Assembly: GCA_963762145.1 (NCBI GenBank) | Contig: CAVXJS010000009.1 | Location: 224,001 to 288,000, forward strand | Direction of reading: 5' to 3' | Length of the DNA stretch: 64,000 nucleotides | DNA from: an uncultured Candidatus Rokubacteria bacterium | GTDB lineage: Bacteria > Methylomirabilota > Methylomirabilia > Rokubacteriales > CSP1-6 | In this document: in pieces, positions 1 through 64,000 of the stretch | How the letters are laid out: every line of letters starts with the position of its first letter | Position numbering within the stretch: position 1 is the first letter of the stretch | Notes under the pieces: model-generated | Seen by the model: only the letters and a program-made list of their open reading frames with translations | Told to the model about the DNA's origin: nothing | Databases searched by the model: none | Made by a program: the position numbers and the translations under genes

Positions 1-696
1 GCCCACCAGCACTCCCTGCACGAGCGCGGTCAGCAGCGAGCCGAACACCACCGCTCGGGTGACCGCCGCGACGTGCTCGACGAGCTGCGCGCGGCGCTCC
101 CGCCTCATCGGGATCAGGCGCACCACGCTCGCCATCATCTGGTCGCCGTCGCGCAGGAGGAAGAAGAGCACGAAGAGCGCGATGGAGAGGCCCACCAGCG
201 CGTTCAGCGTCCCGACCACGAACGAACCGCTCACCGCCACCGTCCCCTGCAGGAAGGTCTGGGCGCCGCTCATCAGCCAGCCGTGGATCTGGGCCGCGTC
301 GATCGGCGAGACCGCCTCGACCCACCGGATGGCGCGGCTCACGATCGGGATGTCGAGGAGATCCGCCGGGCCCGAGATCCCGGACTCGGCCACCAGCTTT
401 TGCACCCGCCCGAAGAGATCTTTCGCCTGGCTCGCGAAGGCCACCGCCAGGAGCGGCAGTGGGGCGACCAGGACAACCGTGGTGGCCACCGTGAGGAGAA
501 CCGCGGTCAAGGCGTAGCGGCCCCCCAGGCGCCGCCCCAGCGCCTGCCGCGCGGGAAAGAGCAGGAGGGCGAGCAGCATGGACCAGAGGAGAGCTTCCAG
601 GAACGGGCGCAGGATCAGGAACAACGTCCCCGCCAGGAGAGCGCCCGTGGCGAGGGCGAAGACGCGCGGATAGAAGCGGTCGTCCCCTTCGTTCAC
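1..696 (-). CDS. AI-2E family (PerM-like) transporter, 3' end outside window; one frameshift near 640
   Basis: Manual minus-strand translation gives ...FLILRPFLEALLWSMLLALLLFP... and ...LFVLFFLLRDGDQMM...VTRAVVFGSLLTALVQGVLVG, typical of AI-2E. GTG at 696 overlaps the stop of the upstream gene. Not in the ORF track because it runs off the window. Confidence 0.8.
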   Translation of the reverse strand, partial: MNEGDDRFYPRVFALATGALLAGTLFLILRPFLEALLWSMLLALLLFPARQALGRRLGGRYALTAVLLTVATTVVLVAPLPLLAVAFASQAKDLFGRVQKLVAESGISGPADLLDIPIVSRAIRWVEAVSPIDAAQIHGWLMSGAQTFLQGTVAVSGSFVVGTLNALVGLSIALFVLFFLLRDGDQMMASVVRLIPMRRERRAQLVEHVAAVTRAVVFGSLLTALVQGVLVG

Positions 697-1424
697 CGCC
701 GCGATCGAAGCTGCCGCAGCGACAGCGCGTGGAGGACCCAGGCCAGCGGGACCAGGAAGGCGGGCAGCCAGATGTACGGCCAGTCGCCGATGAACGTCGC
801 GGGCGGGTCCGTCTCGAAGATCCGCCACGGGGTCGGCGCGGAGAGCTGCACGAGCACCACGACGTTCAGGAGGATGACGATGCCGGCCCAGTTCCACCAC
901 ACCGCCACCCGCGCCGGCCACGCGCGCCGGACGAAGCAGGCGTAGGCCACCACCGGCGCGGTGAGACCGACCAGGATGTCCACGTTGCGGCCGTGGAAGC
1001 TCAGCAGCTCCGGGATCACCCCCGCCACCGCGAGCCGCCACAGCACGATCTCGACCGGGATGCGAAAGGTCTGCGCGGCCACCAGCCACACGGGGGGCAC
1101 CGCGGCCAGGAGTGGCATGACGCGCGGGGACACCGTGAGCGCCAGCAGGGTGAGCAGCGGCGGGCCGACGCCGAGCAGCAGGTGCGGCGGCATGGACTGG
1201 AAATCCTCGAAGAAGCCGCGCTCCGCGAGCACCACGGTCAGCGCGAGCCAGCCGACAAGGGCCACCCCCGCGATGCGCACCGCTTGCACCGCGCCCGGCC
1301 CCACGCGCCGCGCCGCGCGCGTGGCGCCCCAGAGCACGAGCCCGAGCATTGCGAGGACGATGACGATGAAGGCCAGGTCGACCGCGAGCGGGGCAGTGGT
1401 GAGCATCACGCATGGATAGCACAT
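693..1424 (-). CDS. conserved hypothetical integral membrane protein (about 7 TM)
   Basis: 243-aa hydrophobic ORF with QTFRIPVE, GRNVDIL and PYIWLPAFLVP motifs. Coupled to the AI-2E gene by a GTGA overlap. Confidence 0.75.
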   Translation of the reverse strand: MCYPCVMLTTAPLAVDLAFIVIVLAMLGLVLWGATRAARRVGPGAVQAVRIAGVALVGWLALTVVLAERGFFEDFQSMPPHLLLGVGPPLLTLLALTVSPRVMPLLAAVPPVWLVAAQTFRIPVEIVLWRLAVAGVIPELLSFHGRNVDILVGLTAPVVAYACFVRRAWPARVAVWWNWAGIVILLNVVVLVQLSAPTPWRIFETDPPATFIGDWPYIWLPAFLVPLAWVLHALSLRQLRSRR

Positions 1425-1564
1425 TCACCATCGAACGCGCGAGCGACACCACGTCACCCCGCTGACACCCCGGCGGGTGGGGTCGATCTATCCTCCCACC
1501 GGATCAGGCCATTCGGGCCGGGCCCGGATGGCACCCCGCTTGCTCCTCTTCCGGGACGCGGAGC

Positions 1565-1654
1565 CTCTTCCCGACAAACGGCAAACCCGTCGCGAGACGG
1601 GGACGCAAAGCCACGGATCAGGGCGACCTGATAGCCGGGCTACCGAAGGAAGGG
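1565..1654 (+). ncRNA. c-di-GMP-I (GEMM-I) riboswitch
   Basis: GGCAAAC-CCGTC-GCGA-GACGG-GGACGCAAAGCC...GATAGCCGGGCTACCGAA matches the GEMM-I consensus: GNRA-capped P2, GACGCAAAGC junction, P3 and 3' ACCG. P1 is CTCTTCC/GGAAGGG. Lies about 55 nt upstream of ATG 1711. Confidence 0.88.
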
Positions 1655-1710
1655 CGCTCACAGTAGCGCTCGTCGGGATCCGAGTGTGCTCCGCGAACAG
1701 GAGGATCCTG

Positions 1711-2415
1711 ATGAGACACGGACTGGTTCGGTTCATCGTGCGCCGCCTCGCGGTGCTCGCCATCATTCTCTTCATCCCGGTTCCCGCGGCCGCCGACGAC
1801 GCGATCATGAGCGTCGATCAGTACAAGACGGCCAAGGCTCGCAACCTCGCCACCACCCACCAGGGGCTGCTCAAGCAGGTGCGCGAGGAGATCTACCACT
1901 GCATGCCGTGGGTCGGTGTGCAGAAGGCGGGGATCGCCTTCCGCCAGCCCAAGGGCGCGGTGGAGGACGATCGCTACCTCTCGATCTGGATCGTCATCGA
2001 TCAGGACGAGGACGCGCGGTTCTCGGCGCTGCCCGCCGAGCGGCGCGCCTCTGCGATGTTCTCGCGCTACGGCACGGATCTCCTGCGGCGCATGGCTCAG
2101 CTCCAGCCGCTGGTCACCGATCCCGACGTGAAGGGTTTCTCGGTCGTGCTCTCGTGGCTGAAGCCCGGTACCGGCAGCGGGTCGGTGCAGCCGGTCAACG
2201 AGACGCTCGCCCTCTGGAGTGACAAGCAGACCACGCTCGGCTTCCTCGCCAAGCGCGTCCCCGCGGGCGAGTTCACCCGCCGAGCCAAGTTCAGCGTCTT
2301 CGATGGGGTCGAGGACAAGGGACGCCTCGCCCTCGAGGTCTGGGAGGATTCGTTCGTCCGGACCTTCAAGGTCTCCAACGTCGAAGCCTCGAAGGGCCAG
2401 AGGTGCTCTGGCTGA
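1711..2415 (+). CDS. hypothetical secreted protein
   Basis: AGGAGG RBS before ATG 1711, signal peptide (RRLAVLAIILFIPVPAAA-DD), GC3-rich codon usage. No family recognised. Confidence 0.75.
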   Translation: MRHGLVRFIVRRLAVLAIILFIPVPAAADDAIMSVDQYKTAKARNLATTHQGLLKQVREEIYHCMPWVGVQKAGIAFRQPKGAVEDDRYLSIWIVIDQDEDARFSALPAERRASAMFSRYGTDLLRRMAQLQPLVTDPDVKGFSVVLSWLKPGTGSGSVQPVNETLALWSDKQTTLGFLAKRVPAGEFTRRAKFSVFDGVEDKGRLALEVWEDSFVRTFKVSNVEASKGQRCSG

Positions 2416-2418
2416 CCG

Positions 2419-3114
2419 TCAGGACACCGGCAATCGGTCGCCGGCCCGGTACCACACCGGGTCGGCGACCGGCCGGAACAGCTTGACCCGGGCGGTGCCG
2501 TGCACCGTCACGGCGCCCTCGTCCACGATGACCCACGCGCCCTCTTCCAGCCCCAGCACCGGGTTCGCGTTGACCACGTGATACTCCCGGATCCGGTCGT
2601 CCCGCGTCTCGCTGAAGGCGGCCATGGCGGGGTCCGCTTCCTTGTAGTGGGGATTGATGTTGAAGCCCACCAGTCCCAGGGCGTCGAAGCGGTCGAGCCC
2701 CACCACGTTCCAGTCGTTCGTGGTCAGGATGGTGGGCCCCGCCACGTTGGACCCCGCGCTCGCGCCCGCGTAGGGCATCCCGGCGGCCACCCGCGCGCGG
2801 ATCGCCTCGAGCAGGCCGGCGCCGCGCAGGCGCTGGAGCAGCGCGTAGGTGTTGCCCCCGCCCATGAAGAGCGCGTCCGCGTCGGCCAGGGTGGCGAGCG
2901 GCTCGCGATCCCAGCGCAGGTGCAGGAGCTCGAGGCCCGCGCCCTCGGGCGGGGCGGGCTCCAGCGCGGCGCGGATGCGCTCGAACGAGGCGGTCTCGTC
3001 GTGCAGGTTGGCCGCGGTGACGAAGGCCACCCGGCGCCGCGGGCCGAAGAAGTCGGACAGCGCGGCGCGGCCGACCGGGCCGAGCGGCCCGCCCGAATGC
3101 AGGAGCGCGCGCAT
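2419..3114 (-). CDS. pepE: dipeptidase E (peptidase S51)
   Basis: FMGGGNTY, GASAGSNV, TTNDW and INPHY..ETRDDRIREY motifs. Confidence 0.9.
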   Translation of the reverse strand: MRALLHSGGPLGPVGRAALSDFFGPRRRVAFVTAANLHDETASFERIRAALEPAPPEGAGLELLHLRWDREPLATLADADALFMGGGNTYALLQRLRGAGLLEAIRARVAAGMPYAGASAGSNVAGPTILTTNDWNVVGLDRFDALGLVGFNINPHYKEADPAMAAFSETRDDRIREYHVVNANPVLGLEEGAWVIVDEGAVTVHGTARVKLFRPVADPVWYRAGDRLPVS

Positions 3115-3117
3115 CGC

Positions 3118-3909
3118 CTACGGGCCGAGCAGGCGCTTGAGCTGGGGCATGGACTTGACCACGTAGTGCGCCACGCCGTCGGGCCCGCCCTTAGGCGCGA
3201 AGAGCACCGCGGTCATGCCGACGCGGCGCGCGCCGCGCACGTCGGAGTCGATGCTGTCGCCCACCATCGCCGCGTCGTCCACGCCGAGCCCCATGCGCTG
3301 CAGCGCCAGCTCGAAGAGCGGCGGCTCGGGCTTGCCGATCACGATCGGCCGCGCGCCCGCCGCCGAGGCGACCGCCTCCACGATGGCGCCGCAGCCGGGC
3401 AGGAACTGGCCGTCCTCCATCGGCAGGCGCGGATCGATGTTCGGGGTGACGAAGGCGGCGCCCGCGTCCACCGCGCGAGCGGCCGCGGTCAGGCGCTCGT
3501 AGCTGAAGTCGAAGTCGTTGCCCACGACCACCACGGTGGCGTCGCGGTAGGCGTCCACCGGCACGAGCGTGTGGCCGGCCTCCACCACCACCTCGGCCAG
3601 CTCGGGGCCGCCGATGGCCAGGACCCGCGACGGCCCCCAGCGCTGGGCCACGACCTCGCCCAGGATCTCGAGCGGGGTGAGCACCTCGGCTTCTTTCGCC
3701 TCCACGCCGAGGCGCTCCAGCTTGGCCTGCATGGTCCGGGCGCGGGCGCGCGAGTTATTGGTGAGGAAACACAGCCCCTTGCCCTGTTTCCGGATCAAGG
3801 CGAGCACCTCGGCGGCGCCCGGCGTGAGCACGTCGCCGGTCCACACGCAGCCGTCGAGATCGAAGACCAGGCCGCGCATCTCGCGGAGAGTTCGCCGTGT
3901 CGGGCTCAT
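3118..3909 (-). CDS. HAD-IIA family hydrolase (NagD-like)
   Basis: FDLDGCVW, LTNNS, IGKPE and MVGDSIDSD motifs. Confidence 0.9.
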   Translation of the reverse strand: MSPTRRTLREMRGLVFDLDGCVWTGDVLTPGAAEVLALIRKQGKGLCFLTNNSRARARTMQAKLERLGVEAKEAEVLTPLEILGEVVAQRWGPSRVLAIGGPELAEVVVEAGHTLVPVDAYRDATVVVVGNDFDFSYERLTAAARAVDAGAAFVTPNIDPRLPMEDGQFLPGCGAIVEAVASAAGARPIVIGKPEPPLFELALQRMGLGVDDAAMVGDSIDSDVRGARRVGMTAVLFAPKGGPDGVAHYVVKSMPQLKRLLGP

Positions 3910-4018
3910 GGGTGGCGGTCGGATACTAACACGCGGGCCACGAGCCCGGGGGACGTCGGCGGCGCCGGCTCTCTCAAAACTTTGGGCGCGAGACCGATCG
4001 CGCTAGATTTGAGGCGAC

Positions 4019-4658
4019 ATGAGTAACAGCCGGACGTATACGCTGCGGAATGCGGCGTCGATCGTCTTCGCGCTGACCGCGGTCATTCCCCTGCTCCTCT
4101 TCACCTACACGCCTCTACCTGCTCGGGCAGCTCGGACAGTTCCAGGCCCAGATGGGGCTCGGCGTCGCGCTCGGCTGCGCCCTGGTGGGGCTCTTCATCT
4201 TCTCGAACCTGATGGCGCGCCTCGGCGAGGTGCTGCGGTTCCTCGAGGGGCACCCCGCGCCCGCCGAGGCGCCCGCCGAAGCGGCCGGGACGAGCTCGGA
4301 GGCCGCCCGCGCGGCCCGGCCGGTCTCGGTGGCCTCCAACGGACCCGGGAGCCCGCCGTGGTCCGGCCCGGACGGTCTGCTCGTGCCCGGCCTCGGGACG
4401 ATCACCGCGGCGAGCCGGGCGGCCTCGGCGGCGAGACAGGCCGCGGGTATCTTCGACGACGTGCAGAAGACCATGTGGCACGCGGAAGCCCAGCAGCACC
4501 TCGGACGGCGCGTGCTCATCTCCGTGAAGAACGCGCCCGAGCCGATCGCGGGCAGCCTGGCCCAGATCGCCGAGGACGGCGTCCTGCTCGAGCAGGACGA
4601 CCAGCGGGTGGCGGTCAGCTACCTTCGCATCACCAACATCGAAGCGGACCGCTCCTAG
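4019..4658 (+). CDS. hypothetical 2-TM membrane protein with a C-terminal Sm/LSm-like beta domain; frameshift near 4112
   Basis: ATG 4019 frame (IVFALTAVIPLLLFTYT) joins ORF 4152..4658 after one extra base. C-terminus reads HLGRRVLISVKNAPEPIAGSLAQIAEDGVLLEQDDQRVAVSYLRITNIE. Confidence 0.65.
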
Positions 4659-4660
4659 AG

Positions 4661-6451
4661 CTAGCGCCGCCGCAGGATGGCGCTGAGGGCGACGCGCGCG
4701 CGCGCGTCGCCCGGATCCAGCACGACCGCCTCGCGATAGGCGGCCTCCGCCTGGCGCCACCGGCCCTGGCGCGCCAGCAGGTGCCCGAGACGCGCATGGG
4801 CCTCGGCCAGGTCCGGGCTCACCTCGATGGCCTCGCGGTAGGCGGCCTCGGCCTCGTCGAGCTGGCCCTGCCGCTCGAGCGCGGTCCACAGCCCGAAGTG
4901 GCTCTGCGCGTCGTCGGGCCTGAGGCCCAGCGCGTCGCGGTAGGCGGCCTCGGCCAGCACATGGTCCCCTCGCACCAGCAGGACCGCGCCCAGTCCGCGA
5001 TGCGAGGCGATCCGCTGCGGCTTCACCCGGATGGCCTCGCGAAAGGCCTCGACCGCCTCGTCGTGACGGCCCGTCTCGGTCAGCAGCTCGCCCAGGTCGC
5101 CCCACGCCCGCGCGTAACCCGGCTTGAGGCTCACCGCCCCGCGGAAGGCCGCCTCGGCCGCCGCATGCTTGCCCTGCGAGTAGAGCGCCATGCCGAGGCC
5201 GCGGTGGAGCGGCGCGCCGTCGGGCTTCACGTCGAGAGCCTGGCGATAGGCGGCTTCCGACTCCGCGTGGCGCCCCTGGCGGCCGAGGCCGAGCGCCAGG
5301 TTGGCGCGGGCCACCGAGTCCCGGGGATTGAGGCGCACCGCCTCGCGCAGCGCCGCCTCCGCCTCCGCGTGGCGCCCCTGACGGCCCATCGCGATGCCGA
5401 GCTCGACGTAGAGATCCGCGTTGTCGGGCGCCAGCGCGACGGCTCGACGGAACTCGCCCTCGGCGGCGCCGAGCAGCCCCTGCGCCTCCAGGGCCAGGCC
5501 CAGGTCGGCGTGCAGGTGGGCGTCGTCCGGCTTGAGCCGGATCGCGCGCTCGTAGACGCGCGCCTCCTCGGACCACTTGGCCTGGCGGCGGTAGATCGAG
5601 GCGAGGCCCACGTAGGCGTCGAGGAGGTCCGGCTCGAGCCGCAGGGCCTCCAGCAGCGCGGCCTCCGCGTCCACGAAGCGCCCCTGCCGCTCGAGCACGC
5701 GTCCCAGGCGCGCGCGCCAGCGGCCGCTCGTGGGCTCGAGGCGCGCGGCGCGCGAGTAGGCGGTGACCGCCTCGTGATAGCGTCGCAGGCGCTCGAGCAC
5801 GAGGCCCAGGCGCCCGTGGAGCACGGGCTCGTCCGGCCGCAGGGCGGCGGCCTGGCGATAGGCCACCACCGCGTCGCCCCACCGCCGCAGGCGGCGCAGG
5901 GTCTCCGCGTGCTGCACGTGCGACCGGTGGGCGCGCGGGTCGAGCCGCACCGCCTCGGCGAAGGCCACGACCGCCTCCCCGTCGCGCCCCTGCGCGGCGA
6001 GCACCCGGCCGAGGCCGTGGTGGGCGATCGGATTCGACGGGGCCAGCCGGATCGTCTCCTCGAACTCGCGCACCGCCTCGTCCATCCGGCCCAGGCGCGC
6101 GAGGGTGACCGCGAGCCCGTGGCGCGCCTCCGCGCCGCGCGGGGCCAGCCGCACCGCCTCGCGCGCGGCGGTCTCCTCCTCGCGCGCCTTGCCCAGGCGC
6201 CGGCACGCCGCCGCGAGACGCAGCCACGCGGTGGCGTGATCGCGCTTGCCGCGGAGGGCGGCCCGGAAGGCGGCCTCCGCGCCGGCCCACTTGCGCTGGC
6301 GCTCCAGGACCAGGCCCAGCTTGAAGTTCGCCTTCACGCTGCGCGGCTCGAGCGCGAGGGCCGCGGTCAGCGCGTGCTCGGCGTCCGCGTAGCGTCCCTC
6401 CCGGAGCGAGCGCTCCGCGCTGTCGAGGCAGAAGGCGAACTGCGTGCTCAC
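4661..6451 (-). CDS. tetratricopeptide repeat protein (about 16 TPRs)
   Basis: Continuous 34-aa repeats (A...LG..L...G...EA...YR.A..L.P). GTG start overlaps the stop of the glycosyltransferase. Confidence 0.88.
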   Translation of the reverse strand: MSTQFAFCLDSAERSLREGRYADAEHALTAALALEPRSVKANFKLGLVLERQRKWAGAEAAFRAALRGKRDHATAWLRLAAACRRLGKAREEETAAREAVRLAPRGAEARHGLAVTLARLGRMDEAVREFEETIRLAPSNPIAHHGLGRVLAAQGRDGEAVVAFAEAVRLDPRAHRSHVQHAETLRRLRRWGDAVVAYRQAAALRPDEPVLHGRLGLVLERLRRYHEAVTAYSRAARLEPTSGRWRARLGRVLERQGRFVDAEAALLEALRLEPDLLDAYVGLASIYRRQAKWSEEARVYERAIRLKPDDAHLHADLGLALEAQGLLGAAEGEFRRAVALAPDNADLYVELGIAMGRQGRHAEAEAALREAVRLNPRDSVARANLALGLGRQGRHAESEAAYRQALDVKPDGAPLHRGLGMALYSQGKHAAAEAAFRGAVSLKPGYARAWGDLGELLTETGRHDEAVEAFREAIRVKPQRIASHRGLGAVLLVRGDHVLAEAAYRDALGLRPDDAQSHFGLWTALERQGQLDEAEAAYREAIEVSPDLAEAHARLGHLLARQGRWRQAEAAYREAVVLDPGDARARVALSAILRRR

Positions 6452-7569
6452 GATCGGCCGCGCCGGGCGATCTGCTCCACGACGAGGTCCACGATGTGCT
6501 CGGCCGCGTCGGGCCGCCGCAGGCGCCGCAGCGAGCCGTGCAGCCGCTCGACGGTGTCCGGATCGCCCACCGCCCGGTCCAGCAGCCGGCGCAGCGCGCC
6601 GCGCGAGCGCGCGACGAGCGCGATGCCCGCGCGCGAGGCGAAGCGCTCGTTGCCGCGCTCCTGCCCCGGGAGCGAGCCGTAGAGCAGCAGGGGCACCTCG
6701 GCCGCGGACGCCTCGGCGAGCGTCATCCCGCCCGCCTTGGTGACGAGCAGGTCCGCGGCGGCGAGGAGCGTGGGCACGTCCTCCACGAAGCCCACCACGC
6801 GCACCGGGCTCCGCCCGGCCAGCCGCGCCAGGCTCGCCCGCAGGCGCTCGTCGCGGCCGGCCACCACCACCGCCTGCATCGGCCGCTCCATCGTGAGCAG
6901 CGCGCGGGTGACGTCGCGGAGGCGGCCGAGCGAGCCCTGCGTGCCCGCCATCGCGACGATGGTGGGCAGGTGGGGCGAGAGGCCCAGCGCGCGACGCGCC
7001 GCGGCCGCGTCCACCGCGCGCGCGAAGTCGGCGCGCACCGGCACCCCGGTGACGACCACGCGCTCGGGCGGGATCCCGCGCGCGACGAACTCGTTGCGCA
7101 TCTCCTCGGCGGCCACGCAGTAGCGGTCCACCGGGCTCGGCATCCACTGACTGTGGGCCACGAAGTCGGTCACCACGGTGGTGTGCGGCGGCAGCCGGCG
7201 GCCGTCCGTCGCGAGCGCGGCCATGGCCGCCGCGGGCGTCGCGTGCACCGTGATGACCGCGTCGGGCCGCATCGTGTCGAGCCGCCCGGCCAGCCCCGCG
7301 GTCCCCACCCGGGTCATGCCGAAGGAGAGCGGCGACTCCGGTCCCATGCGATCGCCCAGGCCGTAGGCGAGCGCCCACACCCCGGGCGCGCGCCGGAGCA
7401 GGACATAGTAGAGCGCGCGGCTCACGCGCGCGAAGACCGGGTGCACCAGCTCGCGGAAGTGATCCACCACCACCGCCTCGCCGCCGCGCGCCTCGACGGC
7501 GGCGGCCAGGCTGCGCGCCGCTTCCGCGTGGCCGGATCCGTAGCTGGCGCTCAGGATGAGGATGCGCAT
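6448..7569 (-). CDS. MGDG synthase/UgtP-like glycosyltransferase (GT28)
   Basis: MRILILSASYGSGH, VVTDF.AHSQW, TGVPVR, TKAGGMT and PGQERGN motifs. Confidence 0.88.
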   Translation of the reverse strand: MRILILSASYGSGHAEAARSLAAAVEARGGEAVVVDHFRELVHPVFARVSRALYYVLLRRAPGVWALAYGLGDRMGPESPLSFGMTRVGTAGLAGRLDTMRPDAVITVHATPAAAMAALATDGRRLPPHTTVVTDFVAHSQWMPSPVDRYCVAAEEMRNEFVARGIPPERVVVTGVPVRADFARAVDAAAARRALGLSPHLPTIVAMAGTQGSLGRLRDVTRALLTMERPMQAVVVAGRDERLRASLARLAGRSPVRVVGFVEDVPTLLAAADLLVTKAGGMTLAEASAAEVPLLLYGSLPGQERGNERFASRAGIALVARSRGALRRLLDRAVGDPDTVERLHGSLRRLRRPDAAEHIVDLVVEQIARRGRS

Positions 7570-7574
7570 GACGC

Positions 7575-8195
7575 TCAGGGCGCGATCGGCTCGTCCACGT
7601 AGACCGTGTAGCGACGCGGCCGGCCCCGCCCGGCGTCGGCCGGGTCCACGTAGAGGATCGAGCTCTGCCCGCGGATCGCGGCGGGCTGGATCGAGAAGCG
7701 GATGAAGCTGGTCTCGCGCTCGGCCGCCGACACCGCGAGCACCGGCTCGCGCCCGCTCTCGAACCAGGCCTCGCCCGGCTCCACGGTGCGCGGCGCGCCC
7801 TCCGCCACCGTCACCTCCAGGCGGCCGTAAAGCAGGCAGCGGATGCCGCCGCCCCGGTGTCGGTGCGGCGGCGCGATGCCGCCCGGCTCGAAATCCACCC
7901 GGTCGCAGCGCATGAGCCAGGCCGCGCCGTCCGCCAGATCGATCGGGTGCTCGAGCAGCACGCGCCCGCCCGCCGCGGGCGGCGGCTGGCGGACCAGCTC
8001 GACCCGGTAGAGCACCGCGCCCGCGGGGCCGGCGCGCGCGGTGAGATCGGCGGGGCCGACCGCGGGCACCGGCTCGGCGGCCGCCCCGCCCAGGAGCTCG
8101 CCCGAGACCGCGTACAGCACGCGGGGCGCGCGCGGGGCCGGCGCCGCCGCGCCGGCGGCGAGATGATCCTGGATGAGACGGAGCGAGTAGGCCAT
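7575..8195 (-). CDS. cupin-domain protein
   Basis: RCDRVDFEPGGIAPPHRHRGGGIRCLL and GEAWFESG cupin motifs. Confidence 0.8.
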   Translation of the reverse strand: MAYSLRLIQDHLAAGAAAPAPRAPRVLYAVSGELLGGAAAEPVPAVGPADLTARAGPAGAVLYRVELVRQPPPAAGGRVLLEHPIDLADGAAWLMRCDRVDFEPGGIAPPHRHRGGGIRCLLYGRLEVTVAEGAPRTVEPGEAWFESGREPVLAVSAAERETSFIRFSIQPAAIRGQSSILYVDPADAGRGRPRRYTVYVDEPIAP

Positions 8196-8256
8196 CGCGG
8201 CTCGGACTCCATAGTAATCGCTTGGCGTGGCTGGACGAAACCCCTACCCTGTCCGG

Positions 8257-9113
8257 GTGACCGCCACCGCGCTTCTCCTCGTCCTGGGCGCGGCCGTGCT
8301 GCACGCGGGCTGGAACGCGCTCACCAAGCGCGCGGGCGATCCGGTGGTGTTCCTCTGGTGGGTCGGCCTGCTCGGGAGCGCGCTCTACGCGCCGGTCGCG
8401 CTGGTGATCCTGTTCCGCGACGGCTTCACCGTCGACCGCCATCCCGTTCGTGTTCGGCACCATCGTGCTGCACGCCGCTCTACTTCTTCACGCTCGGCCG
8501 CGCGTACACCACCGGCGACTTTTCCCTCGTCTATCCCATCGCGCGCGGGCTCGGGGTGGCCCTGGTGCCGATCGCCGCGCTCGCGCTCTGGGACGAGCGC
8601 CTGTCCCCGCTCGGCACGCTCGGGATGATCCTGGTGGCGAGCGGGATCTTCTTCCTGCACTGGCGGCCCGGCGCGTGGACCCGCGCGGTCTTCCTCGCCT
8701 CGGGCACCGGCTGGGCGCTCGCCACCGGCGTGCTGATCGCGTCGTACTCCCTGCTCGACAAGGCGGGCGTGGCCCGCCTGCACCCGATCGCCTACATCTG
8801 GCTCATGGAGGTGGGCTCCTGCTTGCTCCTCACCCCGGTGGCCCTCGCCAAGGGCGAGCTGATGCGTCGGGAGTGGCGCGACCGGCGCGGCACCATCGCG
8901 GCCGCCGCGCTGATGAGCCCGACCGGCTACCTGCTCGTGCTGTTCGCCTTCCAGTTCTCGAAGACCGGCTACGTGGTGGCGGCCCGCGAGATGTCCATCG
9001 TGCTCTCCGCGATCATCGGGAGCGTGTGGCTCAAGGAGGGCGGGCTCGGGCGGCGGCTGGCTGGGGCGGCGGTGGTGCTGGGCGGCGTCGCGTGCGTGGC
9101 GATGGCCCGATGA
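8257..9113 (+). CDS. EamA/DMT family transporter (frameshifts near 8430-8480)
   Basis: AAVLHAGWNALTK; GDFSLVYPIARG; VVAAREMSIV. Confidence 0.85.
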
Positions 9114-10045
9114 GGAGCGAGGCGGCGCGCGGCGGGCGCCTCCTGGTCGGGGCCGCCGCGATGTGCTGGAGCACGGGCGGCCTGATCGCGCGCCTCGTGG
9201 ATACCGACCCGTGGACCACCGTGTTCTGGCGCGGGATCTTCTGCGCCGCCTTCCTGGTCGCGGTGACCGCGCTGCGGGAGGGCCGCCGGACGCCCGGCGT
9301 CTTCCTGGGCATGGGGCGGCCCGGCCTGGCGATGGCGGCCTGCTTCGCCATCGCGTCCACCTGCTTCATCATGGCGCTCCATCGCACCGCGGTGGCGAAC
9401 GTGCTGATCATCCAGAGCCTGAGCCCGTTCATGGCCGGGCTGCTCGGCTGGCTCTGGATGGGCGAGCGCGTGGCCGGCCGCACGTGGGCCGCGATGGGCA
9501 TGGCGGTGCTGGGCAGCGCCATCATGATCTCGCGCTACTTCTACACCGAGGCGGCCGCGGGCTCGCTCGGCGGCGATGCCCTCGCCTTCACGGTGGCCCT
9601 GGCCTTCGCCATCGCCACCGTGATCCTGCGCCGCAACCGCCACATCCAGATGCTGCCCGCGGCCGCGCTCTCCGCCGCGCTCGCGAGCCTGGCCACCGCG
9701 TCCTCCGCGCGCCCCGGGACGGCCGACGGCGGCGATCTCCTGCTGCTGGCCCTTTTCGGCAGCGTCCAGCTCGGCCTCGGCATGATCCTGTTCACCGCGG
9801 GCGCGCGCCGCATCCCGGTGGCCGAGGCGGCGCTCATCGGCGTGCTCGAGAGCGTGCTCGGGCCGGTCTGGGTCTGGCTCGCGCTCGGCGAGAACCCGGG
9901 CGTGCCCTCGGTGGTGGGCGGCGTCATCGTGCTCGCCGCGCTCGCCGGCCACACCCTGGCCGACCTCCGGCTCGAGTCGCGCGCCGAGGCGGCTCAGTCC
10001 GTCTCGGGATCGGGGTCGCGGAACCGCCCGTCCACCGGCACCTGA
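9110..10045 (+). CDS. EamA/DMT family transporter
   Basis: About 10 TM; CWSTGGLIAR, TAVANV and LESVLGPVWVW..GE motifs; ATGA overlap with the previous gene. Confidence 0.88.
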   Translation: MRSEAARGGRLLVGAAAMCWSTGGLIARLVDTDPWTTVFWRGIFCAAFLVAVTALREGRRTPGVFLGMGRPGLAMAACFAIASTCFIMALHRTAVANVLIIQSLSPFMAGLLGWLWMGERVAGRTWAAMGMAVLGSAIMISRYFYTEAAAGSLGGDALAFTVALAFAIATVILRRNRHIQMLPAAALSAALASLATASSARPGTADGGDLLLLALFGSVQLGLGMILFTAGARRIPVAEAALIGVLESVLGPVWVWLALGENPGVPSVVGGVIVLAALAGHTLADLRLESRAEAAQSVSGSGSRNRPSTGT

Positions 10046-10407
10046 TAGGCGTTGGCCAGCGAGTTGGTCTCGCAGGCCATGCCGACCACCGCGAGCAGCT
10101 CGCCGCGCATGGCCTCGGACATCCCGGCCCGGCGCGCCCCCGCGGTGTGGGAGGCGATGCAGTAGTCGCAGCCGTTGGCCGCGCTCACCGCGAGATAGAT
10201 CATCTCCTTGGTCAACGGATCGAGCGCGCCCGGCGCCATGATCTGCTTGATGCTCTGCCAGGTGCGGCGCAGGGTCGGCGGGTGGTTGGCGAGCGCCTTC
10301 CAGAAGTTGTTGATCCAGTCCGTCTTGCGCGTGGCCATGATGTCGTCGTAGACCTCGCGCACCTCGGGCGTGGCGAACTCGTACTCGATCAGCTCGGTGA
10401 TGGGCAT
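9994..10407 (-). CDS. carboxymuconolactone decarboxylase/AhpD family protein
   Basis: LDPLTKEMIYLAVSAANGCDYCIASH (CxxC motif). Confidence 0.88.
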   Translation of the reverse strand: MPITELIEYEFATPEVREVYDDIMATRKTDWINNFWKALANHPPTLRRTWQSIKQIMAPGALDPLTKEMIYLAVSAANGCDYCIASHTAGARRAGMSEAMRGELLAVVGMACETNSLANAYQVPVDGRFRDPDPETD

Positions 10408-10425
10408 CGGAAGGCTCCTTTCGCC

Positions 10426-11335
10426 CTACTCCCCGCGGAGGGTCGGATCCAGCACGTCGCGGAGCCAGTCGCCGGTGCGGCTGACCACGATGGAGGTGAT
10501 CATGAGCACGAGCCCGGGGAAGGTGGAGATCCACCAGGCCGAGTCGAGGTACTCGCGGCCCTCGTGCACCATGCCGCCCCAGGACGGCGTGGGCGGCTGG
10601 ATCCCCAGGCCCAGGAAGGACAGGGTGGCCTCGAGCACGATGGCGCGCGCGAGCTCGAGGGTGGCGATGACCACGATGGACGAGAGCACGTTGGGCAGCA
10701 CGTGCCGCAGCACGACGCGGGCCAGCGAGCCGCCGAGCGCGTGGATGGACTCCACGAACTCGCGCGAGCGCAGCACCAGCACCTGCGAGCGCAGGATGCG
10801 GGCGTAGGAGACCCAGCCGGAGAGCCCGATCACCACCACCAGCGTCGGGAAGCTCGGGCCGAGCACCGCGATGATGCCGATGGCGAGCAGGATGAACGGG
10901 AAGGCGAGCTGGGCGTCCGCGAGCGTCATGATCGCGGCGTCCACGCGTCCGCCGCTGAAGCCGGCCACCATGCCCGGCGGCCGCCCCGAGCAGGCCGCCC
11001 ACGAGGACCGCCGAGAAGCCGATCGTCAGCGAGACGCGCGAGCCGTAGATCACCCGCGAGAGCACGTCGCGGCCCAGGTGATCGGTGCCGAGCAGGTGGG
11101 CGCGCCCGTCGGAGCCCTGCCACGTCGGCGCGGCGAGGCGGCCGCGCAGGCTCTGGCGCACCGGATCCTGCGGCGCGATCCACGGGGCGGCGGCCGCCAC
11201 CAGCAGCAGCAGCGCGACGAAGCCGACGCCCGCCACCACGAGCGACGGGAACCGTCGCCGGCGCCGCGGCACGCGGACCGCGGGCGCGGCGAGGGCCGCG
11301 TCAGCCGGCGCGGATGCGGGGATCGAGGACGCCAT
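10426..11335 (-). CDS. peptide/nickel ABC transporter permease (DppC/OppC-like), frameshift near 10975
   Basis: HLLGTDHLGRDVLSRVIYGSRVS; EFVESIHALG; RHVLPN; LSFLGLG..PPTPSWG. Confidence 0.9.
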
Positions 11336-12230
11336 AGATCAGGTCGACGAAGAAGTTGATCACGACGAACATCAGCGCGGCGAGGAACACCGTGCACTGC
11401 ACCACCGGGTAGTCGCGGTTGTAGATGGACTGGATCGCGAGCCGGCCGATGCCGGGCCACGCGAAGACGGTCTCGGTGACGACCGCGCCGCCCAGCAGCG
11501 TGCCGAACTGCAGCCCGGTGATGGTCACGATCGGGATCGCCGCGTTCTTCAGCGTGTGCTTGGCCACCACCCACATCTCCGCCACGCCCTTGGCGCGCGC
11601 GGTGCGGATGTAGTCCGCGCCCAGCACCTCCAGCACCGCCGAGCGGGTCAGCCGGGCGATCGAGGCCATGGTGAACGCGCCGAGGGTGAGGGCGGGCAGC
11701 ACGAGGTGACGCCAGTCGCCGCGGCCCGAGGTCGGGAACAGATCGGCCTTCAGCGATAGCAGCAGGATGAAGAGGATGCCGAGGAAGAAGGTCGGCGCCG
11801 ACTGCCCGATCAGGGCCACGCCCATCGCCGACGTGATCCACCAGGGTGTTGCGCCGCATGGCGGAGAAGAGCCCGACCGGCACCGCGACGAGCGCGGCGA
11901 GCACGAAGGCGGTGAGCCCGAGCTCGAGGGTGGCCGTCAGGTAGCCGCGCACCACGTTGAAGGCGGGCTCGCGGAAGTGGATCGAGCGGCCGAAGTCGCC
12001 GCGCGCGAGGTTCGACAGGAAGATCACGTACTGCACGGGCATCGGCTGGTCGAGCCCGAGCTCGCGCGCGCACGCGGAAGATCTCGCTGCGCGGCGCGTC
12101 GGGGGGCAGCAGCAGCGGCACCGGGATCGCCGGACAGGCGCATGACCACGAAGACCACGGTGGACACGAGCCAGAGCGCGATGAGGGCGCGGAAGAGGCG
12201 GTGGCCGAGGAAGGGAACGAATCCGCGCAT
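11301..12230 (-). CDS. peptide/nickel ABC transporter permease (DppB/OppB-like), frameshifted
   Basis: GDFGRSI; DYIRTARAKG; ETVFAWPGIG; RDYPVVQ; DPRIR. Confidence 0.9.
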
Positions 12231-12240
12231 GACTGAACTC

Positions 12241-12287
12241 CCCTCGCCCTCGCACCCTCTCCCCGTGGGGAGAGGGCAGGGTGAGGG
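12241..12287. repeat. BoxC-like palindromic intergenic repeat, copy 1
   Basis: CCCTCTCCCC-GT-GGGGAGAGGG hairpin followed by CAGGGTGAGGG. The same core recurs at 15215, 37152 and 38905. Confidence 0.75.
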
Positions 12288-12297
12288 CCGGCGACGG

Positions 12298-13852
12298 CTA
12301 CGCGCGGCGAAGCTTGAGGTTGAAGCGGCGGACCTCGAACTGCTGGTTGGGGTTCGGCGTCAAGTCCACGTACTTCTGCAGCCCGTAGTCCTCGTACGGC
12401 TGGATGACGGGCAGCCACGGGAGGTGCTCGAGGAAGATCTTGGTCATCTCCTTGTACGCCTGCCCGCGGAACTTCTCGTCGACGCGAGAACCGGGCCGCG
12501 TTGCCCAGCTCGTCGAACTTCGGCGTCGCGCCAGTAATCCTGAGGTCCGCCGGGACCGAGCAGCCGCCACATCATCCCGTCGGGATCGCCGAGGGTGGAC
12601 GTCGGATCCGACCACCAGACGCCCTTGAAGCTCTTCTCGCGGTTCTTCTGGGCGCGCACCGAGTACTCGATGACCTCGACCTTGGCGTTGACGCCCACGT
12701 CCTTCCACATGGCCGCGATGGCTTCCGCCATCGGCTTGTCGCTGCGCCATGTAGGCCGACCGTGGTCTCGATGAAGATCTCCTCGTTCTTGTAGCCCGCC
12801 TTCTTGAGCCGCTCCTTCGCCTCGCGCCGGGTTGTAGGCCAGCGCGGGCAGCGCTCGCGTCGAAGTGGTTGTCGCCCTTCGCGATCGGGCCGCTCGGCAC
12901 GATGCCGCGGCCGCGCCACAGCTCCTTCACGATGGCCTCGCGATCGATGGCCAGGGACAGCGCCTGCTTCACGAGCGGGATTGTCGAGCGGCGGCCGCTT
13001 GCTGTTCACCGCGAGCACGTAGAGGCCCGCGTAGAGCGCGCCCGACACGCGGGTGGAGGCGTTGCCGGTGACCCGCTCGCCCTGGTCGGGCGGGAGCTGG
13101 GTGATGACGTCGACCTCGCCCTTGAGCAGCGCCGCGATGCGGGGCGCCGTCTCCGGGATCGGCCGCATGGTCCAGCGGTCCACCTCGATCTTGCCGCCCC
13201 AGTAGTCCGGGTTGGCCTCGAGGACCGCCTTGTCGTCCTTCATCCACGAGCCGAAGCGCACCGGCCCCGTGCCGACGGGCTTGGCGTTGAAGGTGTCGTT
13301 GCCCACCGACTCGAGGTACTTCTTCGGCACGATCTGGCCGCCGTAGAAGGCCAGGCGCGCGGGCAGCAGCGGATCCGGCTTCTTGGTGTGGATGACGAGC
13401 GTGATCGGATCCGGCGCCTCGATCCGCTCGATCGTGGCGAGCGCGGTGGCCACCATGGTCTTGGCGGCCGGGTCGTAGGTGCGCTCGATGCTGAACTTGG
13501 CGTCGGCGGAGCGTGAACGGCGTCGCCGTTGTGGAACTTGACCCCCTGGCGCAGCTTGAAGCGCCACGTGGTCTGGCCCTCGAGCTTCCACTCGGTCGCG
13601 AGCGCCGGATGGAGCTTGCCGTCCGGATGCCGGCTCGTCAGGTTGTCGAAGATGTTGAAGGACACGCGGATGTCGTTCGACGAGGTGCTGAAGTGCGGGT
13701 CGAACTTCGAGATGTCGCCCGCCCTGGGCAGTCACCAGCTCCTTCTTCTGGGTGGTCTGGGCCAGGGCCGCCCCGGTCGCGGTCAGGGGCACCGTGGCGG
13801 CGGCGCCAAGGGCGGCCGCGCCCTTGAGCAGGTCACGTCGGGTCAATTCCAT
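12298..13852 (-). CDS. family 5 ABC transporter substrate-binding protein, Tat-exported, frameshifted
   Basis: MELTRRDLLKG Tat signal; NIFDNL; PALATEW; LRQGVKFHNG; PVGTGP; NPDYWG; AIDREAIV. Confidence 0.9.
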
Positions 13853-13938
13853 AGTGGTGGTTCCTCCTCGGGTTCGAGCTGCATCTGGGGTCCGTCTGGA
13901 TACCGCGGCGGGCGACGGAGACCACTCGCGGTGCGTCA

Positions 13939-13968
13939 TTTATAGGGGTTTTGGGCCCACGCTGTCAA
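13939..13968 (-). promoter_or_regulatory. putative sigma70 promoter of the ABC transporter operon
   Basis: Minus strand TTGACA-N18-TATAAA in an AT-richer divergent intergenic region. Confidence 0.55.
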
Positions 13969-14017
13969 GTTGGCCCTTGGTGGCGAACCTGTGCCAAACA
14001 TGACAAAATCCTGCGGC

Positions 14018-15211
14018 ATGAGCCCCACTGCGGACATCGTCATCATCGGCGGCGGCGCCAACGGCACGAGCACCGCGTTTCACCTGGCCAGCATGGGCGC
14101 GAAGAACGTCCGCCTGCTGGAGCGCCGCCACCTGGCGGCCGGCGCGACCGGCAAGTCCGGGGCCCTCGTGCGCATGCACTACACCAACGAGCACGAGTCG
14201 CGCCTCGCCATCGAGAGCCTCAAGATCTTCCGCGAGTTCTCGACGATCGTGGGCGGCGACTGCGGCTTCGAGCGCGCCGGGCTTCCTCCAGATCGTGGCC
14301 CCCGGCTACGAGGCGGCGCTGCGCCGCAACCTGGCCCGCCAGCAGCGCCTCGGCGTGGACACCAGAGAAGTCTCGCGCCGACGACATCCGCCAGCTCTTT
14401 CCCGAGTGCCGCATCGACGACATCGGCGCCGCGGCGTGGGAGCCCGGCTCCGGCTACGCCGATCCGAGCGCCACCGCGTTCGCCTTCGCGGCCGCCGCGC
14501 AGCGCCTGGGCGTCACCATCGAGACCGGCTGCCACGTCACCCGCATCCTGACCGAGCGCGGCCGCGTCACCGGCGTGGAGACCGCGGGCGGGCGCGGTCG
14601 AGGCGCCGGTGGTCGTGCTGGTGCCCGGCGCCTGGGCCAGCCGCTCCTCGATCCGCTCGGCCTCGACTACGGGCTCCAGCCCTTCCGCATCCAGGTCTCG
14701 CTCTTCCGCTGGCCGCCGGCGCTGACCCGCAAGCACCCGGTGATCATCGACGCGGGCCAGAAGGCGTGGATCCGCCCGGTGGCCGGCAGCCTGACGCTGA
14801 TCGGCGTGGAGCTGGGCGCCGCCTTCGGCGGCGGACCCGGACAAGCTGCACGAGGGCGTGGACGAGGGCTTCGTGGCGCTCTGCCGCGAGCGGCTCGACC
14901 CACGCGCCTGCCCGCCTTCGCCGAGTCGACGATGCGCGGCGGCTGGGCCGGCATGATCATGATGAGCCCCGACGGCCGCCCGATCATCGACCAGATCCCG
15001 TCGATCCCGGGCCTCTACGTGATGCTGGGCGACTCGGGCACGTCGTTCAAGACCTCGCCCGCGATCGGCAAGTGCCTCGCCGAGTGGATCCTCGAGGGCA
15101 AGCCGCGCACGGTCGACCTCACGCCCGTTCCGCGCCGCCCGCTTCGCGGAGGGCCGCCCCTGGGTCGACGAGGACAACTACGGCCGCGAGCGCCTGACCA
15201 TCTCCCGCTAA
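14018..15211 (+). CDS. FAD-dependent oxidoreductase (DAO/sarcosine oxidase beta-like), frameshifted
   Basis: DIVIIGGGANG; GATGKSGALVRMHY; GYADP; SPDGRPII; GTSFKTSPAIG. Confidence 0.88.
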
Positions 15212-15214
15212 GCT

Positions 15215-15267
15215 CCCTCTCCCCTCCGGGGAGAGGGCAGGGTGAAGGGGTGTGCCCCTTCACCCCC
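15215..15267. repeat. BoxC-like palindromic repeat, copy 2, between convergent genes (possible terminator)
   Basis: CCCTCTCCCC-TCC-GGGGAGAGGGCAGGGTGAAGGGG...CCCCTTCACCC. Confidence 0.7.
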
Positions 15268-16370
15268 TCAGCCCGATTACGTTGAACGTGGGAACGGGCC
15301 GGAGCAGTCCCTTGAGCGTGAGCCGAGCCGACCTCCTCGAGGTCGGCCAGATCCTCGACGGCAGAGGCGACCCGTTGGGCGACCAGGATCTGGCCGGCCT
15401 TCGCCTCGCCGCACAGGCGCGCGGCGAGGTTCGGTGACCGTCCCGATGGCGCCGTAGTCCAAGCGCCCCTCGAAGCCGATGGCGCCGATCGTGGCGTACC
15501 CTGCGCGATGCCGATCCCGAAGTCGAGCTCGTGGCCGCGCTTCCGCCACCGGCGCCAGATCCCGACCCGGTCCCGCATCGCGACCGCCATCCTGACGGCC
15601 GCTCCGGCGCGTCGGGAACCGGCACGGGGTCGTTGAAGAAGACCATCATCCCGTCCCCGGTGAAGCGCTCGAGCGTGCCCTCGTGGGCGAGGATCAGGCG
15701 CGCCCATCGCGGCGTGGTATTCGCGGAGGACCCCCATGACCTCCTCCGGCTCGGCCGTCTCGGCGAAGGCGGTGAACCCGCGGAGGTCGAGGAAGACGAC
15801 GGTGACCTCGCGCGGTGCGCCTCAGCGGGATCCTCGGCGCCCCCGTCGACGATCAGCTCGGCGAGCTGGGGCGAGAAGAAGCGCTTCAGCCGGCGAGAGC
15901 CGCTCGAGCTGGCCGACCTGTCCTCGACGCGCTGCTCGAGGGTCTGGTTCCAGTCGGCCAGCTCAGCGGCCAGCGCCTCGCACGGTGTCGTGGAGCTCCT
16001 TGATCCGCAGCATCGATTTCACGCGGGCGACCAGCGCGCCCTGGTCCACGGGTTTGGTCAGGTACTCGTCGCCGCCCGCCTCGAGGCCCGCGACGACGTC
16101 CTCGGGTCCGCCTTCGCGGTGACCATGATGATCGGGGTGAACGGGAAGGACGGGTCGGCCCGGAGCTGCGGCAGACCTCGATCCCGTCGATCTTGGCATC
16201 ATGACGTCGAGGAGGATCAGGTCCGGCAGGGCCTCCCTGACCGCGGTCAGCGCCGCCTCGCCGTCGGTCGCGGTCAGGACGTCGTAGCCGTGGGCATCCA
16301 GGCGGAGCTGGAGGATGTCGACGTTGGCCGGCTTGTCGTCGACGACCAGGATCAGCGGCGGCGTTCTCAC
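15260..16370 (-). CDS. response regulator (REC) fused to a class III nucleotide cyclase, frameshifted
   Basis: ILVVDDKPANV..PDLILLDVMMP..YLTKP; coiled coil; VFLDLRGFT; GTLERFTGDGMMVFFNDP; DYGAIGTVT(N)LAARL. Confidence 0.85.
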
Positions 16371-16753
16371 GAGCGCTCCTGCCGCGTCGTATCCCAGGTA
16401 CTCGCGGACCTTGGCCAGGAGCTCGCGGGGCACGAAGGGCTTGGTGACGTAGGCGTCGCAGCCGGCCTCGAAGGCCTTCACGTCGTCGCCGCTGAGCGCG
16501 TAGGAGGTGACCACGATGATCGGGACGGCCGGAGCGCCGGAATCCCCTTGATCCGCCGGGTGGCCTCGTAGCCGTCGAGCCCCGGGAGCTGGATGTCCAT
16601 GAGGATCAGGTCCGGGCGCTCCTTCTCGGCCGCCGCCACTCCCTCTTCGCCGGTGACGGCCTCGATCAGCTCGATGCCGGCGCTGGTCAGGAGGAGGCGC
16701 AGGATGCGCCGGTTCTCCTCGTGGTCCTCGATGACCAGAACCCGCTTGCTCAT
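16367..16753 (-). CDS. single-domain response regulator (DivK-like), frameshifted
   Basis: MSKRVLVIEDHEEN; PDLILMDIQLP; VTSYALSGD; GCDAYVTKP. Confidence 0.88.
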
Positions 16754-19700
16754 GCCCCTCCGTCTGCCGCTCCACGCGCAGCGGCACCGTGAAGGGAAGG
16801 TCGACCCTCGGCCGGGAACCGACTCCACCCAGAGCCGCCCGCCGTGCAGCTCCACGATCCGCTTGGCGATCGAGAGCCCGAGACCGCTACCGCCCTTCGC
16901 CCGGGTGCTGGAGCTGTCGGCCTGCTGGAACTCCTCGAAGATCCTCGCCTGGTCGGCCTCGGAGATCCCGGGACCGGTGTCCGCACACCGAGACGAGGAA
17001 GGCGCCGTCGGTGCCCGTGCCTCGATCGAGACCTCGCCCGCGTCGGTGAACTTGATCGCGTTGCCGACCAGGTTCAGGAGCACCTGGGTGAGCCGCCGCT
17101 CGTCGCCGCGGCCGGTCGGCAGATCGGGCGGCACGATCGACCTTGAAGCGCGAGCTTCTTCCCGGCGGCGAGCGACTCCACGCTCGTCACGACGACGTGC
17201 ATGACCTCCTCCATGGCGTAGTCGTCGAGGGAGAGGGTGAGCTGGCCGGCCTCGATCTTGGAGAGGTCGAGCACGTCGTTGATGAGGCCGAGGAGGTGCT
17301 GGCCGTTGTTCCTGACCCGCTCGAGGATGTCCCGGATCGGCTCGGGCACCTCGCCGAAGATCTCGTCGAGGATCAGATCGGTATAACCCAGCACGGCGTT
17401 CAACGGGCGTGCGCAGCTCGTGGCTGATGTTGGCGAGGAACTGCGACTTGTGCTTGCTCGCGAGCGCGAGCTGCTGGCTCTTCTCCTGGATCTCCTGGAA
17501 CAGCCTTGCGTTCTCGACGGCGACCGCCGCCTGGGCGGCAAAGGTCTGCAGGAACTCGACGGTGTGAGGCGGGATCGGAGCCCGGCTCAGGCGGTTGTCC
17601 GCGCCGAGAACGCCCACGGTGCGCCCGCGCGCGATCATGGGGCTGACGAGAAATGCCTTGAGCGCGGAGGGCGGCAATCGGTCGAGTACGGGAGGACGGA
17701 GTCGATACTTCTCCGGTACCGGGTAGGTCTCGCCGAAGAGCAGCGGGTCTCCGTCGCGGTAGACGGCCGCCAACGCTCCCGCCTCGCCGAGGGGGTAATG
17801 TCACACCAACCAGATCCGCCAGTCGCCTCTCGCCGCGAGCCCGGCGCCGGCGCTGGACCATGATCGACACCGGCGTCACCGGCGGGCGCTGGGCGTCCAG
17901 ATGTAGAGGTGGTCGAGGCCGACCACCTGCCGCGCGACATCGAGGACGCGGGTGAGCTGCTCGCTGAGAGAGAGCGGCTCCTGGAGGGCCGTCGAGAGGC
18001 CGGAGAGCTGCTCCTGGTTGCGCGAGAGCTCCTCGAGGGCCCGGCTCTTCTCGTCGATTTCCCGGAAGAGCCGCGCGTTCTGGATGGCGATGACCGACTG
18101 GGTCGCGAAGGTCTGGAGCGAGGTCCACGATCGGCTTGGGCGAAACGCCCCCGCCACCTTCCGCCGGACCACCAGCCCGCCGATCACGCGGCCCTCGCGC
18201 AGGAGCGGGACAGCGAGGAGCGCACGGTACCCTGCCTCGATCAAGAAAGCGCAGCGCGTAGTCCGGCTCCCTCTCGAGGATCCGCGATCTGGAACGCGGC
18301 GCGCGTCATCGCCGCCTGTCCGACGGCGCCCTCGCCGACCCGGATATGAGACTGCGCGAAGCGCCGCGATCAGTTCCTCGGCCATGCCGAAGTTCGCACG
18401 TGGTGCGAACACCTGCGCGCCCTCGTCGAACTCGTAGATGGTGCCGGCGTCGGTGCGCGAAAGGTCGCACCGCGTGCGGACGACGATGCTGGTCGAGGAC
18501 GGACTGCGAAGTCCAGGCTCCCGCTGACCGCCTGCCCCACCTCGCCGAGGGCCCGGAGCTCGTCGACCGAGCGGGTCAGCTCCTGCGTCCGCTCTTCCAG
18601 TTCCTTGAAGAGTCGCACATTCTCGATCGCGATGACGGCCTGGTCGGCGAAGGTCTGGAGAAGGGCCACCTGCTTGTCGGAGAATGGGTTTACTTCGGTG
18701 CGGCGGAGCTGGATCACGCCGATCGCAGCGCTCTCCCGCACCAGCGGAACGCTCAGCGTCGTCCGGTGCCCCAGTTCCCTGGCACGCGCGTAACCTTCTG
18801 GAAAGTCTGCCGCCTCGGCCTGAAGGTCGGCCACGTGAATGGCCCGCCGCTCGAGTAGCGCGCGGCCTGCAACCGTTCCGCGCACCAGCGGCAACGAGAC
18901 GCCCTACGGGTTGGAGAATAGGCCCGTGGTGGGCACCCATCCGCAGGCTGTCCCCTTCGGGGAGAAAAATGACCGCGTCATAGGCCCCGCAAAATCGTGT
19001 AGCGCTCCTGACCAGCGCGTCCAGCACGGGCTCGATGTCCGTCGGGCGAGCCACTGATCACCCGCAGGATCTCGGCGGTCGCCGTCTGCTGCTCGAGCGC
19101 CTCGGTCAGGTCGCGGTTGGCGTCGCGCCAGCTCTCGCGTGCGTGCCTCCACCTTCTGCTCCGAGGCCCTCGTAGGACTCCTTGAGGCTAGCCGTCATGC
19201 GGATTGAACGACCCCGCGAGGGCCTCGATCTCGTCGCCGGTCGGAAGCTCGATCGGCTGGTCGAGCGTGCCGGCGCCGATTCGCTCCGCGCCTTCCTGGA
19301 GCACCCGGATCGGTGCGACCATTCGCCGGGCGAGGAGAAGGCTCGCCAGGATCGAAAGCCCGAGGCCCAGCACGAAGATGACGGTGCTCCGGACGATCGG
19401 GGCCCGGAGGGGAGCATAGGCGTCGGCGGCCGGGCGTTCGACGAAGACGAGCCAACCGAGGGGAGCGATCGCCGCATGCGCCGCGAGGACCCGCCCGCCA
19501 CCGATGCCGTCGGCGACCACCGCGACCGGGGCGTCTGGCGTCGGGCCTGAGCGTCCGGCCCGGGCCAGCTTCACCTGGACGAGTCCGGAGACGTCCCGCT
19601 TCTCTCGCAGGAGCCGGCCGTCCGGATGGGCGACCAGCTGGTCCCGGGAATCCACCACGTAGGCATAGCCGCCCGGGCCGACCTCGATCTGGGAGACGGC

Positions 19701-20314
19701 CTGCAGGACGGCGCCGAGGCTGACCTCCGCCGTGGTCACCTCGACGGCGTACTTGCCGACCGGCACCGCCAGCGTCACGTACGGCTCCGAATCGTTCTTG
19801 AAGTAGACCGGACTCCAGTACGTCTTGCCCGCCTCGGGCTTCGAGGAACTTGGGCGCCTGGGAGAAGTCCTCCTGGCTGCCGACGACATCCGGGTCCAGA
19901 CGAGAGACGCGAAGCTGCTCCTTGCCGGCGAGGTCGAGATGGCTCAGCTCGCTGACCGCGGGCACATTGCGAAGGACCCGGAGGAAGTCGAGCTCGCGCT
20001 GCTCCGCCAGCGCGGCGCCCAGGCCCTCGCCGAAAGCCGAGCCTCCCCTGTCCCACCTGGCTGGCGTCGGGATCGTCGGACGCGGTCCGGGTCGTCTCGC
20101 GCACCTGCTGCTCGACCTCCTTCATGAACTGCTCGATCCCGGCGGCCGCCGCCACCGCCTTCGCGCGCTCGACCCGGACGATCGCGACCTGCGTCTCCCG
20201 GTAGGAGAAGTACAGCTCGACCAGGCTCGACGCCATCAGCACGCCGCCGACCAGAACGAGCAGGACGACGACGTACTTGCGGAAGAGCCGCCCGCCCGAG
20301 CGCGGCATCGTCAT
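16750..20314 (-). CDS. membrane sensor histidine kinase (Cache-HAMP-GAFx3-HisKA-HATPase), multiply frameshifted
   Basis: TM1 (KYVVVLLVLVGG); Cache (YWSPVY..EPYVTLAVP, YAYVVD...LVAHPD); TM2 plus HAMP (TGDEIEALA); three GAF ends (LLQTFADQAVIAIENVRLF-like); FLANISHELRTP; QVLLNLVGNAIKFT; DTGPGI; GGSGLGLSI. Confidence 0.88.
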
Positions 20315-21306
20315 CGCCGGAAGGCGTCGGCGCGGAGCAGGATCTTTCGCGGCACGGTGAGCCCGAGCAGGTCCGCCGTCTTGAGGTTCACCGCGAGATC
20401 GATCTTCTCGGCGCCTTCGACGGGCAGGTCTTGGGGCCGGGCGCCCCGCAGGATCTTGGCGACCAGCGCGGCGGCCTGGACGCCCTGCGCGTAGTAGTCC
20501 GGCCCGTATGAGAGGAGACCGCCATAGCCGACCCAGAGCGCCGTCCCGAACGACGGCGGGGACGCGCGAGGCGAGCGACTGCTCGATGATCGCGATGGAG
20601 AGATCCGGGCTCGAGCCTTCGGGCGTGAGCAGTGCGTCGTCGCGCCGCACCTCGCGGAGCACCCGCCTCAGCTCGCTCGGCGTCGAGCACGCCCTTCGGC
20701 ACGACCTCGAGCCTCATGCGCTGCGCCGCCTCGAGCGCCTTGCGCGATCATCGGGTGTCGTGCTCAGGTCGACGCCGTAATAGATGAGCCAGACCCGCCG
20801 AACGGCCGGGGCCAGGGTCTTGAGGACTTCGAGACGCTTGGCGACCAGCTCGGTCTGCAGGCTCGAGATACCCGTCACGTTACCGCCGGGGTGGGCGAGC
20901 TTGCCGACGATGCCGGCGCCCACCGGGTCGCCCACCAGGGTAAACACGATCGGCAGGCTCTTCGTCGCGCTCCTTGGCGGCCTGAGTGGCGGCTTCCTGG
21001 CTCGTGAAGATCAGGTCGACGCCGGCCGTGACGAGGGCATCGGCGGCGGCGGGCATCGTGTCCAGCTTTCCCTCGGTGAAGCGAATGTCGAACGTCACGT
21101 CGCGGTCCGTCTTCGAGGCCGAGTTCCCGGAGTCCGGCCTTGAGCCCCTCGACGGTCGGATGGCTCGCCGCCCACGCCGCATTCAGGACGCCGACCCGGA
21201 ACGGTCGAGGAGCCGGCTGCGCCTCGGCCGCGTGGACGGGAAGACCAGAGAGAGCGACCGCCAGCGGCGATCCAGAAGCAGCGACGGCGAATCGACAGTC
21301 GCTCAC
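20311..21306 (-). CDS. ABC-type substrate-binding protein (DUF534/ABC_sub_bind family), frameshifted
   Basis: PIVFTLVGDPVGAGIV..LAHPGGNVTGIS; KRLEVLK; LLSYGPDY; KILRGARPQDLPVE; LAVNLKTADLLGLTVP. Confidence 0.85.
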
Positions 21307-22399
21307 CCCGATATGAACTGATGGTAGGCGCCTTCCGCGACGTGGTCCCAGGGGCCGACCAGCGCCTGGAACTTCGTGAACGACGCGTGCACCTTCCGGG
21401 CCATGGGGCGTCTTCTCGGATTCTTCCCTCACGACCTCGGCCGCGAGCTTCTTGAGATCGCGCAGCACCGGCACCGGGAGCTGAAGCACCTCGACCTTTC
21501 CCTTGAACTCCGTCTTGAGTCGCGCGAGCGCGATCGCATTCTTCGCGTGGTACTCCGTGAGGCCGTGGACCTGGACCGCCGCCGCGGCATGGTCGAGCGT
21601 CCGCTGCAGGTCGACCGGCAGGGCCTCGTACGCCTTCTTGTTGAAGCCAAAATCGAGCGTGGTGCCCGGCTCGTGCCAGCCCGGGTAGTAGTAGTACCGC
21701 GCGGTGTTGTGGAGGCCCAGCTTCATGTCGTCGTGCGGCCCGACCCACTCGGCAGCGTCGATGACGCCCCTCTCGAGCGCGGCGTAGATCTCGCTCTCCC
21801 GGCAAGAGAACGACCGTGCCGCCGGCCTTGGCGAGGACCTTGCTGCCGAGCGGCCGCGCATGCGCATCTTCAGCCCCTTGTAGTCGCCGACCGAGTTGAT
21901 CTTCTTCCGGAACCATCCGGCCATCTGCGGGGCCACCGCCAGAGCTCGGGCGCGGCACGAGATTGAAGGCGGCGTATGCCTCCTCCATGAGCTTGAGCCC
22001 GTCCCCCTGGTAGCACCAGGCCGCCATGCCCCCCGGATTCATGCCGAACGGGATGGTCGCGAACCACTCGAGCGCGGGCTCTCTGCCGGTCCAGTATTGC
22101 CCCGCTCCCATGAACGCCTCGATCTTGCCCTGGGAAGCGGCGTCGAAGCACTCGAACGGCTGCATGATCTGGCCGCCCGGGAAGACCTCGATCCGGAAGC
22201 GCCCGCCGCTTATCTCCTCGACGACCTTCGCCAGGCGCTGGGCCGCACCCTGGATGTATGTCAAACCCGGTGGTGAAGGCCGTGGACATCCGCCACTGGA
22301 CCTTCGGCTGCGCGATGACGTTGGGGGCGTCGACGATGGCGCCGGCGGCGGCCGCCATCACCCCGCCTGCCGTTGCGATGAACCTCGTCGTTCGGTCAT
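21303..22399 (-). CDS. TRAP transporter substrate-binding protein (DctP/TakP-like), paralog 3, frameshifted
   Basis: Tat-like leader, APNVIAQ, SGGRFRIEVF, PFGM, QMAGWFRK, LKMR, LERGVIDAAEWVGPHDD, YYYPGWHEPG. Confidence 0.88.
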
Positions 22400-22412
22400 C
22401 ACGCTGGCCTCC

Positions 22413-23512
22413 TCATCCCGCGACCAACTGGTGGTAGGCGCCTTCCGCGACGTGATCCCAGGGCCCACCAGCGCCTGGAACTTCGTGAAGGACGCGTGCA
22501 CCTTCCGCGCCATGGGGGTCTTCTCGGATTCGTCCTTGACGACCTCGGCCCCCAGCTTCTTGAGATCGCGTAGTACCGGCACCGGGAGCTGGCAGGACCT
22601 CGACCTTGCCCTTGAATTCCGTCCTGAGCCGCTCGAGCGCGATTGCGTTCTTCGGCGTGAAAGTCCGCGAGGCCATAGGTCCGGGTCGCCGCCGCGGCAT
22701 GGTCGAGCGTCCGCTTCATGTCGACTGGAAGCGCCTCGTACGCCTTCTTGTTGAACCCGAACTCGTGCACGGTGCCGGGCTCGTGCCAGCCCGGGTAGTA
22801 GTAGTAACGAGCGGTATTGTGCAGGCCCAGCTTCACGTCGTCATGCGGCCCGACCCATTCGCTGGCGTCAATCACGCCCCGCTCGAGTGCGGAATAGATC
22901 TCGGCCCCCGGAATGAGGACCGCCGTACCGCCCGCCTTGGCGATAACCTTGCCGCCAAGGCGCGGACCCATGCGCATCTTGAGACCCTTGAAGTCGCCGA
23001 TCGTGCTGATCCTCTTCCTGAACCATCCGGCCATCTGCGGAGCGTCGGCTAGACCTGGGCGCGGCACGAGGTTGAAGGCGGCATACACCTCCTCACAGAG
23101 CTTGAGTCCGTCGCCCTGGTAGTACCAGGAGGCCATGCCCTCGGGGTTCATGCCGAACGGGACCGACGCGAACCACTCAAACGCGGACTCCTTCGCGGCC
23201 CAGTAGTACGGGGTGGCCATGTACGCTTCGATGGTGCCCTGCGCCGCGGCGTCGAAACAGCCGAGCGGCGGCATGATCTGGCCGCCCGGGAACACCTCGA
23301 TCCGGAAGCGTCCCCCGCTCATCTCCTCCACGACCTTCGCCAAACGCTGGGCAGCGCCCTGGAGCACGTCGAGCGCCGGCGTCCAAGCGGTCGACATCCG
23401 CCACTGGATCTTCGGCTGCGCGATGACGTTGGGAGCATCGACGATGGCGGCGGCCGCGGCGGCCGCCATGCACCCCGCCGGCCGTCGCGATGAACCTGCG
23501 TCGTTCGGTCAT
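22413..23512 (-). CDS. TRAP transporter substrate-binding protein (DctP/TakP-like), paralog 2, frameshifted
   Basis: MTERRRFI Tat leader and the same motif set as paralogs 1 and 3. Confidence 0.88.
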
Positions 23513-23524
23513 CACGCCACCTCC

Positions 23525-24622
23525 TCACACCGCCACGAACTGATGGTAGGCGCCTTCGGCGAGGCGGTCCCAGGGCCCAACAGGGCCTGGAACTTCGTGA
23601 ACGAAGCGTGCACCTTCCGGGCCATGGGGGTCTTCTCGGATTCTTCCTTGACGACCTCGGCCGCCAGCTTCTTGAGCTCGCGCAGCACCGGCACCGGGAA
23701 CTGGACGACCTCGACCTTGCCCTTGAACTCCGTCTTGAGTCGCTCCAGCGCGATGCGCGTTCTTCACGTGGAAGTCCGTGAGGCCGTAGATCTGAACGGC
23801 CTCGGCGGCGTGGTCGAGCGTCCGGCGCAGATCGACCGGCAGCGCGTCGTACGCCTTCTTGTTGAAGCCGAACTCGGTCATGGTGCCGGGCTCGTGCCAG
23901 CCCGGGTAGTAGTAGTAGCGCGCGGTCTTGTGGAGACCCAGCTTCATGTCGTCGTGCGGCCCGACCCACTCGCCGGCGTCGATCACGCCCCGCTCGAGGG
24001 CGGCGTAGATCTCGGCGGCCGGGATGAGGACCACCGTGGCGCCCGCCTTGGCGAAGACCTTGCCGCCGAGGCCCGCAATGCGCATCTTGAGGCCCTTGTA
24101 GTCGCCGATCGTGTTGATCTTCTTCCGGAACCATCCGGCCATCTGCGGGGCGATCGCCGGACCCGGGCGCGGAATGAGGTTGAAGGCGGCGTACGTTTCC
24201 TCCCAGAGCCGGAGCCCATCGCCCTGATAGTACCAGGCGGTCATGCCCGCGGGGTCCATGCCGAACGGGACGGTCGCGAACCACTCGACGCCGGCTCCTT
24301 CTCGGTCCAGTAGTACGGCGCGCCCATGAAGGCCTCGATGGTGCCCTTGCGAAGCCGCGTCGAAGCACTCGAACGGCGGCATGATCTGGCCGCCCGCGAA
24401 GACCTCGATCCGGAATCGCCCGCCGCTCATATCCTCGACGACCTTGGCCAGGCGTTGGGCCGCGCCCTGGAGCGACGTCGAGCGCGGGAGTCCAGGTCGT
24501 GGACATCCGCCACTGGACCTTCGGCTGGGCGATGACGTTCGGTGCGTCGACGATGGCGGCAGCCGCGACGGCTGCCACGGCCCCCCCGCCTTCACGATGA
24601 ACCTGCGGCGCTCGGTCGTCAC
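23525..24622 (-). CDS. TRAP transporter substrate-binding protein (DctP/TakP-like), paralog 1, frameshifted
   Basis: GAGGAGG RBS, MTTERRRFI Tat leader, QMAGWFRKKI, EWVGPHDD, YYYPGWHEPG. Confidence 0.88.
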   Translation of the reverse strand: MTTERRRFIVKAGGPWQPSRLPPSSTHRTSSPSRRSSGGCPRPGLPRSTSLQGAAQRLAKVVEDMSGGRFRIEVFAGGQIMPPFECFDAASQGHHRGLHGRAVLLDREGAGVEWFATVPFGMDPAGMTAWYYQGDGLRLWEETYAAFNLIPRPGPAIAPQMAGWFRKKINTIGDYKGLKMRIAGLGGKVFAKAGATVVLIPAAEIYAALERGVIDAGEWVGPHDDMKLGLHKTARYYYYPGWHEPGTMTEFGFNKKAYDALPVDLRRTLDHAAEAVQIYGLTDFHVKNAHRAGATQDGVQGQGRGRPVPGAGAARAQEAGGRGRQGRIREDPHGPEGARFVHEVPGPVGPWDRLAEGAYHQFVAV

Positions 24623-24840
24623 GCTATCCTCCTCACTCGGGGGGTGCGAGGTGCGATGCGATCCCTTCGGGAGTAACAGCCTGATGTGCCGGAGTCGGGC
24701 AAGAGGCGACTGGCGCGACCGGGCGCCGAGCTCGATGCCTCACATGCGGGGAGCGGTCCGCTGATGCATCGCCTTCAGGGCACCTCGTCGGCGCGGTCGG
24801 AGTCGTGACCAGATCAGGGACGTCTCGGTGTGGCGCGGCG

Positions 24841-24870
24841 AGTATATGCGGGTATGGCCGGACGCGTCAA
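24841..24870 (-). promoter_or_regulatory. putative sigma70 promoter of the SBP-kinase-cyclase operon
   Basis: Minus strand TTGACG-N18-TATACT, about 215 nt upstream of the GTG at 24622. Confidence 0.6.
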
Positions 24871-24871
24871 T

Positions 24872-27221
24872 CTACCGCAGCCGGAACACCCGCATCGGCG
24901 TGTCGACGTTCTTGAGCTCCCGCACGCCGAGGTCCTCGACGGGCAGGTCGTCGCCCAGCCGCGTCCGCGTCGCCTCGCTGATCACGATCTCCCCGTCGCC
25001 GGCCTGCGCGGCCAGGCGCGCCGCGATGTTGGTGGTCATGCCGGAGGCGGTGTAGGTCCAGCGCGTGCCCGCGCTGCCCTCGATCTTGGTCGCGCCGAGC
25101 AGCGCGGGGCCGGTGTTGACGCCCACGTGCATCGCCAGGGGCTCGAAGCGCGCGGCCAGCTCGGCGTCCGATCTCGGCGGCGCGCCGGTGGATGGCGCGC
25201 GCCGCGTCGACCGCCGCGCGCGCGTGCTCGCCCTCGTGGAAGATCACCATGAGCCCGTCGCCCGCGGTCTCGTTCACGTCGCCGCCGTGCTTGACGATCT
25301 CGTCGAGGAAGGCGCCGAAGTAGCGCTCGACCAGCGCCGGCCAGGTCGTCGGGCGGCAGCCGCGAGGACAGCCGCGTGTAGCCGCTGATGTCGGCGAAGA
25401 GCACGCTGACGTCGGTCTCCGCTTGTCGAGCGACGGCGCCTCCGGCGACTCCTCGATGAGCTGGCGCACGCGGCGCGGGACGAACTTGGCCAGGCTGCCG
25501 CGGATGAGCAGGCTGCGCTCGAGCTGCTGCGGCGTAGTCCAGCACCTGGCGGTGCGCCTCCGCGTTGGCCACCGCGACCGCGGCCTGGTCGGCCAGCGCC
25601 TCGAGCATCTCGAGATCCTCGCCGGTATAGGGCGCCTCGGAGCGCTTGCCGCCCAGCACCAGCAGCGCGCGCAGGCCCGCCTGGAAGCGGAGCGGCACCA
25701 CCACCTCGGCGGCCAGCGCCTGGTAGGCGGCCAGGGCGGCCCCGCGGTCGCTGCCGAAGCTCGGATCGGCGGCGAGCTGGTAGCGCGAGAGCGCGCCCGG
25801 CGCGACTTCCAGCGCGGCCAGGATGTCGTGGCGGGAACCCGTCCACGAGCAGGCGCGTGGATCGCACGTGCATGGCCGACTCGATGGTGGTGGTGAGGCG
25901 GCGCGTGATCTCGTCCAGATCGAGCAGGCTCGACATGGAGCGGGCCAGCGTGCGCATCGCCAGCGCGTAGTCGTGGCGCTCGCGGAAGAACGTGCGGTCC
26001 ACCGCCCGCCGCACCCGCTCGCGCAGCGGATTGAAGAGCGAGCACGACCACGAACATGAAGCCGGCCGAGAACCACGGCGAGCGCGTGAGGTCCGGTCTG
26101 GGCCAGCAGCGCGTTGGTCCCGGCCAGGAGCAGCGCGTAGGCGCCGGTGATGAGGCCGGCCAGCGCCGGTGTAGATCACCGAGCGGCGGATCACCACGGT
26201 GGCGTCGAAGAGGCGGTAGCGCACGGTGGCGTAGCCGATGGCCGCCGGGTAGAGCAGCATGAGGGCCGAGCCCACCTGCGGATCGAACGGGCTCTGGTAG
26301 AGCTGCTGCAGCGGCCAGAGCATGAAGCAGAGCCAGGCGCCGAGCCCCATCCCGATGCCCAGCAGCAGCACGGTGGTCTGCTGGTTGACGAGCGGCGAGG
26401 CGGCCCGCCGCCGCGTGTCGAGCAGCGCGCCGATCTTGATCGGGAAGGACAGCGTGCTGAGCAGCCGAGAGCACGGCCGCGGAGGCGCGGTAGACGCCGC
26501 CGTTCACCAGCGAGCGCGGGCGCGAAGCGCTAGATCAGGACGAAGAGAGCGCGCCAGCGCAGCGCCGAGCCCGACCGCCACGCGGTAGAGGCGCGGGATC
26601 ACGCGGTGGCGCTCGAGCCACGCGCTCGCGGTCGGCATTGGCCGGATACGTGAGGAAGAATACCCAGCCGTGGATGGACAGGAGCGGGGCCAGGAGCCCG
26701 ACCAGGGCCGCCGCGTACGGGCGCGCGCCCAGCACCGCCTCGGGTACCGCGACATTGGAGACGGCCCAGAGGCACATGTAGAGGAGGAAGCGGCGGTTGG
26801 GCGCCGCCGCCGGGTTCTGCACGAAGACCGCCGCGCCCACGATCAGCATGATGGCCGAGACCAGCGAAGTAGACCGCCGAAGTGGTCGACCAGCCGGCTC
26901 CAGGTCAAGGGCCGCGGCGCGAGCTCGACGGAGAGCCGGCGCCCGGCGCGCTCGACCTCGTAGCGGATGGGCCCGGCGGCGGCCCGCACGCCGCGCGGCC
27001 AGGGTGAGCGGCGAGTCGCCCTCCACCGCGACCAGCCGGTCGCCCGCGCGCAGGCCCGCCGCGCGCGCGGCGGACTCGACGGGGACCACGTAGTAGTCGG
27101 GCGTGACGAAGAAGCCCGGATAGGGACGGCCGGCCTCCAGGGCGAGGCCGCCCAGCAGGCCCAGCAACACCGCGAGGCTCACCAGGACGAGGAGCGTGGA
27201 TCGCAGATCCCACCGCGCCAT
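24872..27221 (-). CDS. membrane-anchored class III nucleotide cyclase (TM-PDZ-multiTM-GAF-cyclase), frameshifted
   Basis: N-terminal TM; PDZ (SAARAAGLRAGDRLVAVEG); about 7 TM ending YATVRYRLFD; GAF (LGGKRSEAPYTGEDLEMLEALADQ); LFADISGYT; DVNETAGDGLM; GVNTG; YTASGMTTNIAARL. Confidence 0.85.
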
Positions 27222-27245
27222 GCGAGTACTCTATACTGCGAATCC

Positions 27246-29345
27246 GTGACCGACCTCAGCGCTGTGTTCCGGCCTCGCGCCATCGCGGTCGTGGGCGCCT
27301 CCGATGATCCCGTCAAGATCGGCGGCCGGCCGCTGGCCTTCCTGCTGCGTCACGGCTATGCGGGGCGCGTGTTTCCGGTCAATCCGGCGCGCGCCACCGT
27401 GCAGGGCCTGCCCGCCTTCCCCTCGATCGGCGCGATCCCGGACGAGGTGGACCTGGCCATCGTGGTCGTACCCGCGGAGCGCGTGCTCGAGTCGCTCGAG
27501 GAGGCCGCGGCCAAGGGCGTGCGCGCGGCCATCGTGTTCAGCAGCGGCTTCGCGGAGGTCGGCGAGGCGGGGCGGGTCGCGCAGGCGCGGCTGCGCGAGC
27601 TGGCCGAGCGCACCGGCCTGCGCATCATCGGGCCCAACTGCCAGGGCTTCGCCCACCTGCCCTCACGGCTGGTCGCCACGTTCGCCTCGCCGTTTCTCGA
27701 GCCGGGCCTCGCCACCGGGCCCATCGCGATGGTGAGCCAGAGCGGCGCCATGGCCGGGATGATCTACGAGATGGCGCGCGCGGCCGGGCTCGGCCTCAAC
27801 TACTGGGTCAGCACCGGCAACGAGGCCGACGTGCAGGCGGCCGAGATCCTGGCCGAGGTGGTCGAGGATGACGAGACGCGCGTGGCCTGCTGCTACATGG
27901 AGGACGTCAAGGACGCGGGGCGCTTCCGCCGGGCGCTGGCGCGCGCCCACCGTCGCGGCGTGCCGGTCTTCGTGCTGAAGTCGGGCCGCAGCGCGGTGGG
28001 CCGCCGCGCGGCGTCCTCACACACCGGCGCGCTCGCGGGAGAGGACGCGGTGTACGACGCGGTCTTCGCCGACTGGGGCGCGATCCGCTGTGCCGATCCG
28101 GCCGAGCTGCTGGCCCTGCCGCAAGCGTTCCTGCGCTACCGGGAGGCCGGGCGCCGCGTGGCCATCCTCTCCAACTCGGGCGGCCTCGGCGTGCTCTCGG
28201 TCGACCTCTGCATGGATCTGGGGCTCGTGCCGGCGGAGTTCACGCCGGAGACGACCGCGGTGCTGCGCGGGGCGCTGCCCGACTTCGCCGCCGCGGCCAA
28301 CCCGGTGGACCTCACCGCGCAGATGCTGACCGACCCCGGCATGCTGATGCGCGTGCTCCCCGCGCTCGAGGCCGATCCCGGCGTGGACGCCATCGTGTTC
28401 CAGATCGCCCTGCTCGGCGCCGCGACCGACCTGGGCCGGCTGGTCGGCGACGTGGCCCGAGTCGCCGCATCTACCGAGAAGATCGTCGCGGTGAGCTGCC
28501 CCCAGCGGCCTGTAGTGGAGGCCTTCCGGGCGGGCGGCGTGCTCGCCTTCGACGACGCCAGCGTGGCCCTCCGCTCGCTCGCCTGCCTGGCCCAGGCCAC
28601 GGGGCGCCGCGCGCGCTGGCTCGATCGCGCGACCCTCGAGCTGCCGGCGGCGCCGGTGGCGCCGGCGGTGCCGCCCGGCCGCCCCGGCGAGCCGTTCCTC
28701 AACGAGTGGGAGAGCCAGCGGCTGCTCGCGCCCTTCGGCCTGCCCCTGGTGGACACCGTCTTCGTCACCGCGGCCAGCGCCGCGCCCGACGCGGCCGATC
28801 AGCTCGGCTACCCGGTGGTGGTGAAGGCCTGCGCGGCCGCCCTGCCCCACAAGTCGGACATGGGCGGCGTGGCCCTCGGGCTGTCGGACCGGGCCGCGGT
28901 CGCCGAGGCGTGCCGACGCATCGAGGCGAACGTGCGCGCCGCCGCGCCGGGCCTGGCCCTCGACGGCTTCCTGATCCAGCGCCAGGCGCGGGGCGCGCTC
29001 GAGCTGGCGCTCGGCGTGAAGGTGGATCCCGTCTTCGGCCCGGTGGTGCTGGTGGGGTCGGGCGGGGTCCTCATCGAGGTGCTGCGCGACTTCCGGCTGC
29101 TGCTGCCCCCCATCGATGCGACCGCCGCCGAGGAGGCGCTGCGTGGCCTGCGCGTCGGCCCCCTGTGGGACGGGGTGCGCGGCGGCGCTCCGCTCGATCT
29201 GCCGGCCGCCGTCGAGCTGCTGCAGCGGCTGGGCGACGCCGCCCGCAGCCTCGGCGCCGCGGTCAGCGAGATCGACCTGAACCCGGTGCTGGTGGGGCGA
29301 CGCGGCGAGGGCGTCACCATCCTCGACACCCTCGTCCGCCGCTAG
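27246..29345 (+). CDS. acetate--CoA ligase (ADP-forming) family protein, fused alpha/beta
   Basis: PRAIAVVGAS; IIGPNCQG; SQSG; STGNEAD; ASSHTGALAG (phospho-His); NPVDLT; PHKSDMGGV; EIDLNPV. Confidence 0.9.
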   Translation: MTDLSAVFRPRAIAVVGASDDPVKIGGRPLAFLLRHGYAGRVFPVNPARATVQGLPAFPSIGAIPDEVDLAIVVVPAERVLESLEEAAAKGVRAAIVFSSGFAEVGEAGRVAQARLRELAERTGLRIIGPNCQGFAHLPSRLVATFASPFLEPGLATGPIAMVSQSGAMAGMIYEMARAAGLGLNYWVSTGNEADVQAAEILAEVVEDDETRVACCYMEDVKDAGRFRRALARAHRRGVPVFVLKSGRSAVGRRAASSHTGALAGEDAVYDAVFADWGAIRCADPAELLALPQAFLRYREAGRRVAILSNSGGLGVLSVDLCMDLGLVPAEFTPETTAVLRGALPDFAAAANPVDLTAQMLTDPGMLMRVLPALEADPGVDAIVFQIALLGAATDLGRLVGDVARVAASTEKIVAVSCPQRPVVEAFRAGGVLAFDDASVALRSLACLAQATGRRARWLDRATLELPAAPVAPAVPPGRPGEPFLNEWESQRLLAPFGLPLVDTVFVTAASAAPDAADQLGYPVVVKACAAALPHKSDMGGVALGLSDRAAVAEACRRIEANVRAAAPGLALDGFLIQRQARGALELALGVKVDPVFGPVVLVGSGGVLIEVLRDFRLLLPPIDATAAEEALRGLRVGPLWDGVRGGAPLDLPAAVELLQRLGDAARSLGAAVSEIDLNPVLVGRRGEGVTILDTLVRR

Positions 29346-29410
29346 CAGGGCGCTGGAAAAGGCCCATCTGCTTCGTTGGCGCATCTGGGCCTTTTTGAGC
29401 GCCCTGCCAG
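29342..29410. repeat. short palindromic intergenic element, related to 44702..44828
   Basis: Inverted ends CTAGCAGGGCGCT...AGCGCCCTGCCAG. Shares GGCCCATCTGCTTCGTTGG with the 44.7-kb element. Confidence 0.75.
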
Positions 29411-29417
29411 GCTGAAG

Positions 29418-29834
29418 TCATGCGAGGACGGCGGCACCCGCGGCTGCGCATTCTTGATCCTGCTCGCCGGTGCCGCCGCCACAGCCGATGGCCCCGATCA
29501 CGCGGCCCTTCACCACGATCGGCACCGCGCCGTGGCTGGCCAGGAGCTGGCCCGGGACCGCGCTGCCCACCTGGGCCCAGAACGGTGAGCCCTTCTGGAC
29601 CCGGTCGGCCAGATCGGCGGTGGACATGCGGAAGTTCGCGGCGGCCATCGCCTTGGCCCGCGAGGTCTCGGGCGTGAAGAACCCGGTGCCGTCGCCTCGC
29701 GAGCACAGCACCAGCCGGCCCGCCTCGTCCACCACCGTGATCGTCATCGGCGTGCCCAGGGCCTTCGCCTTCTCCCGCGCCGCGTGCGACGCGCGCTCGG
29801 CCATCTCCAGCGTGAGCTCGATCATTGCCGCCAC
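29418..29834 (-). CDS. GlcG/HbpS family heme-binding protein
   Basis: ITVVDEAG..RGDG; RAKA; GAVPIVVKGRVIGAIGCGGGTGEQDQECA. Confidence 0.88.
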   Translation of the reverse strand: MAAMIELTLEMAERASHAAREKAKALGTPMTITVVDEAGRLVLCSRGDGTGFFTPETSRAKAMAAANFRMSTADLADRVQKGSPFWAQVGSAVPGQLLASHGAVPIVVKGRVIGAIGCGGGTGEQDQECAAAGAAVLA

Positions 29835-30133
29835 CTTTCTCGATGCACTTTTTGGGGATCCTGCGAACGCGCCCGCATTGAAGCCCGGCCGCCCCGCGCT
29901 GTCAACGGCCCGGCAGTGACAAATCCGGGGAGGGCACTACCCACTCCTGCCGGGACAGACTATAGGTGGGGGCCCCGTCGGGGCCGTGTCGCAGGGAAAG
30001 TGCTTGAAACAATGACGCTCGGTATCCTATGCTCGCGGAGGCGCGCCGTGGCACTGGCCTTGCTCCCTTGGTGCCGGGTGCACCGGCCCCAGCCAGGGAG
30101 CCCATGAGCAACACCAGCCAGCACTCGAGGGGG

Positions 30134-31147
30134 ATGCGGAACGTGCGCTTCGGAATGCGACAGATGGCGCTGCTGTTGGCGGTATCGGCCCTTGCCATGG
30201 GCGGGTGTGGCACGCTGTCTGGCGGCCGGCATAGCGAGTCCATGCTGGCCGCGACCGCGACGGCGTCCACTACCGATCCGGACAATCCGATCGCGGCGGC
30301 GCTCGCCCCCGAGCAGCAGCCGACCGGCGCGATGGTCGAGCCCCGCGCGGGCGAGCAGGCGATGGCCGCAACGGTGGCATTCCGGCCGGCCTCCTTCGAG
30401 CTGATCCAGCCCGGGGCGCAGCCCTCCTACATGGTCGCCTCCGTCGGACGGCTCGTGGTCGCCCAGGGTCCCGCGCTGATGGCCCAGGCGCGCGCGGCCG
30501 ATCCGGTCGTGCCCGCCGACGGCGTCCTCGAGGAGTACGACCCGTGGGAGTCGTTCAACGAGAAGATGTTCACGTTCAACTACAACATGGACCGCTACGT
30601 GCTCAAGCCGGTGGCGAAGGGCTACAACTTCGTGATGCCGGATCGCCTGCAGCAGATGATCGACAGCGGCTTCGACAACCTGCTGGTCGTGCCGCGCGTC
30701 GTCAATAACCTGCTCCAGGGGCGCCCGCTGGGCGCGACGGCCGAGCTGGGCCGCTTCCTGATCAACAGCACCCTGGGCATCGGCGGGCTCTTCGACATCG
30801 CCAAGCAGGAGTTCAACCTGCAGAAGACCCGCGCCGACTTCGGCCAGACCCTTGGCATCTGGGGCCTGGGGCCCGGCCCCTTCCTGGTCCTGCCGTTCAT
30901 GCCGCCGCTCACCGTGCGTGACGGGATCGGCACCGCGGTGGACGGGGCCATGGATCCTCTGAGCTACGTGCTGCCGTTCATCTGGACGCGGCTGGGCATG
31001 AAGGTCGGCAACATGATCAACGACCGGTCGCTCAACCTGGATCTCTACCAGGGCTTCGAGGAGACCACCGTCGATCTCTACAGCGCGGTGCGGAACGGCT
31101 ACCTGCAGCGCCGCGAGAACATGATCAAGAGCCCATCACCGTATTGA
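30134..31147 (+). CDS. mlaA: VacJ/MlaA family lipoprotein
   Basis: Lipobox MGGC; YDPWESFNEKMF.FN; RFLINSTLGIGGLFD; DFGQTLG.WG..GPFLVLP; DLYSAVRNGYLQRR. Confidence 0.9.
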   Translation: MRNVRFGMRQMALLLAVSALAMGGCGTLSGGRHSESMLAATATASTTDPDNPIAAALAPEQQPTGAMVEPRAGEQAMAATVAFRPASFELIQPGAQPSYMVASVGRLVVAQGPALMAQARAADPVVPADGVLEEYDPWESFNEKMFTFNYNMDRYVLKPVAKGYNFVMPDRLQQMIDSGFDNLLVVPRVVNNLLQGRPLGATAELGRFLINSTLGIGGLFDIAKQEFNLQKTRADFGQTLGIWGLGPGPFLVLPFMPPLTVRDGIGTAVDGAMDPLSYVLPFIWTRLGMKVGNMINDRSLNLDLYQGFEETTVDLYSAVRNGYLQRRENMIKSPSPY

Positions 31148-31250
31148 AGTAACCGGGCGCTAGTCGCTCCGGCACTCGCTCCCGCCGCACCATCCCCGCA
31201 GTCCCCCCGCCCCTGACGCGATGCAGTGCAACTCGTGCAGTGTTTTTTTG

Positions 31251-31316
31251 TTGACAGGGTTCGACGGTGCGCAATATGTTGGGGTCCGCCTAACCGAGAT
31301 ACACCACCTATATGCA
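31251..31316 (+). promoter_or_regulatory. nrdJ promoter with NrdR box(es)
   Basis: TTGACA (31251)-N18-TATGTT. GCGCAATATGTTGGGG (31269-31284) fits the NrdR consensus acaCwAtATaTwGtg and overlaps the -10. A weaker second box, ACACCACCTATATGCA, lies 32 bp downstream. Confidence 0.7.
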
Positions 31317-31450
31317 TACGAGTTCACAGCGAGCAGTTCAAAGTCCTGACGCCCTCGCGGCGCCCCAACCCGCTTTTCCCGTCTGAAGTAGGCCGTGTCA
31401 ATGGATCGAGCAAGGCCGTGCTTTGGCCCGCGTTCCTCTAGGAGGATTTC

Positions 31451-34400
31451 ATGAAAGTCGCCCGGCGATTCACCCGAGAAGGCCAGAGTCCGTACGCGGG
31501 CATCCAGTTCGACCAGCGAGTGTCGGAGATCAAGAACCCGGACGGCTCCACGGTCTTCCGCCAGGACGGGATCTCGGTGCCGGCCGGGTGGTCGGCGGTG
31601 GCCACCGACATCCTGGCCCAGAAATACTTCCGGAAGTCCGGGGTGCCGCAGTATGCCGCGGACGGCAAGCCCCTGCTGGACCGTGACGGTCGGCCGGTGC
31701 TGGGCGGCGAGCGGGATGCCCGGCAGGTGTTCCACCGCCTGGCCGGCTGCTGGATGCACTGGGGCGAGAAGTACGGCTACTTCGACACCCCCTCTGACGC
31801 GCGGGCCTTCTACGACGAGCTCTGCTACATGCTCGCGGCCCAGGTCGCGGCCCCGAACTCGCCGCAGTGGTTCAACACCGGGCTCCACTACGCCTACGGG
31901 CTCTCCGGCCCGGCCCAGGGCCACCACTACGTCGACCCGGACACGCGGCGTCCTGACGCGGGCCACCTCCGCCTACGAGCGGCCGCAGCCGCACGCCTGC
32001 CAGCCCTACCACGCCCTGATCTCCACGCCCGAGGGCCCGATCCCGATCGGGCAGATCGTGACCAAGAACCAGGTCGGCCTGGAAGTCTACGACGGCCGGG
32101 ACGAGGGCATCGGCACGACGCGGGTGGTGGCGGTCAAGGAGAACGGCGAGAAGGCGGTCTTCCGCATCGAGCTCCGCAACGGCGTGGCGGTCGAGGCCAC
32201 CGGCGATCACCTGGTCTACGCGATCGCCAACGGCGTGGGCGCCTGGCGCCGGGTGGACGAGGTGGAGCCGGGCGCGGCCCTGCGCCTGTCCACGCGGACC
32301 GACGTGCGCCTGGACTCCTACCACACCGAGGTGGACGAGGCGGCCCTGGTCGGGTGGCTGCAGGCCGACGGCTTCGCGGGCCAGGACGGGCTCAGCACCG
32401 AGCACAGCCTGGCCGTCGAGTTCACCACCATCGACAAGGACGAGCTCGACTTCATCGTCGAGCGGGTCCACCGCGTGTTCGATGGCGCGCACTACCACGT
32501 CCGCTCGATGGAGACGCGCACCCCGGGGCTCGACATCCACCGGATCCGCCTGTACGGCGAGCCGCTACGGCCCTTCGTGGACAAGTACGGCCTGCTCCGC
32601 TCGAGCGCCGACCACGTGGTGCCGGCGAACATCTTGCGAAGCGGCCGCGACGCCCAGGCCGCGTACCTGCGCGCCCTCTTCCAGGCCCAGGGCACGGTCA
32701 GCCTGCGGTCGTACTGGGCCCGCCAGGCCGACGTCACGCTCACCACGATCTCGGCCGCGCTCGCCCACGGGGTGCAGGCCCTCCTGCTCAACATGGGCAT
32801 CTACGCGAAGCTGGGGCGGGGCGCCGAGACCCGGGAGAGCCGCCGCACCCCCTTCATCGTCTCGATCGTCCACGCGGAGTCGCGGGCCCGGTTCCGGGAC
32901 CTGATCGGCTTCGTCTCCGACGACAAGCGCGAGAAGCTCGACACCGCCTGCTCCGACCAGTTCGCGGGCAAGAAGCTCCCCGCGCTGCGCGACGAGACGG
33001 TGGTACGGGTGGAGTGCGTGGGCGTGCAGCCGGTCTTCGACATCCAGACCGAGAGCGGGCAGTACCTCTCCAACAACGTCATCGTCCACAACTGCTTCAT
33101 CCAGTCCGTCTCCGACGATCTGGTCAACGACGGCGGCATCATGGACCTCTGGACCCGCGAGGCCCGCATCTTCAAGTACGGCTCGGGCAGCGGGACCAAC
33201 TTCTCCAACCTGCGCGGCGAGAACGAGCCGCTCTCGGGCGGGGGCAAGTCCTCCGGGCTGATGTCGTTCCTCCGCATCGGCGACCGCGCGGCGGGGGCCA
33301 TCAAGTCGGGCGGCACGACCCGGCGGGCGGCCAAGATGGTGATCCTCAACCTCGACCATCCGGACATCCTGACCTTCATCCGGTGGAAGGTGGTGGAGGA
33401 GCAGAAGGTCGCGGCGCTGGTCAGCGGCTCGCGCATGACCAAGCGGCGGCTGCAGGCGGTGCTGGCCGCGGTGCGCACCCCGGCGGGCATCGAGGCCGAC
33501 CCGCGCCAGAACCCGGCGCTGCGCTCGGCGGTCCGCGAGGCGCGCGCGGCCCTCGTGCCCGAGGGCTACATCCAGCGCGTGCTGCTCCTGGCCGCCCAGG
33601 GCGTGCGCGAGATCCACTTCCCGGAGTACGACACCGACTGGGACAGCGAGGCCTACTACACGGTCTCCGGCCAGAACTCCAACAACAGCGTGCGCGTGCC
33701 CAACGCCTTCTTCGACGTGCTCGCGCGCCGGGGCCAGTGGGAGCTCAAGCGCCGCACCGACGGCAAGTCGCGCGGGCTCGGTACCCGCCGAGCAGCTCTG
33801 GGACGAGATCGCGCACGCGGCCTGGGCCTGCGCCGATCCCGGCGTCCAGTACGACACCACGATCAACGAGTGGCACACCTGCCCCGAGGACGGGCGCATC
33901 AACGCCAGCAACCCGTGCGTGACCGGCGACACCCTGGTGGCCACCGCGGACGGCTGGCAGCGCATCGACGCCCTCGTGGGCAAGACCGCGCGCATCATCG
34001 GCTCGGACGGCGCGCCGCATCTCGTGACCCGCATCTTCCCGACCGGCCGCAAGCCGGTGTTCGATCTCCGGACGCGCCTCGGGTACCGGGTGCGCATCAC
34101 CGCCGACCACAAGGTCCTGACGGTGGGCCGCGGCGACGTGCCGGTGGCCGACCTCACGGCCGGCAATCGCCTCATGCTGCGCGGGCCCGGGCTTCGGCCG
34201 GCGCGCCCTCGCCACCGAGCTGGCCCTGGGCGTCGGGGTGGCGGCGGCGGAAGGGCTACCTCACCCAGTCGGTCGTCCTCGGGCGCGCGCAGGAGTCGCT
34301 CGTGCTCAGCACCGACGCGGGGGAGTCTCCGATCCTGGCCGCGGTCGCGGAGGCGGTCCACGCCAGCCGCGACCGCGCTCCAGGCGGTGGGCGGCGCTCG

Positions 34401-37138
34401 GCCGCCAGGCCGGCTCCGGCGTCATCACCCGGACCGCGGCCACCGCGCGTCTCATGCTCGAGCAACCGCCTCTGCGGTGGCGGTCTTCCGCGAGTTCGCG
34501 ATCCTCGACGAGGGCGCGGCGGCGATCCGCTTCACTCCCGCCGTCTTCGACCTGGACCGGCCGGCCCTGGCCGCGGTGCTCCGCGGTCTCTTCACCGCGG
34601 ACGCCACCGTGGCCAACTACGGCGAGCAGTCGCGCTACGTCTCGCTGGACTCGACGTCGCTCGAGCTGCTGCGCCAGACCCAGCTCCTCCTGCTCGCCTT
34701 CGGCATCAAGGCGCGGCTCTACGAGGACACGCGGCTCGCCGAGGCCACGGCGGCGCGGCCCCATCCGACCCACTCGCTGCGCATCAGCCGCGCGTCCTGC
34801 CCGCTCTTCGAGCAGGCGATCGGCTTCCACGCGGCGAGCCCGAAGGCGCAGGCCCTGGCTCAGCTCAACGGCGACGAGCCGGTGGCGGGCGAGGAGCTGA
34901 CCGACGAGGTGCTCGCCATCGAGCCGGCGGGCGAGGCGGACGTGTTCGACCTCACCGAGGAGGTCACCCACCACTTCGTGGCGGGCGGGCTCGTCGTGCA
35001 CAACTGCTCGGAGTACCTCTTCCTCGACGACACCGCGTGCAACCTGGCGTCCATCAACGTGGTGAAGTTCCTGCAGCGAGGACGGCAGCTTCGACGTGGA
35101 CGGCTTCCGCCACGCCTGCCGCCTGTGGACCTCGGTGCTCGAGATCAGCGTCCTGATGGCGGCCTACCCGAGCCCCTCGATCGCCCAGCGGAGCTGGGAC
35201 TTCCGCACCCTGGGCCTGGGCTACGCCAACATGGGCACGGTGCTCATGCGCCGGGGCATCCCCTACGATTCTCCGGAGGCGACCGCCATCTGCGGCGCGA
35301 TGACCGCGATCATGTGCGGCGAGGCCTACGCGACCTCGGCCGAGATGGCGCGGGACCTCGGGCCCTTCCCCGGCTACCAGAAGAACCACGAGCACATGCT
35401 GCGCGTGATGCGCAACCACCGGCGGGCCGCCTACGGCGTCGCCGCGGTGGAGTACGAGGGGCTCAGCATCACCCCGCTCGGCATCGATCCCGCGCACTGC
35501 CCGGCCCCGCTGCTCCAGGCCGCGCGCGAGACCTGGGACCGGGCGGTCGGGCTCGGCGAGCAACACGGCTACCGCAACGCCCAGGTCACGGTGCTGGCTC
35601 CGACCGGCACCATCGGCCTCGTGATGGATTGCGACACCACCGGCATCGAGCCCGACTTCTCGCTCGTGAAGTTCAAGAAGCTCGCGGGCGGCGGCTACTT
35701 CAAGATCATCAACCAGAGCCTGCCCCTGGCGCTGGAGACGCTCGGCTACACCCCCGTCGAGATCGACGACATCGTGGCCTACTGCGTCGGCCACAAGACC
35801 CTCCGGGGCGCGCCGTTCATCAACCACGACACGCTCCGGGCCAAGGGCTTCGACGACGCGGGGCTGCAGCGGCTGGAAGCTTCGATCGAGACCGCGTTCG
35901 ACATCACCTTCGCCTTCAACGCCTGGACCCTCGGCGAGGGCTACGTGGCGTCGCGGCTCGGCATCAACGACGCGCAGCTCGCCGAGTGGAACGGCAACCT
36001 GCTCCGCGCGCTGGGCTTCACCCCCGCCGAGATCGAGGCGGCCAACGACTACTGCTGCGGCACCATGACCGTCGAGGGCGCGCCGCTGCTGAAGGCCGCG
36101 CATCTGCCCGTCTTCGACTGCGCCAACCGCTGCGGCAAGCGGGGCACGCGCTTCATCGCCACCGAGGCGCACATCCGGATGATGGCGGCGGCCCAGCCAT
36201 TCATCTCGGGCGCCATCAGCAAGACCATCAACATGCCGATGGACGCCACCATCGAGGACGTGAAGTGGGCCTACGACCTCTCCTGGCGCGGCATGCTCAA
36301 GGCGGTGGCCCTCTACCGCGACGGGTCCAAGCTCTCGCAGCCGCTCAACTCCACGACGGACGAGGAGGAAGAGCAGGCGGCGGCCGCGGACGTGGAGGCG
36401 GTGGCCGAGAAGATGACCGAGCGGGTGGTCACCCAGTACCTCCGCGAGCGGCATCGCCTGCCCGACCGGCGCTCCGGCTACACCCAGAAGGCGGTGGTGG
36501 GCGGCCACAAGGTCTACCTGCGCACCGGCGAGTACCAGGACGGGACGGTCGGCGAGATCTTCCTCGACATGCACAAGGAAGGGGCGGCCTTCCGCTCCCT
36601 GATGAACTGCTTCGCGATCGCGATCTCCCTCGGCCTGCAGCACGGCGTGCCGCTCGACGAGTTCGTGGACGCGTTCGTGTTCACCCGGTTCGAGCCGAAC
36701 GGGATGGTGAAGGGCAACGATCGCATCAAGATGTCCACCTCGGTCATCGACTACGTCTTCCGCGAGCTCGCCATCACCTATCTCGGGCGCACCGATCTCT
36801 CGCACGTGCCCGAGGAGGATCTGCGCGCGGACGCCATCGGCAGCCGGCCCGGCGAGGGCCCGGTGTCCAGCGCCCCGTCCATTCCGCTGGCGATGGAGGT
36901 GACCGCGCCGGAGCCCGCACCCCGTCCGGCTCCCGCGCCGGTGACCGCCCGCGCCGCCGCCCCGGTGAGCGGGGGCAGCGGTCCCCTGGCCGAGATGAAG
37001 CTGCTCTCTGCGTCCGAGATGGCCCGACTCAAGGGCTACGAAGGCGACCCGTGCGGCGACTGCGGGCAGTTCACCATGGTGCGCAACGGCACCTGCCTCA
37101 AGTGCATCACCTGCGGCACCACCACCGGCTGCTCATAG
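31451..37138 (+). CDS. nrdJ: class II (adenosylcobalamin-dependent) ribonucleotide reductase with two inteins and C-terminal TSCPD/Zn-ribbon; several frameshifts
   Basis: [10 protein letters not shown]; [11 protein letters not shown]; PQPHA[C]FIQSV; [12 protein letters not shown]; [13 protein letters not shown]; SNP[C][15 protein letters not shown]; LGLGYAN; APTGTI; GAISKTIN; YRDGSK; [22 protein letters not shown]. Confidence 0.95.
31998..33092 (+). mobile_element. intein 1 in NrdJ (365 aa) with a LAGLIDADG-type endonuclease domain
   Basis: Begins [10 protein letters not shown] after PQPHA; block [10 protein letters not shown]; LVGWLQADG; [10 protein letters not shown]; VFDIQT...NNVIVHN|C. 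Confidence 0.93.
33916..35004 (+). mobile_element. intein 2 in NrdJ (about 363 aa) with a degenerate LAGLIDADG domain; internal compensating frameshifts
   Basis: Begins [10 protein letters not shown] after NASNP; block [11 protein letters not shown]; LRGLFTADA; [19 protein letters not shown]|CSEY. Confidence 0.93.
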
Positions 37139-37151
37139 CCCTGGCGACCGG

Positions 37152-37239
37152 CCCCTCACCCTGCCCTCTCCCCCTCCCGGGGGAGAGGGTTCTTGATTCT
37201 TCCCCCTCTCCTCTCCGGGGAGAGGGTAAGGGTGAGGGG
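37152..37239. repeat. BoxC-like repeat, copy 3 (two inverted units) after nrdJ
   Basis: CCCCTCACCCTGCCCTCTCCCCC..GGGGGAGAGGG followed by CCCTCTCC..GGGGAGAGGGTAAGGGTGAGGGG. Confidence 0.75.
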
Positions 37240-37262
37240 CTCCGAACACAGGGGCGCTGGGC

Positions 37263-38885
37263 GTGACCACCCGCTGGCCCGAGGCCCGCGCCCCGCGCGG
37301 CATGGTGGCCACCCCGCACCTGCTGGCGACCCAGTCCGGCCTGGCCGCGCTGCGCGCGGGCGGCAATGCGCTCGACGCGGCGATCGCGGCGGCGGCCACC
37401 ATCGCGGTGGTCTACCCGCACATGAACGGCCTCGGCGGCGACAACGTGTGGCTCATCTACGACGCCCGCCAGCAGCGGCTTCGCGCGCTCTGCGCGGTGG
37501 GTCGCGCCGCCCGCGCGGCCAGCATCGACTGGTACGCGGCGCGGGGGATCAGCGGCGCCCTCCCCTCACGCGGCGGGCCCGCCGCGCTGACCGTGCCGGC
37601 GGCGGTGGACGGCTGGTGGCAAGCGCACGAGTACAGCCGGGGCGCGATGGGCTCGCCGGTGGGCTGGAAGGCGCTGCTGGCCGACGCGATCCTCTACGCG
37701 CGCGAGGGATTCCAGGCTTCCGACGGCCAGCGCGTCCCGCCGCCCCGCGAGCCCGATCTCTTCACCGAGCGCGCGCCCACGGAGATTCGCCGCGCGCTCT
37801 GGCCGCTCTACCACCCGGACGCCCTGCGCCGTGGGCCGCTGGTGCAGCGCGATCTGGCCCGCACGCTCGAGGCAGTGCGCGACGGGGGCGCGGAGGGCTT
37901 CTACCACGGCGACGTCGCCCGGCGGCTCGTGGCCGCTGCCGCCGCCGTGGGCAGCCCGCTCGCGGCCGAGGATCTGGCCGAGCATCGCTCGGACTGGATG
38001 GAGCCCCTCCGCATCGCGTACGCGGAGGGGCACGTCGCGAGCTTCCCGCCCCCCACCCAGGGCATCTCGGCCCTCGCGGTGCTCGGCATGACCGAGCGCT
38101 TCGACATGAGCGCCCTGCCCGAGGCCGACTACATCCACGTGCTCGTGGAGGCGACCAAGCTCGCGTTCGACGATCGCGACCGGTACCTCACCGACCCGGC
38201 CCACATGCGCGTGAATCCCGTCGATCTGCTCGCCCCCGAGCGCCTCCAGGCCCGCGCGCGCCTGATCTCGCGCGAGCGCGCGCGCCCGCCCCAGCCCGCC
38301 GCGGCCGCGGGCGGCGACACCATCGCGCTCGTCACCGCCGACCGGGAAGGCAACGCGGTCTCCGTGATCCAGTCGCTCTACTTCACCTTCGGCGCGGCGG
38401 TGCTCGCCGGCGACACCGGCGTGGTGCTGCAGAACCGCGGCGCGTTCTTCTCCCTCGATCCCGGCCACGTCAACGCGCTCGCTCCCGGCAAGCGGACGAT
38501 GCACACGCTGATCCCGTCCATGTACCTCGAGGGCGGGCGGCCGCGCTTCGTCTACGGGACCATGGGCGGCGAGGGCCAGCCCCAGACCCAGGCCGCCATC
38601 CTCACCCGCCGCCTGTTCCGGCGCCTCGGCACGCAGGCCGCGATCGAGGCGCCGCGGTGGCTCTACGGGCGCACCTGGGGAACCGCGTCACGGGCGCTCA
38701 GCCTGGAAGGGCGCTACCCGGCGGAGCTCGCATCGGAGCTGGCCGGCCGCGGGCACGAGGTGACCATCGGGGGGGAGTGGGACGATCTTTTCGGGCACGC
38801 GCACGGCATCTGGGTGGCCCCGGAGAACGGCGGCCTGGTCGGCGCCTCGGACCCGCGGGCCGACGGCGGCGCCCTGGGCTATTGA
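37263..38885 (+). CDS. ggt: gamma-glutamyltransferase family protein
   Basis: GGNALDAAIA; YPHMNGLGGD; GDT nucleophile Thr followed by ADREGNAVS; LQNRG; PGKRTMHTL; GTMGGEGQPQ; ASDPRADG. Confidence 0.92.
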   Translation: MTTRWPEARAPRGMVATPHLLATQSGLAALRAGGNALDAAIAAAATIAVVYPHMNGLGGDNVWLIYDARQQRLRALCAVGRAARAASIDWYAARGISGALPSRGGPAALTVPAAVDGWWQAHEYSRGAMGSPVGWKALLADAILYAREGFQASDGQRVPPPREPDLFTERAPTEIRRALWPLYHPDALRRGPLVQRDLARTLEAVRDGGAEGFYHGDVARRLVAAAAAVGSPLAAEDLAEHRSDWMEPLRIAYAEGHVASFPPPTQGISALAVLGMTERFDMSALPEADYIHVLVEATKLAFDDRDRYLTDPAHMRVNPVDLLAPERLQARARLISRERARPPQPAAAAGGDTIALVTADREGNAVSVIQSLYFTFGAAVLAGDTGVVLQNRGAFFSLDPGHVNALAPGKRTMHTLIPSMYLEGGRPRFVYGTMGGEGQPQTQAAILTRRLFRRLGTQAAIEAPRWLYGRTWGTASRALSLEGRYPAELASELAGRGHEVTIGGEWDDLFGHAHGIWVAPENGGLVGASDPRADGGALGY

Positions 38886-38904
38886 GGGCCTCTCCTCCCT
38901 ATTT

Positions 38905-38939
38905 CCCTCTCCCCTCAGGGGAGAGGGCAGGGTGAGGGG
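38905..38939. repeat. BoxC-like repeat, copy 4, between convergent genes
   Basis: CCCTCTCCCC-TCA-GGGGAGAGGGCAGGGTGAGGGG. Confidence 0.75.
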
Positions 38940-38959
38940 TGGTCGACGGTGAGGGGCGG

Positions 38960-40573
38960 CTACGCGTTGCCGCCGGCCAGGGCCTTGTAGAGCTCGAGCC
39001 CCACCTGCGACAGATCCGACCGGGTCTCGATCGGCAGTCCGGCAACGGTCCACGCACCGAGGCCGCCCTTCAAGATCCTCACGTCCTTGAAGCCCATCTT
39101 TCTGAGGTCGCGCGCCACCCGGGCGCTGGTCTCTTCGTCGGGTCAGGTACAGTAGGCCACCACGGGCCGCGTCATGTCGAGGTCGAGGCCGGCCAGGCTG
39201 CCGGGCAGGTCCTCGGGCGTCACGCGCACCGAGCCGGGAATCTTGAGCGGGAGCTTCTCGTAGGCGTCGACGTTGCGGGCATCGAGGATGGTCGGCACCT
39301 TGCCGCTCTCCATCATCCGAACCACCTCGAACGGCTGCACCCGGTAGCGGTTCTTGTTCCAGCGATGCAGCCACTGGCCGCCGAATCCACCCGCGCTCAG
39401 GAACGTGACCCCGATCGCCACCCAGAACCACGGGAACGGCTTGGGCGGCGGATTCTTCACGTACTCGCGCGTCTCGACCAGCTTGCGCCGGACATCGGGC
39501 AGGTTCGGGTGGAGCTTGTCGGCCTCCTCGAAGCGCCGCAGGGCGCCGGGGTAGTCCTCGGCGTAGAAGGCGGTCAGGCCCGCATACCAGACGTCGTTGA
39601 ACTTGCTGCTTCCGTTGATCTTCACCGGGGTGCCGCGCACGAAGTCGGTCACCGCCGCCGACGGGATCACGAAGTTGAAGCCCTGGACGATGGCGCCCTC
39701 CGCGCCCGGCGCCAGCGAGACGAAGGTGAGGACGCCCACCACCTTGCCCCGGTCGTCCACCGTCGGACCACCCGAGTTCCCCCACGCGGCCGAGGCATCG
39801 GTCTGGATGAGGGGATTGTTGCTCGCGTCGGCCTGGATCGCGGAGACCGCCCCATTGGTCACCACGGAGTCGACCATGGCGGACTTGCTGAGCAGCTCGT
39901 GGGAGAGCACCACGCCCGGGAACCCCAGGATGTGCACGGGATCGCCGACCTGGACACCGCGAGAGTCGGCCAGGGGCAGCATCGGGAAGGAGTCCCCGTC
40001 GACCTTCAGGAGGGCGAGGTCCTTGGCGGACATCTCGCTCACCGGCGGGCTGTACTTCTTCACGGCGGCGCTGAGCCGGCCCTTGGCGGTGACCACGAAG
40101 ATCTGGGGCTGGAGGTTGACCTTGACGGTCGGCAGCACCGCGTCGAGCAGCCTTCGCTTGGCCGCCTCCTCGCGATCCGGCGCATCCCCCGGCTGCAGCC
40201 CCATCTTCTTGAGCATCTGCGGCAGGCACGCCGAGGTAACCGCCCGCTGGGCCTGCTGGTTCGCCAGCCAGCGGGGCGGCTCGTGGGCCGGCTGGACGAC
40301 GTGGCCGTTGGTGATCAGCCAGCCGTCGGCGTCCAGGAACCAGCCGGTGCCGGTCTCCCGGAAGACGGGCGGGGTGATCTTCTGGGGCCCGGCGCCGGCC
40401 CCGCAGTCGAGGGTGACCTCGGAGGCCACCTCGGCCACCACCAGCACCACCGCCGGCTTGGCGCGCTGAATGGCCTCCTGGACGGTGATGGGCTTCTGGG
40501 CCGAGGCCGCGGAGGGGAACGACGCGGCCGCCAGCACGACGGCCGTCCCGAACAGCGCTGAACGCAGTATCAT
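38960..40573 (-). CDS. trypsin-like serine protease-TM-rhodanese fusion; probable selenoprotein (UGA at 39143-39145 read as Sec)
   Basis: Signal peptide; GTGWF..LITNGHV; DLALLK; GNSGGP; TPR-like helix pair; TM (FPWFWVAIGVTFLSAGG); rhodanese ILDAR..KIPGS..VVAYCT-TGA-PDEETSARVARDLRKMGFKDVRILKGGLGAWTVAGLPIE...TAG at 38960. Confidence 0.85.
39104..39142 (-). promoter_or_regulatory. candidate bacterial SECIS hairpin
   Basis: Immediately 3' of the UGA: CCCGACGAAGAGACCA-GCGCC-CGGGU-GGCGC-GCGACCUC. The stem starts about 16 nt after the UGA and has a G-rich apical loop. Confidence 0.55.
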
Positions 40574-40611
40574 AGGCCCACTGCGGACCATTCTACACTG
40601 AGTCAGGAGCC

Positions 40612-41004
40612 ATGAGCCGGCCGATCGGGGAAGTGCCGACGAGAACGTTCCAGCCCGGCGACGTCATCTTTCGCGAGGGTGACGACGCCAAGGGCGAAGC
40701 GTTCATGGTCCACGTGGGCCGCGTGGACATCCGCAAGCAGATCGGCGGCGAGGAGCGTCTGCTGCGCACGCTCGCCAAGGGCGAGCTGCTCGGGCACATC
40801 GCGCTCTTCCGCAACGCGCCCCGCTCCGCGAGCGCGATCGCGGCCGACGCGGTCACCCTGATGGTCATCCCCGCCAACCGGCTCGATCACCTGGTCCGGG
40901 CGAACCCCGCGCTCGCGCTCGCGCTGATCCGCGATCTGGCCGTCAACCTGCTCGCAGCGGAAGATCGGCTGCGCGAAGCCGAGCAGAAGAGGAAACCGGA
41001 GTAG
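40612..41004 (+). CDS. stand-alone cyclic nucleotide-binding domain protein
   Basis: FQPGDVIFREGD; GRVDI; GELLGHIALF..PRSASA. His replaces the usual Glu in the phosphate-binding cassette. Confidence 0.88.
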   Translation: MSRPIGEVPTRTFQPGDVIFREGDDAKGEAFMVHVGRVDIRKQIGGEERLLRTLAKGELLGHIALFRNAPRSASAIAADAVTLMVIPANRLDHLVRANPALALALIRDLAVNLLAAEDRLREAEQKRKPE

Positions 41005-41019
41005 GAGCAGCCGTGCCGC

Positions 41020-42241
41020 TCAGGCGGTGGCGACGAGACCGAAGGTCTCGGCCGCGACGCCCGCGACGTGTCGCCCGATGGCCAGCGACGCGGTGGCGCC
41101 CGGGGAGGGCGCGTTGACCACGTGCACGGCGCCCGCCGTCACGCTGATCTTGAAATCGTCGATGAGCGCGCCGTCCGGGGCGACCGCCTGCGCGCGCACT
41201 CCCGCCCCACCCCGCTCGAGATCGGACGCCGCGATGTCGGGGACCAGCTTCTGCAGCGAGCGCACGAAGGCGGTCTTGCTCGCCGAGCGGTACATCTCGA
41301 AGGCGCCCACCCGCCAGTACTTGCGCGCCATGTGCCAGAAGCCCGCGTAGCCGAGCGTGCCGAGGAGCTCGCCGGGCCGCACCGTGCCGAGCGTGTAGCC
41401 CTCGCGCGCGAAGGCCAGCACCGCGTTCGGGCCCGCCTCCACGTCGCCGTGGATGGTGCGGGTGAAGTGGACGCCCAGGAACGGGAACTCGGGATCCGGA
41501 ACCGGGTAGATGAGCCCGCGCACGATCGAGCGGCGCTCCGGGCGCAGCATGTAGTACTCGCCGCGGAACGGGATGATCCGCACCTCCGGGGTCACTCCCA
41601 TCAGGGCGGCGACCCGATCGGAGTGCAGCCCGGCGCAGTTCACGAGGTGCTTCGCCTCCACCGCGCCCTGCGCGGTCTCGAGCACCAGCGCGCTCCCCTG
41701 CCGCCGGATCGCGCTCACGCCGGCCCCCGTGAGGATGCGGACGCCGCGCTGCTGGAGGAGCTCGGCCATCTTGGCCACCACCTCCATGTAGTCGACGATC
41801 CCGGTCTCGGGCACGTGGATCGCGCGCACCGCGCGGCAGTTCGGCTCGTAGGCGCGCACCTCCTCGGCGGTGAGCATCTTGAGGCCGGCGAGCCCGTTGG
41901 CCTGGCCGCGCTCGTAGATCGTCTGCAAGCCGCGGCAGCTCGTTGGCGTCGGTGGCCACGATGATCTTGCCGCAGCCCTCCCACTTGATGCCGTGGGTGT
42001 CGCAGAACTGCTTCATGCGGCGCGCCCCGTCCACGCAGAGCTTCGCCTTGAGCGAGCCGGGCTTGTAGTAGACCCCGGAGTGGATGACCCCGCTGTTGTG
42101 GCCGGTCTGGTGCGAGCCGAGCTGCGGCTCCTTGTCGAGCAGCACGAGCCGCAGGCGCGGGTGGGCCTCGGTCAGGGCCAGGGCGGTGCCGAGGCCCACG
42201 ATGCCGCCGCCGACGACCGCCAGGTCCGTGGTCTGCGTCAC
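41020..42241 (-). CDS. lhgO: L-2-hydroxyglutarate oxidase, frameshift near 41930
   Basis: VGGGIVG; HQTGHNSGVIHSGVYYKPGSLKAKLC; PFRGEYY; IYPVPDP.FPFLGVH; GVRAQA; NAPSPGAT. Confidence 0.93.
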
Positions 42242-42270
42242 GGGCGCCAGAATACCATCACCCTGGCGAC

Positions 42271-43032
42271 CTACTCCAGCGTCAGGGTGATCGGACAGTG
42301 GTCCGAACCCAGCACGTGGGGCAGGATCGTGGCCGCGCGCACGCGGCCCCGCAGCTCGTCGGAGACGAAGAAGTAGTCGATGCGCCAGCCGGTGTTGCGC
42401 GCCCGCGAGCCCGTCTTGAGGTCCCACCACGTGTAGTGGCCGGGCTCGGGGGTGAAGAGCCGGAACGTGTCGTGATAGCCGGCCGCGATGAACCGCGTCA
42501 CCCACTCGCGCTCGGCGGGCAGGAAGCCCGACGTCCGCTCGTGCTCCTTCGGGCGGGCCAGGTCCACCTCGGTGTGCGCGGTGTTGACGTCGCCGCACAC
42601 CACGATGCCCTTGCCCTGCTTGCGCCGCGATTCGGCGAACGCGAGGAAGGCCTCGTAGAAGGCGAGCTTGTGCTGGACCCGCTCGGGACCCATTCCGCCG
42701 TTCGGGAAGTAGACGTTGAAGAGATGGAAGTCGGGCAGCTCGGTGTGCACCAGCCGCCCCTCGCAATCGAGCACCGGCGAGTCGCAGAGCGTGCCGGCCG
42801 CGATCGGCTCGGGCCTCAGATAGGTCGCCACCCCGCTGTAGCCCTTGCGCTCGGCGAAGCTCCAGTAGCTCCGGTAGCCGAGCGGCGTCCGCATCTCGTC
42901 GGTGACCTGCTCGGCCTGCAGCTTGGTCTCCTGCAGGCAGACCACGTCGGCCGCCTCCGCGCCGAGGATCTCGAGCAGCCCCTTCTTCCACGCGGAGCGG
43001 AGCCCGTTGACGTTCCAGGAGAGGAGCTTCAA
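42271..43032 (-). CDS. xth: exodeoxyribonuclease III
   Basis: SWNVNGLRS; CLQETK; GYSGV; NVYFPNG; GDVNTAH; YTWW; GWRIDYF; SDHCP. Confidence 0.95.
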   Translation of the reverse strand: MKLLSWNVNGLRSAWKKGLLEILGAEAADVVCLQETKLQAEQVTDEMRTPLGYRSYWSFAERKGYSGVATYLRPEPIAAGTLCDSPVLDCEGRLVHTELPDFHLFNVYFPNGGMGPERVQHKLAFYEAFLAFAESRRKQGKGIVVCGDVNTAHTEVDLARPKEHERTSGFLPAEREWVTRFIAAGYHDTFRLFTPEPGHYTWWDLKTGSRARNTGWRIDYFFVSDELRGRVRAATILPHVLGSDHCPITLTLE

Positions 43033-43835
43033 GGCATTCCCGTATCCGCTCGCCTCGTCTTCGGCTGCGGCTCGCCGTGCCGGTAATCCTCGGCGCGGTC
43101 CTCGGGGACGTAGCCCAGCACCGCCCGCGCATGCTCGATGTCGCGGTAGCCCCACTTGTTCGACGAGGTGATGAAGAACACGTCGAAGCGCACCCGGTCC
43201 GGCGCGGCCAGCGCGCGCTCGATCGCCTGGGCGATGTCGCGCCGGCTGCACCAGACCGAGAACTCGCGCGGCTTCACCGGCCGGTCCGCTTCGCTCACGT
43301 GGCCGATCCGCAGGCAGATCATCGACATGGGGGTGGTGTCGGCGAAGTGACGCGCGAGCGCCTCGCCCCAGACCTTGCTGCAGCCGTAGAGGCCGCTCGG
43401 GCGCATCGGCGACTCGTGGGTGAGCATGGGCCACTCCGCGACTTCATCGTAGCGGCCGGCCGCGAGCGCCGCGTAGGGCTCGTCGGTCTCGATGCGGCTC
43501 ACGGTGGCGCCGCTGCTCGCGTAGATCACCCGCTTCACCGAGGCCCGGCGCGCTGCCTCGAAGACGTTGTAGGTGCCGACCACGTTGTCGCGCAGCACCG
43601 CGTCCCACCCCGGCGTGCCCCCGGCGTCGGACACGTTGGCGGCCAGGTGCACGACCGCGTCCACGTCGCGGAAGGCGGGCGCGATGGCGTCGAGGTCGCC
43701 GATATCGGCCCGATGCGTCTCGACGCCCGCGACCGGGCGCCGGTTGAGCGCTCGCAGCGCCCAGCGCCCCTCGAGGCGCGCGCGCACCGCGCTGCCGATG
43801 AGGCCGCTCATGCCCGTGACCAGGACCCGGCGCAT
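43029..43835 (-). CDS. NAD-dependent epimerase/dehydratase (uronate dehydrogenase-like)
   Basis: VLVTGMSGLIG; VVHLAA; YASS; YGCSK; CLRIG. Confidence 0.88.
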   Translation of the reverse strand: MRRVLVTGMSGLIGSAVRARLEGRWALRALNRRPVAGVETHRADIGDLDAIAPAFRDVDAVVHLAANVSDAGGTPGWDAVLRDNVVGTYNVFEAARRASVKRVIYASSGATVSRIETDEPYAALAAGRYDEVAEWPMLTHESPMRPSGLYGCSKVWGEALARHFADTTPMSMICLRIGHVSEADRPVKPREFSVWCSRRDIAQAIERALAAPDRVRFDVFFITSSNKWGYRDIEHARAVLGYVPEDRAEDYRHGEPQPKTRRADTGMP

Positions 43836-43931
43836 GGCGAGCACCATACCATGCCGCCGCGGCCGGAGCCGGGGCGCGCGCTTGACCGCGCCACCGGCCG
43901 CGGCTACAGTCCCGACCGGGAGGACACCGCC

Positions 43932-44705
43932 ATGCTCGATCTGGGTCTCACCGGGAAGGTCGCCATCGTCACCGGAGGCAGCGAGGGCCTCGGCCGCGCC
44001 ACCGCCATGCGGCTCGCCGCCGAGGGCGCGCACGTCGTGATCTGCGCGCGCCGCAAGGACGTGCTGGAGCGCGCCGCCGAGGACGTCCGCCGCCAGACCG
44101 GCGTGCAGGTGCTGGCCCTGCCCGCCGACGTCACCCGCGCCGCCGACGTGGACGCGGTGGTCAGCGCGGCGCTCGGCACCTACGGAGGCGTGGACATCCT
44201 GGTCAACAACGCGGGCACCTCCTCCGCGGCGAGCTTCGAGAAGGTGGACGACGCGACGTGGGAGGCCGACATCCAGGTCAAGCTCATGGCCGCGGTCCGG
44301 TTCTGCCGGCTCGTGATCCCGCAGATGAAGACGCGCGGCGGCGGCCGCATCATCAACGTGACCACCGTGGGCGGCAAGGCCCCCGCGGCCCGCGCTCTGC
44401 CCACCAGCGTGACGCGCGCGGCCGGCATCAACCTGACCAAGTCACTGGCCAACGAGTACGCGCCCGACCGCATCCTGGTGAACACGATCTGCCTGGGCCT
44501 CGTGAAGAGCGCGCAGTGGGAGCGCCGGGCCAAGGGCGCCGATCTGGAAGGTTACTACCGCGAGGCCGCGAAACGCATCCCGATCGGCCGCATGGGGGAA
44601 GCCGAGGAGTTCGCCGACCTGGTGGCGTTTCTCGTCTCCGACCGCGCCGCCTACATCACCGGCACGGCGATCAACTTCGACGGCGGGATGTCGGCCGCGT
44701 TCTAG
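43932..44705 (+). CDS. short-chain dehydrogenase/reductase
   Basis: TGGSEGLG; LVNNAG; SVTRAA in place of YxxxK; YITGTAINFDGG. Confidence 0.9.
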   Translation: MLDLGLTGKVAIVTGGSEGLGRATAMRLAAEGAHVVICARRKDVLERAAEDVRRQTGVQVLALPADVTRAADVDAVVSAALGTYGGVDILVNNAGTSSAASFEKVDDATWEADIQVKLMAAVRFCRLVIPQMKTRGGGRIINVTTVGGKAPAARALPTSVTRAAGINLTKSLANEYAPDRILVNTICLGLVKSAQWERRAKGADLEGYYREAAKRIPIGRMGEAEEFADLVAFLVSDRAAYITGTAINFDGGMSAAF

Positions 44706-44828
44706 AAGGCCGAGAAGGGCCCATCTGCTTCGTTGGGGCCCTCGGTCAGGCGCTCAACGTACAGGGAGTACGCCTCGCGCCTGACCTTCGGGCCCCGCCT
44801 CGCAGCTGGACCCTTCTCGCCCTTCTAG
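44702..44828. repeat. MITE-like palindromic element bounded by CTAG
   Basis: Imperfect terminal inverted repeats of about 27 bp (CTAGAAGGCCGAGAAGGGCCCATCTGC / GCAGCTGGACCCTTCTCGCCCTTCTAG). Internal nested stems end in CGTAC-AGGGA-GTACG. Confidence 0.8.
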
Positions 44829-45793
44829 GCCTGCTGGATGGCGGAGAGCTTGAAGGGGCCGGGGCCGACGGGGCGGACGAACGTCCAGTACTCCTCGAAC
44901 TTCACCGGCTCCGTGCGGCTGCCCTCGAGCACGCGGGCTCCGCTCTCGTCGGTGGTGTAGTCGAGCAGGCTCGCCAGGAAGTGCACGGTCACGTAGTCCT
45001 GGCCGGTCTCCTGCCAGGCCTCGGTGACCTCGGCGGTGCGCACCGCGATGTTCTCGAGCCGGTTGATCTTCTGCTCCGCCCGCAGCCGGTCGCAGTCCCG
45101 CTGGAGCTGCGCCTGCATCTCCGGCGTGAGGTGGGCCGAGACGGTCCGGAGGTCGCGCGCCGTCCACGCGCCCTGGATCTTGAAGAAGACGTCGGAGGCG
45201 GCCTCCGCGACCACGCGTGGATCGAAGCTCCCGTCCATCTGGCGAAGATGACCGATCCCGCGCTCGAGATCGGTCGGGCCGGTCGCGGGCTCCACCGTGG
45301 CGGTGCCGCCACCCGAGGCCGCGGCCCCGTAGCGGGCCGCCATCCCGGCGTCATCGCGGGTACCGGGCCCGCCGTAGCCCCCGCCCGCCATCGCATACCC
45401 TGAGGGCGCGGCCGCGGCCTGGCGGCGCCGCATGTAGGAGATCGCGAACCACGCCAGCGCGGCGACGATCAGGATCTCCATCAGCCCGATGCCGCTGCCG
45501 AAGCCGCCGCCGAAGAGCAGCCCACCCAGCAGGCCGCCCAGCAGCAGACCACCCAGCATCCCCCCCATCATGCCGCCCCAGCCCGACCGCGGCTGCGACG
45601 GGGCCATCGCCGGCGAGGAGGGCTGGCTCGGTGAGACCGGGCTCGCGCCCGGCCTGGCCGGAGAGGAGTAGCTGCGGGAGCCGCGGCTTCCGCTCGAGCT
45701 GCCGCCGCCCGCACGAGCCCATGCTTCGGTCACGGAGAGCACGGGCATGATCGCCAGCGCTATCAGAACGGCCAGAGCCAGGGTCCGCTTCAT
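44825..45793 (-). CDS. Tim44-domain protein
   Basis: Signal peptide; ARAGGG..GSRGSRS; Gly-rich TM; C-terminal Tim44 domain (DGSFDP, IQGAW, FEEYWTFVR..LSAIQQ). Confidence 0.9.
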   Translation of the reverse strand: MKRTLALAVLIALAIMPVLSVTEAWARAGGGSSSGSRGSRSYSSPARPGASPVSPSQPSSPAMAPSQPRSGWGGMMGGMLGGLLLGGLLGGLLFGGGFGSGIGLMEILIVAALAWFAISYMRRRQAAAAPSGYAMAGGGYGGPGTRDDAGMAARYGAAASGGGTATVEPATGPTDLERGIGHLRQMDGSFDPRVVAEAASDVFFKIQGAWTARDLRTVSAHLTPEMQAQLQRDCDRLRAEQKINRLENIAVRTAEVTEAWQETGQDYVTVHFLASLLDYTTDESGARVLEGSRTEPVKFEEYWTFVRPVGPGPFKLSAIQQA

Positions 45794-45924
45794 CGCGTGC
45801 CTCCTCGGGATAGGGTGTCGGGCTTGGGGATCGCTACGGGCACAGTATACGCGGAACTTTCCTCCCGTGCTCCGGTCTAAGCGGGCAATCCATTGCCCCG
45901 CCCCGAGCGGGCCCGGAGGAGATC

Positions 45925-46968
45925 ATGAACCCAGCTCGACGCTCGTTCCTCACGCTGCTCGCCACCGGCGGCGCGGTCGCCGCCACCCCTGCCCTCGCCC
46001 GGGCCGACCGGCCGCGCGTCCTGCACGGCGCGAGCGGCGACCCCTCCGCCTCGCTCGGCGGGGGCCGCAGCCCCGAGCTCGAACGGGCGCTGGGTGGGCT
46101 GATCCTGGGCCCGGCGGCGGTCCAGGGCGGCCTCGCGGTGCTGTGGCTACTGGCCAGGGATCTCGCGGGCCGGCCGCCGCTCGAGATCCTGACGCTCGAC
46201 GAGAGCCGCGCCCGCGGCGTCCTCACCGTGCTCGAGCGCCCGCAGGCCAGCGTGCCGGACCTGATCGCGGAGAACCGCGGCAAGACCCACGTGCTGCTCC
46301 TGGCCGGCGAGATCCTGATCGGAGGGAAGCAGAACCGCGTGCTGCGCGAGGACCTGCTCCTGCCGCCGCACAGCGGGCCGCGGAACATCGCGGTGTACTG
46401 CGTGGAGCAGGGCCGCTGGAACGAGGGCCGCAAGGACTTCGAGAGCCGGGGCAGCGTGGTACAGCCGAGCGTCCGCTCCCAGGTTCTCCAGAAAGCCGAG
46501 CAATCGCGGATCTGGTCGGGCGTCGCGGCGGCCTCGCGCAGCGTGGCGGCGCCCTCGGCGACGGGCAGCTACCAGGCCATCTACGACAAGCCCGAGGTCA
46601 AGGCGCATCTCGAGCACACGACCCGGAGCTTCGAGCCCGCGGTGGCCCCCACCGCGGTCGGCGCCGCCGTCTTCGTGGGGCCGAACCTGGCCGGCGTGGA
46701 CTGCTTCCACGCGCCCGGCCTCTTCGCGCGCGAGTGGCCCAAGCTGCTGCGCGCCTATGCGCTCGACGCCTACGGGACCGCCGCGGGCGCGTGGGACGAG
46801 GCGGCCGGGCGGGCGCGCGCCGACGGCCTCCTGCGCGCCGCCGCGCGCGTCGACGGCGGTACGCGCGGGAGCGTGGGGGTCGGGCGGCTCTTCGAGTTCG
46901 CCCTGGACGGCCGGCGCGGGGCCGCCCTGCTCTTCGAGGGCCAGGCGATCCATGTCGCGATCCTGTGA
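45925..46968 (+). CDS. Tat-exported DUF6569/ARPP-1-like protein
   Basis: RRSFL Tat leader; VPDLIAEN...LLLAGEILIGGKQNRVL...VYCVEQGRW; QSRIW; LLRAYALD. Confidence 0.7.
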   Translation: MNPARRSFLTLLATGGAVAATPALARADRPRVLHGASGDPSASLGGGRSPELERALGGLILGPAAVQGGLAVLWLLARDLAGRPPLEILTLDESRARGVLTVLERPQASVPDLIAENRGKTHVLLLAGEILIGGKQNRVLREDLLLPPHSGPRNIAVYCVEQGRWNEGRKDFESRGSVVQPSVRSQVLQKAEQSRIWSGVAAASRSVAAPSATGSYQAIYDKPEVKAHLEHTTRSFEPAVAPTAVGAAVFVGPNLAGVDCFHAPGLFAREWPKLLRAYALDAYGTAAGAWDEAAGRARADGLLRAAARVDGGTRGSVGVGRLFEFALDGRRGAALLFEGQAIHVAIL

Positions 46969-47083
46969 GCGGCGGGCGACGGCTTGGGCCGTCGCGGCCC
47001 GCCCGCGTATGATGCGGCCACGCACCGAGCCGCGCGCGGGGCCGGGCCCGCCGCGATTCGGGCGGCCAAGGAGGCCACACACG

Positions 47084-47653
47084 ATGGCGGCGAGATTGCC
47101 CTACCTCGATCGGGCGCAGGTCGGGCCCGAGCTGCAGCCGGTCTTCGACACGCTCCAGAAGGCGAGCGGGCGCGTGCTCAACTTCTACCGGCTCATGGCG
47201 CACCACGCGCGGTCGGTGGCGCCGTTCCTCGCCTGGTACCCGCAGCTCCGCGAGGGCGCGCTCGACCTCAAGCTCCGCTATCTGGCCTACGTCCGCGCGT
47301 CGCAGCTCAACCGGTGCCGCTACTGCGTCACCCACAACGGGGCCGCCGCGCGGCGCGTCGGCGTCTCCCGGGAGCAGCTCGACGCGCTCGCCGAATGGCC
47401 GACGAGCCCGCTCTTCTCCGAGCTCGAGCGCCTCGTGCTGGGCTACGCGGAGGAGATGACCCTCCGCGTCCAGGTGAGCCCGACGCTGGTGGAGACGCTC
47501 CGGAAGCACCTCGACCCCGAGGCGCTGGTCCAGCTCACCCTCTCGATCGCCGCGGCGAACTTCACCAACCGCTTCAACGAGGCGCTCGGCACCGAGCTCG
47601 AGGTCGAGGAGGGCCGCTCGGCGCCTTCCGCGGCGCCCCGCCCCGCCGGGTGA
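47084..47653 (+). CDS. carboxymuconolactone decarboxylase/AhpD-like protein
   Basis: MAARLPY; LAYVRASQLNRCRYCVTHN; FSELERLVL.YAEEMT; NFTNRFNEAL. Confidence 0.88.
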   Translation: MAARLPYLDRAQVGPELQPVFDTLQKASGRVLNFYRLMAHHARSVAPFLAWYPQLREGALDLKLRYLAYVRASQLNRCRYCVTHNGAAARRVGVSREQLDALAEWPTSPLFSELERLVLGYAEEMTLRVQVSPTLVETLRKHLDPEALVQLTLSIAAANFTNRFNEALGTELEVEEGRSAPSAAPRPAG

Positions 47654-48171
47654 GCGCGCCTCGTCACTGCCAGCGGTGTGGCGGCCGACTGCGGTCCACG
47701 CGCCAGGACGGCTTCCGACGGTGGCGATGCCCGCGCTGCGGCTGGATGTTCTACAACAACCCGGTGCCCGCCACGGTGGCCATCGTGGTCGGGCCGCGAG
47801 GCATCCTCCTGTGCCGACGGGCGGCCGAGCCCTACGCGGGCTACTGGGACCTGGCCGGCGGCTTCCTCGAGGCGGACGAGACGCCGGAGCGCGGGCTGCG
47901 CCGCGAGCTGCGCGAGGAGCTCGGCGCGCGCGTTCAGCGCGCGCGCTTCCGCGGCTTCGTGCCGGATCGGTACGGCCGCGGCGGCTTCCCGGTGCTGGGC
48001 ATCGTCTACGAGGTGCGCGTGGCGGGACGGATCACCCCGGGGAGCGACGTGATCGAGGTGCGCTGGGTGAAGCGCGACGCGATCCCGTGGCGGCGGCTCG
48101 GCTTCGCCTCGATCCGCCGGGCGCTCCGCGACTACTTGCGGGGCGGAGACCAGAAGAGCACGTTGCGGTGA
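47650..48171 (+). CDS. NUDIX hydrolase with N-terminal Zn ribbon
   Basis: HCQRCG...CPRCGW.FYNNP; Nudix box GGFLEADETPERGLRRELREE. Confidence 0.88.
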   Translation: MSAPRHCQRCGGRLRSTRQDGFRRWRCPRCGWMFYNNPVPATVAIVVGPRGILLCRRAAEPYAGYWDLAGGFLEADETPERGLRRELREELGARVQRARFRGFVPDRYGRGGFPVLGIVYEVRVAGRITPGSDVIEVRWVKRDAIPWRRLGFASIRRALRDYLRGGDQKSTLR

Positions 48172-48602
48172 GCCGGCTCGTGCGGTAGCACGAGCACCAG
48201 GTTGCGCGTGAGATGGCCGAACGCGGCCACCGCGGCCAGCGCGAGCACGAGACCGCCCACCGGCAGCGGCACGGCGGCGCCGCCCGCGCCCCAGAACCGC
48301 CACGCGAGCCCGGCCAGGACGGCGCCCAGCCCCAGGGTGGACTCGAGACACGCGCGCAGCTCGCCGGGATGCGGATCGGCCGTCGGCTCGCGCGACGCCT
48401 CCAGGGCCAGTCGCGCCAGGTCGCGCGCGAGGCCCGCGCCGAGCAGCACCACGCCCGCGCACACGAGCATCATCGGCCGGGTCAGCGCGATCTGCCGCTC
48501 CGGCCACGCCACGAGCAGGACCACACCCGTCGCGAGCGCGGCCAGATCCAGGACGCGCTCGACCCGTGCGATGCGTGCCTCCATGAGATCCATGAGATCC
48601 AT
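48132..48602 (-). CDS. hypothetical membrane protein (4 TM)
   Basis: Hydrophobic ORF with GLARDL, CLESTLG and C-terminal HRNVLFW. Confidence 0.6.
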   Translation of the reverse strand: MDLMDLMEARIARVERVLDLAALATGVVLLVAWPERQIALTRPMMLVCAGVVLLGAGLARDLARLALEASREPTADPHPGELRACLESTLGLGAVLAGLAWRFWGAGGAAVPLPVGGLVLALAAVAAFGHLTRNLVLVLPHEPAHRNVLFWSPPRK

Positions 48603-48803
48603 GCTGGCACAGAGCAACCCTTGCGCTGTCCGAAGTCTGACGGCGCTGCCGTCGCGCTGACGTACCCCGGGACGACGGGGTCGCGTCTATTCCCTGTAAT
48701 TCCAAGTCCTTGCGACGTATCGGGGGTGGCATGCCCCATGCGATGAAGGCGGCACCGGAGCACGACGGCGCGAGCCGATCCGAGACGGGCAAAGGAGCAA
48801 CCC

Positions 48804-49025
48804 ATGGCGCAGACCGAGGATGTCCTGGCCGAGTACGTCGAGCGGCTGTTCGAGAAGGCGAGCTTGCTGAGCCTCGCGGTGCTGGGTCACGGCCAGCTGC
48901 TGGAGAATGGCTGCCTGCGTCCAGACGGCAACCGCCTGGATCAGCTCCAGTCGCTGGCCACCGAGCTGGAGTTCGGCCTCGGCATGATCCACGATCGGCT
49001 CACCGAGCGCGGGGAGCTCGCCTGA
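48804..49025 (+). CDS. small hypothetical protein (73 aa)
   Basis: AAGGAG RBS, ATG start, GC3-rich codons, helical composition. Confidence 0.65.
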   Translation: MAQTEDVLAEYVERLFEKASLLSLAVLGHGQLLENGCLRPDGNRLDQLQSLATELEFGLGMIHDRLTERGELA

Positions 49026-49039
49026 GCGCCCAGCTCGTC

Positions 49040-49621
49040 ATGCGCTCGCGCGTCGCGCGCGTCCTCGCGCTGACTCTCGCGCTGCTCCCCCTCGGCTGCG
49101 CGCGCCCCATCGAGCCGGCCCGCGTGGCCGCGGTCCCGGTGGCCGCTCCCGCGCCCGTGGCCACCCCACCGCCCGCGCCCACCTGGCCGGACGCGGCGCC
49201 CGCGCCCGACCTCCCCACCTCCGAGGCCGCCAGCGAGACCTTCGCCGCGCGCGCGGAGCTGCCCGACGTGCACTTCGCCTCGGGCGAGATCCACGCGGAC
49301 CGCCGCGACCTCCCGGCGCTCGACGCGGCGGCGGCCTGGCTCAGGGCCAACCCGTCCCAGCTCGTGATCGTGGAGGGCTACACCGACGCGGTCGGGCCGC
49401 GCGCCGCCAACCTGGCGCTGGCCCAGCGTCGCGCGCGGTGGGTGATGGAGTACCTCGTGGCCAAGGGCGTGGCCGCCGGGCGGATCACCGCGGTGGCGCG
49501 CGGGGAGAGCGGCACCGTGTGCGCCGATCGGTCCGCGGGCTGCCAGCACCGCAACCGACGCGTGCACTTCCTGGCCCGCGAGAGCGGACCGCTCCAGCTC
49601 AGCGCGTCGCCCAGCCCCTGA
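49040..49621 (+). CDS. OmpA/Pal-family peptidoglycan-binding lipoprotein
   Basis: Lipobox PLGC; VHF; VEGYTD..G....NLALAQRRA; RGE; NRRV. Confidence 0.88.
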   Translation: MRSRVARVLALTLALLPLGCARPIEPARVAAVPVAAPAPVATPPPAPTWPDAAPAPDLPTSEAASETFAARAELPDVHFASGEIHADRRDLPALDAAAAWLRANPSQLVIVEGYTDAVGPRAANLALAQRRARWVMEYLVAKGVAAGRITAVARGESGTVCADRSAGCQHRNRRVHFLARESGPLQLSASPSP

Positions 49622-50555
49622 GGCAGGCGAGCGCGTCCTCGCGGCCGCGCTCGAGCGCCCGCGCGATGCCCGCCTGATCGAAGTCGAGCGGCCGCAGCGC
49701 GAGCGGCGCCGACGGTTGCAGCAGGTGGATCTCCACCCCCGGAAACTTGAGACGCGCCAGCTCCACGTCCCGCCGGATCTGGTGGATCATCCCCATCTCG
49801 AACGCTTCCTCCAGCGCGCGGCGCATGGTGGTGGGCGGCGCGCCGTGCTCATCCGGCGCGTAGCTCATCACCACCACCGCCCGCGCCACCCCCGGCTCCG
49901 CCGCGAGCGCCTCCAGCACCGGCGCGCGGCCGGTCAGGCCGCCGTCCACGAGCAGCGCGCCGCCCACGTCCACCGCGGGGAACGCGCCCGGCACCGCCGC
50001 CGCCGCCATCAGGGCCTCGCGGGTGATGGTCCGGTTGTCGAAGAGGCGCGCCTCGCGGCGGGCCAGGTCGCTCGTGATCACGAGAAGCCGCATGGACGAG
50101 GCGCGGACCCGCTCCAGGTCGAGGGAAGCGTCGATCAGCTCCCGCAGAGGCTGCGGGTCGAAGAGCGAGCCGGCGCCATTCAGCGCGAGCAGGGTGAGCC
50201 AGCCCGGCAGCAGGCCCGCGAAGAGCACCCGGGTGCGGAGCGAGTAGACGCGATCGCGCGAGAGGCCGCGCCACAGCGTCTCCAGACGCTCCATGCGGCC
50301 GTCGGCGATCATGGCCGCATTCAGCGCGCCCGCGGAAGAGCCGGCCACCAGCCGGATCGGCAGGCCACGCTCCACGAAGACGGCCGCGACCCCCGCCTCG
50401 TAGGCGCCCTTGGCGCCCCCGCCCGAGAGCACCAGCACGGTGGGCACGTCGAGCGGCCGCGTGGATGGCGCGCAGGCGGAGGCCGCCCCCGCGCCCAGCA
50501 GGAAGCCGAGGAGCGCGAGGGCGACGCCCCGCGCGGTCGTGGCGCGTGGAAGCAT
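49599..50555 (-). CDS. patatin-like phospholipase
   Basis: LSGGGAKG; GSSAG; DGG. Confidence 0.92.
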   Translation of the reverse strand: MLPRATTARGVALALLGFLLGAGAASACAPSTRPLDVPTVLVLSGGGAKGAYEAGVAAVFVERGLPIRLVAGSSAGALNAAMIADGRMERLETLWRGLSRDRVYSLRTRVLFAGLLPGWLTLLALNGAGSLFDPQPLRELIDASLDLERVRASSMRLLVITSDLARREARLFDNRTITREALMAAAAVPGAFPAVDVGGALLVDGGLTGRAPVLEALAAEPGVARAVVVMSYAPDEHGAPPTTMRRALEEAFEMGMIHQIRRDVELARLKFPGVEIHLLQPSAPLALRPLDFDQAGIARALERGREDALACLRGWATR

Positions 50556-50611
50556 GGCCCGGCTCTTACAACGAGCCGGGCCTGCGCGTCAATGACGCGT
50601 CCGACCGCGGG

Positions 50612-50998
50612 CTAGCGGGCGGTCGCGAGCTCGGGCCGGCGATCCAGCGTCATCCGCACGCGCCGGCAGAGATACTCGGGGGTGAACGGCTTGGTGAGGA
50701 CCGGCCCCGCCAGGCTGAGCCCACTCGCGACGAGGTAGTCGCGGTCGTAGGCGGACATGTACACGACTTTCAAGCCGGGCAGGAGCGCGACGAGCCCGGC
50801 CGCGAGATCGCACCCGTTCATCCCGGGCATCACCACGTCGGACAGCAGCAAGTGGATCGGGCCCGGGTGCTCGGCCGCGACGCGGATCGCGTCCTGACCG
50901 TCGGCGGCCTCGAGCACGCGATATCCATCGCTGGCCAGCACGTCGCGGACCAGCACCCGCACCCACGGATCGTCGTCGACCACCAGGATGGTACGCAT
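50612..50998 (-). CDS. single-domain response regulator
   Basis: ILVVDDD; LLLSDVVMPGMNG; YMSAY; LTKPF. Confidence 0.9.
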   Translation of the reverse strand: MRTILVVDDDPWVRVLVRDVLASDGYRVLEAADGQDAIRVAAEHPGPIHLLLSDVVMPGMNGCDLAAGLVALLPGLKVVYMSAYDRDYLVASGLSLAGPVLTKPFTPEYLCRRVRMTLDRRPELATAR

Positions 50999-51339
50999 CA
51001 GCTCGCCCTCCGGCGCCGGACACGGGCCGGCATCTTGGCGGGACCCGCCGCGAGGCGCGCGTCGCTCTCCGCGCGCTTCGCGCGCAGCCGCTCCAGCCAG
51101 AGCGGGCGGGGCATGGCGGCCACGCGCATTGCGCGGTCCACGTTGACGTTGCCGATCACGACGGGAGCCTTGTCCGCGCGCTCGCGGTTGAGCCAGGACT
51201 CGAGTGGATAGAACTCGACGCTGCCGCAGGTCGGGCAGTGCCTGAACATGGCCGAGTCGAACACGGTGTTGCAATCGAGCTCCATGCAAAGCTTCGCGTA
51301 GCGCAGATCCATGCGTGGCAGGTCTCGCTGGGAACTCAT
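50998..51339 (-). CDS. small Zn-ribbon hypothetical protein
   Basis: CMELDC...HCPTCGS..YPL..WL; GGAGG RBS; stop overlaps the start of the response regulator. Confidence 0.7.
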   Translation of the reverse strand: MSSQRDLPRMDLRYAKLCMELDCNTVFDSAMFRHCPTCGSVEFYPLESWLNRERADKAPVVIGNVNVDRAMRVAAMPRPLWLERLRAKRAESDARLAAGPAKMPARVRRRRAS

Positions 51340-51697
51340 CCGATCCTCCCGTGGTGGCAGTTGGCCCCACTATCTCTGTGACCAGGCAGGCCGGAAAGCT
51401 CGGCGCCGGTACAACCGGCCGGTGGAGAAGGGACCGACAAATTATCCCGGCCACCGCGCTTCCGACCTGCCTGATCCGTACGCGCTCCTAGGGGCAAGTC
51501 CTGTACCAGAAGGGATGCGTCGTAGAATCAGCGGCTTGCCGACGGCCCACCGGAGCGAGTTCCCCCTCTCTTCCGTGGGTGGGCAAGGAACTACCCTATT
51601 GGTGGGTCGAGGCTTTCTCCGCACATTCTGCGGAGCGAAGAAAGCGCGCGCGGGCCGTCTTGACAGCGCGCGCACGCGCCCCGCATGATCTTCATGC

Positions 51698-52996
51698 ATG
51701 GCTTCGGACGACCTCGCTTCCCTCCCTGCCGGCCGCGCGGCCACGCTCATCGCGGACCGCTCGCTCTCCGCAGTGGATCTCCTCGAGTCGTGCCTCGCGC
51801 GCATCGCGGCGCGCGAGGCGGACGTCCACGCGTGGGTGCGCGTGGACGACGCGGGGGCACGCGCGGTCGCGCGCGAGCGGCACGCGGAGGCGCGCGCGGG
51901 CCGGCTGCGCGGCCCGCTGCACGGCGTGCCGGTGGCCATCAAGGACATCATTCACGTGGCGGGCTTGACCACCACGTGCGGCGCCGCGCCCGCCTTTCAC
52001 GTCGCCGCGACCGAGGACGCCACCGCGGTGGCGCGACTCCGCGCGGCGGGCGCGATCATCCTCGGCAAGGTGCACACCACCGAGTTCGCGTACTTCGAGC
52101 CCGGCCCCACGCGCAACCCGTGGAATACCGCGCACACCCCGGGCGGATCGTCCTCGGGCTCGGCGGCGGCGGTCGCCGCGCAGATGACGCCGCTCGCCCT
52201 CGGCACGCAGACGGTCGGCTCGGTGCTGCGGCCCGCCGCCTACTGCGGCGTGGTGGGCTTCAAGGGCACGCACGGCCTGATCCCCACCGAGGGGGTGGTG
52301 CCGCTCGCGTGGAGCCTCGACCACGTCGGCGTCTTCGCGCGCGCGGTCGCGGACGTGGCCTTGACCGCGGCAGTGCTCGCGGGCCGCGCGCTCGCCGGCG
52401 CCGCATCGCGCCCGCCGCGGCTCGCGCTCGCGGCCGAGCTGGTGGACCGCGCGACCCCGGAGACCGCGGCCGAGGTCCGCGCCGCCGCGGACCGCTTCGC
52501 GCGCGCGGGCGCGACCATCGAGGAGGTGAAGCTGCCCGCGTCGTTCGCGGGCGTGCACGCGGCGGGACGCGAGGTGCTCGAGGTGGAGGCGGCCGCCTAT
52601 CACGAGGATCTCTACCGGGCCCACGCCGCCGCGTACCGGCCGCGCACGCGCGAGCTGATCGCGGGCGGGCTCGCGCGCCCCGCGGTGGCCTACGCCCGGG
52701 CGCAGCGCGCGCGCCTCGCCTTCCGCGAGGAGGTCATGCCGCTGCTCGCGGCCCACGACGCGCTGCTGGCCCCGACCGCGCCGGCCCCCGCGCCGGAAGG
52801 GCTCGCGACCGGCGATCCGTGGTTCTGCGCGCCGTGGAGCTTCGCGGGCGCGCCCGCGTGCTCGCTGCCGAGCGGCGTGTCCGCGGCGGGGCTGCCGCAC
52901 GCGGTGCAGCTCGTCGCGGCGGCGGAGCGCGACGCGGAATTGCTCGTGGTGGCCGCGTGGTGCGAGCACGTGCTAAACTTCAAGCGCTCACCGTAG
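51698..52996 (+). CDS. amidase signature family enzyme
   Basis: GPLHGVPVAIKD; GKVHTTEFA; TPGGSSSGS; LGTQTVGSVLRPA. Confidence 0.93.
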   Translation: MASDDLASLPAGRAATLIADRSLSAVDLLESCLARIAAREADVHAWVRVDDAGARAVARERHAEARAGRLRGPLHGVPVAIKDIIHVAGLTTTCGAAPAFHVAATEDATAVARLRAAGAIILGKVHTTEFAYFEPGPTRNPWNTAHTPGGSSSGSAAAVAAQMTPLALGTQTVGSVLRPAAYCGVVGFKGTHGLIPTEGVVPLAWSLDHVGVFARAVADVALTAAVLAGRALAGAASRPPRLALAAELVDRATPETAAEVRAAADRFARAGATIEEVKLPASFAGVHAAGREVLEVEAAAYHEDLYRAHAAAYRPRTRELIAGGLARPAVAYARAQRARLAFREEVMPLLAAHDALLAPTAPAPAPEGLATGDPWFCAPWSFAGAPACSLPSGVSAAGLPHAVQLVAAAERDAELLVVAAWCEHVLNFKRSP

Positions 52997-53047
52997 GAAT
53001 CGATCGTCGAATGGAACTGGCACGGTAGAAGGGCGGTTGATCAGTCA

Positions 53048-56000
53048 GTGGCAGACTCCGGTCCCCGGTTCGCGCTGAAGCGCATCTTCTCCTTCTCGCG
53101 CTCTGCCTCCCCGCGCGCGCTGACCCCCAGCCAGCCCGCCCTCGCCACCGGCGTGATGAGCGATGACGTGCTCGGGAACGCGTCGCGGCGGTCCTGGATC
53201 GCGCGGATGCGCGAGCTGCTGCATCGGCGCTACGTCCTCTTCCCGCTGCTCGCGGTGGTGGTCGCCCTCGCCGCGCTCGTGGAGATGCGCACCTCGACGG
53301 TGCAGGCGCTCGTGCTCTCGCGCGCGGCCGCCTGGCTGACCTACCGGGTGGACCCGGGCCCGAGCAAGGCCGTCCGCTTTCCCAAGACCGGCCCCTACGA
53401 CGAGCGGCTCGGCTACACCCGGCTCGGCAGCTTCGTCGAGCGGCTCGAGGGCGCGGGCTATCGCGTCGAGCGCCAGGCGCGGCTCTCGCCGGGCCTCGAC
53501 CGGCTCGCCGCGTGGGGCGTCGCGCTCCCCTACCGGGAGAAGACGCGGGCGGGTCTCGCGGTGCTCGACCGCGACGAGAAGCCCCTCTACGCCACCCGCT
53601 ATCCCGAAGAGGTCTACGAGCGCTTCGAGGCGGTGCCGACCCTCCTCGTCAACACCGTGCTCTTCATCGAGAACCGCGAGCTCCTCGACGCGGGCCACCC
53701 CTTCCGCAATCCGGTGGTGGACTGGCGGCGGCTCGCCAAGGCGGTCGGGGTCGAGGCGCTCGGGCGCCTGGGCGCCGAGCGCCACTCGATCGGGGCGAGC
53801 ACGCTGCCCACCCAGCTCGAGAAGCTCCGGCACTCGCCGGACGGGCGGACGCGCTCCCCCGCCGACAAGCTGCACCAGATGATCTCGGCGAGCCTGCGCG
53901 CCTACCAGGGTGGCGTGCAGACGCGGGCCGCGCGCCGGCAGATCCTGGTGGACTATCTCGACTCGCTCCCCCTCGCGGCCGCCCCCGGGCACGGCGAGGT
54001 GCACGGCATGGGCGACGGCCTGCGCGTCTGGTACGGCCTCGACTTCGCGGAGGCCAACGCCCTCCTCGAGGCCAAGCCCGGGATCTCCGAGGCCGCGCGG
54101 GCCCACGCCTTCAAGCGCGCGCTCAGCCTGATCCTGGCGGTGCGGAGGCCGTACCACTACCTGGTCGAGAATCCGCGCGGGCTCGAGGAGTTCACCGACA
54201 GCTACCTGCGCGTGATGGCCCGCGCGGGCGTGATCGACGCGAGCCTGCGCGACGCCGCGCTGGCGCAGCGGCTCGAGCCGCGCGCGGGCAACGGGCCTGC
54301 CACGACCGCCTTCGTGGAGCGCAAGGGCGCGAACCTGGTGCGCAGCCGGCTCACCACCCTGCTGAACGTGCCCGGCCTCTACGACCTCGACCGGCTGGAC
54401 CTCACCGCCTACAGCACGCTGGACGCGCCCGGCCAGGGGGCCGCGACGCGGCTCCTGCGGTCTCTGCGCGAGCCCGCGACCATCGAGCGCCTGGGGCTCG
54501 TCGGCGAGAAGCTCCTGGGCGGGGGCGATCCCGCGCGCGTGATCTACAGCGTCACGATCTACGAGCGCGGGCCCCACGCCAACCGGATCCGCATCCAGAC
54601 CGACAACCTCGACCAGCCGCTCGACATCGCGGGGGGTGCGCGGATCGATCTCGGCTCCACCGCCAAGCTCCGCACCCTGATCTCGTATCTCGAGGCGATC
54701 GCGGTGCTCCACGACCGGTACGCTCGGCTCACGCCGGCGGAGCTGGCCGCGGCCCGGCCGCATCCGAAGGACCGCATGGGCGCGTGGGCGATCGAGTACC
54801 TCACCGCCGCGCGCGGCACCGACAAGACGCTCCGGGCAACGCTGGAGGCCTCGCTCGAGCGCAAGTACTCGGCGAGCCCGGGCGAGGCCTTCTTCACCGG
54901 CGGAGGGCTCCACACCTTCGGCAACTTCGACCGCGAGGACGACCGCAAGGTGATGACGATCCGCGAGGCTTTCCAGAACTCGGTCAACCTGGTCTTCATC
55001 CGCCTGATGCGCGACGTGGTCACCAACCACCTCTACGGCTCCGAGACCTCGCTCGCGGTGCGCCTGGCCGATCCCCTCGACCCGCGCCGCGATCGCTACC
55101 TGACCCGGTTCGCGGATCGAGAGGGCAGCGAGTTCGTCCGGCGCTTCTACCGCAAGTACCAGGGCCTGGCCCTCGACGCGCAGCTCGAGCTGGTGCTGAG
55201 CGGCGCGCGCGCCACCCCCAACGGCCTGTCCACCGCGCTGCGCTCGGTCTACCCGGAGGTGAGCCTCGAGATCTTCCGCGAGCTGCTCACCGCGCGGCTG
55301 CCCGGCCGCGGACTGTCCGACAAGATGGTCGCGGAGCTCTACGAGCGGGCGGACCCGCAGACGATGCCGCTCGCCGACCGCGGCTACGTGGCCGGCGTGC
55401 ATCCCCTCGAGCTCTGGCTGGCGGGCTACCTCCGCCGGCATCCGGGCGCGGGCATCACGCAGGTGGTGCGGGCCAGCAGCGCCGAGCGGCAGGCCGTCTA
55501 CGGCTGGCTCTTCTTCACGCGCCACCGCAACGCGCAGGACAACCGCATCGCCAGCCTGCTCGAGATCGAGGCGTTCCTCGACCTGCATCGGAACTGGGAG
55601 CGGATGGGTTATCCGTTCGCGTCCCTCACCCCGTCGCTGGCCACCGCCATCGGCAGCTCCGGCGATCGTCCGGCCGCGCTCGCCGAGCTGATGGGGATCA
55701 TCCTGAACGACGGCGTCCGCCTCCCGACCGTGCTGGTGGACGGCGTGGACTTCGGAGTGGGCACGCCCTACGAGACGCACATGGGGCGCGCGGAGGTCCC
55801 GGCGACGCAGGTCCTCGCGCCCGAGGTGGCCGCGGTGGTGCGGGGGATGCTCACCCAGGTCGTCGACCAGGGCACCGCGCGCGGCCTCCGGCCCGCGCTG
55901 GCGCAGCCCGGCGCCACCCCGCACGTCGCGGGAGGCAAGACCGGCACCGGCGATCACCGCTACTTCATCTACGCCAAGAACGGCGCGGTGGTGGAGTCGC

Positions 56001-56209
56001 GCGTGGTGAGCCGGGCGGCCACCTTCGTCTTCATGCTCGACAACCGCTACTTCGGTACCGTCACCGCCTACGTGCCGGGACCCGAGGCCGCGCGCTTCCA
56101 CTTCACGAGCGCGCTACCCGTGCGGGTCACCGGGCTGCTCGTGCCCGCGCTCAACCGCCTCTCCGCGGCGCCGCCGCCGGCTCCCGTCGCCGCGTCCGCT
56201 TCCCCCTAG
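53048..56209 (+). CDS. large class A penicillin-binding protein (GT51 transglycosylase plus transpeptidase with insertions)
   Basis: TM anchor; FIENREL; GASTLPTQLEK; transpeptidase motifs STAK (SxxK), SVN (SxN) and KTGT. Confidence 0.8.
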   Translation: MADSGPRFALKRIFSFSRSASPRALTPSQPALATGVMSDDVLGNASRRSWIARMRELLHRRYVLFPLLAVVVALAALVEMRTSTVQALVLSRAAAWLTYRVDPGPSKAVRFPKTGPYDERLGYTRLGSFVERLEGAGYRVERQARLSPGLDRLAAWGVALPYREKTRAGLAVLDRDEKPLYATRYPEEVYERFEAVPTLLVNTVLFIENRELLDAGHPFRNPVVDWRRLAKAVGVEALGRLGAERHSIGASTLPTQLEKLRHSPDGRTRSPADKLHQMISASLRAYQGGVQTRAARRQILVDYLDSLPLAAAPGHGEVHGMGDGLRVWYGLDFAEANALLEAKPGISEAARAHAFKRALSLILAVRRPYHYLVENPRGLEEFTDSYLRVMARAGVIDASLRDAALAQRLEPRAGNGPATTAFVERKGANLVRSRLTTLLNVPGLYDLDRLDLTAYSTLDAPGQGAATRLLRSLREPATIERLGLVGEKLLGGGDPARVIYSVTIYERGPHANRIRIQTDNLDQPLDIAGGARIDLGSTAKLRTLISYLEAIAVLHDRYARLTPAELAAARPHPKDRMGAWAIEYLTAARGTDKTLRATLEASLERKYSASPGEAFFTGGGLHTFGNFDREDDRKVMTIREAFQNSVNLVFIRLMRDVVTNHLYGSETSLAVRLADPLDPRRDRYLTRFADREGSEFVRRFYRKYQGLALDAQLELVLSGARATPNGLSTALRSVYPEVSLEIFRELLTARLPGRGLSDKMVAELYERADPQTMPLADRGYVAGVHPLELWLAGYLRRHPGAGITQVVRASSAERQAVYGWLFFTRHRNAQDNRIASLLEIEAFLDLHRNWERMGYPFASLTPSLATAIGSSGDRPAALAELMGIILNDGVRLPTVLVDGVDFGVGTPYETHMGRAEVPATQVLAPEVAAVVRGMLTQVVDQGTARGLRPALAQPGATPHVAGGKTGTGDHRYFIYAKNGAVVESRVVSRAATFVFMLDNRYFGTVTAYVPGPEAARFHFTSALPVRVTGLLVPALNRLSAAPPPAPVAASASP

Positions 56210-56237
56210 CCTCGCGGTCGCGTTTCGTCATACCGTC

Positions 56238-56394
56238 GGGCGGGACGCCGGGGGGCGGGGGCCCTCCCGGGAACACGCTGAGTCGCATTGCCGCGGGGCC
56301 ACTCTCACGAGCCACGAGACAGGACGCGTCTCGCTTCGCTTGCGCGCAGAAGACACGGTTCCCGGGAGGGCCCCCGCCCCCCGACGCCCCGCCC
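56238..56394. repeat. 37-bp inverted repeat with an 83-bp spacer (REP/MITE-like)
   Basis: GGGCGGGACGCCGGGGGGCGGGGGCCCTCCCGGGAAC versus its reverse complement at 56358-56394, with 2 mismatches. Confidence 0.8.
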
Positions 56395-56548
56395 TATGCG
56401 CCATCTACCGACAGCGATCTGTGGTGCGCGCTCCGAGCGCGGGCTTCGCCCGCGCATCCTGTTCCTTGATTCTGCTGTGCTAGGGGGGAGGCAGGGAGGA
56501 GCGCGCCGTCCGGCGCGCGACGACCGTCGGAAGCGACTGTCTTGCCGG

Positions 56549-57481
56549 TCAAGCGGGTTGCCATGGGCGGCGGTCCCGGAGCATGGCGTTGAGGATCGTG
56601 AGCAGCTTGCGCATGGCCGCGATGACGGCGACCTTCTTGGGGCGGCCCGCGGCCGTGAGCCGCCGGTAGACCTCCCGGATCACCGGGTTGTGGTGAATCG
56701 CCACGATGGTGGGCATGTACAGCGCGCGGCGGACGGCGGCCCGGCCCCCGCCGATCATGCGCCGCCCCCGCCAGCGGCCGCTGTCGCGATTCCACGGCGC
56801 CAGGCCGACGAGCGCGGCAATCCGACGCCGATCCAGCTGACCCAGTTCCGGGAGGTCGGCGATCAGCGCGTGCGCGGTGAGGTCGCCAATCCCGGGCGCC
56901 GAGGTCAGCAGATCCTCCGTCTCCCGCCACACGGAGCTCGTGCGAATGAGCCGGGCGATCGCCGCGTCGACCTCCGCGATCGCCCGCGTGAGCCACGTGA
57001 CGTGCGCCCGGATGCGCTGTTGCAGCCCGCGGACCCGCGCTTGGCGATGCCGGTTCTGCTCGGCCCCCAGCATATCGACGAGCTGGCGCCGCCGGGCCAC
57101 GAGTTCCCCCAGCCCCTGCGCCTGCTCCGTGGCCAGCGGCCGCGCCGCCGGCTGCACCAACTCCGCAAAGCGCGCATTGGCCCGCGCATCGAGCCGATCC
57201 GTCTTCGCCAGCTGCCCCGTGGCCAGCGCAAACTGCCGGACCTGCCGGGGATTGACCACCGCCACCGGTAACCCGGCGTGTGCCAGCGCGGCGGCGACGG
57301 CGCTCTCATACCCGCCGGTCGCTTCCAGCACAATCAGCATCGGCCGCAGGTCGACCAGCCGGTGCACCAGCGTGGCCACCCCCGCCTCTTCGTACGCCAC
57401 CGCGAACTCCTCATCCGTGGGGCGTACATGCACGTCCAGCCGATCCTTCGAGACATCCAGCCCCACGAAGATCCGTTCCAT
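56549..57481 (-). CDS. IS110 family DEDD recombinase/transposase (310 aa)
   Basis: FVGLDVSKD; VLEATGGYE; VNPRQV; AKTDRLDA; SAPGIG; GLAP...DSG; GGRA.VR.ALYM; AAMRKLL. Confidence 0.96.
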   Translation of the reverse strand: MERIFVGLDVSKDRLDVHVRPTDEEFAVAYEEAGVATLVHRLVDLRPMLIVLEATGGYESAVAAALAHAGLPVAVVNPRQVRQFALATGQLAKTDRLDARANARFAELVQPAARPLATEQAQGLGELVARRRQLVDMLGAEQNRHRQARVRGLQQRIRAHVTWLTRAIAEVDAAIARLIRTSSVWRETEDLLTSAPGIGDLTAHALIADLPELGQLDRRRIAALVGLAPWNRDSGRWRGRRMIGGGRAAVRRALYMPTIVAIHHNPVIREVYRRLTAAGRPKKVAVIAAMRKLLTILNAMLRDRRPWQPA

Positions 57482-57645
57482 GTCCCGTCCTTGTCGATGC
57501 GGGCTCGCCGAGCGGCCCAAGCGACTGTTCGGGTTCACGGCACGTGAAGCGGCAGGCAGGGCCCCAGGCTTCCGAACGGTCTTGGTAGACCCAGGGGGGC
57601 GCGGGCTCCCGCCCGCCTTCACTCCGGCTACGCTATCCGCCGGAG
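57482..57645 (-). ncRNA. IS110 bridge RNA in the left non-coding end (boundaries approximate)
   Basis: Contains CGCCCCCCT (57601-57593) and TCGGAAG (57575-57569), matching the target site. Also contains ACAGTCGCT (57528-57520) and ACAAG (57494-57490), matching the donor junction. Each pair flanks a stem-loop. Confidence 0.85.
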
Positions 57646-57682
57646 TTCCTAAGATACAAGGGGGGCGCAGCCCCCCTCCGAG

Positions 57683-58522
57683 TCAATACACTTCGTCGCG
57701 CTCGCCGAATTCGAACTGGTAGGTCGTCTCGTCGAGCTCGGTGTTGGTGACGAGCTGCTTGCGGGCGAGGAGGGCTTCGAAGGTCTGGAGCCAGATCTCG
57801 TAGTAGACGAAGGGGGCGGGGCGCGTCTCGGCGGCGGCGATCTGGGCGATGAGCGCCTGGCGGAACTCTTCCCAGTCGTACACGCCGCGCTCGTGCAGGG
57901 CGACGGCCATACCGAAGACGCGACCCTGCCAGGGCTCCTCGAAGACCAGCTCGCCGTTCTTGCGCGGCAGCGCGGCCTGGCCTCCCATGACCGCGACCAC
58001 GCGGTCCACCGTGAGGTCCTGGCCCTGCGCGGTCACCCCCGACGGCAGCGACTCGCAGGCGTGGGCCTGGCGCCCGCGCCAGAGGCGGGCGTCGTCCACC
58101 GGCTGGCCGTCGGGACGCGGCTGCCAGGCGGAGGCGGTGAACTGGTACGGGGCGAGGGCCGACGGCGAAGGCAGGCAGGCGTCGGCGTCCAGCATGGCCT
58201 CGACGTGATCGTAGAGGGCGACCGCAAGCGCGTCCGAGTCGATCGAGTGGAACCACTGAGCCTGGCCGTCGAAGAGCAGGAGCGCCACGTTGGCGAGGGC
58301 GCACGGTCCGAGGCAGCCGCCGATCGTCAGGTGGATGATGTTACGGAGCCGCCGCCGCTCCCACTCGCGGTGGAAGGTCTCGGTCGGGACCGGCGCGAAG
58401 CCGTCCTCGGTGCGGCCGCAGCAGCAACCGGTGGCGCAGATGAAGAGCTGACCCCGGAAGCGCGCCACGTTGACCCGCCGCCCGTCGCGGCGCACCACGA
58501 TGTTACGCCGGCGCTCGTACAC
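57683..58522 (-). CDS. nitrile hydratase accessory protein (P14K/NhhG-like) fused to an N-terminal Cys-rich thioredoxin-like/(2Fe-2S) ferredoxin-like domain
   Basis: N-terminal FICATGCCCG...GGCLGPCALAN; C-terminal LPRKNGELVFEEPWQGRVFGMAVAL..WEEFRQALI..YYEIWL..FEALL. Confidence 0.82.
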   Translation of the reverse strand: MYERRRNIVVRRDGRRVNVARFRGQLFICATGCCCGRTEDGFAPVPTETFHREWERRRLRNIIHLTIGGCLGPCALANVALLLFDGQAQWFHSIDSDALAVALYDHVEAMLDADACLPSPSALAPYQFTASAWQPRPDGQPVDDARLWRGRQAHACESLPSGVTAQGQDLTVDRVVAVMGGQAALPRKNGELVFEEPWQGRVFGMAVALHERGVYDWEEFRQALIAQIAAAETRPAPFVYYEIWLQTFEALLARKQLVTNTELDETTYQFEFGERDEVY

Positions 58523-58536
58523 GGGGCCGGCGCCGC

Positions 58537-59130
58537 TCAGGAGGCGGTCACGCGCGGCTCGGCCACGCCGATGAGCGCGTCGCGGGTGATCAGCGGCACC
58601 AGCTCCGCTTCGCTCATGGCCTCGGTGCCGGCCGGCCTGATCGGCAGGACCATGTAACGCATCTCGGCGCTCGAGTCCCACACGCGGATCTCGCGCTCCG
58701 CCGGCACCTCGAGCCCCATCTCCCGCAGGATCGTCCGCGGCTCGCTGACCGCGCGCGAGCGGTAGGCCGGCATCTTGTACCAGGTGGGGGGCAGCCCCAG
58801 CACCGGCCACGGGTAGCAGGAGCAGAGCGTGCACACCACCAGGTTGTGCACCGCCTCCGTGTTCTCGACCACCATCAGCATCTCGTAATCGAGATCGAGC
58901 TGCCCGAGCGCGGCCCTCGGGTCCTCCAGGAGCAGGCGCCGGTAGTCGGGATCGGTCCACGCCTTCGCCACCGCGCGAGCGCCCGTCATCGGGCCGGTGT
59001 CCGCCTCGTAGCGCTGGATCACCCGATCCACCGCGTCGGGGGCCAGGATGCCCTTCTCGAGCAGCAGCGACTCGAGCGCCCGCACGCGGGACACGATGTA
59101 GGGATCGACGTTGGGGTGGTTCTTGCCCAT
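58537..59130 (-). CDS. nthA: cobalt-type nitrile hydratase alpha subunit
   Basis: [12 protein letters not shown]; [11 protein letters not shown]; [21 protein letters not shown]; [15 protein letters not shown]. The T and Y in CTLCSCY indicate the Co type. Confidence 0.96.
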
Positions 59131-59135
59131 CCGCG

Positions 59136-59816
59136 TTACCTCCCGGGTAGGAGATAGCTCTCCCAGAGATCGATGTGCACGGCCTGGTTCGCCTCCGCCG
59201 ACTCGCCCCACAGCTCGCGCGCGTCGAAGCGCACGCTGTAGAGCGGCTGCGGCTGCTCGCCCTGCCCGTGGGCGTTGGTGTCGGGAAACACGTGGATACC
59301 GTGGCAGCAGTGGATGACGCCGCGCTTGCCGCGCGCGTAGCGCGGCAGCCGCGTGTGGCCGTGCGGGTGCATGTCCCGCGTGAGGACGGCCTCGCCCGGC
59401 GCGAACCGCGGCGTGGCTCCGGTCTCGCGGATGAAATCCGTCATCGAGGCCCGCCGGGAGGCGCCCCGCGACGGCGGCGGCCCGGGCAGCGCCGCGGTAG
59501 CCGGCGCGTCGGGCTTCTGCTCGAAGAACGTCCGCCGCGCGATCAGCTCCTGGGGATCCAGCACGCCCTTCTCGAGGAGGACCCGGGTGATCCCCTCGAG
59601 CCACTTCTCGTAGTAGGTCGCGCGCAGGTAGTGGGCCGGAGCCATGCGCTCGATGCCGTGGCGGAACTCGTCGATGTTGTAGAGCAGGCCCTGGCGGCCT
59701 GCGTGCTGGATGGCCAACACCACCGCCTCCCAGTCGGCGTGGAACGTCGGCTCGTTCTCCTCGCGCTCGACCGGCCCGAAGCCCTGCATGCCCCCCAGAT
59801 CGTGCACCCCGTTCAT
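59136..59816 (-). CDS. nthB: nitrile hydratase beta subunit
   Basis: [16 protein letters not shown]; FHADWE; [10 protein letters not shown]; YYEKW; [12 protein letters not shown]; DLWESYL. Confidence 0.96.
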
Positions 59817-59836
59817 ACGCCGTGATTCTATCGACT

Positions 59837-59921
59837 GGGGTCAGGTCTTACAATCCAACATTCCGGGCTCGGCGATGGCGCCACTTCGGCGGCCAAATGT
59901 CGGAATGTAAGACCTGACCCC
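59837..59921. repeat. 85-bp element with 26-bp terminal inverted repeats (REP/MITE-like)
   Basis: GGGGTCAGGTCTTACAATCCAACATT ... AATGTCGGAATGTAAGACCTGACCCC (24/26 match), AT-richer than its surroundings. Confidence 0.85.
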
Positions 59922-59922
59922 G

Positions 59923-60501
59923 TCAGTGGGTGCGAGGGGGGTCGGCGTGGGCCGGCGGGGGCTCACCGGGGACGCCCGCGTGACGGGCGCGCAGATCCAT
60001 CCAGAGATCGAGCCGCGACCAGTCGGGCGTGTCCACGTAGCGGCCACGCGCGGGGTCGATCCACGGGTTCGGCAGGAACACGGTCAGCATCTGCTCGTCG
60101 CGGCCGTTCCAGAGCCGCAGGCCCCAGGCGCTGGGCCGCCCGGACCGGTCGCGGTTCTGGAAGAACGCGGCGCGGGCGCAGCGGCGCCACTCGGCCAGCG
60201 CGGGGGGCGTCGGCAGCGCGGCCGAGCCCTGGTGCGGGCCGATGCACAGGTGGAAGTGCCAGGACTCGCTGCCCTCGACCTGCACCGTGACGTAGCCGTC
60301 GAGCAGGGAGATCCGGGGCCGGCGGCCGAACCGGCCCTCGAACACCGCGCCCTCGATGCACGGGCCGAAGATCACGTGCTCCCAGTGCTCCTCGAAGATC
60401 TCCCGGAGCAGGGCGAGCAATGCCGCCTCGGTGCACTCGACCCCGAAGTACTCGGTGCGGGTGCCGTCCAGATTCTCCTGCACCGTCACGTCAGTGCGCA
60501 C
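59923..60501 (-). CDS. conserved hypothetical protein, possibly HemS/ChuX-like fold
   Basis: 192-aa ORF with FGPCIEGAVFE, DGYVT, WHFHLCIG and LRLWNGRDEQMLTVFLPNP. The fold assignment is an inference. Confidence 0.7.
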   Translation of the reverse strand: MRTDVTVQENLDGTRTEYFGVECTEAALLALLREIFEEHWEHVIFGPCIEGAVFEGRFGRRPRISLLDGYVTVQVEGSESWHFHLCIGPHQGSAALPTPPALAEWRRCARAAFFQNRDRSGRPSAWGLRLWNGRDEQMLTVFLPNPWIDPARGRYVDTPDWSRLDLWMDLRARHAGVPGEPPPAHADPPRTH

Positions 60502-61120
60502 GCTGGCCCACTCGCGCCGCGGTCAGCGCGCGCCGGTCCACCCGCGAGAGGGCGCGCGCCATGGCCGGCCGCAGCAGCCGCGTGTGCGGGATGTCGAGCA
60601 GGTGCTCGGCGATCCACCAGAGATCCTCCTCCGTCGTCATCCAGCCGGGCCGCCGGCGATCGAAGCGCGCGAGATCGACCGGCCGCGAGTAGGCGCGCAG
60701 GGTGCGGTCACCCCGCAGGTTGATATAGCCGTCGAAGTAGCTCATGACCAGCTCCCGCACGCTCCGGTGCACCGGCTCCCGATAGCGCAGCCCCGAGAAG
60801 TTGGACTTGGCGATGGCGCCCCAGTGCCCGCGGCTCCGGAACACCGCCACCACGTGATCGGTATCCTGCACCGCCTCCAGATCGAGCAGGAGCGGCGGAA
60901 AGCCGAGCACGCGCAGCGCGGCCGCCGCGAACACCGCGCCCTCCAGGCAATGCGCGGTGCGCTCCCGCAGCACCCGGCGCGGCGACCAGGCGGTTCCGGC
61001 CAGGTGATACGGCATGGCGTCGAGCGCCCGCTGGATGCCGATCGGGCTCCGGAGCGCCCGCAGCGCGCGGAGCTCCCGCGGCGTGAAGCCCGGGGCCGGG
61101 GTGGAGCGGGCCGCGCTCAG
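60491..61120 (-). CDS. hypothetical protein with a transglutaminase-like Cys-His motif (start uncertain)
   Basis: SPRRVLRERTAHCLEGAVFAAAAL; DTDHVVAVF; WGAIAKSNFSGLRYREPV; RELVMSYF. Confidence 0.75.
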   Translation of the reverse strand: MSAARSTPAPGFTPRELRALRALRSPIGIQRALDAMPYHLAGTAWSPRRVLRERTAHCLEGAVFAAAALRVLGFPPLLLDLEAVQDTDHVVAVFRSRGHWGAIAKSNFSGLRYREPVHRSVRELVMSYFDGYINLRGDRTLRAYSRPVDLARFDRRRPGWMTTEEDLWWIAEHLLDIPHTRLLRPAMARALSRVDRRALTAARVGQRAH

Positions 61121-62265
61121 AGCCGGTAGAGCTCCCGGGCATTGTCGCAGAGGATGCGCCGCCGCGTCGCCTCCGGCACCCCGCGGAAGTTCTCCGCGAT
61201 GGCCTGCTGCGAGTCCGGCCACGTCGAGTCGGCGTGGGGGTAGTCGGAGGCCCACATCACCCGCCCCGCCCCGAGCACGTCCACCAGGCGCAGGCCGACC
61301 AGATCGAGCTGGAACGTCGCCCACACCTGGCGCTTCCAGTACTCGCTGGGCGGCATGGTGAGCCGCAGACCCCCGTGGGCGCGCCAGTACTCGGCCGCGT
61401 CCACGAAGCGCTGGTAGGTGTCGTCCATCCGCTCGAGCATGTAGGGCAGCCAGCCGATACCGGTCTCGGCCAGCACGATGCGGAGATTCGGGTGCCGCTC
61501 GAGCGCGCCCGAGAAGATCACCGCGGCGAGCGGCTCGTCCATCTGGAGCGTCGAGCACGCCACCCGCACGCCCATGTTGCCGGGATCCGCGGCCTTGGGC
61601 CCGCTGAAGGTCACGGTGCGCAGCCCGCCGCCCAGGTGGAAGCCGATCGGCAGCCCGGTCTCCGCGGCGGCCTCCCACAGCGGCTCCCACTCCTCGTCCC
61701 AGAGCGGCAGCTCGGCACGGGCCGCGAGGAACATCCCGGTGCGCAAGCCCAGCTGGGCCAGCGAGCGCACCTCGTCGGCGGCGACCTTCGGGTCGTCGAT
61801 CGGGATCAGCCCGGCCCCGATGAGCCGCTCGGGCGCAGTGGCGCAGAACTCGGCGAGCCATTCGTTGTAGGCGTGGTAGCAGACCTGCCGCAGCGCGGGA
61901 TCCTTGATCAGCAGCGGCACGATGGGCCCGTACATCACGGTGGCGTCCACCCCGTCGCGGTCCATGTCGGCCAGGCGCAGCGCGGTGGTGGTCGGGCGCA
62001 GCACCCCGGGCTCGAGCACGCCGCCCTTCTCCAGCGCGAGCCGGCGCCCGCCCATCGAGCCGGCCACGCCCCGGCGCCCGCCCCACGGATCCCAGCGCTC
62101 GTCGCCGCAGACCCAGTAGGGCCCGGCGTCCGTCTCCACCACCCGGGGCGCACGCTCGCGCCACGCCGGCGGGACCCGCGTCTGCCAGAGATCGCGCGGC
62201 AGCCACTGCATGTCGATGTGGTCGTCGGCCGAGATGATCCGGTAGTGCATGCGGGCTCTCTCCAT
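61117..62265 (-). CDS. amidohydrolase_2 family metal-dependent hydrolase
   Basis: IISADDH; RLADMDRDGV; YNEWL; FH; ALERHP.L..VLAETG.GW; MWASDYPH.DSTWP. Confidence 0.9.
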   Translation of the reverse strand: MERARMHYRIISADDHIDMQWLPRDLWQTRVPPAWRERAPRVVETDAGPYWVCGDERWDPWGGRRGVAGSMGGRRLALEKGGVLEPGVLRPTTTALRLADMDRDGVDATVMYGPIVPLLIKDPALRQVCYHAYNEWLAEFCATAPERLIGAGLIPIDDPKVAADEVRSLAQLGLRTGMFLAARAELPLWDEEWEPLWEAAAETGLPIGFHLGGGLRTVTFSGPKAADPGNMGVRVACSTLQMDEPLAAVIFSGALERHPNLRIVLAETGIGWLPYMLERMDDTYQRFVDAAEYWRAHGGLRLTMPPSEYWKRQVWATFQLDLVGLRLVDVLGAGRVMWASDYPHADSTWPDSQQAIAENFRGVPEATRRRILCDNARELYRL

Positions 62266-62290
62266 GTGCGGGCTCGGGGGGTGGCTCGGG

Positions 62291-63568
62291 CTACCAGTCG
62301 AGGCGGGATTCGAGGACCACGCCGCGGCGCAGGTTCAGCCAGCGGGTGAAGCGCACCACCTGGAAGAATCCCCACAGCGAGAAACGCAGGTGCTTCGGGA
62401 GAGACCCGAACGAGCCGCCCGCGAGCACCCCGGTGACCGCGGGGACCATGCCCAGCACGTTGCGCGGACGCAGGAAGACCTCGAGGAAGGCGCGGTCGTA
62501 GAAGGACTCGATGAAGCGCTCGAAGGGCCGCGTCCCCCGGCGAACCGCGCGCTCGTAGGCGCGGAAGCGCCGGGCCTCGAACCGGTCGGAGCGGAAGGCG
62601 CGCAGGATCGCGCCCGCGGCCAGCTCGCCCGACTGCATCGCGATGAACACCCCGGGCGAGAAGATCGGGTCCACGAAGGCCACCGCGTCGCCCACGCACA
62701 GGAATCGGTCGCCCACGACCGGCTCCACCGAGTAGGCGAAGTTCGAGGTGGTGTACAGCTCGGTCACCCGCGAAGCGCCCTGAAGATTGTCGTGAACCGC
62801 GTGGCAGCGCTCGACCATGTCGTCGAACAGCTCCTGGAGCGAGCCGCGCCGAGCCTTCACGACCTTCTGGTGGAGCACGCAGCCCACGCTGGTCTCGTCG
62901 CGCGCGAGCGGGATGTACCAGAACCAGCCCTCGGGGAAGATGTAGATGCGGACGTGGCCTTCCTCGCGGCCCGGGAAGCGGCGGGCGCCCTTGAAGTAGG
63001 CGAAGATCGCGACCTTCCCCAGGCCCGGCCGCGGCTTCCGCTGCCCCTGACGCGCGGCCAGGAAGGCGTCGCGTCCGCTCGCGTCCACCAGGAAGCGTGC
63101 GCGCACCTCGCGCTCCGTCTCGCCCAGGCTGACGCGCGCGGTGACGCCGTCGAGGTCGAAGGCTACCTTCTCGACGGTCGCGGGCTGCAGACGCGTGACC
63201 CCTTGCGCCACCGCGTGATCGAGGAGGATCTGGTCGAACTCGGCGCGGTGCACGTCGAGCGTGAAGGCGGGCCACGGGCGACCGGGCTTGAAGTCGAAGG
63301 TGGACGAGATCCCCAGCTCCTGATCGTGGAAGGTGGCGCCGTACTTCATCTGGAAGCCGTGCGCGAGCACCCGGTCGAGCACGCCCAGACGCCGGCAGAT
63401 GTCCATGCACGTGGGGATCAGCGACTCGCCGACCTTGAAGCGCGGGAAGGCTTCCCGCTCCACCAGGGTGACCCGGAGCCCGCCGCGGGCGAGAAAGGTC
63501 GCGGCGGTGCTGCCGCCCGGGCCGCCTCCCACCACCAGCACGTCGATCTCGCGCGAAGAGCCGGTCAC
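62291..63568 (-). CDS. flavin-dependent halogenase-like FAD oxidoreductase
   Basis: VGGGPGG; FPRFKVGESL; F..KYG; VDASGR; WFWYIP (WxWxIP); GDAVAFVDPIFSPG. Confidence 0.85.
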   Translation of the reverse strand: MTGSSREIDVLVVGGGPGGSTAATFLARGGLRVTLVEREAFPRFKVGESLIPTCMDICRRLGVLDRVLAHGFQMKYGATFHDQELGISSTFDFKPGRPWPAFTLDVHRAEFDQILLDHAVAQGVTRLQPATVEKVAFDLDGVTARVSLGETEREVRARFLVDASGRDAFLAARQGQRKPRPGLGKVAIFAYFKGARRFPGREEGHVRIYIFPEGWFWYIPLARDETSVGCVLHQKVVKARRGSLQELFDDMVERCHAVHDNLQGASRVTELYTTSNFAYSVEPVVGDRFLCVGDAVAFVDPIFSPGVFIAMQSGELAAGAILRAFRSDRFEARRFRAYERAVRRGTRPFERFIESFYDRAFLEVFLRPRNVLGMVPAVTGVLAGGSFGSLPKHLRFSLWGFFQVVRFTRWLNLRRGVVLESRLDW

Positions 63569-63695
63569 GCGGGCATCTTACCCGATCCTCCCGGCGACCC
63601 GCGAGCCCCGCGCCGGTTTGCCGCTCCCCACCCGGCGTGCTAGCCTCGGCCCTCGTCGGCCCGCGCCACCAGGCCCACGTCATGAGGGAGGTCTC

Positions 63696-64000
63696 ATGGG
63701 CGAGATCCGCATCGTGTCCGACCCGCACGCGTCGGAGAGCCTCAAGCAGTTCGTGACGGACCAGCTGGATCTGTACAACGTCGCGGTCACCGGCTTCTCC
63801 GCGTACTCCCCGGTCAACTTCTTCCTCCGCGACGAGGGCGACGAGGTGATGGGCGGACTCCTCGCCGCGATCTGGGGCGGGAGCCTCTTCATCCGCATCC
63901 TCTGGGTCAGCGAGGTCCTGCGCGGGCGCGGCCTAGGCCGGCGCCTGCTGGAAGCGGCCGAGCGGCGGGCGGTGGAGCGCGGCTGCCGTCACGTCTTCCT
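63696..64000 (+). CDS. GNAT family N-acetyltransferase, 3' end outside window
   Basis: GGAGG RBS; MGEIRIV..DLYN..FLRDEGDEVMGGL..LWVSEVLRGRGLGRRLLEAAE..A.ERGC. Confidence 0.88.
   Translation, partial: MGEIRIVSDPHASESLKQFVTDQLDLYNVAVTGFSAYSPVNFFLRDEGDEVMGGLLAAIWGGSLFIRILWVSEVLRGRGLGRRLLEAAERRAVERGCRHVF

Follow-up and report, generated by a model that had tools for sequence, protein, structure and literature searches.

Comparative evidence for a hidden selenoprotein linking an HtrA-like membrane protease to a Cys-x-Sec rhodanese and to one part of a split cyclic-nucleotide-binding domain

A Candidatus Rokubacteria gene with an in-frame TGA is, judged by comparison with its homologues, a real hidden selenoprotein in which an HtrA/DegS-like protease is joined across the membrane to a Cys-x-Sec rhodanese. 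Comparison of homologues shows that the UGA is conserved, is accompanied by a SECIS element and is read through, and the TGA at 39143-39145 almost certainly encodes selenocysteine. By comparison of split and fused paralogues, a helix at the C-terminal end of the read-through product and the product of the divergent neighbour gene are shown to be two halves of one cyclic-nucleotide-binding domain (CNBD). The initial annotation of this DNA had proposed the selenoprotein; it had missed the split CNBD and the presence of FHA or PilZ modules on the same ectodomain in other lineages.

The gene spans positions 38960..40573 on the minus strand of the window, by which we mean the whole 64,000-nucleotide stretch analysed. 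Its frame opens with an ATG at 40573 (an alternative in-frame ATG lies at 40591), reaches the TGA at 39145-39143 in the context VVAYCT-TGA-PDEETSARVA and continues through exactly 60 open codons to a TAG at 38962-38960. Re-deriving the frame from the sequence thus recovered the 60-codon extension to the TAG at 38960 that had been described initially. With the TGA read as selenocysteine, as reading frame and homologues both indicate, the product has 537 amino acids and carries U477 (39143..39145). Nearby genes in the assembly show frameshift-like breaks, so that a lone TGA would not be trustworthy by itself. RNA runs contained 7-10% of the words sampled.

The TGA recurs at a single alignment column in a large set of homologues. 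Matches at E 1e-40 or better were found in 150 of the 158 other genomes of the family, making the protease near-core in an abundant uncultured soil lineage, and other families of the phylum contributed matches in 13 of 21, 1 of 15 and 1 of 1 genomes and in 0 of the remaining 55. We examined 133 loci, comprising 130 from among the best-scoring of those listed (the family search gave the best 150 of 256 matches) and three others; omitting one locus without a rhodanese and three duplicates left 129 homologues, the window's own included. Column 477 is TGA in 68 of these, Ser in 44, Cys in 8 (always TGC), Thr in 6, Ala in 2 and Glu in 1. The alternation of Cys and TGA that the initial annotation had put forward as a check is therefore present, and its proposed counter-evidence, homologues that consistently end at YCT, did not appear: TAA or TAG occupies the column in 0 of 129 homologues, and the frame continues past the TGA. 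In all 33 complete TGA carriers with a C-terminal tail, 59-61 codons follow, and across codons +12 to +38 these 33 differ by 4829 synonymous and 2212 non-synonymous changes counted over pairs that are not independent, a pattern suggesting that coding selection acts downstream of the TGA. In a tree of 126 rows from which the rhodanese was left out, U and non-U states interchange at least 15 times, and selenocysteine appears from this comparison to be dispensable. It would tune the putative switch rather than be required for it, as Ser, Thr and Cys forms are common. Sixteen loci of two other families comprise 5 with TGA, 1 with Cys, 5 with Ser and 5 without any rhodanese. The single Glu homologue (L104, G136) has GAA at the column with an intact SECIS, which represents either a recent change or an assembly error.

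A SECIS element follows the TGA and tracks it across homologues. Its upper stem-loop (39112..39126, minus strand) consists of a GCGCC/GGCGC stem that begins 17 nt past the TGA and a loop, CGGGT. The hairpin noticed initially about 16 nt after the UGA is thus real, with a 16-nt spacer. According to PMC13188914, bacterial SECIS elements have loops of 3-9 nt, stems of 4-16 bp, a G in the first two loop positions, a distance of 16-37 nt from the UGA and a minimum free energy of -7.5 kcal/mol or below; the corresponding values here are 5 nt, 5 bp, G at position 2, 21 nt and -9.3 to -12.2 kcal/mol. In this GC-rich DNA shuffled sequences fold as stably as the hairpin (z -0.10 to 0.09), and we dropped folding energy alone as evidence. 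Its significance comes from comparison instead: all 68 TGA carriers have the full five-pair stem, against 5 of the 61 other homologues, a contrast whose Fisher values are overstated as kin are not independent. Among rows with the same S-A-x-V-A residues, all 56 TGA carriers preserve both pairs at synonymous positions, against 5 of the 31 others. The loop of TGA carriers always reads N-G-(G/U)-N-N; CGC, a common Arg codon incompatible with this consensus, occurs in 0 of 68 TGA carriers versus 19 of 61 others. All three homologue subtypes described below and five distant TGA copies possess the same pattern.

The genome encodes the selenocysteine machinery whose presence the initial annotation had asked for, with selA, selB, selC (tRNA-Sec) and selD all above cut-off. 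The contig carrying the gene also carries selA (577 bits), selB (363 bits) and tRNA-Sec (69 bits, anticodon TCA), while selD lies on a different contig and itself contains an in-frame TGA. Two selD matches exceed the cut-off, at C11:419505-420437 and C14:136744-137655, one with an in-frame TGA and one without. Family-wide, selA was detected in 132 of 159 genomes. It is present in 49 of 60 genomes with a TGA copy and in 39 of 45 genomes whose fetched copies are all non-TGA, and we rejected loss of the machinery as the route to selenocysteine loss. Recoding of TGA as tryptophan was also set aside: tRNA-Trp has the anticodon CCA, a tRNA-Sec with TCA is present, TGA ends many normal genes and none of the 129 homologues has Trp at the column. 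Genuine termination at the TGA, or an error in sequencing, is extremely improbable. The frameshift-like breaks nearby, the reading of the TGA from an assembly and the failure to find selA in 11 of the 60 TGA-bearing genomes would fit such an origin, but a comparable share of genomes throughout the family likewise gave no selA match, which is expected where genomes are incomplete. Against it also stand a TGA at the same column of 67 further homologues, with identities as low as about 45% and always with a SECIS, 5 further TGA copies from two other families with a SECIS in each, and the lack of TAA or TAG at the column. The recoding proposed in the initial annotation is accordingly upheld by machinery, homologues and SECIS alike.

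The ectodomain is an HtrA/DegS-like protease without a PDZ domain. A predicted signal peptide (residues 1-25, with a hydrophobic core and ending A-S-A; 40499..40573, minus strand as for the whole protein) precedes a trypsin-fold domain with a helical insert (39638..40486), of which Pfam Trypsin_2 covers residues 75-281. Its triad of His91 (40301-40303), Asp185 (40019-40021) and Ser267 (39773-39775) is intact, as initially noted, and is conserved in 126, 126 and 125 of 126 aligned rows, respectively. Cys57 and Cys116 are conserved and probably form a disulfide. In a structure model with Cys substituted for Sec (mean pLDDT 83.6), the protease matches DegS, DegP and DegQ domains, the top Foldseek matches being DegS (E 3.6e-16). 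The model places three helices after the protease, followed by a long continuous helix (382-408). The three helices form a TPR-like stalk (residues 324-373; 39455..39604); for the TPR-like pair of the initial annotation, the model thus shows three helices, and support by sequence is weak (TPR_14 E 0.009, below cut-off). A single membrane helix is predicted at about residues 382-402 (39368..39430), followed by basic residues. It is moderately hydrophobic (Kyte-Doolittle peak 1.32), and FHA-bearing relatives have a clearly hydrophobic segment at the same place. Profiles and model together support the proposed order of protease, TPR-like helices, transmembrane segment and CxU rhodanese, with the signal peptide and transmembrane segment predicted from sequence.

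Like the HtrA proteases DegS, DegP and DegQ, this protein combines a trypsin fold and a His-Asp-Ser triad with GNSGG in a membrane-anchored, periplasm-facing arrangement. It differs from them in having no Pfam match to a PDZ domain anywhere in the protein, in an anchor that is C-terminal rather than N-terminal, and in an added helical insert, a TPR-like stalk and a cytoplasmic domain; its scores against the HtrA NCBIfam models are all far below cut-off. The GOS survey (PMC2398784) describes trypsin-like and 'MucD'/PDZ proteins that are likewise predicted protease-related selenoproteins. In those proteins, as described there, Sec replaces Cys inside the trypsin domain or belongs to a CxxU motif; no rhodanese is involved, and the architecture differs.

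The cytoplasmic domain has a rhodanese fold centred on Cys475-Thr-Sec477 and an invariant Glu480 (39023..39349, minus strand; Pfam, alignment and NCBIfam). The Pfam Rhodanese match (416-509, E 1.5e-11) spans the TGA, and the best NCBIfam family is NF041203, rhodanese_LYCAU (E 4.7e-21), at 71.6 bits for the whole protein and 74.8 for the domain alone, short of the cut-off of 115. NF041203 represents the rhodanese-like selenoprotein 'form 3', which is listed in PMC13188914, has only a predicted function and shares the rhodanese fold and the Y-C-x-U motif; the same CxU type is named 'form 2, CxU' in PMC9312934. That model describes a 126-position protein, whereas the domain in the window is the cytoplasmic end of a membrane protease. 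PMC10135228 assigns Cx4R/T or Cx5R loops to active rhodaneses and treats inactive ones as interaction modules. The DxR motif defined there at the end of strand 1 is present (D431 and R433 in 126 of 126 rows). From Cys475 the loop reads neither Cx4R/T nor Cx5R, C475 being followed by T-U-P-D-E-E, and counting from U477 gives U-x4-T, with these residues helical in the model. The modelled helix starts at 478, directly after U477, and places Glu480 three residues on. Cys475 is kept in 122 of 126 rows (Asp in 3, Gly in 1), and among the 61 non-TGA homologues Ser is the commonest residue at column 477 (44, against 8 with Cys). The persulfide chemistry that had been suggested initially, that of a sulfurtransferase, is not borne out by this combination of a missing Cx4R/T or Cx5R loop, a helix immediately behind U477 and a preference for Ser over Cys. 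In the model, the U477-Glu480 helix start resembles a helix capping box. Capping boxes favour Ser and Thr, and such a likeness would explain how these residues can replace Sec while the fold is kept. On sequence and model we read the domain not as a thiosulfate sulfurtransferase but as a putative interaction domain sensitive to redox state or metals. No solved structure with the same loop was found, the best sequence matches being generic rhodaneses; the Cys-less Alr3790, with a similar D-E-x-T-S stretch, is among them.

Related rhodaneses occur elsewhere in the genome. There are two DedA-rhodanese fusions (L038 at G000:C21:929066, minus strand, and L039 at G000:C9:385904, plus strand; 38% identity), one with C-x-TGA and an identical SECIS and the other with C-x-C. 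TGA rhodanese matches of the DedA-fusion kind are found in many relatives, including a family without the protease, and a further rhodanese-like match with an in-frame TGA lies at G000:C9:694051-694272 (minus strand, L047). DedA-rhodanese fusions likewise hold a related rhodanese directly behind a membrane helix, but their membrane partner is a putative flippase and not a protease, and the rhodanese is given no role in the text available from PMC10127716 and PMC12893004.

A C-terminal tail helix and a divergently encoded protein correspond to two parts of one CNBD. The helix (38975..39007, minus strand), with a G-x-E-L-Y-K core, is the counterpart of the first CNBD helix of fused paralogues. 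The head-to-head neighbour gene (40612..41004, plus strand) encodes a stand-alone 130-aa CNBD without this helix and without a DNA-binding domain, and is the probable partner. By their C-termini the 129 homologues divide into 54 with the tail helix (type A, window included), 38 without a tail (type B) and 37 with a fused CNBD (type C). Type C genes lack TGA in 36 of 37 cases; the lone CNBD-fused homologue with TGA and SECIS is L119 (G172), with 168 codons after the TGA. Type B genes end past the rhodanese, contain TGA in 32 of 38 cases and have a neighbour CNBD in 0 of 38, 27 of them with at least 600 nt of flank. Type A genes contain TGA in 35 of 54 cases and, of the type C extension, retain just the helix in front of the CNBD. 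All 52 complete tails share its G, E, Y and K. Upstream of 44 of the 54 type A genes, at a distance of a few tens of bases, a stand-alone CNBD gene is encoded in head-to-head orientation. Of the 10 others, 3 lie at contig ends and 7 form one clade, in which 5 of 7 genomes encode a helix-less CNBD orthologue elsewhere (50-56% identity) and 2 of 7 yielded none. In 3 nearly complete control genomes without the protease no helix-less CNBD was found (0 of 3), distant CNBDs being the only ones detected.

The CNBD in the window (PF00027, E 1.3e-19) is 47% identical to one fused CNBD, is the best match in this genome for 37 of 37 fused CNBDs and begins just past the position of the first helix of the fused form. 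The fused model has a CRP/PKA-type CNBD fold (Z up to 17). Its helix 117-125 coincides with the N-terminal start of CRP-type chains, for instance where residues 119-248 superimpose on 3kcc_B 9-137 (Z 15.8, rmsd 3.0, 127 aligned), and sequence alignment pairs the helix with its counterpart in PKA regulatory domains. The tail helix thus probably completes the CNBD encoded by the neighbour. We modelled the cytoplasmic part of a 91% identical Cys orthologue together with the window's CNBD and obtained a score of 0.52 versus 0.01 for the best control, with 77% contact agreement and a partner pLDDT of 85 or more. Of 157 solved pairs 116 attain the mark used, as do 2 of 215 mismatched pairs, but the range up to 0.60 contains just 18 of the solved pairs together with both mismatches, and halves of a split domain can pass through likeness to solved CNBDs. 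The model hints at docking of the CNBD on the tail helix. The neighbour shares with CRP/PKA-type CNBDs the fold, the phosphate-binding Arg and a long C-helix, and differs in the placement of the first helix on another protein, in a His for the usual Glu and in the absence of a helix-turn-helix, the 130 aa ending after the C-helix and the CRP model scoring 30.7 versus 266 bits. In the binding cassette the Arg is kept and the Glu, which contributes to cyclic-nucleotide binding, is retained in 25 of 37 fused forms. Its replacement by His in the window suggests that the ligand may not be cAMP. The genome contains 38 class III cyclase matches above cut-off.

The cytoplasmic slot behind the ectodomain appears, from comparison of relatives, to be swappable and to hold ligand-binding domains in turn. 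Among 76 library relatives scanned, mostly long ones, of the 150 matches listed, an FHA domain follows the same ectodomain in 43. This family of protease, TPR, membrane helix and FHA is widespread (P0041, P0042, P0047 and 40 others). In 3 loci a Ser rhodanese is followed by PilZ. The occurrence of FHA, or of rhodanese and PilZ, in distant relatives makes the cytoplasmic part look like a signal input rather than a classic sulfurtransferase. Tail-less forms (38 of 129) and forms without any rhodanese (the 5 of 16 loci in two other families) indicate that neither input is universal.

We tentatively favour, with rather less than full conviction, a single-pass membrane protease controlled from the cytoplasm through its membrane helix, with the Sec/Cys state and a cyclic nucleotide as inputs. 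The CNBD would dock on the tail helix. The association of the cytoplasmic domains would then respond to nucleotide binding and to whether the Cys-x-Sec pair, presumably reactive through the position of Sec at a helix start, is oxidised or holds a metal. This association could pull the membrane helices together or apart and thereby turn the protease up or down, a form of cytoplasmic control that would replace the PDZ control of DegS. The opposite direction, in which the protease domain detects or cleaves an envelope substrate, or cleaves itself, and the rhodanese and CNBD are an output that is released, clustered or exposed, is unlikely. The same architecture and partner data fit it, and the invariant triad and single-pass topology suit either direction; however, FHA, PilZ and CNBD are ligand-binding input domains, and the CNBD here lacks a DNA-binding or enzyme domain. 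Equally doubtful is a tethered independent enzyme, with the CxU rhodanese acting as a thiol/selenol oxidoreductase, a sulfur or selenium carrier or a metal trap and the protease merely as an anchor. The same CxU/CxC domain on DedA membrane proteins of this genome, the retention of Cys475, the U-x4-T reading and a gamma-glutamyltranspeptidase gene that adjoins the protease in 31 tail-bearing loci would favour such an enzyme. The domain nonetheless persists in the 50 of 61 non-TGA homologues that have Ser or Thr in place of Sec and in the 4 rows with Asp or Gly at position 475; counted from Cys475 its loop has neither catalytic form, and a nucleotide sensor is attached to it.

A selenium-supply switch, in which UGA termination yields a short tail-less isoform and the CNBD docks only when selenium is available, is less probable again. 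The tail does lie downstream of the UGA, and the near-complete loss of TGA in CNBD fusions (36 of 37) and PilZ fusions (3 of 3) is expected if readthrough is the bottleneck. But the link between fusion and Sec loss comprises 2 independent pairs, too few to carry it, and for this reason we also set aside fusion of a nucleotide-binding domain as a cause of Sec loss. A product ending at the TGA would moreover contain only the first half of the rhodanese fold, TGA is absent from 19 of the 54 tail-bearing genes, and the retention of TGA in most tail-less genes implies that Sec is selected without any tail. Beyond the favoured reading of control from the cytoplasm, it is conceivable, if somewhat unlikely, that these proteins form a new class of periplasmic proteases, regulated inside-out by exchangeable cytoplasmic sensors (FHA, PilZ, CNBD and CxU rhodanese). 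In the present member a Sec-based redox or metal switch and a cyclic-nucleotide sensor would then act on one protease, and the sensor would be completed in trans by a helix whose synthesis depends on recoding of the UGA. If so, selenium supply would gate second-messenger control of envelope proteolysis.

The individual domains are known; their combination, with a split nucleotide sensor, is undescribed as far as we searched, and new here is the identification of the post-rhodanese helix as the first helix that the head-to-head CNBD lacks. Known-role bacterial selenoproteins are mostly redox enzymes, and Sec seems here to be part of a protease signalling module. Work by Deng et al. reportedly counts 63 selenoproteins in a Methylomirabilota MAG. 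Our full-text literature search returned no description of a protease-rhodanese fusion, a split CNBD or trypsin-FHA membrane proteases, and Haft and Tolstoy 2025, Deng et al. 2026 or their supplements may list the fusion; term searches gave no match in PMC13326102 (main text and supplement) or in the main texts of PMC12013277 and PMC13745706. Of the 150 matches listed from the public protein library, 17 stop exactly at Y/F-C-x, where gene callers cut at the TGA and so hide the rhodanese domain and the docking helix. One named truncated member is titled merely 'trypsin-like peptidase domain-containing protein', and Cys forms are auto-annotated 'S1-C subfamily serine protease/rhodanese-related sulfurtransferase'. 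The natural series of Sec, Cys, Ser and Thr forms with fused, split or absent CNBDs provides ready controls for a non-enzyme contribution of Sec and could show how a PDZ-less HtrA-like protease is controlled.

The divergent starts of protease and CNBD are separated by 38 bp (40574-40611), with -10-like hexamers overlapping on both strands (40590-40599); a sigma-70 promoter scan gave no match. Beyond the CNBD lies an apparently frameshifted gene for an FAD-dependent oxidase-like protein (41020-42300, minus strand), presumably L-2-hydroxyglutarate oxidase-like, and such a gene is found beyond the CNBD in 43 loci. On the other side the gamma-glutamyltranspeptidase gene ggt (37263-38885, plus strand) converges on the protease gene and is flanked by similar purine/pyrimidine-rich palindromic intergenic repeats at 38890-38950 and about 37150-37260. 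Farther out, 31451-37138 (plus strand) holds, as identified by eye, an apparent class II ribonucleotide reductase spread over several frames with two intein-like inserts.

Follow-up and report, generated by a model that had tools for sequence, protein, structure and literature searches.

An IS110-group insertion sequence occupies positions 56532–57660 of the window, by which we mean the whole 64,000-nucleotide stretch of DNA analysed here. The element, like all features described below, is read on the minus strand. It measures 1129 bp including both CT cores, with a mobile unit of 1127 bp. Its bounds are given by three genomic copies with identical ends and by metagenome contigs, whose similarity to the region breaks off at 56533 and at 57658–57661. 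On a reading of the sequence, the left-end core is located at 57659–57660 and the right-end core at 56532–56533. The element starts with CT-TGTATCT (from 57660 downward) and ends with ACAGTCG-CT (56540–56532), in which ACAGTCG (56534–56540) is the left donor (LD); the joined ends give the donor ACAGTCG-CT-TGTAT. In the host flanks, the left target (LT) CGCCCCC lies at 57661–57667, being the same in own copy B and TGCCCCC in own copy C, and the right target (RT) TCCGA lies at 56527–56531, being the same in all three copies. The rejoined flanks give the target CGCCCCC-CT-TCCGA. An earlier note, made from the letters of this DNA alone, had given these bounds, this target and this donor, and on the minus-strand reading it was correct to the base. 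There is a short CT core at each end and no target duplication past it, and no terminal inverted repeats were seen by eye on the element sequence. The left end is 179 nt long, whereas only 16 nt separate the stop codon (56549–56551) from the right terminus at 56532.

The recombinase gene (56549–57481) is an open frame of 310 amino acids from an ATG at 57481, intact as previously noted, with both Pfam domains present and the catalytic residues kept. The N-terminal RuvC-like domain matches PF01548 (DEDD_Tnp_IS110) with an E-value of 6.5e-21 and 75.2 bits (cut-off 29), and the C-terminal Tnp domain matches PF02371 (Transposase_20) with an E-value of 9.2e-18 and 64.8 bits (cut-off 21.3). The best solved relatives, both with full-length alignments, are the ISCro4 transposase (PDB 9t56; 127.9 bits, E 5.4e-36) and the IS621 transposase (8wt6; 121.5 bits, E 4.6e-34). 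The ISCro4 transposase has the same domain order in a chain of 341 residues compared with 310 here, a likeness known from the protein alone; ISCro4 is presumably linked to the IS622 tool. The IS621 protein is distant in sequence and has 326 amino acids. Residues D9, E53, D95, D98 and S234 align with D11, E60, D102, D105 and S241 of IS621, of which the first four are the DEDD acids and S241 is the catalytic serine according to the available passages on IS621 (PMC11208160, PMC11208158). Ser234–Gly235 align with Ser241–Gly242 of IS621 and are invariant in 15 relatives.

The left end is laid out as a 5′ stem-loop and, after it, a pair of internal-loop modules. In the computed fold, the 5′ stem-loop, CTCCGG...CCGGAG, spans 57622–57645. 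The target-binding module (57551–57617), defined by fold and covariation, comprises a basal stem, an internal loop and an apical hairpin, GGTCT-ACCA-AGACC (57578–57591), the last being helix 2 of the fold and alignment. On one side of this hairpin, the left target guide CGCCCCCCT (57593–57601) has the same sense as LT plus the core, and in sequence it tracks the flanks of orthologues; on the other side, the right target guide TCGGAAG (57569–57575) is the reverse complement of CT-TCCGA. The donor-binding module (57484–57533) is supported by the fold and by helices 3–5 of the alignment. It carries, as read from the sequence, the left donor guide ACAGTCGCT (57520–57528), which is the same as the right-end terminus, a second hairpin between the donor guides (57501–57518) and the right donor guide ATCGACAAG (57490–57498), in which ACAAG (57490–57494) pairs with CTTGT. 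All four guide segments lie in the left end and match exactly, in agreement with the earlier note.

Past ACAAG, the right donor guide would pair through its AT with the AT that follows in the left end, with the intervening CG flipped out. This arrangement is proposed by analogy with IS621, in which A157–U158 and C162–G165 pair and U159–U160 are flipped, as stated in the available passages (PMC11208160, PMC11208158). The same passages give dA6 and dT7 and a right donor paired at dC8–dG11, dT12 and dA13–dT14. The IS621 donor quoted earlier for this comparison, ACAGTAT-CT-TGTAT, is consistent with these positions, but the string itself does not occur as text in PMC11208160 or PMC11208158. At the handshake positions, the right target guide is followed by a C, which pairs with donor G7, and the right donor guide by a G, which pairs with target C7; both pairings fit the IS621 rule. 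The relatives vary too little for handshake covariation, one pair type being present in 52/54 and 43/54 guide sets.

Since a single GC-rich sequence folded alone is weak evidence, the RNA structure was assessed on an alignment. The single-sequence fold of the left end has a z-score of −2.20, and 4 of 200 shuffles fold equally well. Across 27 aligned left ends, 91.3% of the cells are paired and 13 of the 30 pairs are changed on both sides; the covariation score was reached in none of 500 shuffles, and slid registers are only 34–48% paired. The basal helix of the target-binding module consists of 14 pairs, ten with compensatory changes, with 96.6% of cells paired. A covariance-model search for the bridge RNA had been suggested as a check, and a leave-one-out model (R2, with this element excluded) finds exactly three left ends at 152–155 bits, this element scoring 155.2. 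Rfam 15 (E-value mode, 56000–58200) gave no match, which says nothing against the RNA because the library seems to hold no bridge-RNA family.

Three full-length copies of the element exist in the genome. They are 99–100% identical, have identical ends and open reading frames throughout, and occupy the same site in a repeated palindrome located after stop codons; the search for further copies thus returned the same ends and the same target. At the window locus, the left part of the REP-like hairpin 1 (57661–57682) follows directly after the stop codon of the upstream gene (57683–57685), and the right part of the composite repeat (56431–56531) takes in what remains of hairpin 1 together with a 34-nt long-form insert, a C-run and hairpin 2. 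An nhmmer search of the genome with the palindrome gave 44 matches at E ≤ 10. Of these, 29 have E < 1e-4, a set that includes the right halves of the three occupied sites. By raw count, 19 of the 24 matches with a hairpin 1 start lie no more than about 12 nt past the end of a same-direction ORF of at least 100 codons. The target is a palindrome that recurs between the genes of this genome, and REP-like is a fair term for it. The host REP palindrome named in the earlier note holds in this sense, as a family distinct from the REP family of E. coli. After insertion, the T-rich left end is directly preceded by one half of the palindrome, an arrangement that would make a terminator-like site.

The check for empty target sites turned out otherwise. 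The assembly contains no exact empty target. Six sites differ from it at one position, and allowing up to two mismatches gives 100. The sole palindromic one-mismatch match (C21:121464) has the core GT, and three uninterrupted palindromes read TGCCCCC-CT-TCCGG, with two mismatches to the target. Current movement is therefore not visible in the assembly, which would suit a recently dead relic whose copies are immobile and whose bridge-RNA anatomy is kept by descent only. Such a relic would also account for the alanine that own copies B and C carry in place of D200, a nearly invariant aspartate of the family, and copies do decay, as illustrated by the metagenome relative L086, which has lost 9 bp including the right core. 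The window copy, however, retains D200 together with all five catalytic residues, the three copies share about 99% identity, their frames being open and their ends the same, and near-identical elements are present in contigs of runs from several soil studies. We consider it quite improbable that the element is dead.

The guides track the flanks across 69 orthologous loci far above permuted pairings. The LT match averages 4.39 of 7 positions (71 rows) compared with 2.57 for permuted pairings (maximum 3.03 in 2000), and the RT match averages 4.83 of 6 (60 rows) compared with 1.90 (maximum 2.38 in 2000), so that neither observed value was reached by any of the 2000 permutations. With one row per distinct guide pair, the values are 4.40 versus 2.52 for LT and 4.74 versus 1.87 for RT. 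RT positions 1–5 agree with the guide in 85–98% of the 60 rows versus 32–40% when permuted, position 6 being at chance; LT positions 1–3 track the guide weakly across orthologues (20–48% versus 23–28% permuted). In view of this permutation control and of the three independent copies that share a site, the guide–flank matches are not due to chance. In seven soil-metagenome relatives (88–94% amino acid identity), both target guides are identical to those of the window element. LT matches at 7/7 positions in five of them, at 6/7 in one and at 4/7 in one, and RT reads TCCGAA in all five readable flanks; the readable flanks represent the same site, with one exception that has one C fewer. Relatives at 62–69% identity keep the RNA stem and carry other guides, each matching its own flanks.

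Might the loop–flank matches simply stem from a captured piece of the host palindrome, the element having entered by DNA homology without an RNA guide? The target-binding loop does hold both halves of the site, and the site is itself palindromic, so a REP fragment could resemble it. Yet the two halves flank a conserved hairpin and run in opposite senses, within a stem that shows compensatory changes, and in relatives the same scaffold bears unrelated guides that fit their own flanks. With a length of just 7 to 9 nt, the matches fall short of what homologous recombination requires, and two RNA-guided enzymes of solved structure are close homologues of the recombinase. Capture of host sequence is accordingly a highly improbable origin of the matches. 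Membership in the IS1111 group, in which the guide RNA (seekRNA) is encoded downstream of the recombinase gene, would agree with the same two Pfam domains but can practically be dismissed, as the 16 nt between the stop codon and the right terminus leave no room for a downstream RNA and the structured RNA sits upstream of the gene.

The ends of the element also carry two promoter-like hexamers. The −35-like hexamer TTGACC (56547–56552) is located in the right end and overlaps the stop codon, and TTGACN is found at the exact distance in 44 of 47 distinct right-end/left-end pairs; the −10-like hexamer TATCTT (57651–57656) is located in the left end, with TATCTN there in 39 of the 47. The spacing TTGACC-17 nt-TATCTT arises only when the element ends are joined, and a scan of the integrated copy for sigma-70-like promoters gave no site. 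The two hexamers presumably serve as the halves of a split promoter that is conserved in the clade.

The anatomy of the element, the matches of its guides, the sharing of one site by its three copies and the covariation seen among relatives, all read directly from the DNA, converge on one interpretation. The element is very probably an intact insertion sequence of the IS110 group and IS621 type, with a 310-residue DEDD/serine recombinase and a left-end bridge RNA. Points against it are the lack of a sigma-70-like promoter that would supply RNA from the integrated copy, the weak agreement at LT positions 1–3 and the alanine in own copies B and C. The earlier note had likewise proposed an IS621-type bridge-RNA mechanism and had called it not new; the domains, catalytic residues, left-end RNA, guide–flank covariation and split promoter all fit this mechanism, which was described in 2024. 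We propose a bridge RNA of about 165 nt as the product of the 179-nt left end. Through CGCCCCCCT and TCGGAAG in one of its loops, this RNA would pair with both strands of the site CGCCCCC-CT-TCCGA, which lies in the palindrome's 3′ arm; through ACAGTCGCT and AT..ACAAG in the second, it would pair with the joined ends ACAGTCG-CT-TGTAT. If the life cycle follows that of IS621, the element would excise as a circle, whose joined ends would build the TTGACC-17-TATCTT promoter and drive both the RNA and the recombinase. Strands would then be exchanged at the CT cores by four recombinase subunits assembled as a tetramer with the RNA, and the circle would insert into matching palindromes in one orientation and without duplication. 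Transcription, circle formation and catalysis are expected here from the known behaviour of IS621.

As far as the available passages describe IS621 of E. coli, the two elements have in common both protein domains, the DEDD and serine residues, the CT core and a left-end RNA with a 5′ stem-loop and target- and donor-binding loops. In both, the left guide has 9 nt with the core counted in, the guide for the right donor is discontiguous and this donor reads CT-TGTAT; the insertion site is a repeated extragenic palindrome, and a promoter is rebuilt over the joined ends. In contrast to IS621, the present element has a GC-rich target, CGCCCCC-CT-TCCGA, and resides in a soil bacterium of 70% G+C, probably one of the Methylomirabilota to judge by the named relatives of the recombinase. 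At donor positions 6–7, CG stands here where IS621 has A and T, and the handshake base differs accordingly; the right target guide is 7 nt long here whereas 4 nt are given for IS621 in those passages. According to the parts available of two reports, ISPpu10 and ISPpu9 of Pseudomonas putida are IS110-family elements that insert into repeated intergenic palindromes (10.64898/2026.03.19.712850, PMC12288879), and ISPpu10 gains specificity from a GC-rich stem-loop located 5′ of its target (10.64898/2026.03.19.712850). Similarly, the left target here is the 3′ arm of a GC-rich hairpin, a likeness by description rather than by compared sequences. A literature search for IS110 together with Rokubacteria or Methylomirabilota had no paper among the matches listed.

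The mechanism itself gains nothing here, having been published in 2024 along with predicted orthologues in the thousands. The value is practical, in that a natural element of an uncultured soil lineage now has its guides, ends, split promoter and target family all mapped, and its close relatives show one RNA scaffold aimed at different sites. Judged from its sequence, we put the element forward as a candidate orthogonal programmable recombinase; it is reasonable to consider it where small bridge recombinases are sought that are orthogonal to IS621 and ISCro4 or that suit GC-rich targets. The clade may represent a compact (310 aa) scaffold adapted to high G+C, with a 7-nt right target guide, and nature appears to have given it new targets many times with hardly any change in the RNA stem. 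By analogy with ISPpu10, the choice of site may depend on the GC-rich hairpin that contains the left target, acting as a structural gate, and the element is a good test case for whether a target hairpin adds specificity. Read-through from the gene upstream could be kept out of the silent integrated copy by the terminator-like site. The joint reading of a retargetable compact scaffold, a hairpin gate on site choice and a terminator-like shield is speculative and, taken as a whole, rather doubtful; if all of it were true, the element would be of use as an orthogonal tool that brings its own layer of specificity.

Public sequencing runs add some minor observations. Cover from RNA libraries consists of a few short contigs of 90–99% likeness and shows no transcription; one such contig spans 57352–57613 with 11 differences, for which DNA carry-over or a related element is possible. 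No circle-junction joint was found among the contigs of four public runs, contigs being poorly suited to show one. Other joints in contigs skip 1194–1201 bases and have 17–27 other letters in their place. Their shorter sides are only 22–28 letters long, and they are therefore taken to come from other loci or organisms rather than from the empty locus. They represent uninterrupted short-form palindromes, some of which carry the exact target.

The element lies at 56532-57660 on the minus strand of the window and is, with high confidence, an IS110-group member whose bridge RNA is of the IS621 type. Its parts were read on the minus strand of 56300-57900, and each was then extracted by coordinate. 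The element measures 1129 bp when both CT cores are counted, which would make the mobile unit 1127 bp. Its left terminus, CT-TGTATCT, starts at 57660 and its right terminus is ACAGTCG-CT (56540-56532). The host flank ends with the left target (LT) CGCCCCC at 57661-57667, and host sequence resumes after the element with the right target (RT) TCCGA at 56527-56531. The left end, which runs from 57660 to the ATG at 57481, comprises 179 nt. Its first guide segment, the left target guide CGCCCCCCT (57593-57601), is separated by the hairpin GGTCT-ACCA-AGACC from the right target guide TCGGAAG (57569-57575); a second hairpin lies between the left donor guide ACAGTCGCT (57520-57528), which is identical to the right-end terminus with the core added, and the right donor guide ACAAG (57490-57494). 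This reading agrees base for base with the ends, flanks, target, donor and four guide segments in the earlier note, whose IS621-type bridge-RNA interpretation is upheld by the anatomy, the copy pattern and the covariation.

The 310-aa frame from the ATG contains the domains DEDD_Tnp_IS110 (E 6.5e-21) and Transposase_20 (E 9.2e-18). Only two distinct solved-structure sequences were matched, both nearly over the full length: the ISCro4 transposase (9t56, E 5.4e-36) and the IS621 transposase (8wt6, E 4.6e-34). With the numbering corrected for two extra residues at the IS621 chain start, D9, E53, D95, D98 and S234 align with IS621 D11, E60, D102, D105 and S241, respectively. According to the available text of the structural paper (Hiraizumi 2024, PMC11208158), these IS621 residues constitute a composite active site in which the serine makes a covalent intermediate; by analogy, the protein would be catalytically active. 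The presence of both domains and the alignment of the DEDD and serine residues bear out the intact, compact orthologue proposed earlier (310 aa versus 326 aa in IS621). A protein search gave at least 8000 candidates at E 0.001, the best with 92% identity; the best 120 are mostly 310 or 312 aa long, which supports the ATG start. Named relatives are few, and these come from Methylomirabilota/Rokubacteria metagenome bins.

A search of the genome (25 contigs, 88% complete) for further copies, as the earlier note had suggested, gave three full-length copies of 99-100% identity and one short weak match; PF01548 matches are exactly three, each without stops. The site is common to all three copies: a stop codon and then the palindrome arm CTCGGAGGGGGGC precede the element, which is bounded by a CT on either side and flanked by CGCCCCC on the left (TGCCCCC in copy C) and TCCGA on the right. 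Among the copies about a dozen positions vary; two lie in the first hairpin's apical loop, and the guide segments show zero differences. At the D200 position, within PGIGD, copies B and C (G000:C11:420604-421732 and C9:796134-797262) carry Ala (GCC), Asp being present in the window's copy and in at least 90% of 15 relatives. Copy C has two further adjacent base differences, changing Ala to Lys.

Searched with an nhmmer profile of three short-form palindromes, the genome gave 44 hits at E<=10, of which 29 had E<1e-4, and the right halves of the occupied sites are three of these 29, in agreement with the host REP palindrome proposed as the target. The repeat is a composite: hairpin 1, where the target lies, is followed by a C-run and hairpin 2, and a 34-nt insert may stand between hairpin 1 and the C-run. 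Among strong hits with a hairpin-1 start, 19 of 24 lie no more than about 12 nt past a co-directional open frame of at least 100 codons, a raw count, such frames being common at 70% G+C. Judged from sequence, the many copies, the composite palindrome and the position after open frames justify the term 'REP-like'. Examples are found at G000:C21:971350-971435, C14:424921-425001 and C9:127165-127276, and in the window at 56431-56531 and 57661-57682; the two-hairpin repeat directly follows stop codons, in the direction of the upstream gene, and its long form differs from the short one by the insert. Hairpin 1 has two variants, GGGGGGC-TG-CGCCCCCC and GGGGGCC-TCGAC-GGCCCCC. A classical terminator is ruled out, since the repeat lacks a T-run. 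The palindrome is imperfect, with CTTCCGA in one arm and CTCCGA in the other, and because the arms differ the element has a single orientation, always co-directional with the upstream gene. Exact empty targets, a search for which the earlier note had suggested, are absent from the genome assembly; three uninterrupted palindromes differ from the target twice, at position 1 on the left and position 5 on the right. The unoccupied palindrome at G000:C21:121450-121493 equals the target except for a GT core in place of CT.

For the RNA, 80 orthologous loci (53-66% protein identity) were collected from species-representative genomes of several phyla; in 69 of them CTTGTAT occurs no more than 330 nt before the gene. 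The window's left end was aligned with 26 of 58 distinct left ends, the most similar by eye, giving a mean column identity of 67% over 27 sequences. In the RNAalifold prediction a long basal stem encloses the first, variable loop, and the conserved loop lies in a second module. In the written-out structure 91.3% of cells are paired, with both-side changes in 13 of 30 pairs; the covariation score was reached by none of 500 shuffles, and slid registers are only 34-48% paired. Compensatory changes occur in 10 of the 14 pairs of the first-module basal helix. This architecture is that of the IS621-type bridge RNA in the available text of the discovery paper (Durrant 2024, PMC11208160): a 5' stem-loop and two internal-loop stem-loops, the first variable and the second conserved. 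A covariance model from the 26 orthologues without the window, the search called for previously, picked out the left ends of exactly the three copies in the genome (152-155 bits), with the best 150 of about 10,700 first-look candidates scored; a model including the window found the same places. Rfam held no family matching this RNA.

Guides were taken from alignment columns and flanks from the DNA of each locus, giving 71 distinct rows from 72, three being the genome's own copies. The LT match is 4.39 of 7 positions (71 rows) versus 2.57 permuted (maximum 3.03 in 2000 permutations), and the RT match is 4.83 of 6 in the 60 rows whose right flank could be read (11 left out) versus 1.90 (maximum 2.38). 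When each distinct guide pair is counted once, the values are 4.40 versus 2.52 for LT (53 rows) and 4.74 versus 1.87 for RT (43 rows). RT positions 1-5 are matched in 85-98% of rows and position 6 at chance level, which argues that the clade's right target guide is 7 nt including the core, unlike that of IS621 and exactly the TCGGAAG given in the earlier note. LT positions 4-7 are matched in 75-93% of rows, 2-3 weakly and 1 not, which fits the TGCCCCC of copy C. Seven soil-metagenome relatives of 88-94% identity all have identical target guides; LT is matched at 7/7 positions in five, 6/7 in one and 4/7 in one, and RT is TCCGAA in all five with a readable right flank. Of the other two, one contig ends early; in the 94%-identical L086 (1501-1640) a 9-bp deletion at the right junction takes in the CT core and the first RT bases, and this copy has probably become immobile. 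In relatives of 62-69% identity the stem is almost unchanged and the guides are different, each matching its own flanks. In Dehalococcoidia-type loci (L021, L024, L034, L039, L047, L059, L063 and others) the left donor guide columns end AC/AA/AG and the right ends GCT, reflecting either one extra loop base or a misaligned column.

The IS621 right donor guide, as the structural paper's available text has it, pairs with dC8 to dT14 and is discontiguous (A157-U158 and C162-G165, with a G-T pair at 161 and U159-U160 flipped out; PMC11208158). From this analogy we infer right donor pairing beyond ACAAG: ATCGACAAG would fit the scheme with all seven bases CTTGTAT paired and CG flipped out. The base after TCGGAAG is C, pairable with donor G7, and that after ACAAG is G, pairable with target C7, so both conform to the IS621 handshake rule; across 54 guide sets these pairs agree with the rule (52 and 43 sets) and are too invariant to serve as a test. 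By analogy with IS621, the element would be transcribed and form circles. Joining the ends places TTGACC (56547-56552, overlapping the stop codon) 17 nt from TATCTT (57651-57656), a putative promoter matching that which the circle of the published system, in the text available, restores across the core. Of 47 distinct end pairs, 44 have TTGACN at exactly the same distance from the right end, and 39 have TATCTN in the left end. A promoter scan of the integrated copy gave zero promoter-like sites, in agreement with the accessible part of a 2026 report that the bridge RNA is weakly expressed from integrated IS621.

The target, GC-rich unlike that of IS621, and the donor, differing at positions 6-7, are distinct as earlier claimed. 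Since thousands of bridge RNAs have been predicted, with longer right guides in some orthologues (available text of PMC11208160), the element adds a member and no new concept, and may already stand in that paper's supplementary tables; its interest is practical, not conceptual.

Twelve public runs share at least half of the stretch's sampled words, and contigs from four were compared with it. They lose their match at 56533 and 57658-57661, the element's ends; some go on into palindromes that are not interrupted, and a few of these have the exact target; as the matching sides span only 22-28 letters, they belong to other loci or other organisms. The joints listed for these contigs include none of the circle type. 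An RNA-recorded library gave a single contig over 57352-57613, with 11 differences from the element, which falls short of evidence for transcription.

Directly upstream, a nitrile hydratase cluster (57683-59816, minus strand) has three frames: a beta subunit lies at 59136-59816 and an alpha subunit within 58537-59160, and the third, at 57683-58960, is similar in its C-terminal part to the beta-subunit N-terminal domain; a penicillin-binding-protein-like gene (53048-56209, plus strand) converges from the other side. At 57651-57676 (minus strand), the hairpin GGGGGGCTGCGCCCCC left after insertion is followed by the T-rich element start CTTGTATCTT; this junction is the only terminator-like site flagged by a scan of the region, and could stop transcripts of the upstream gene from running on into the element.
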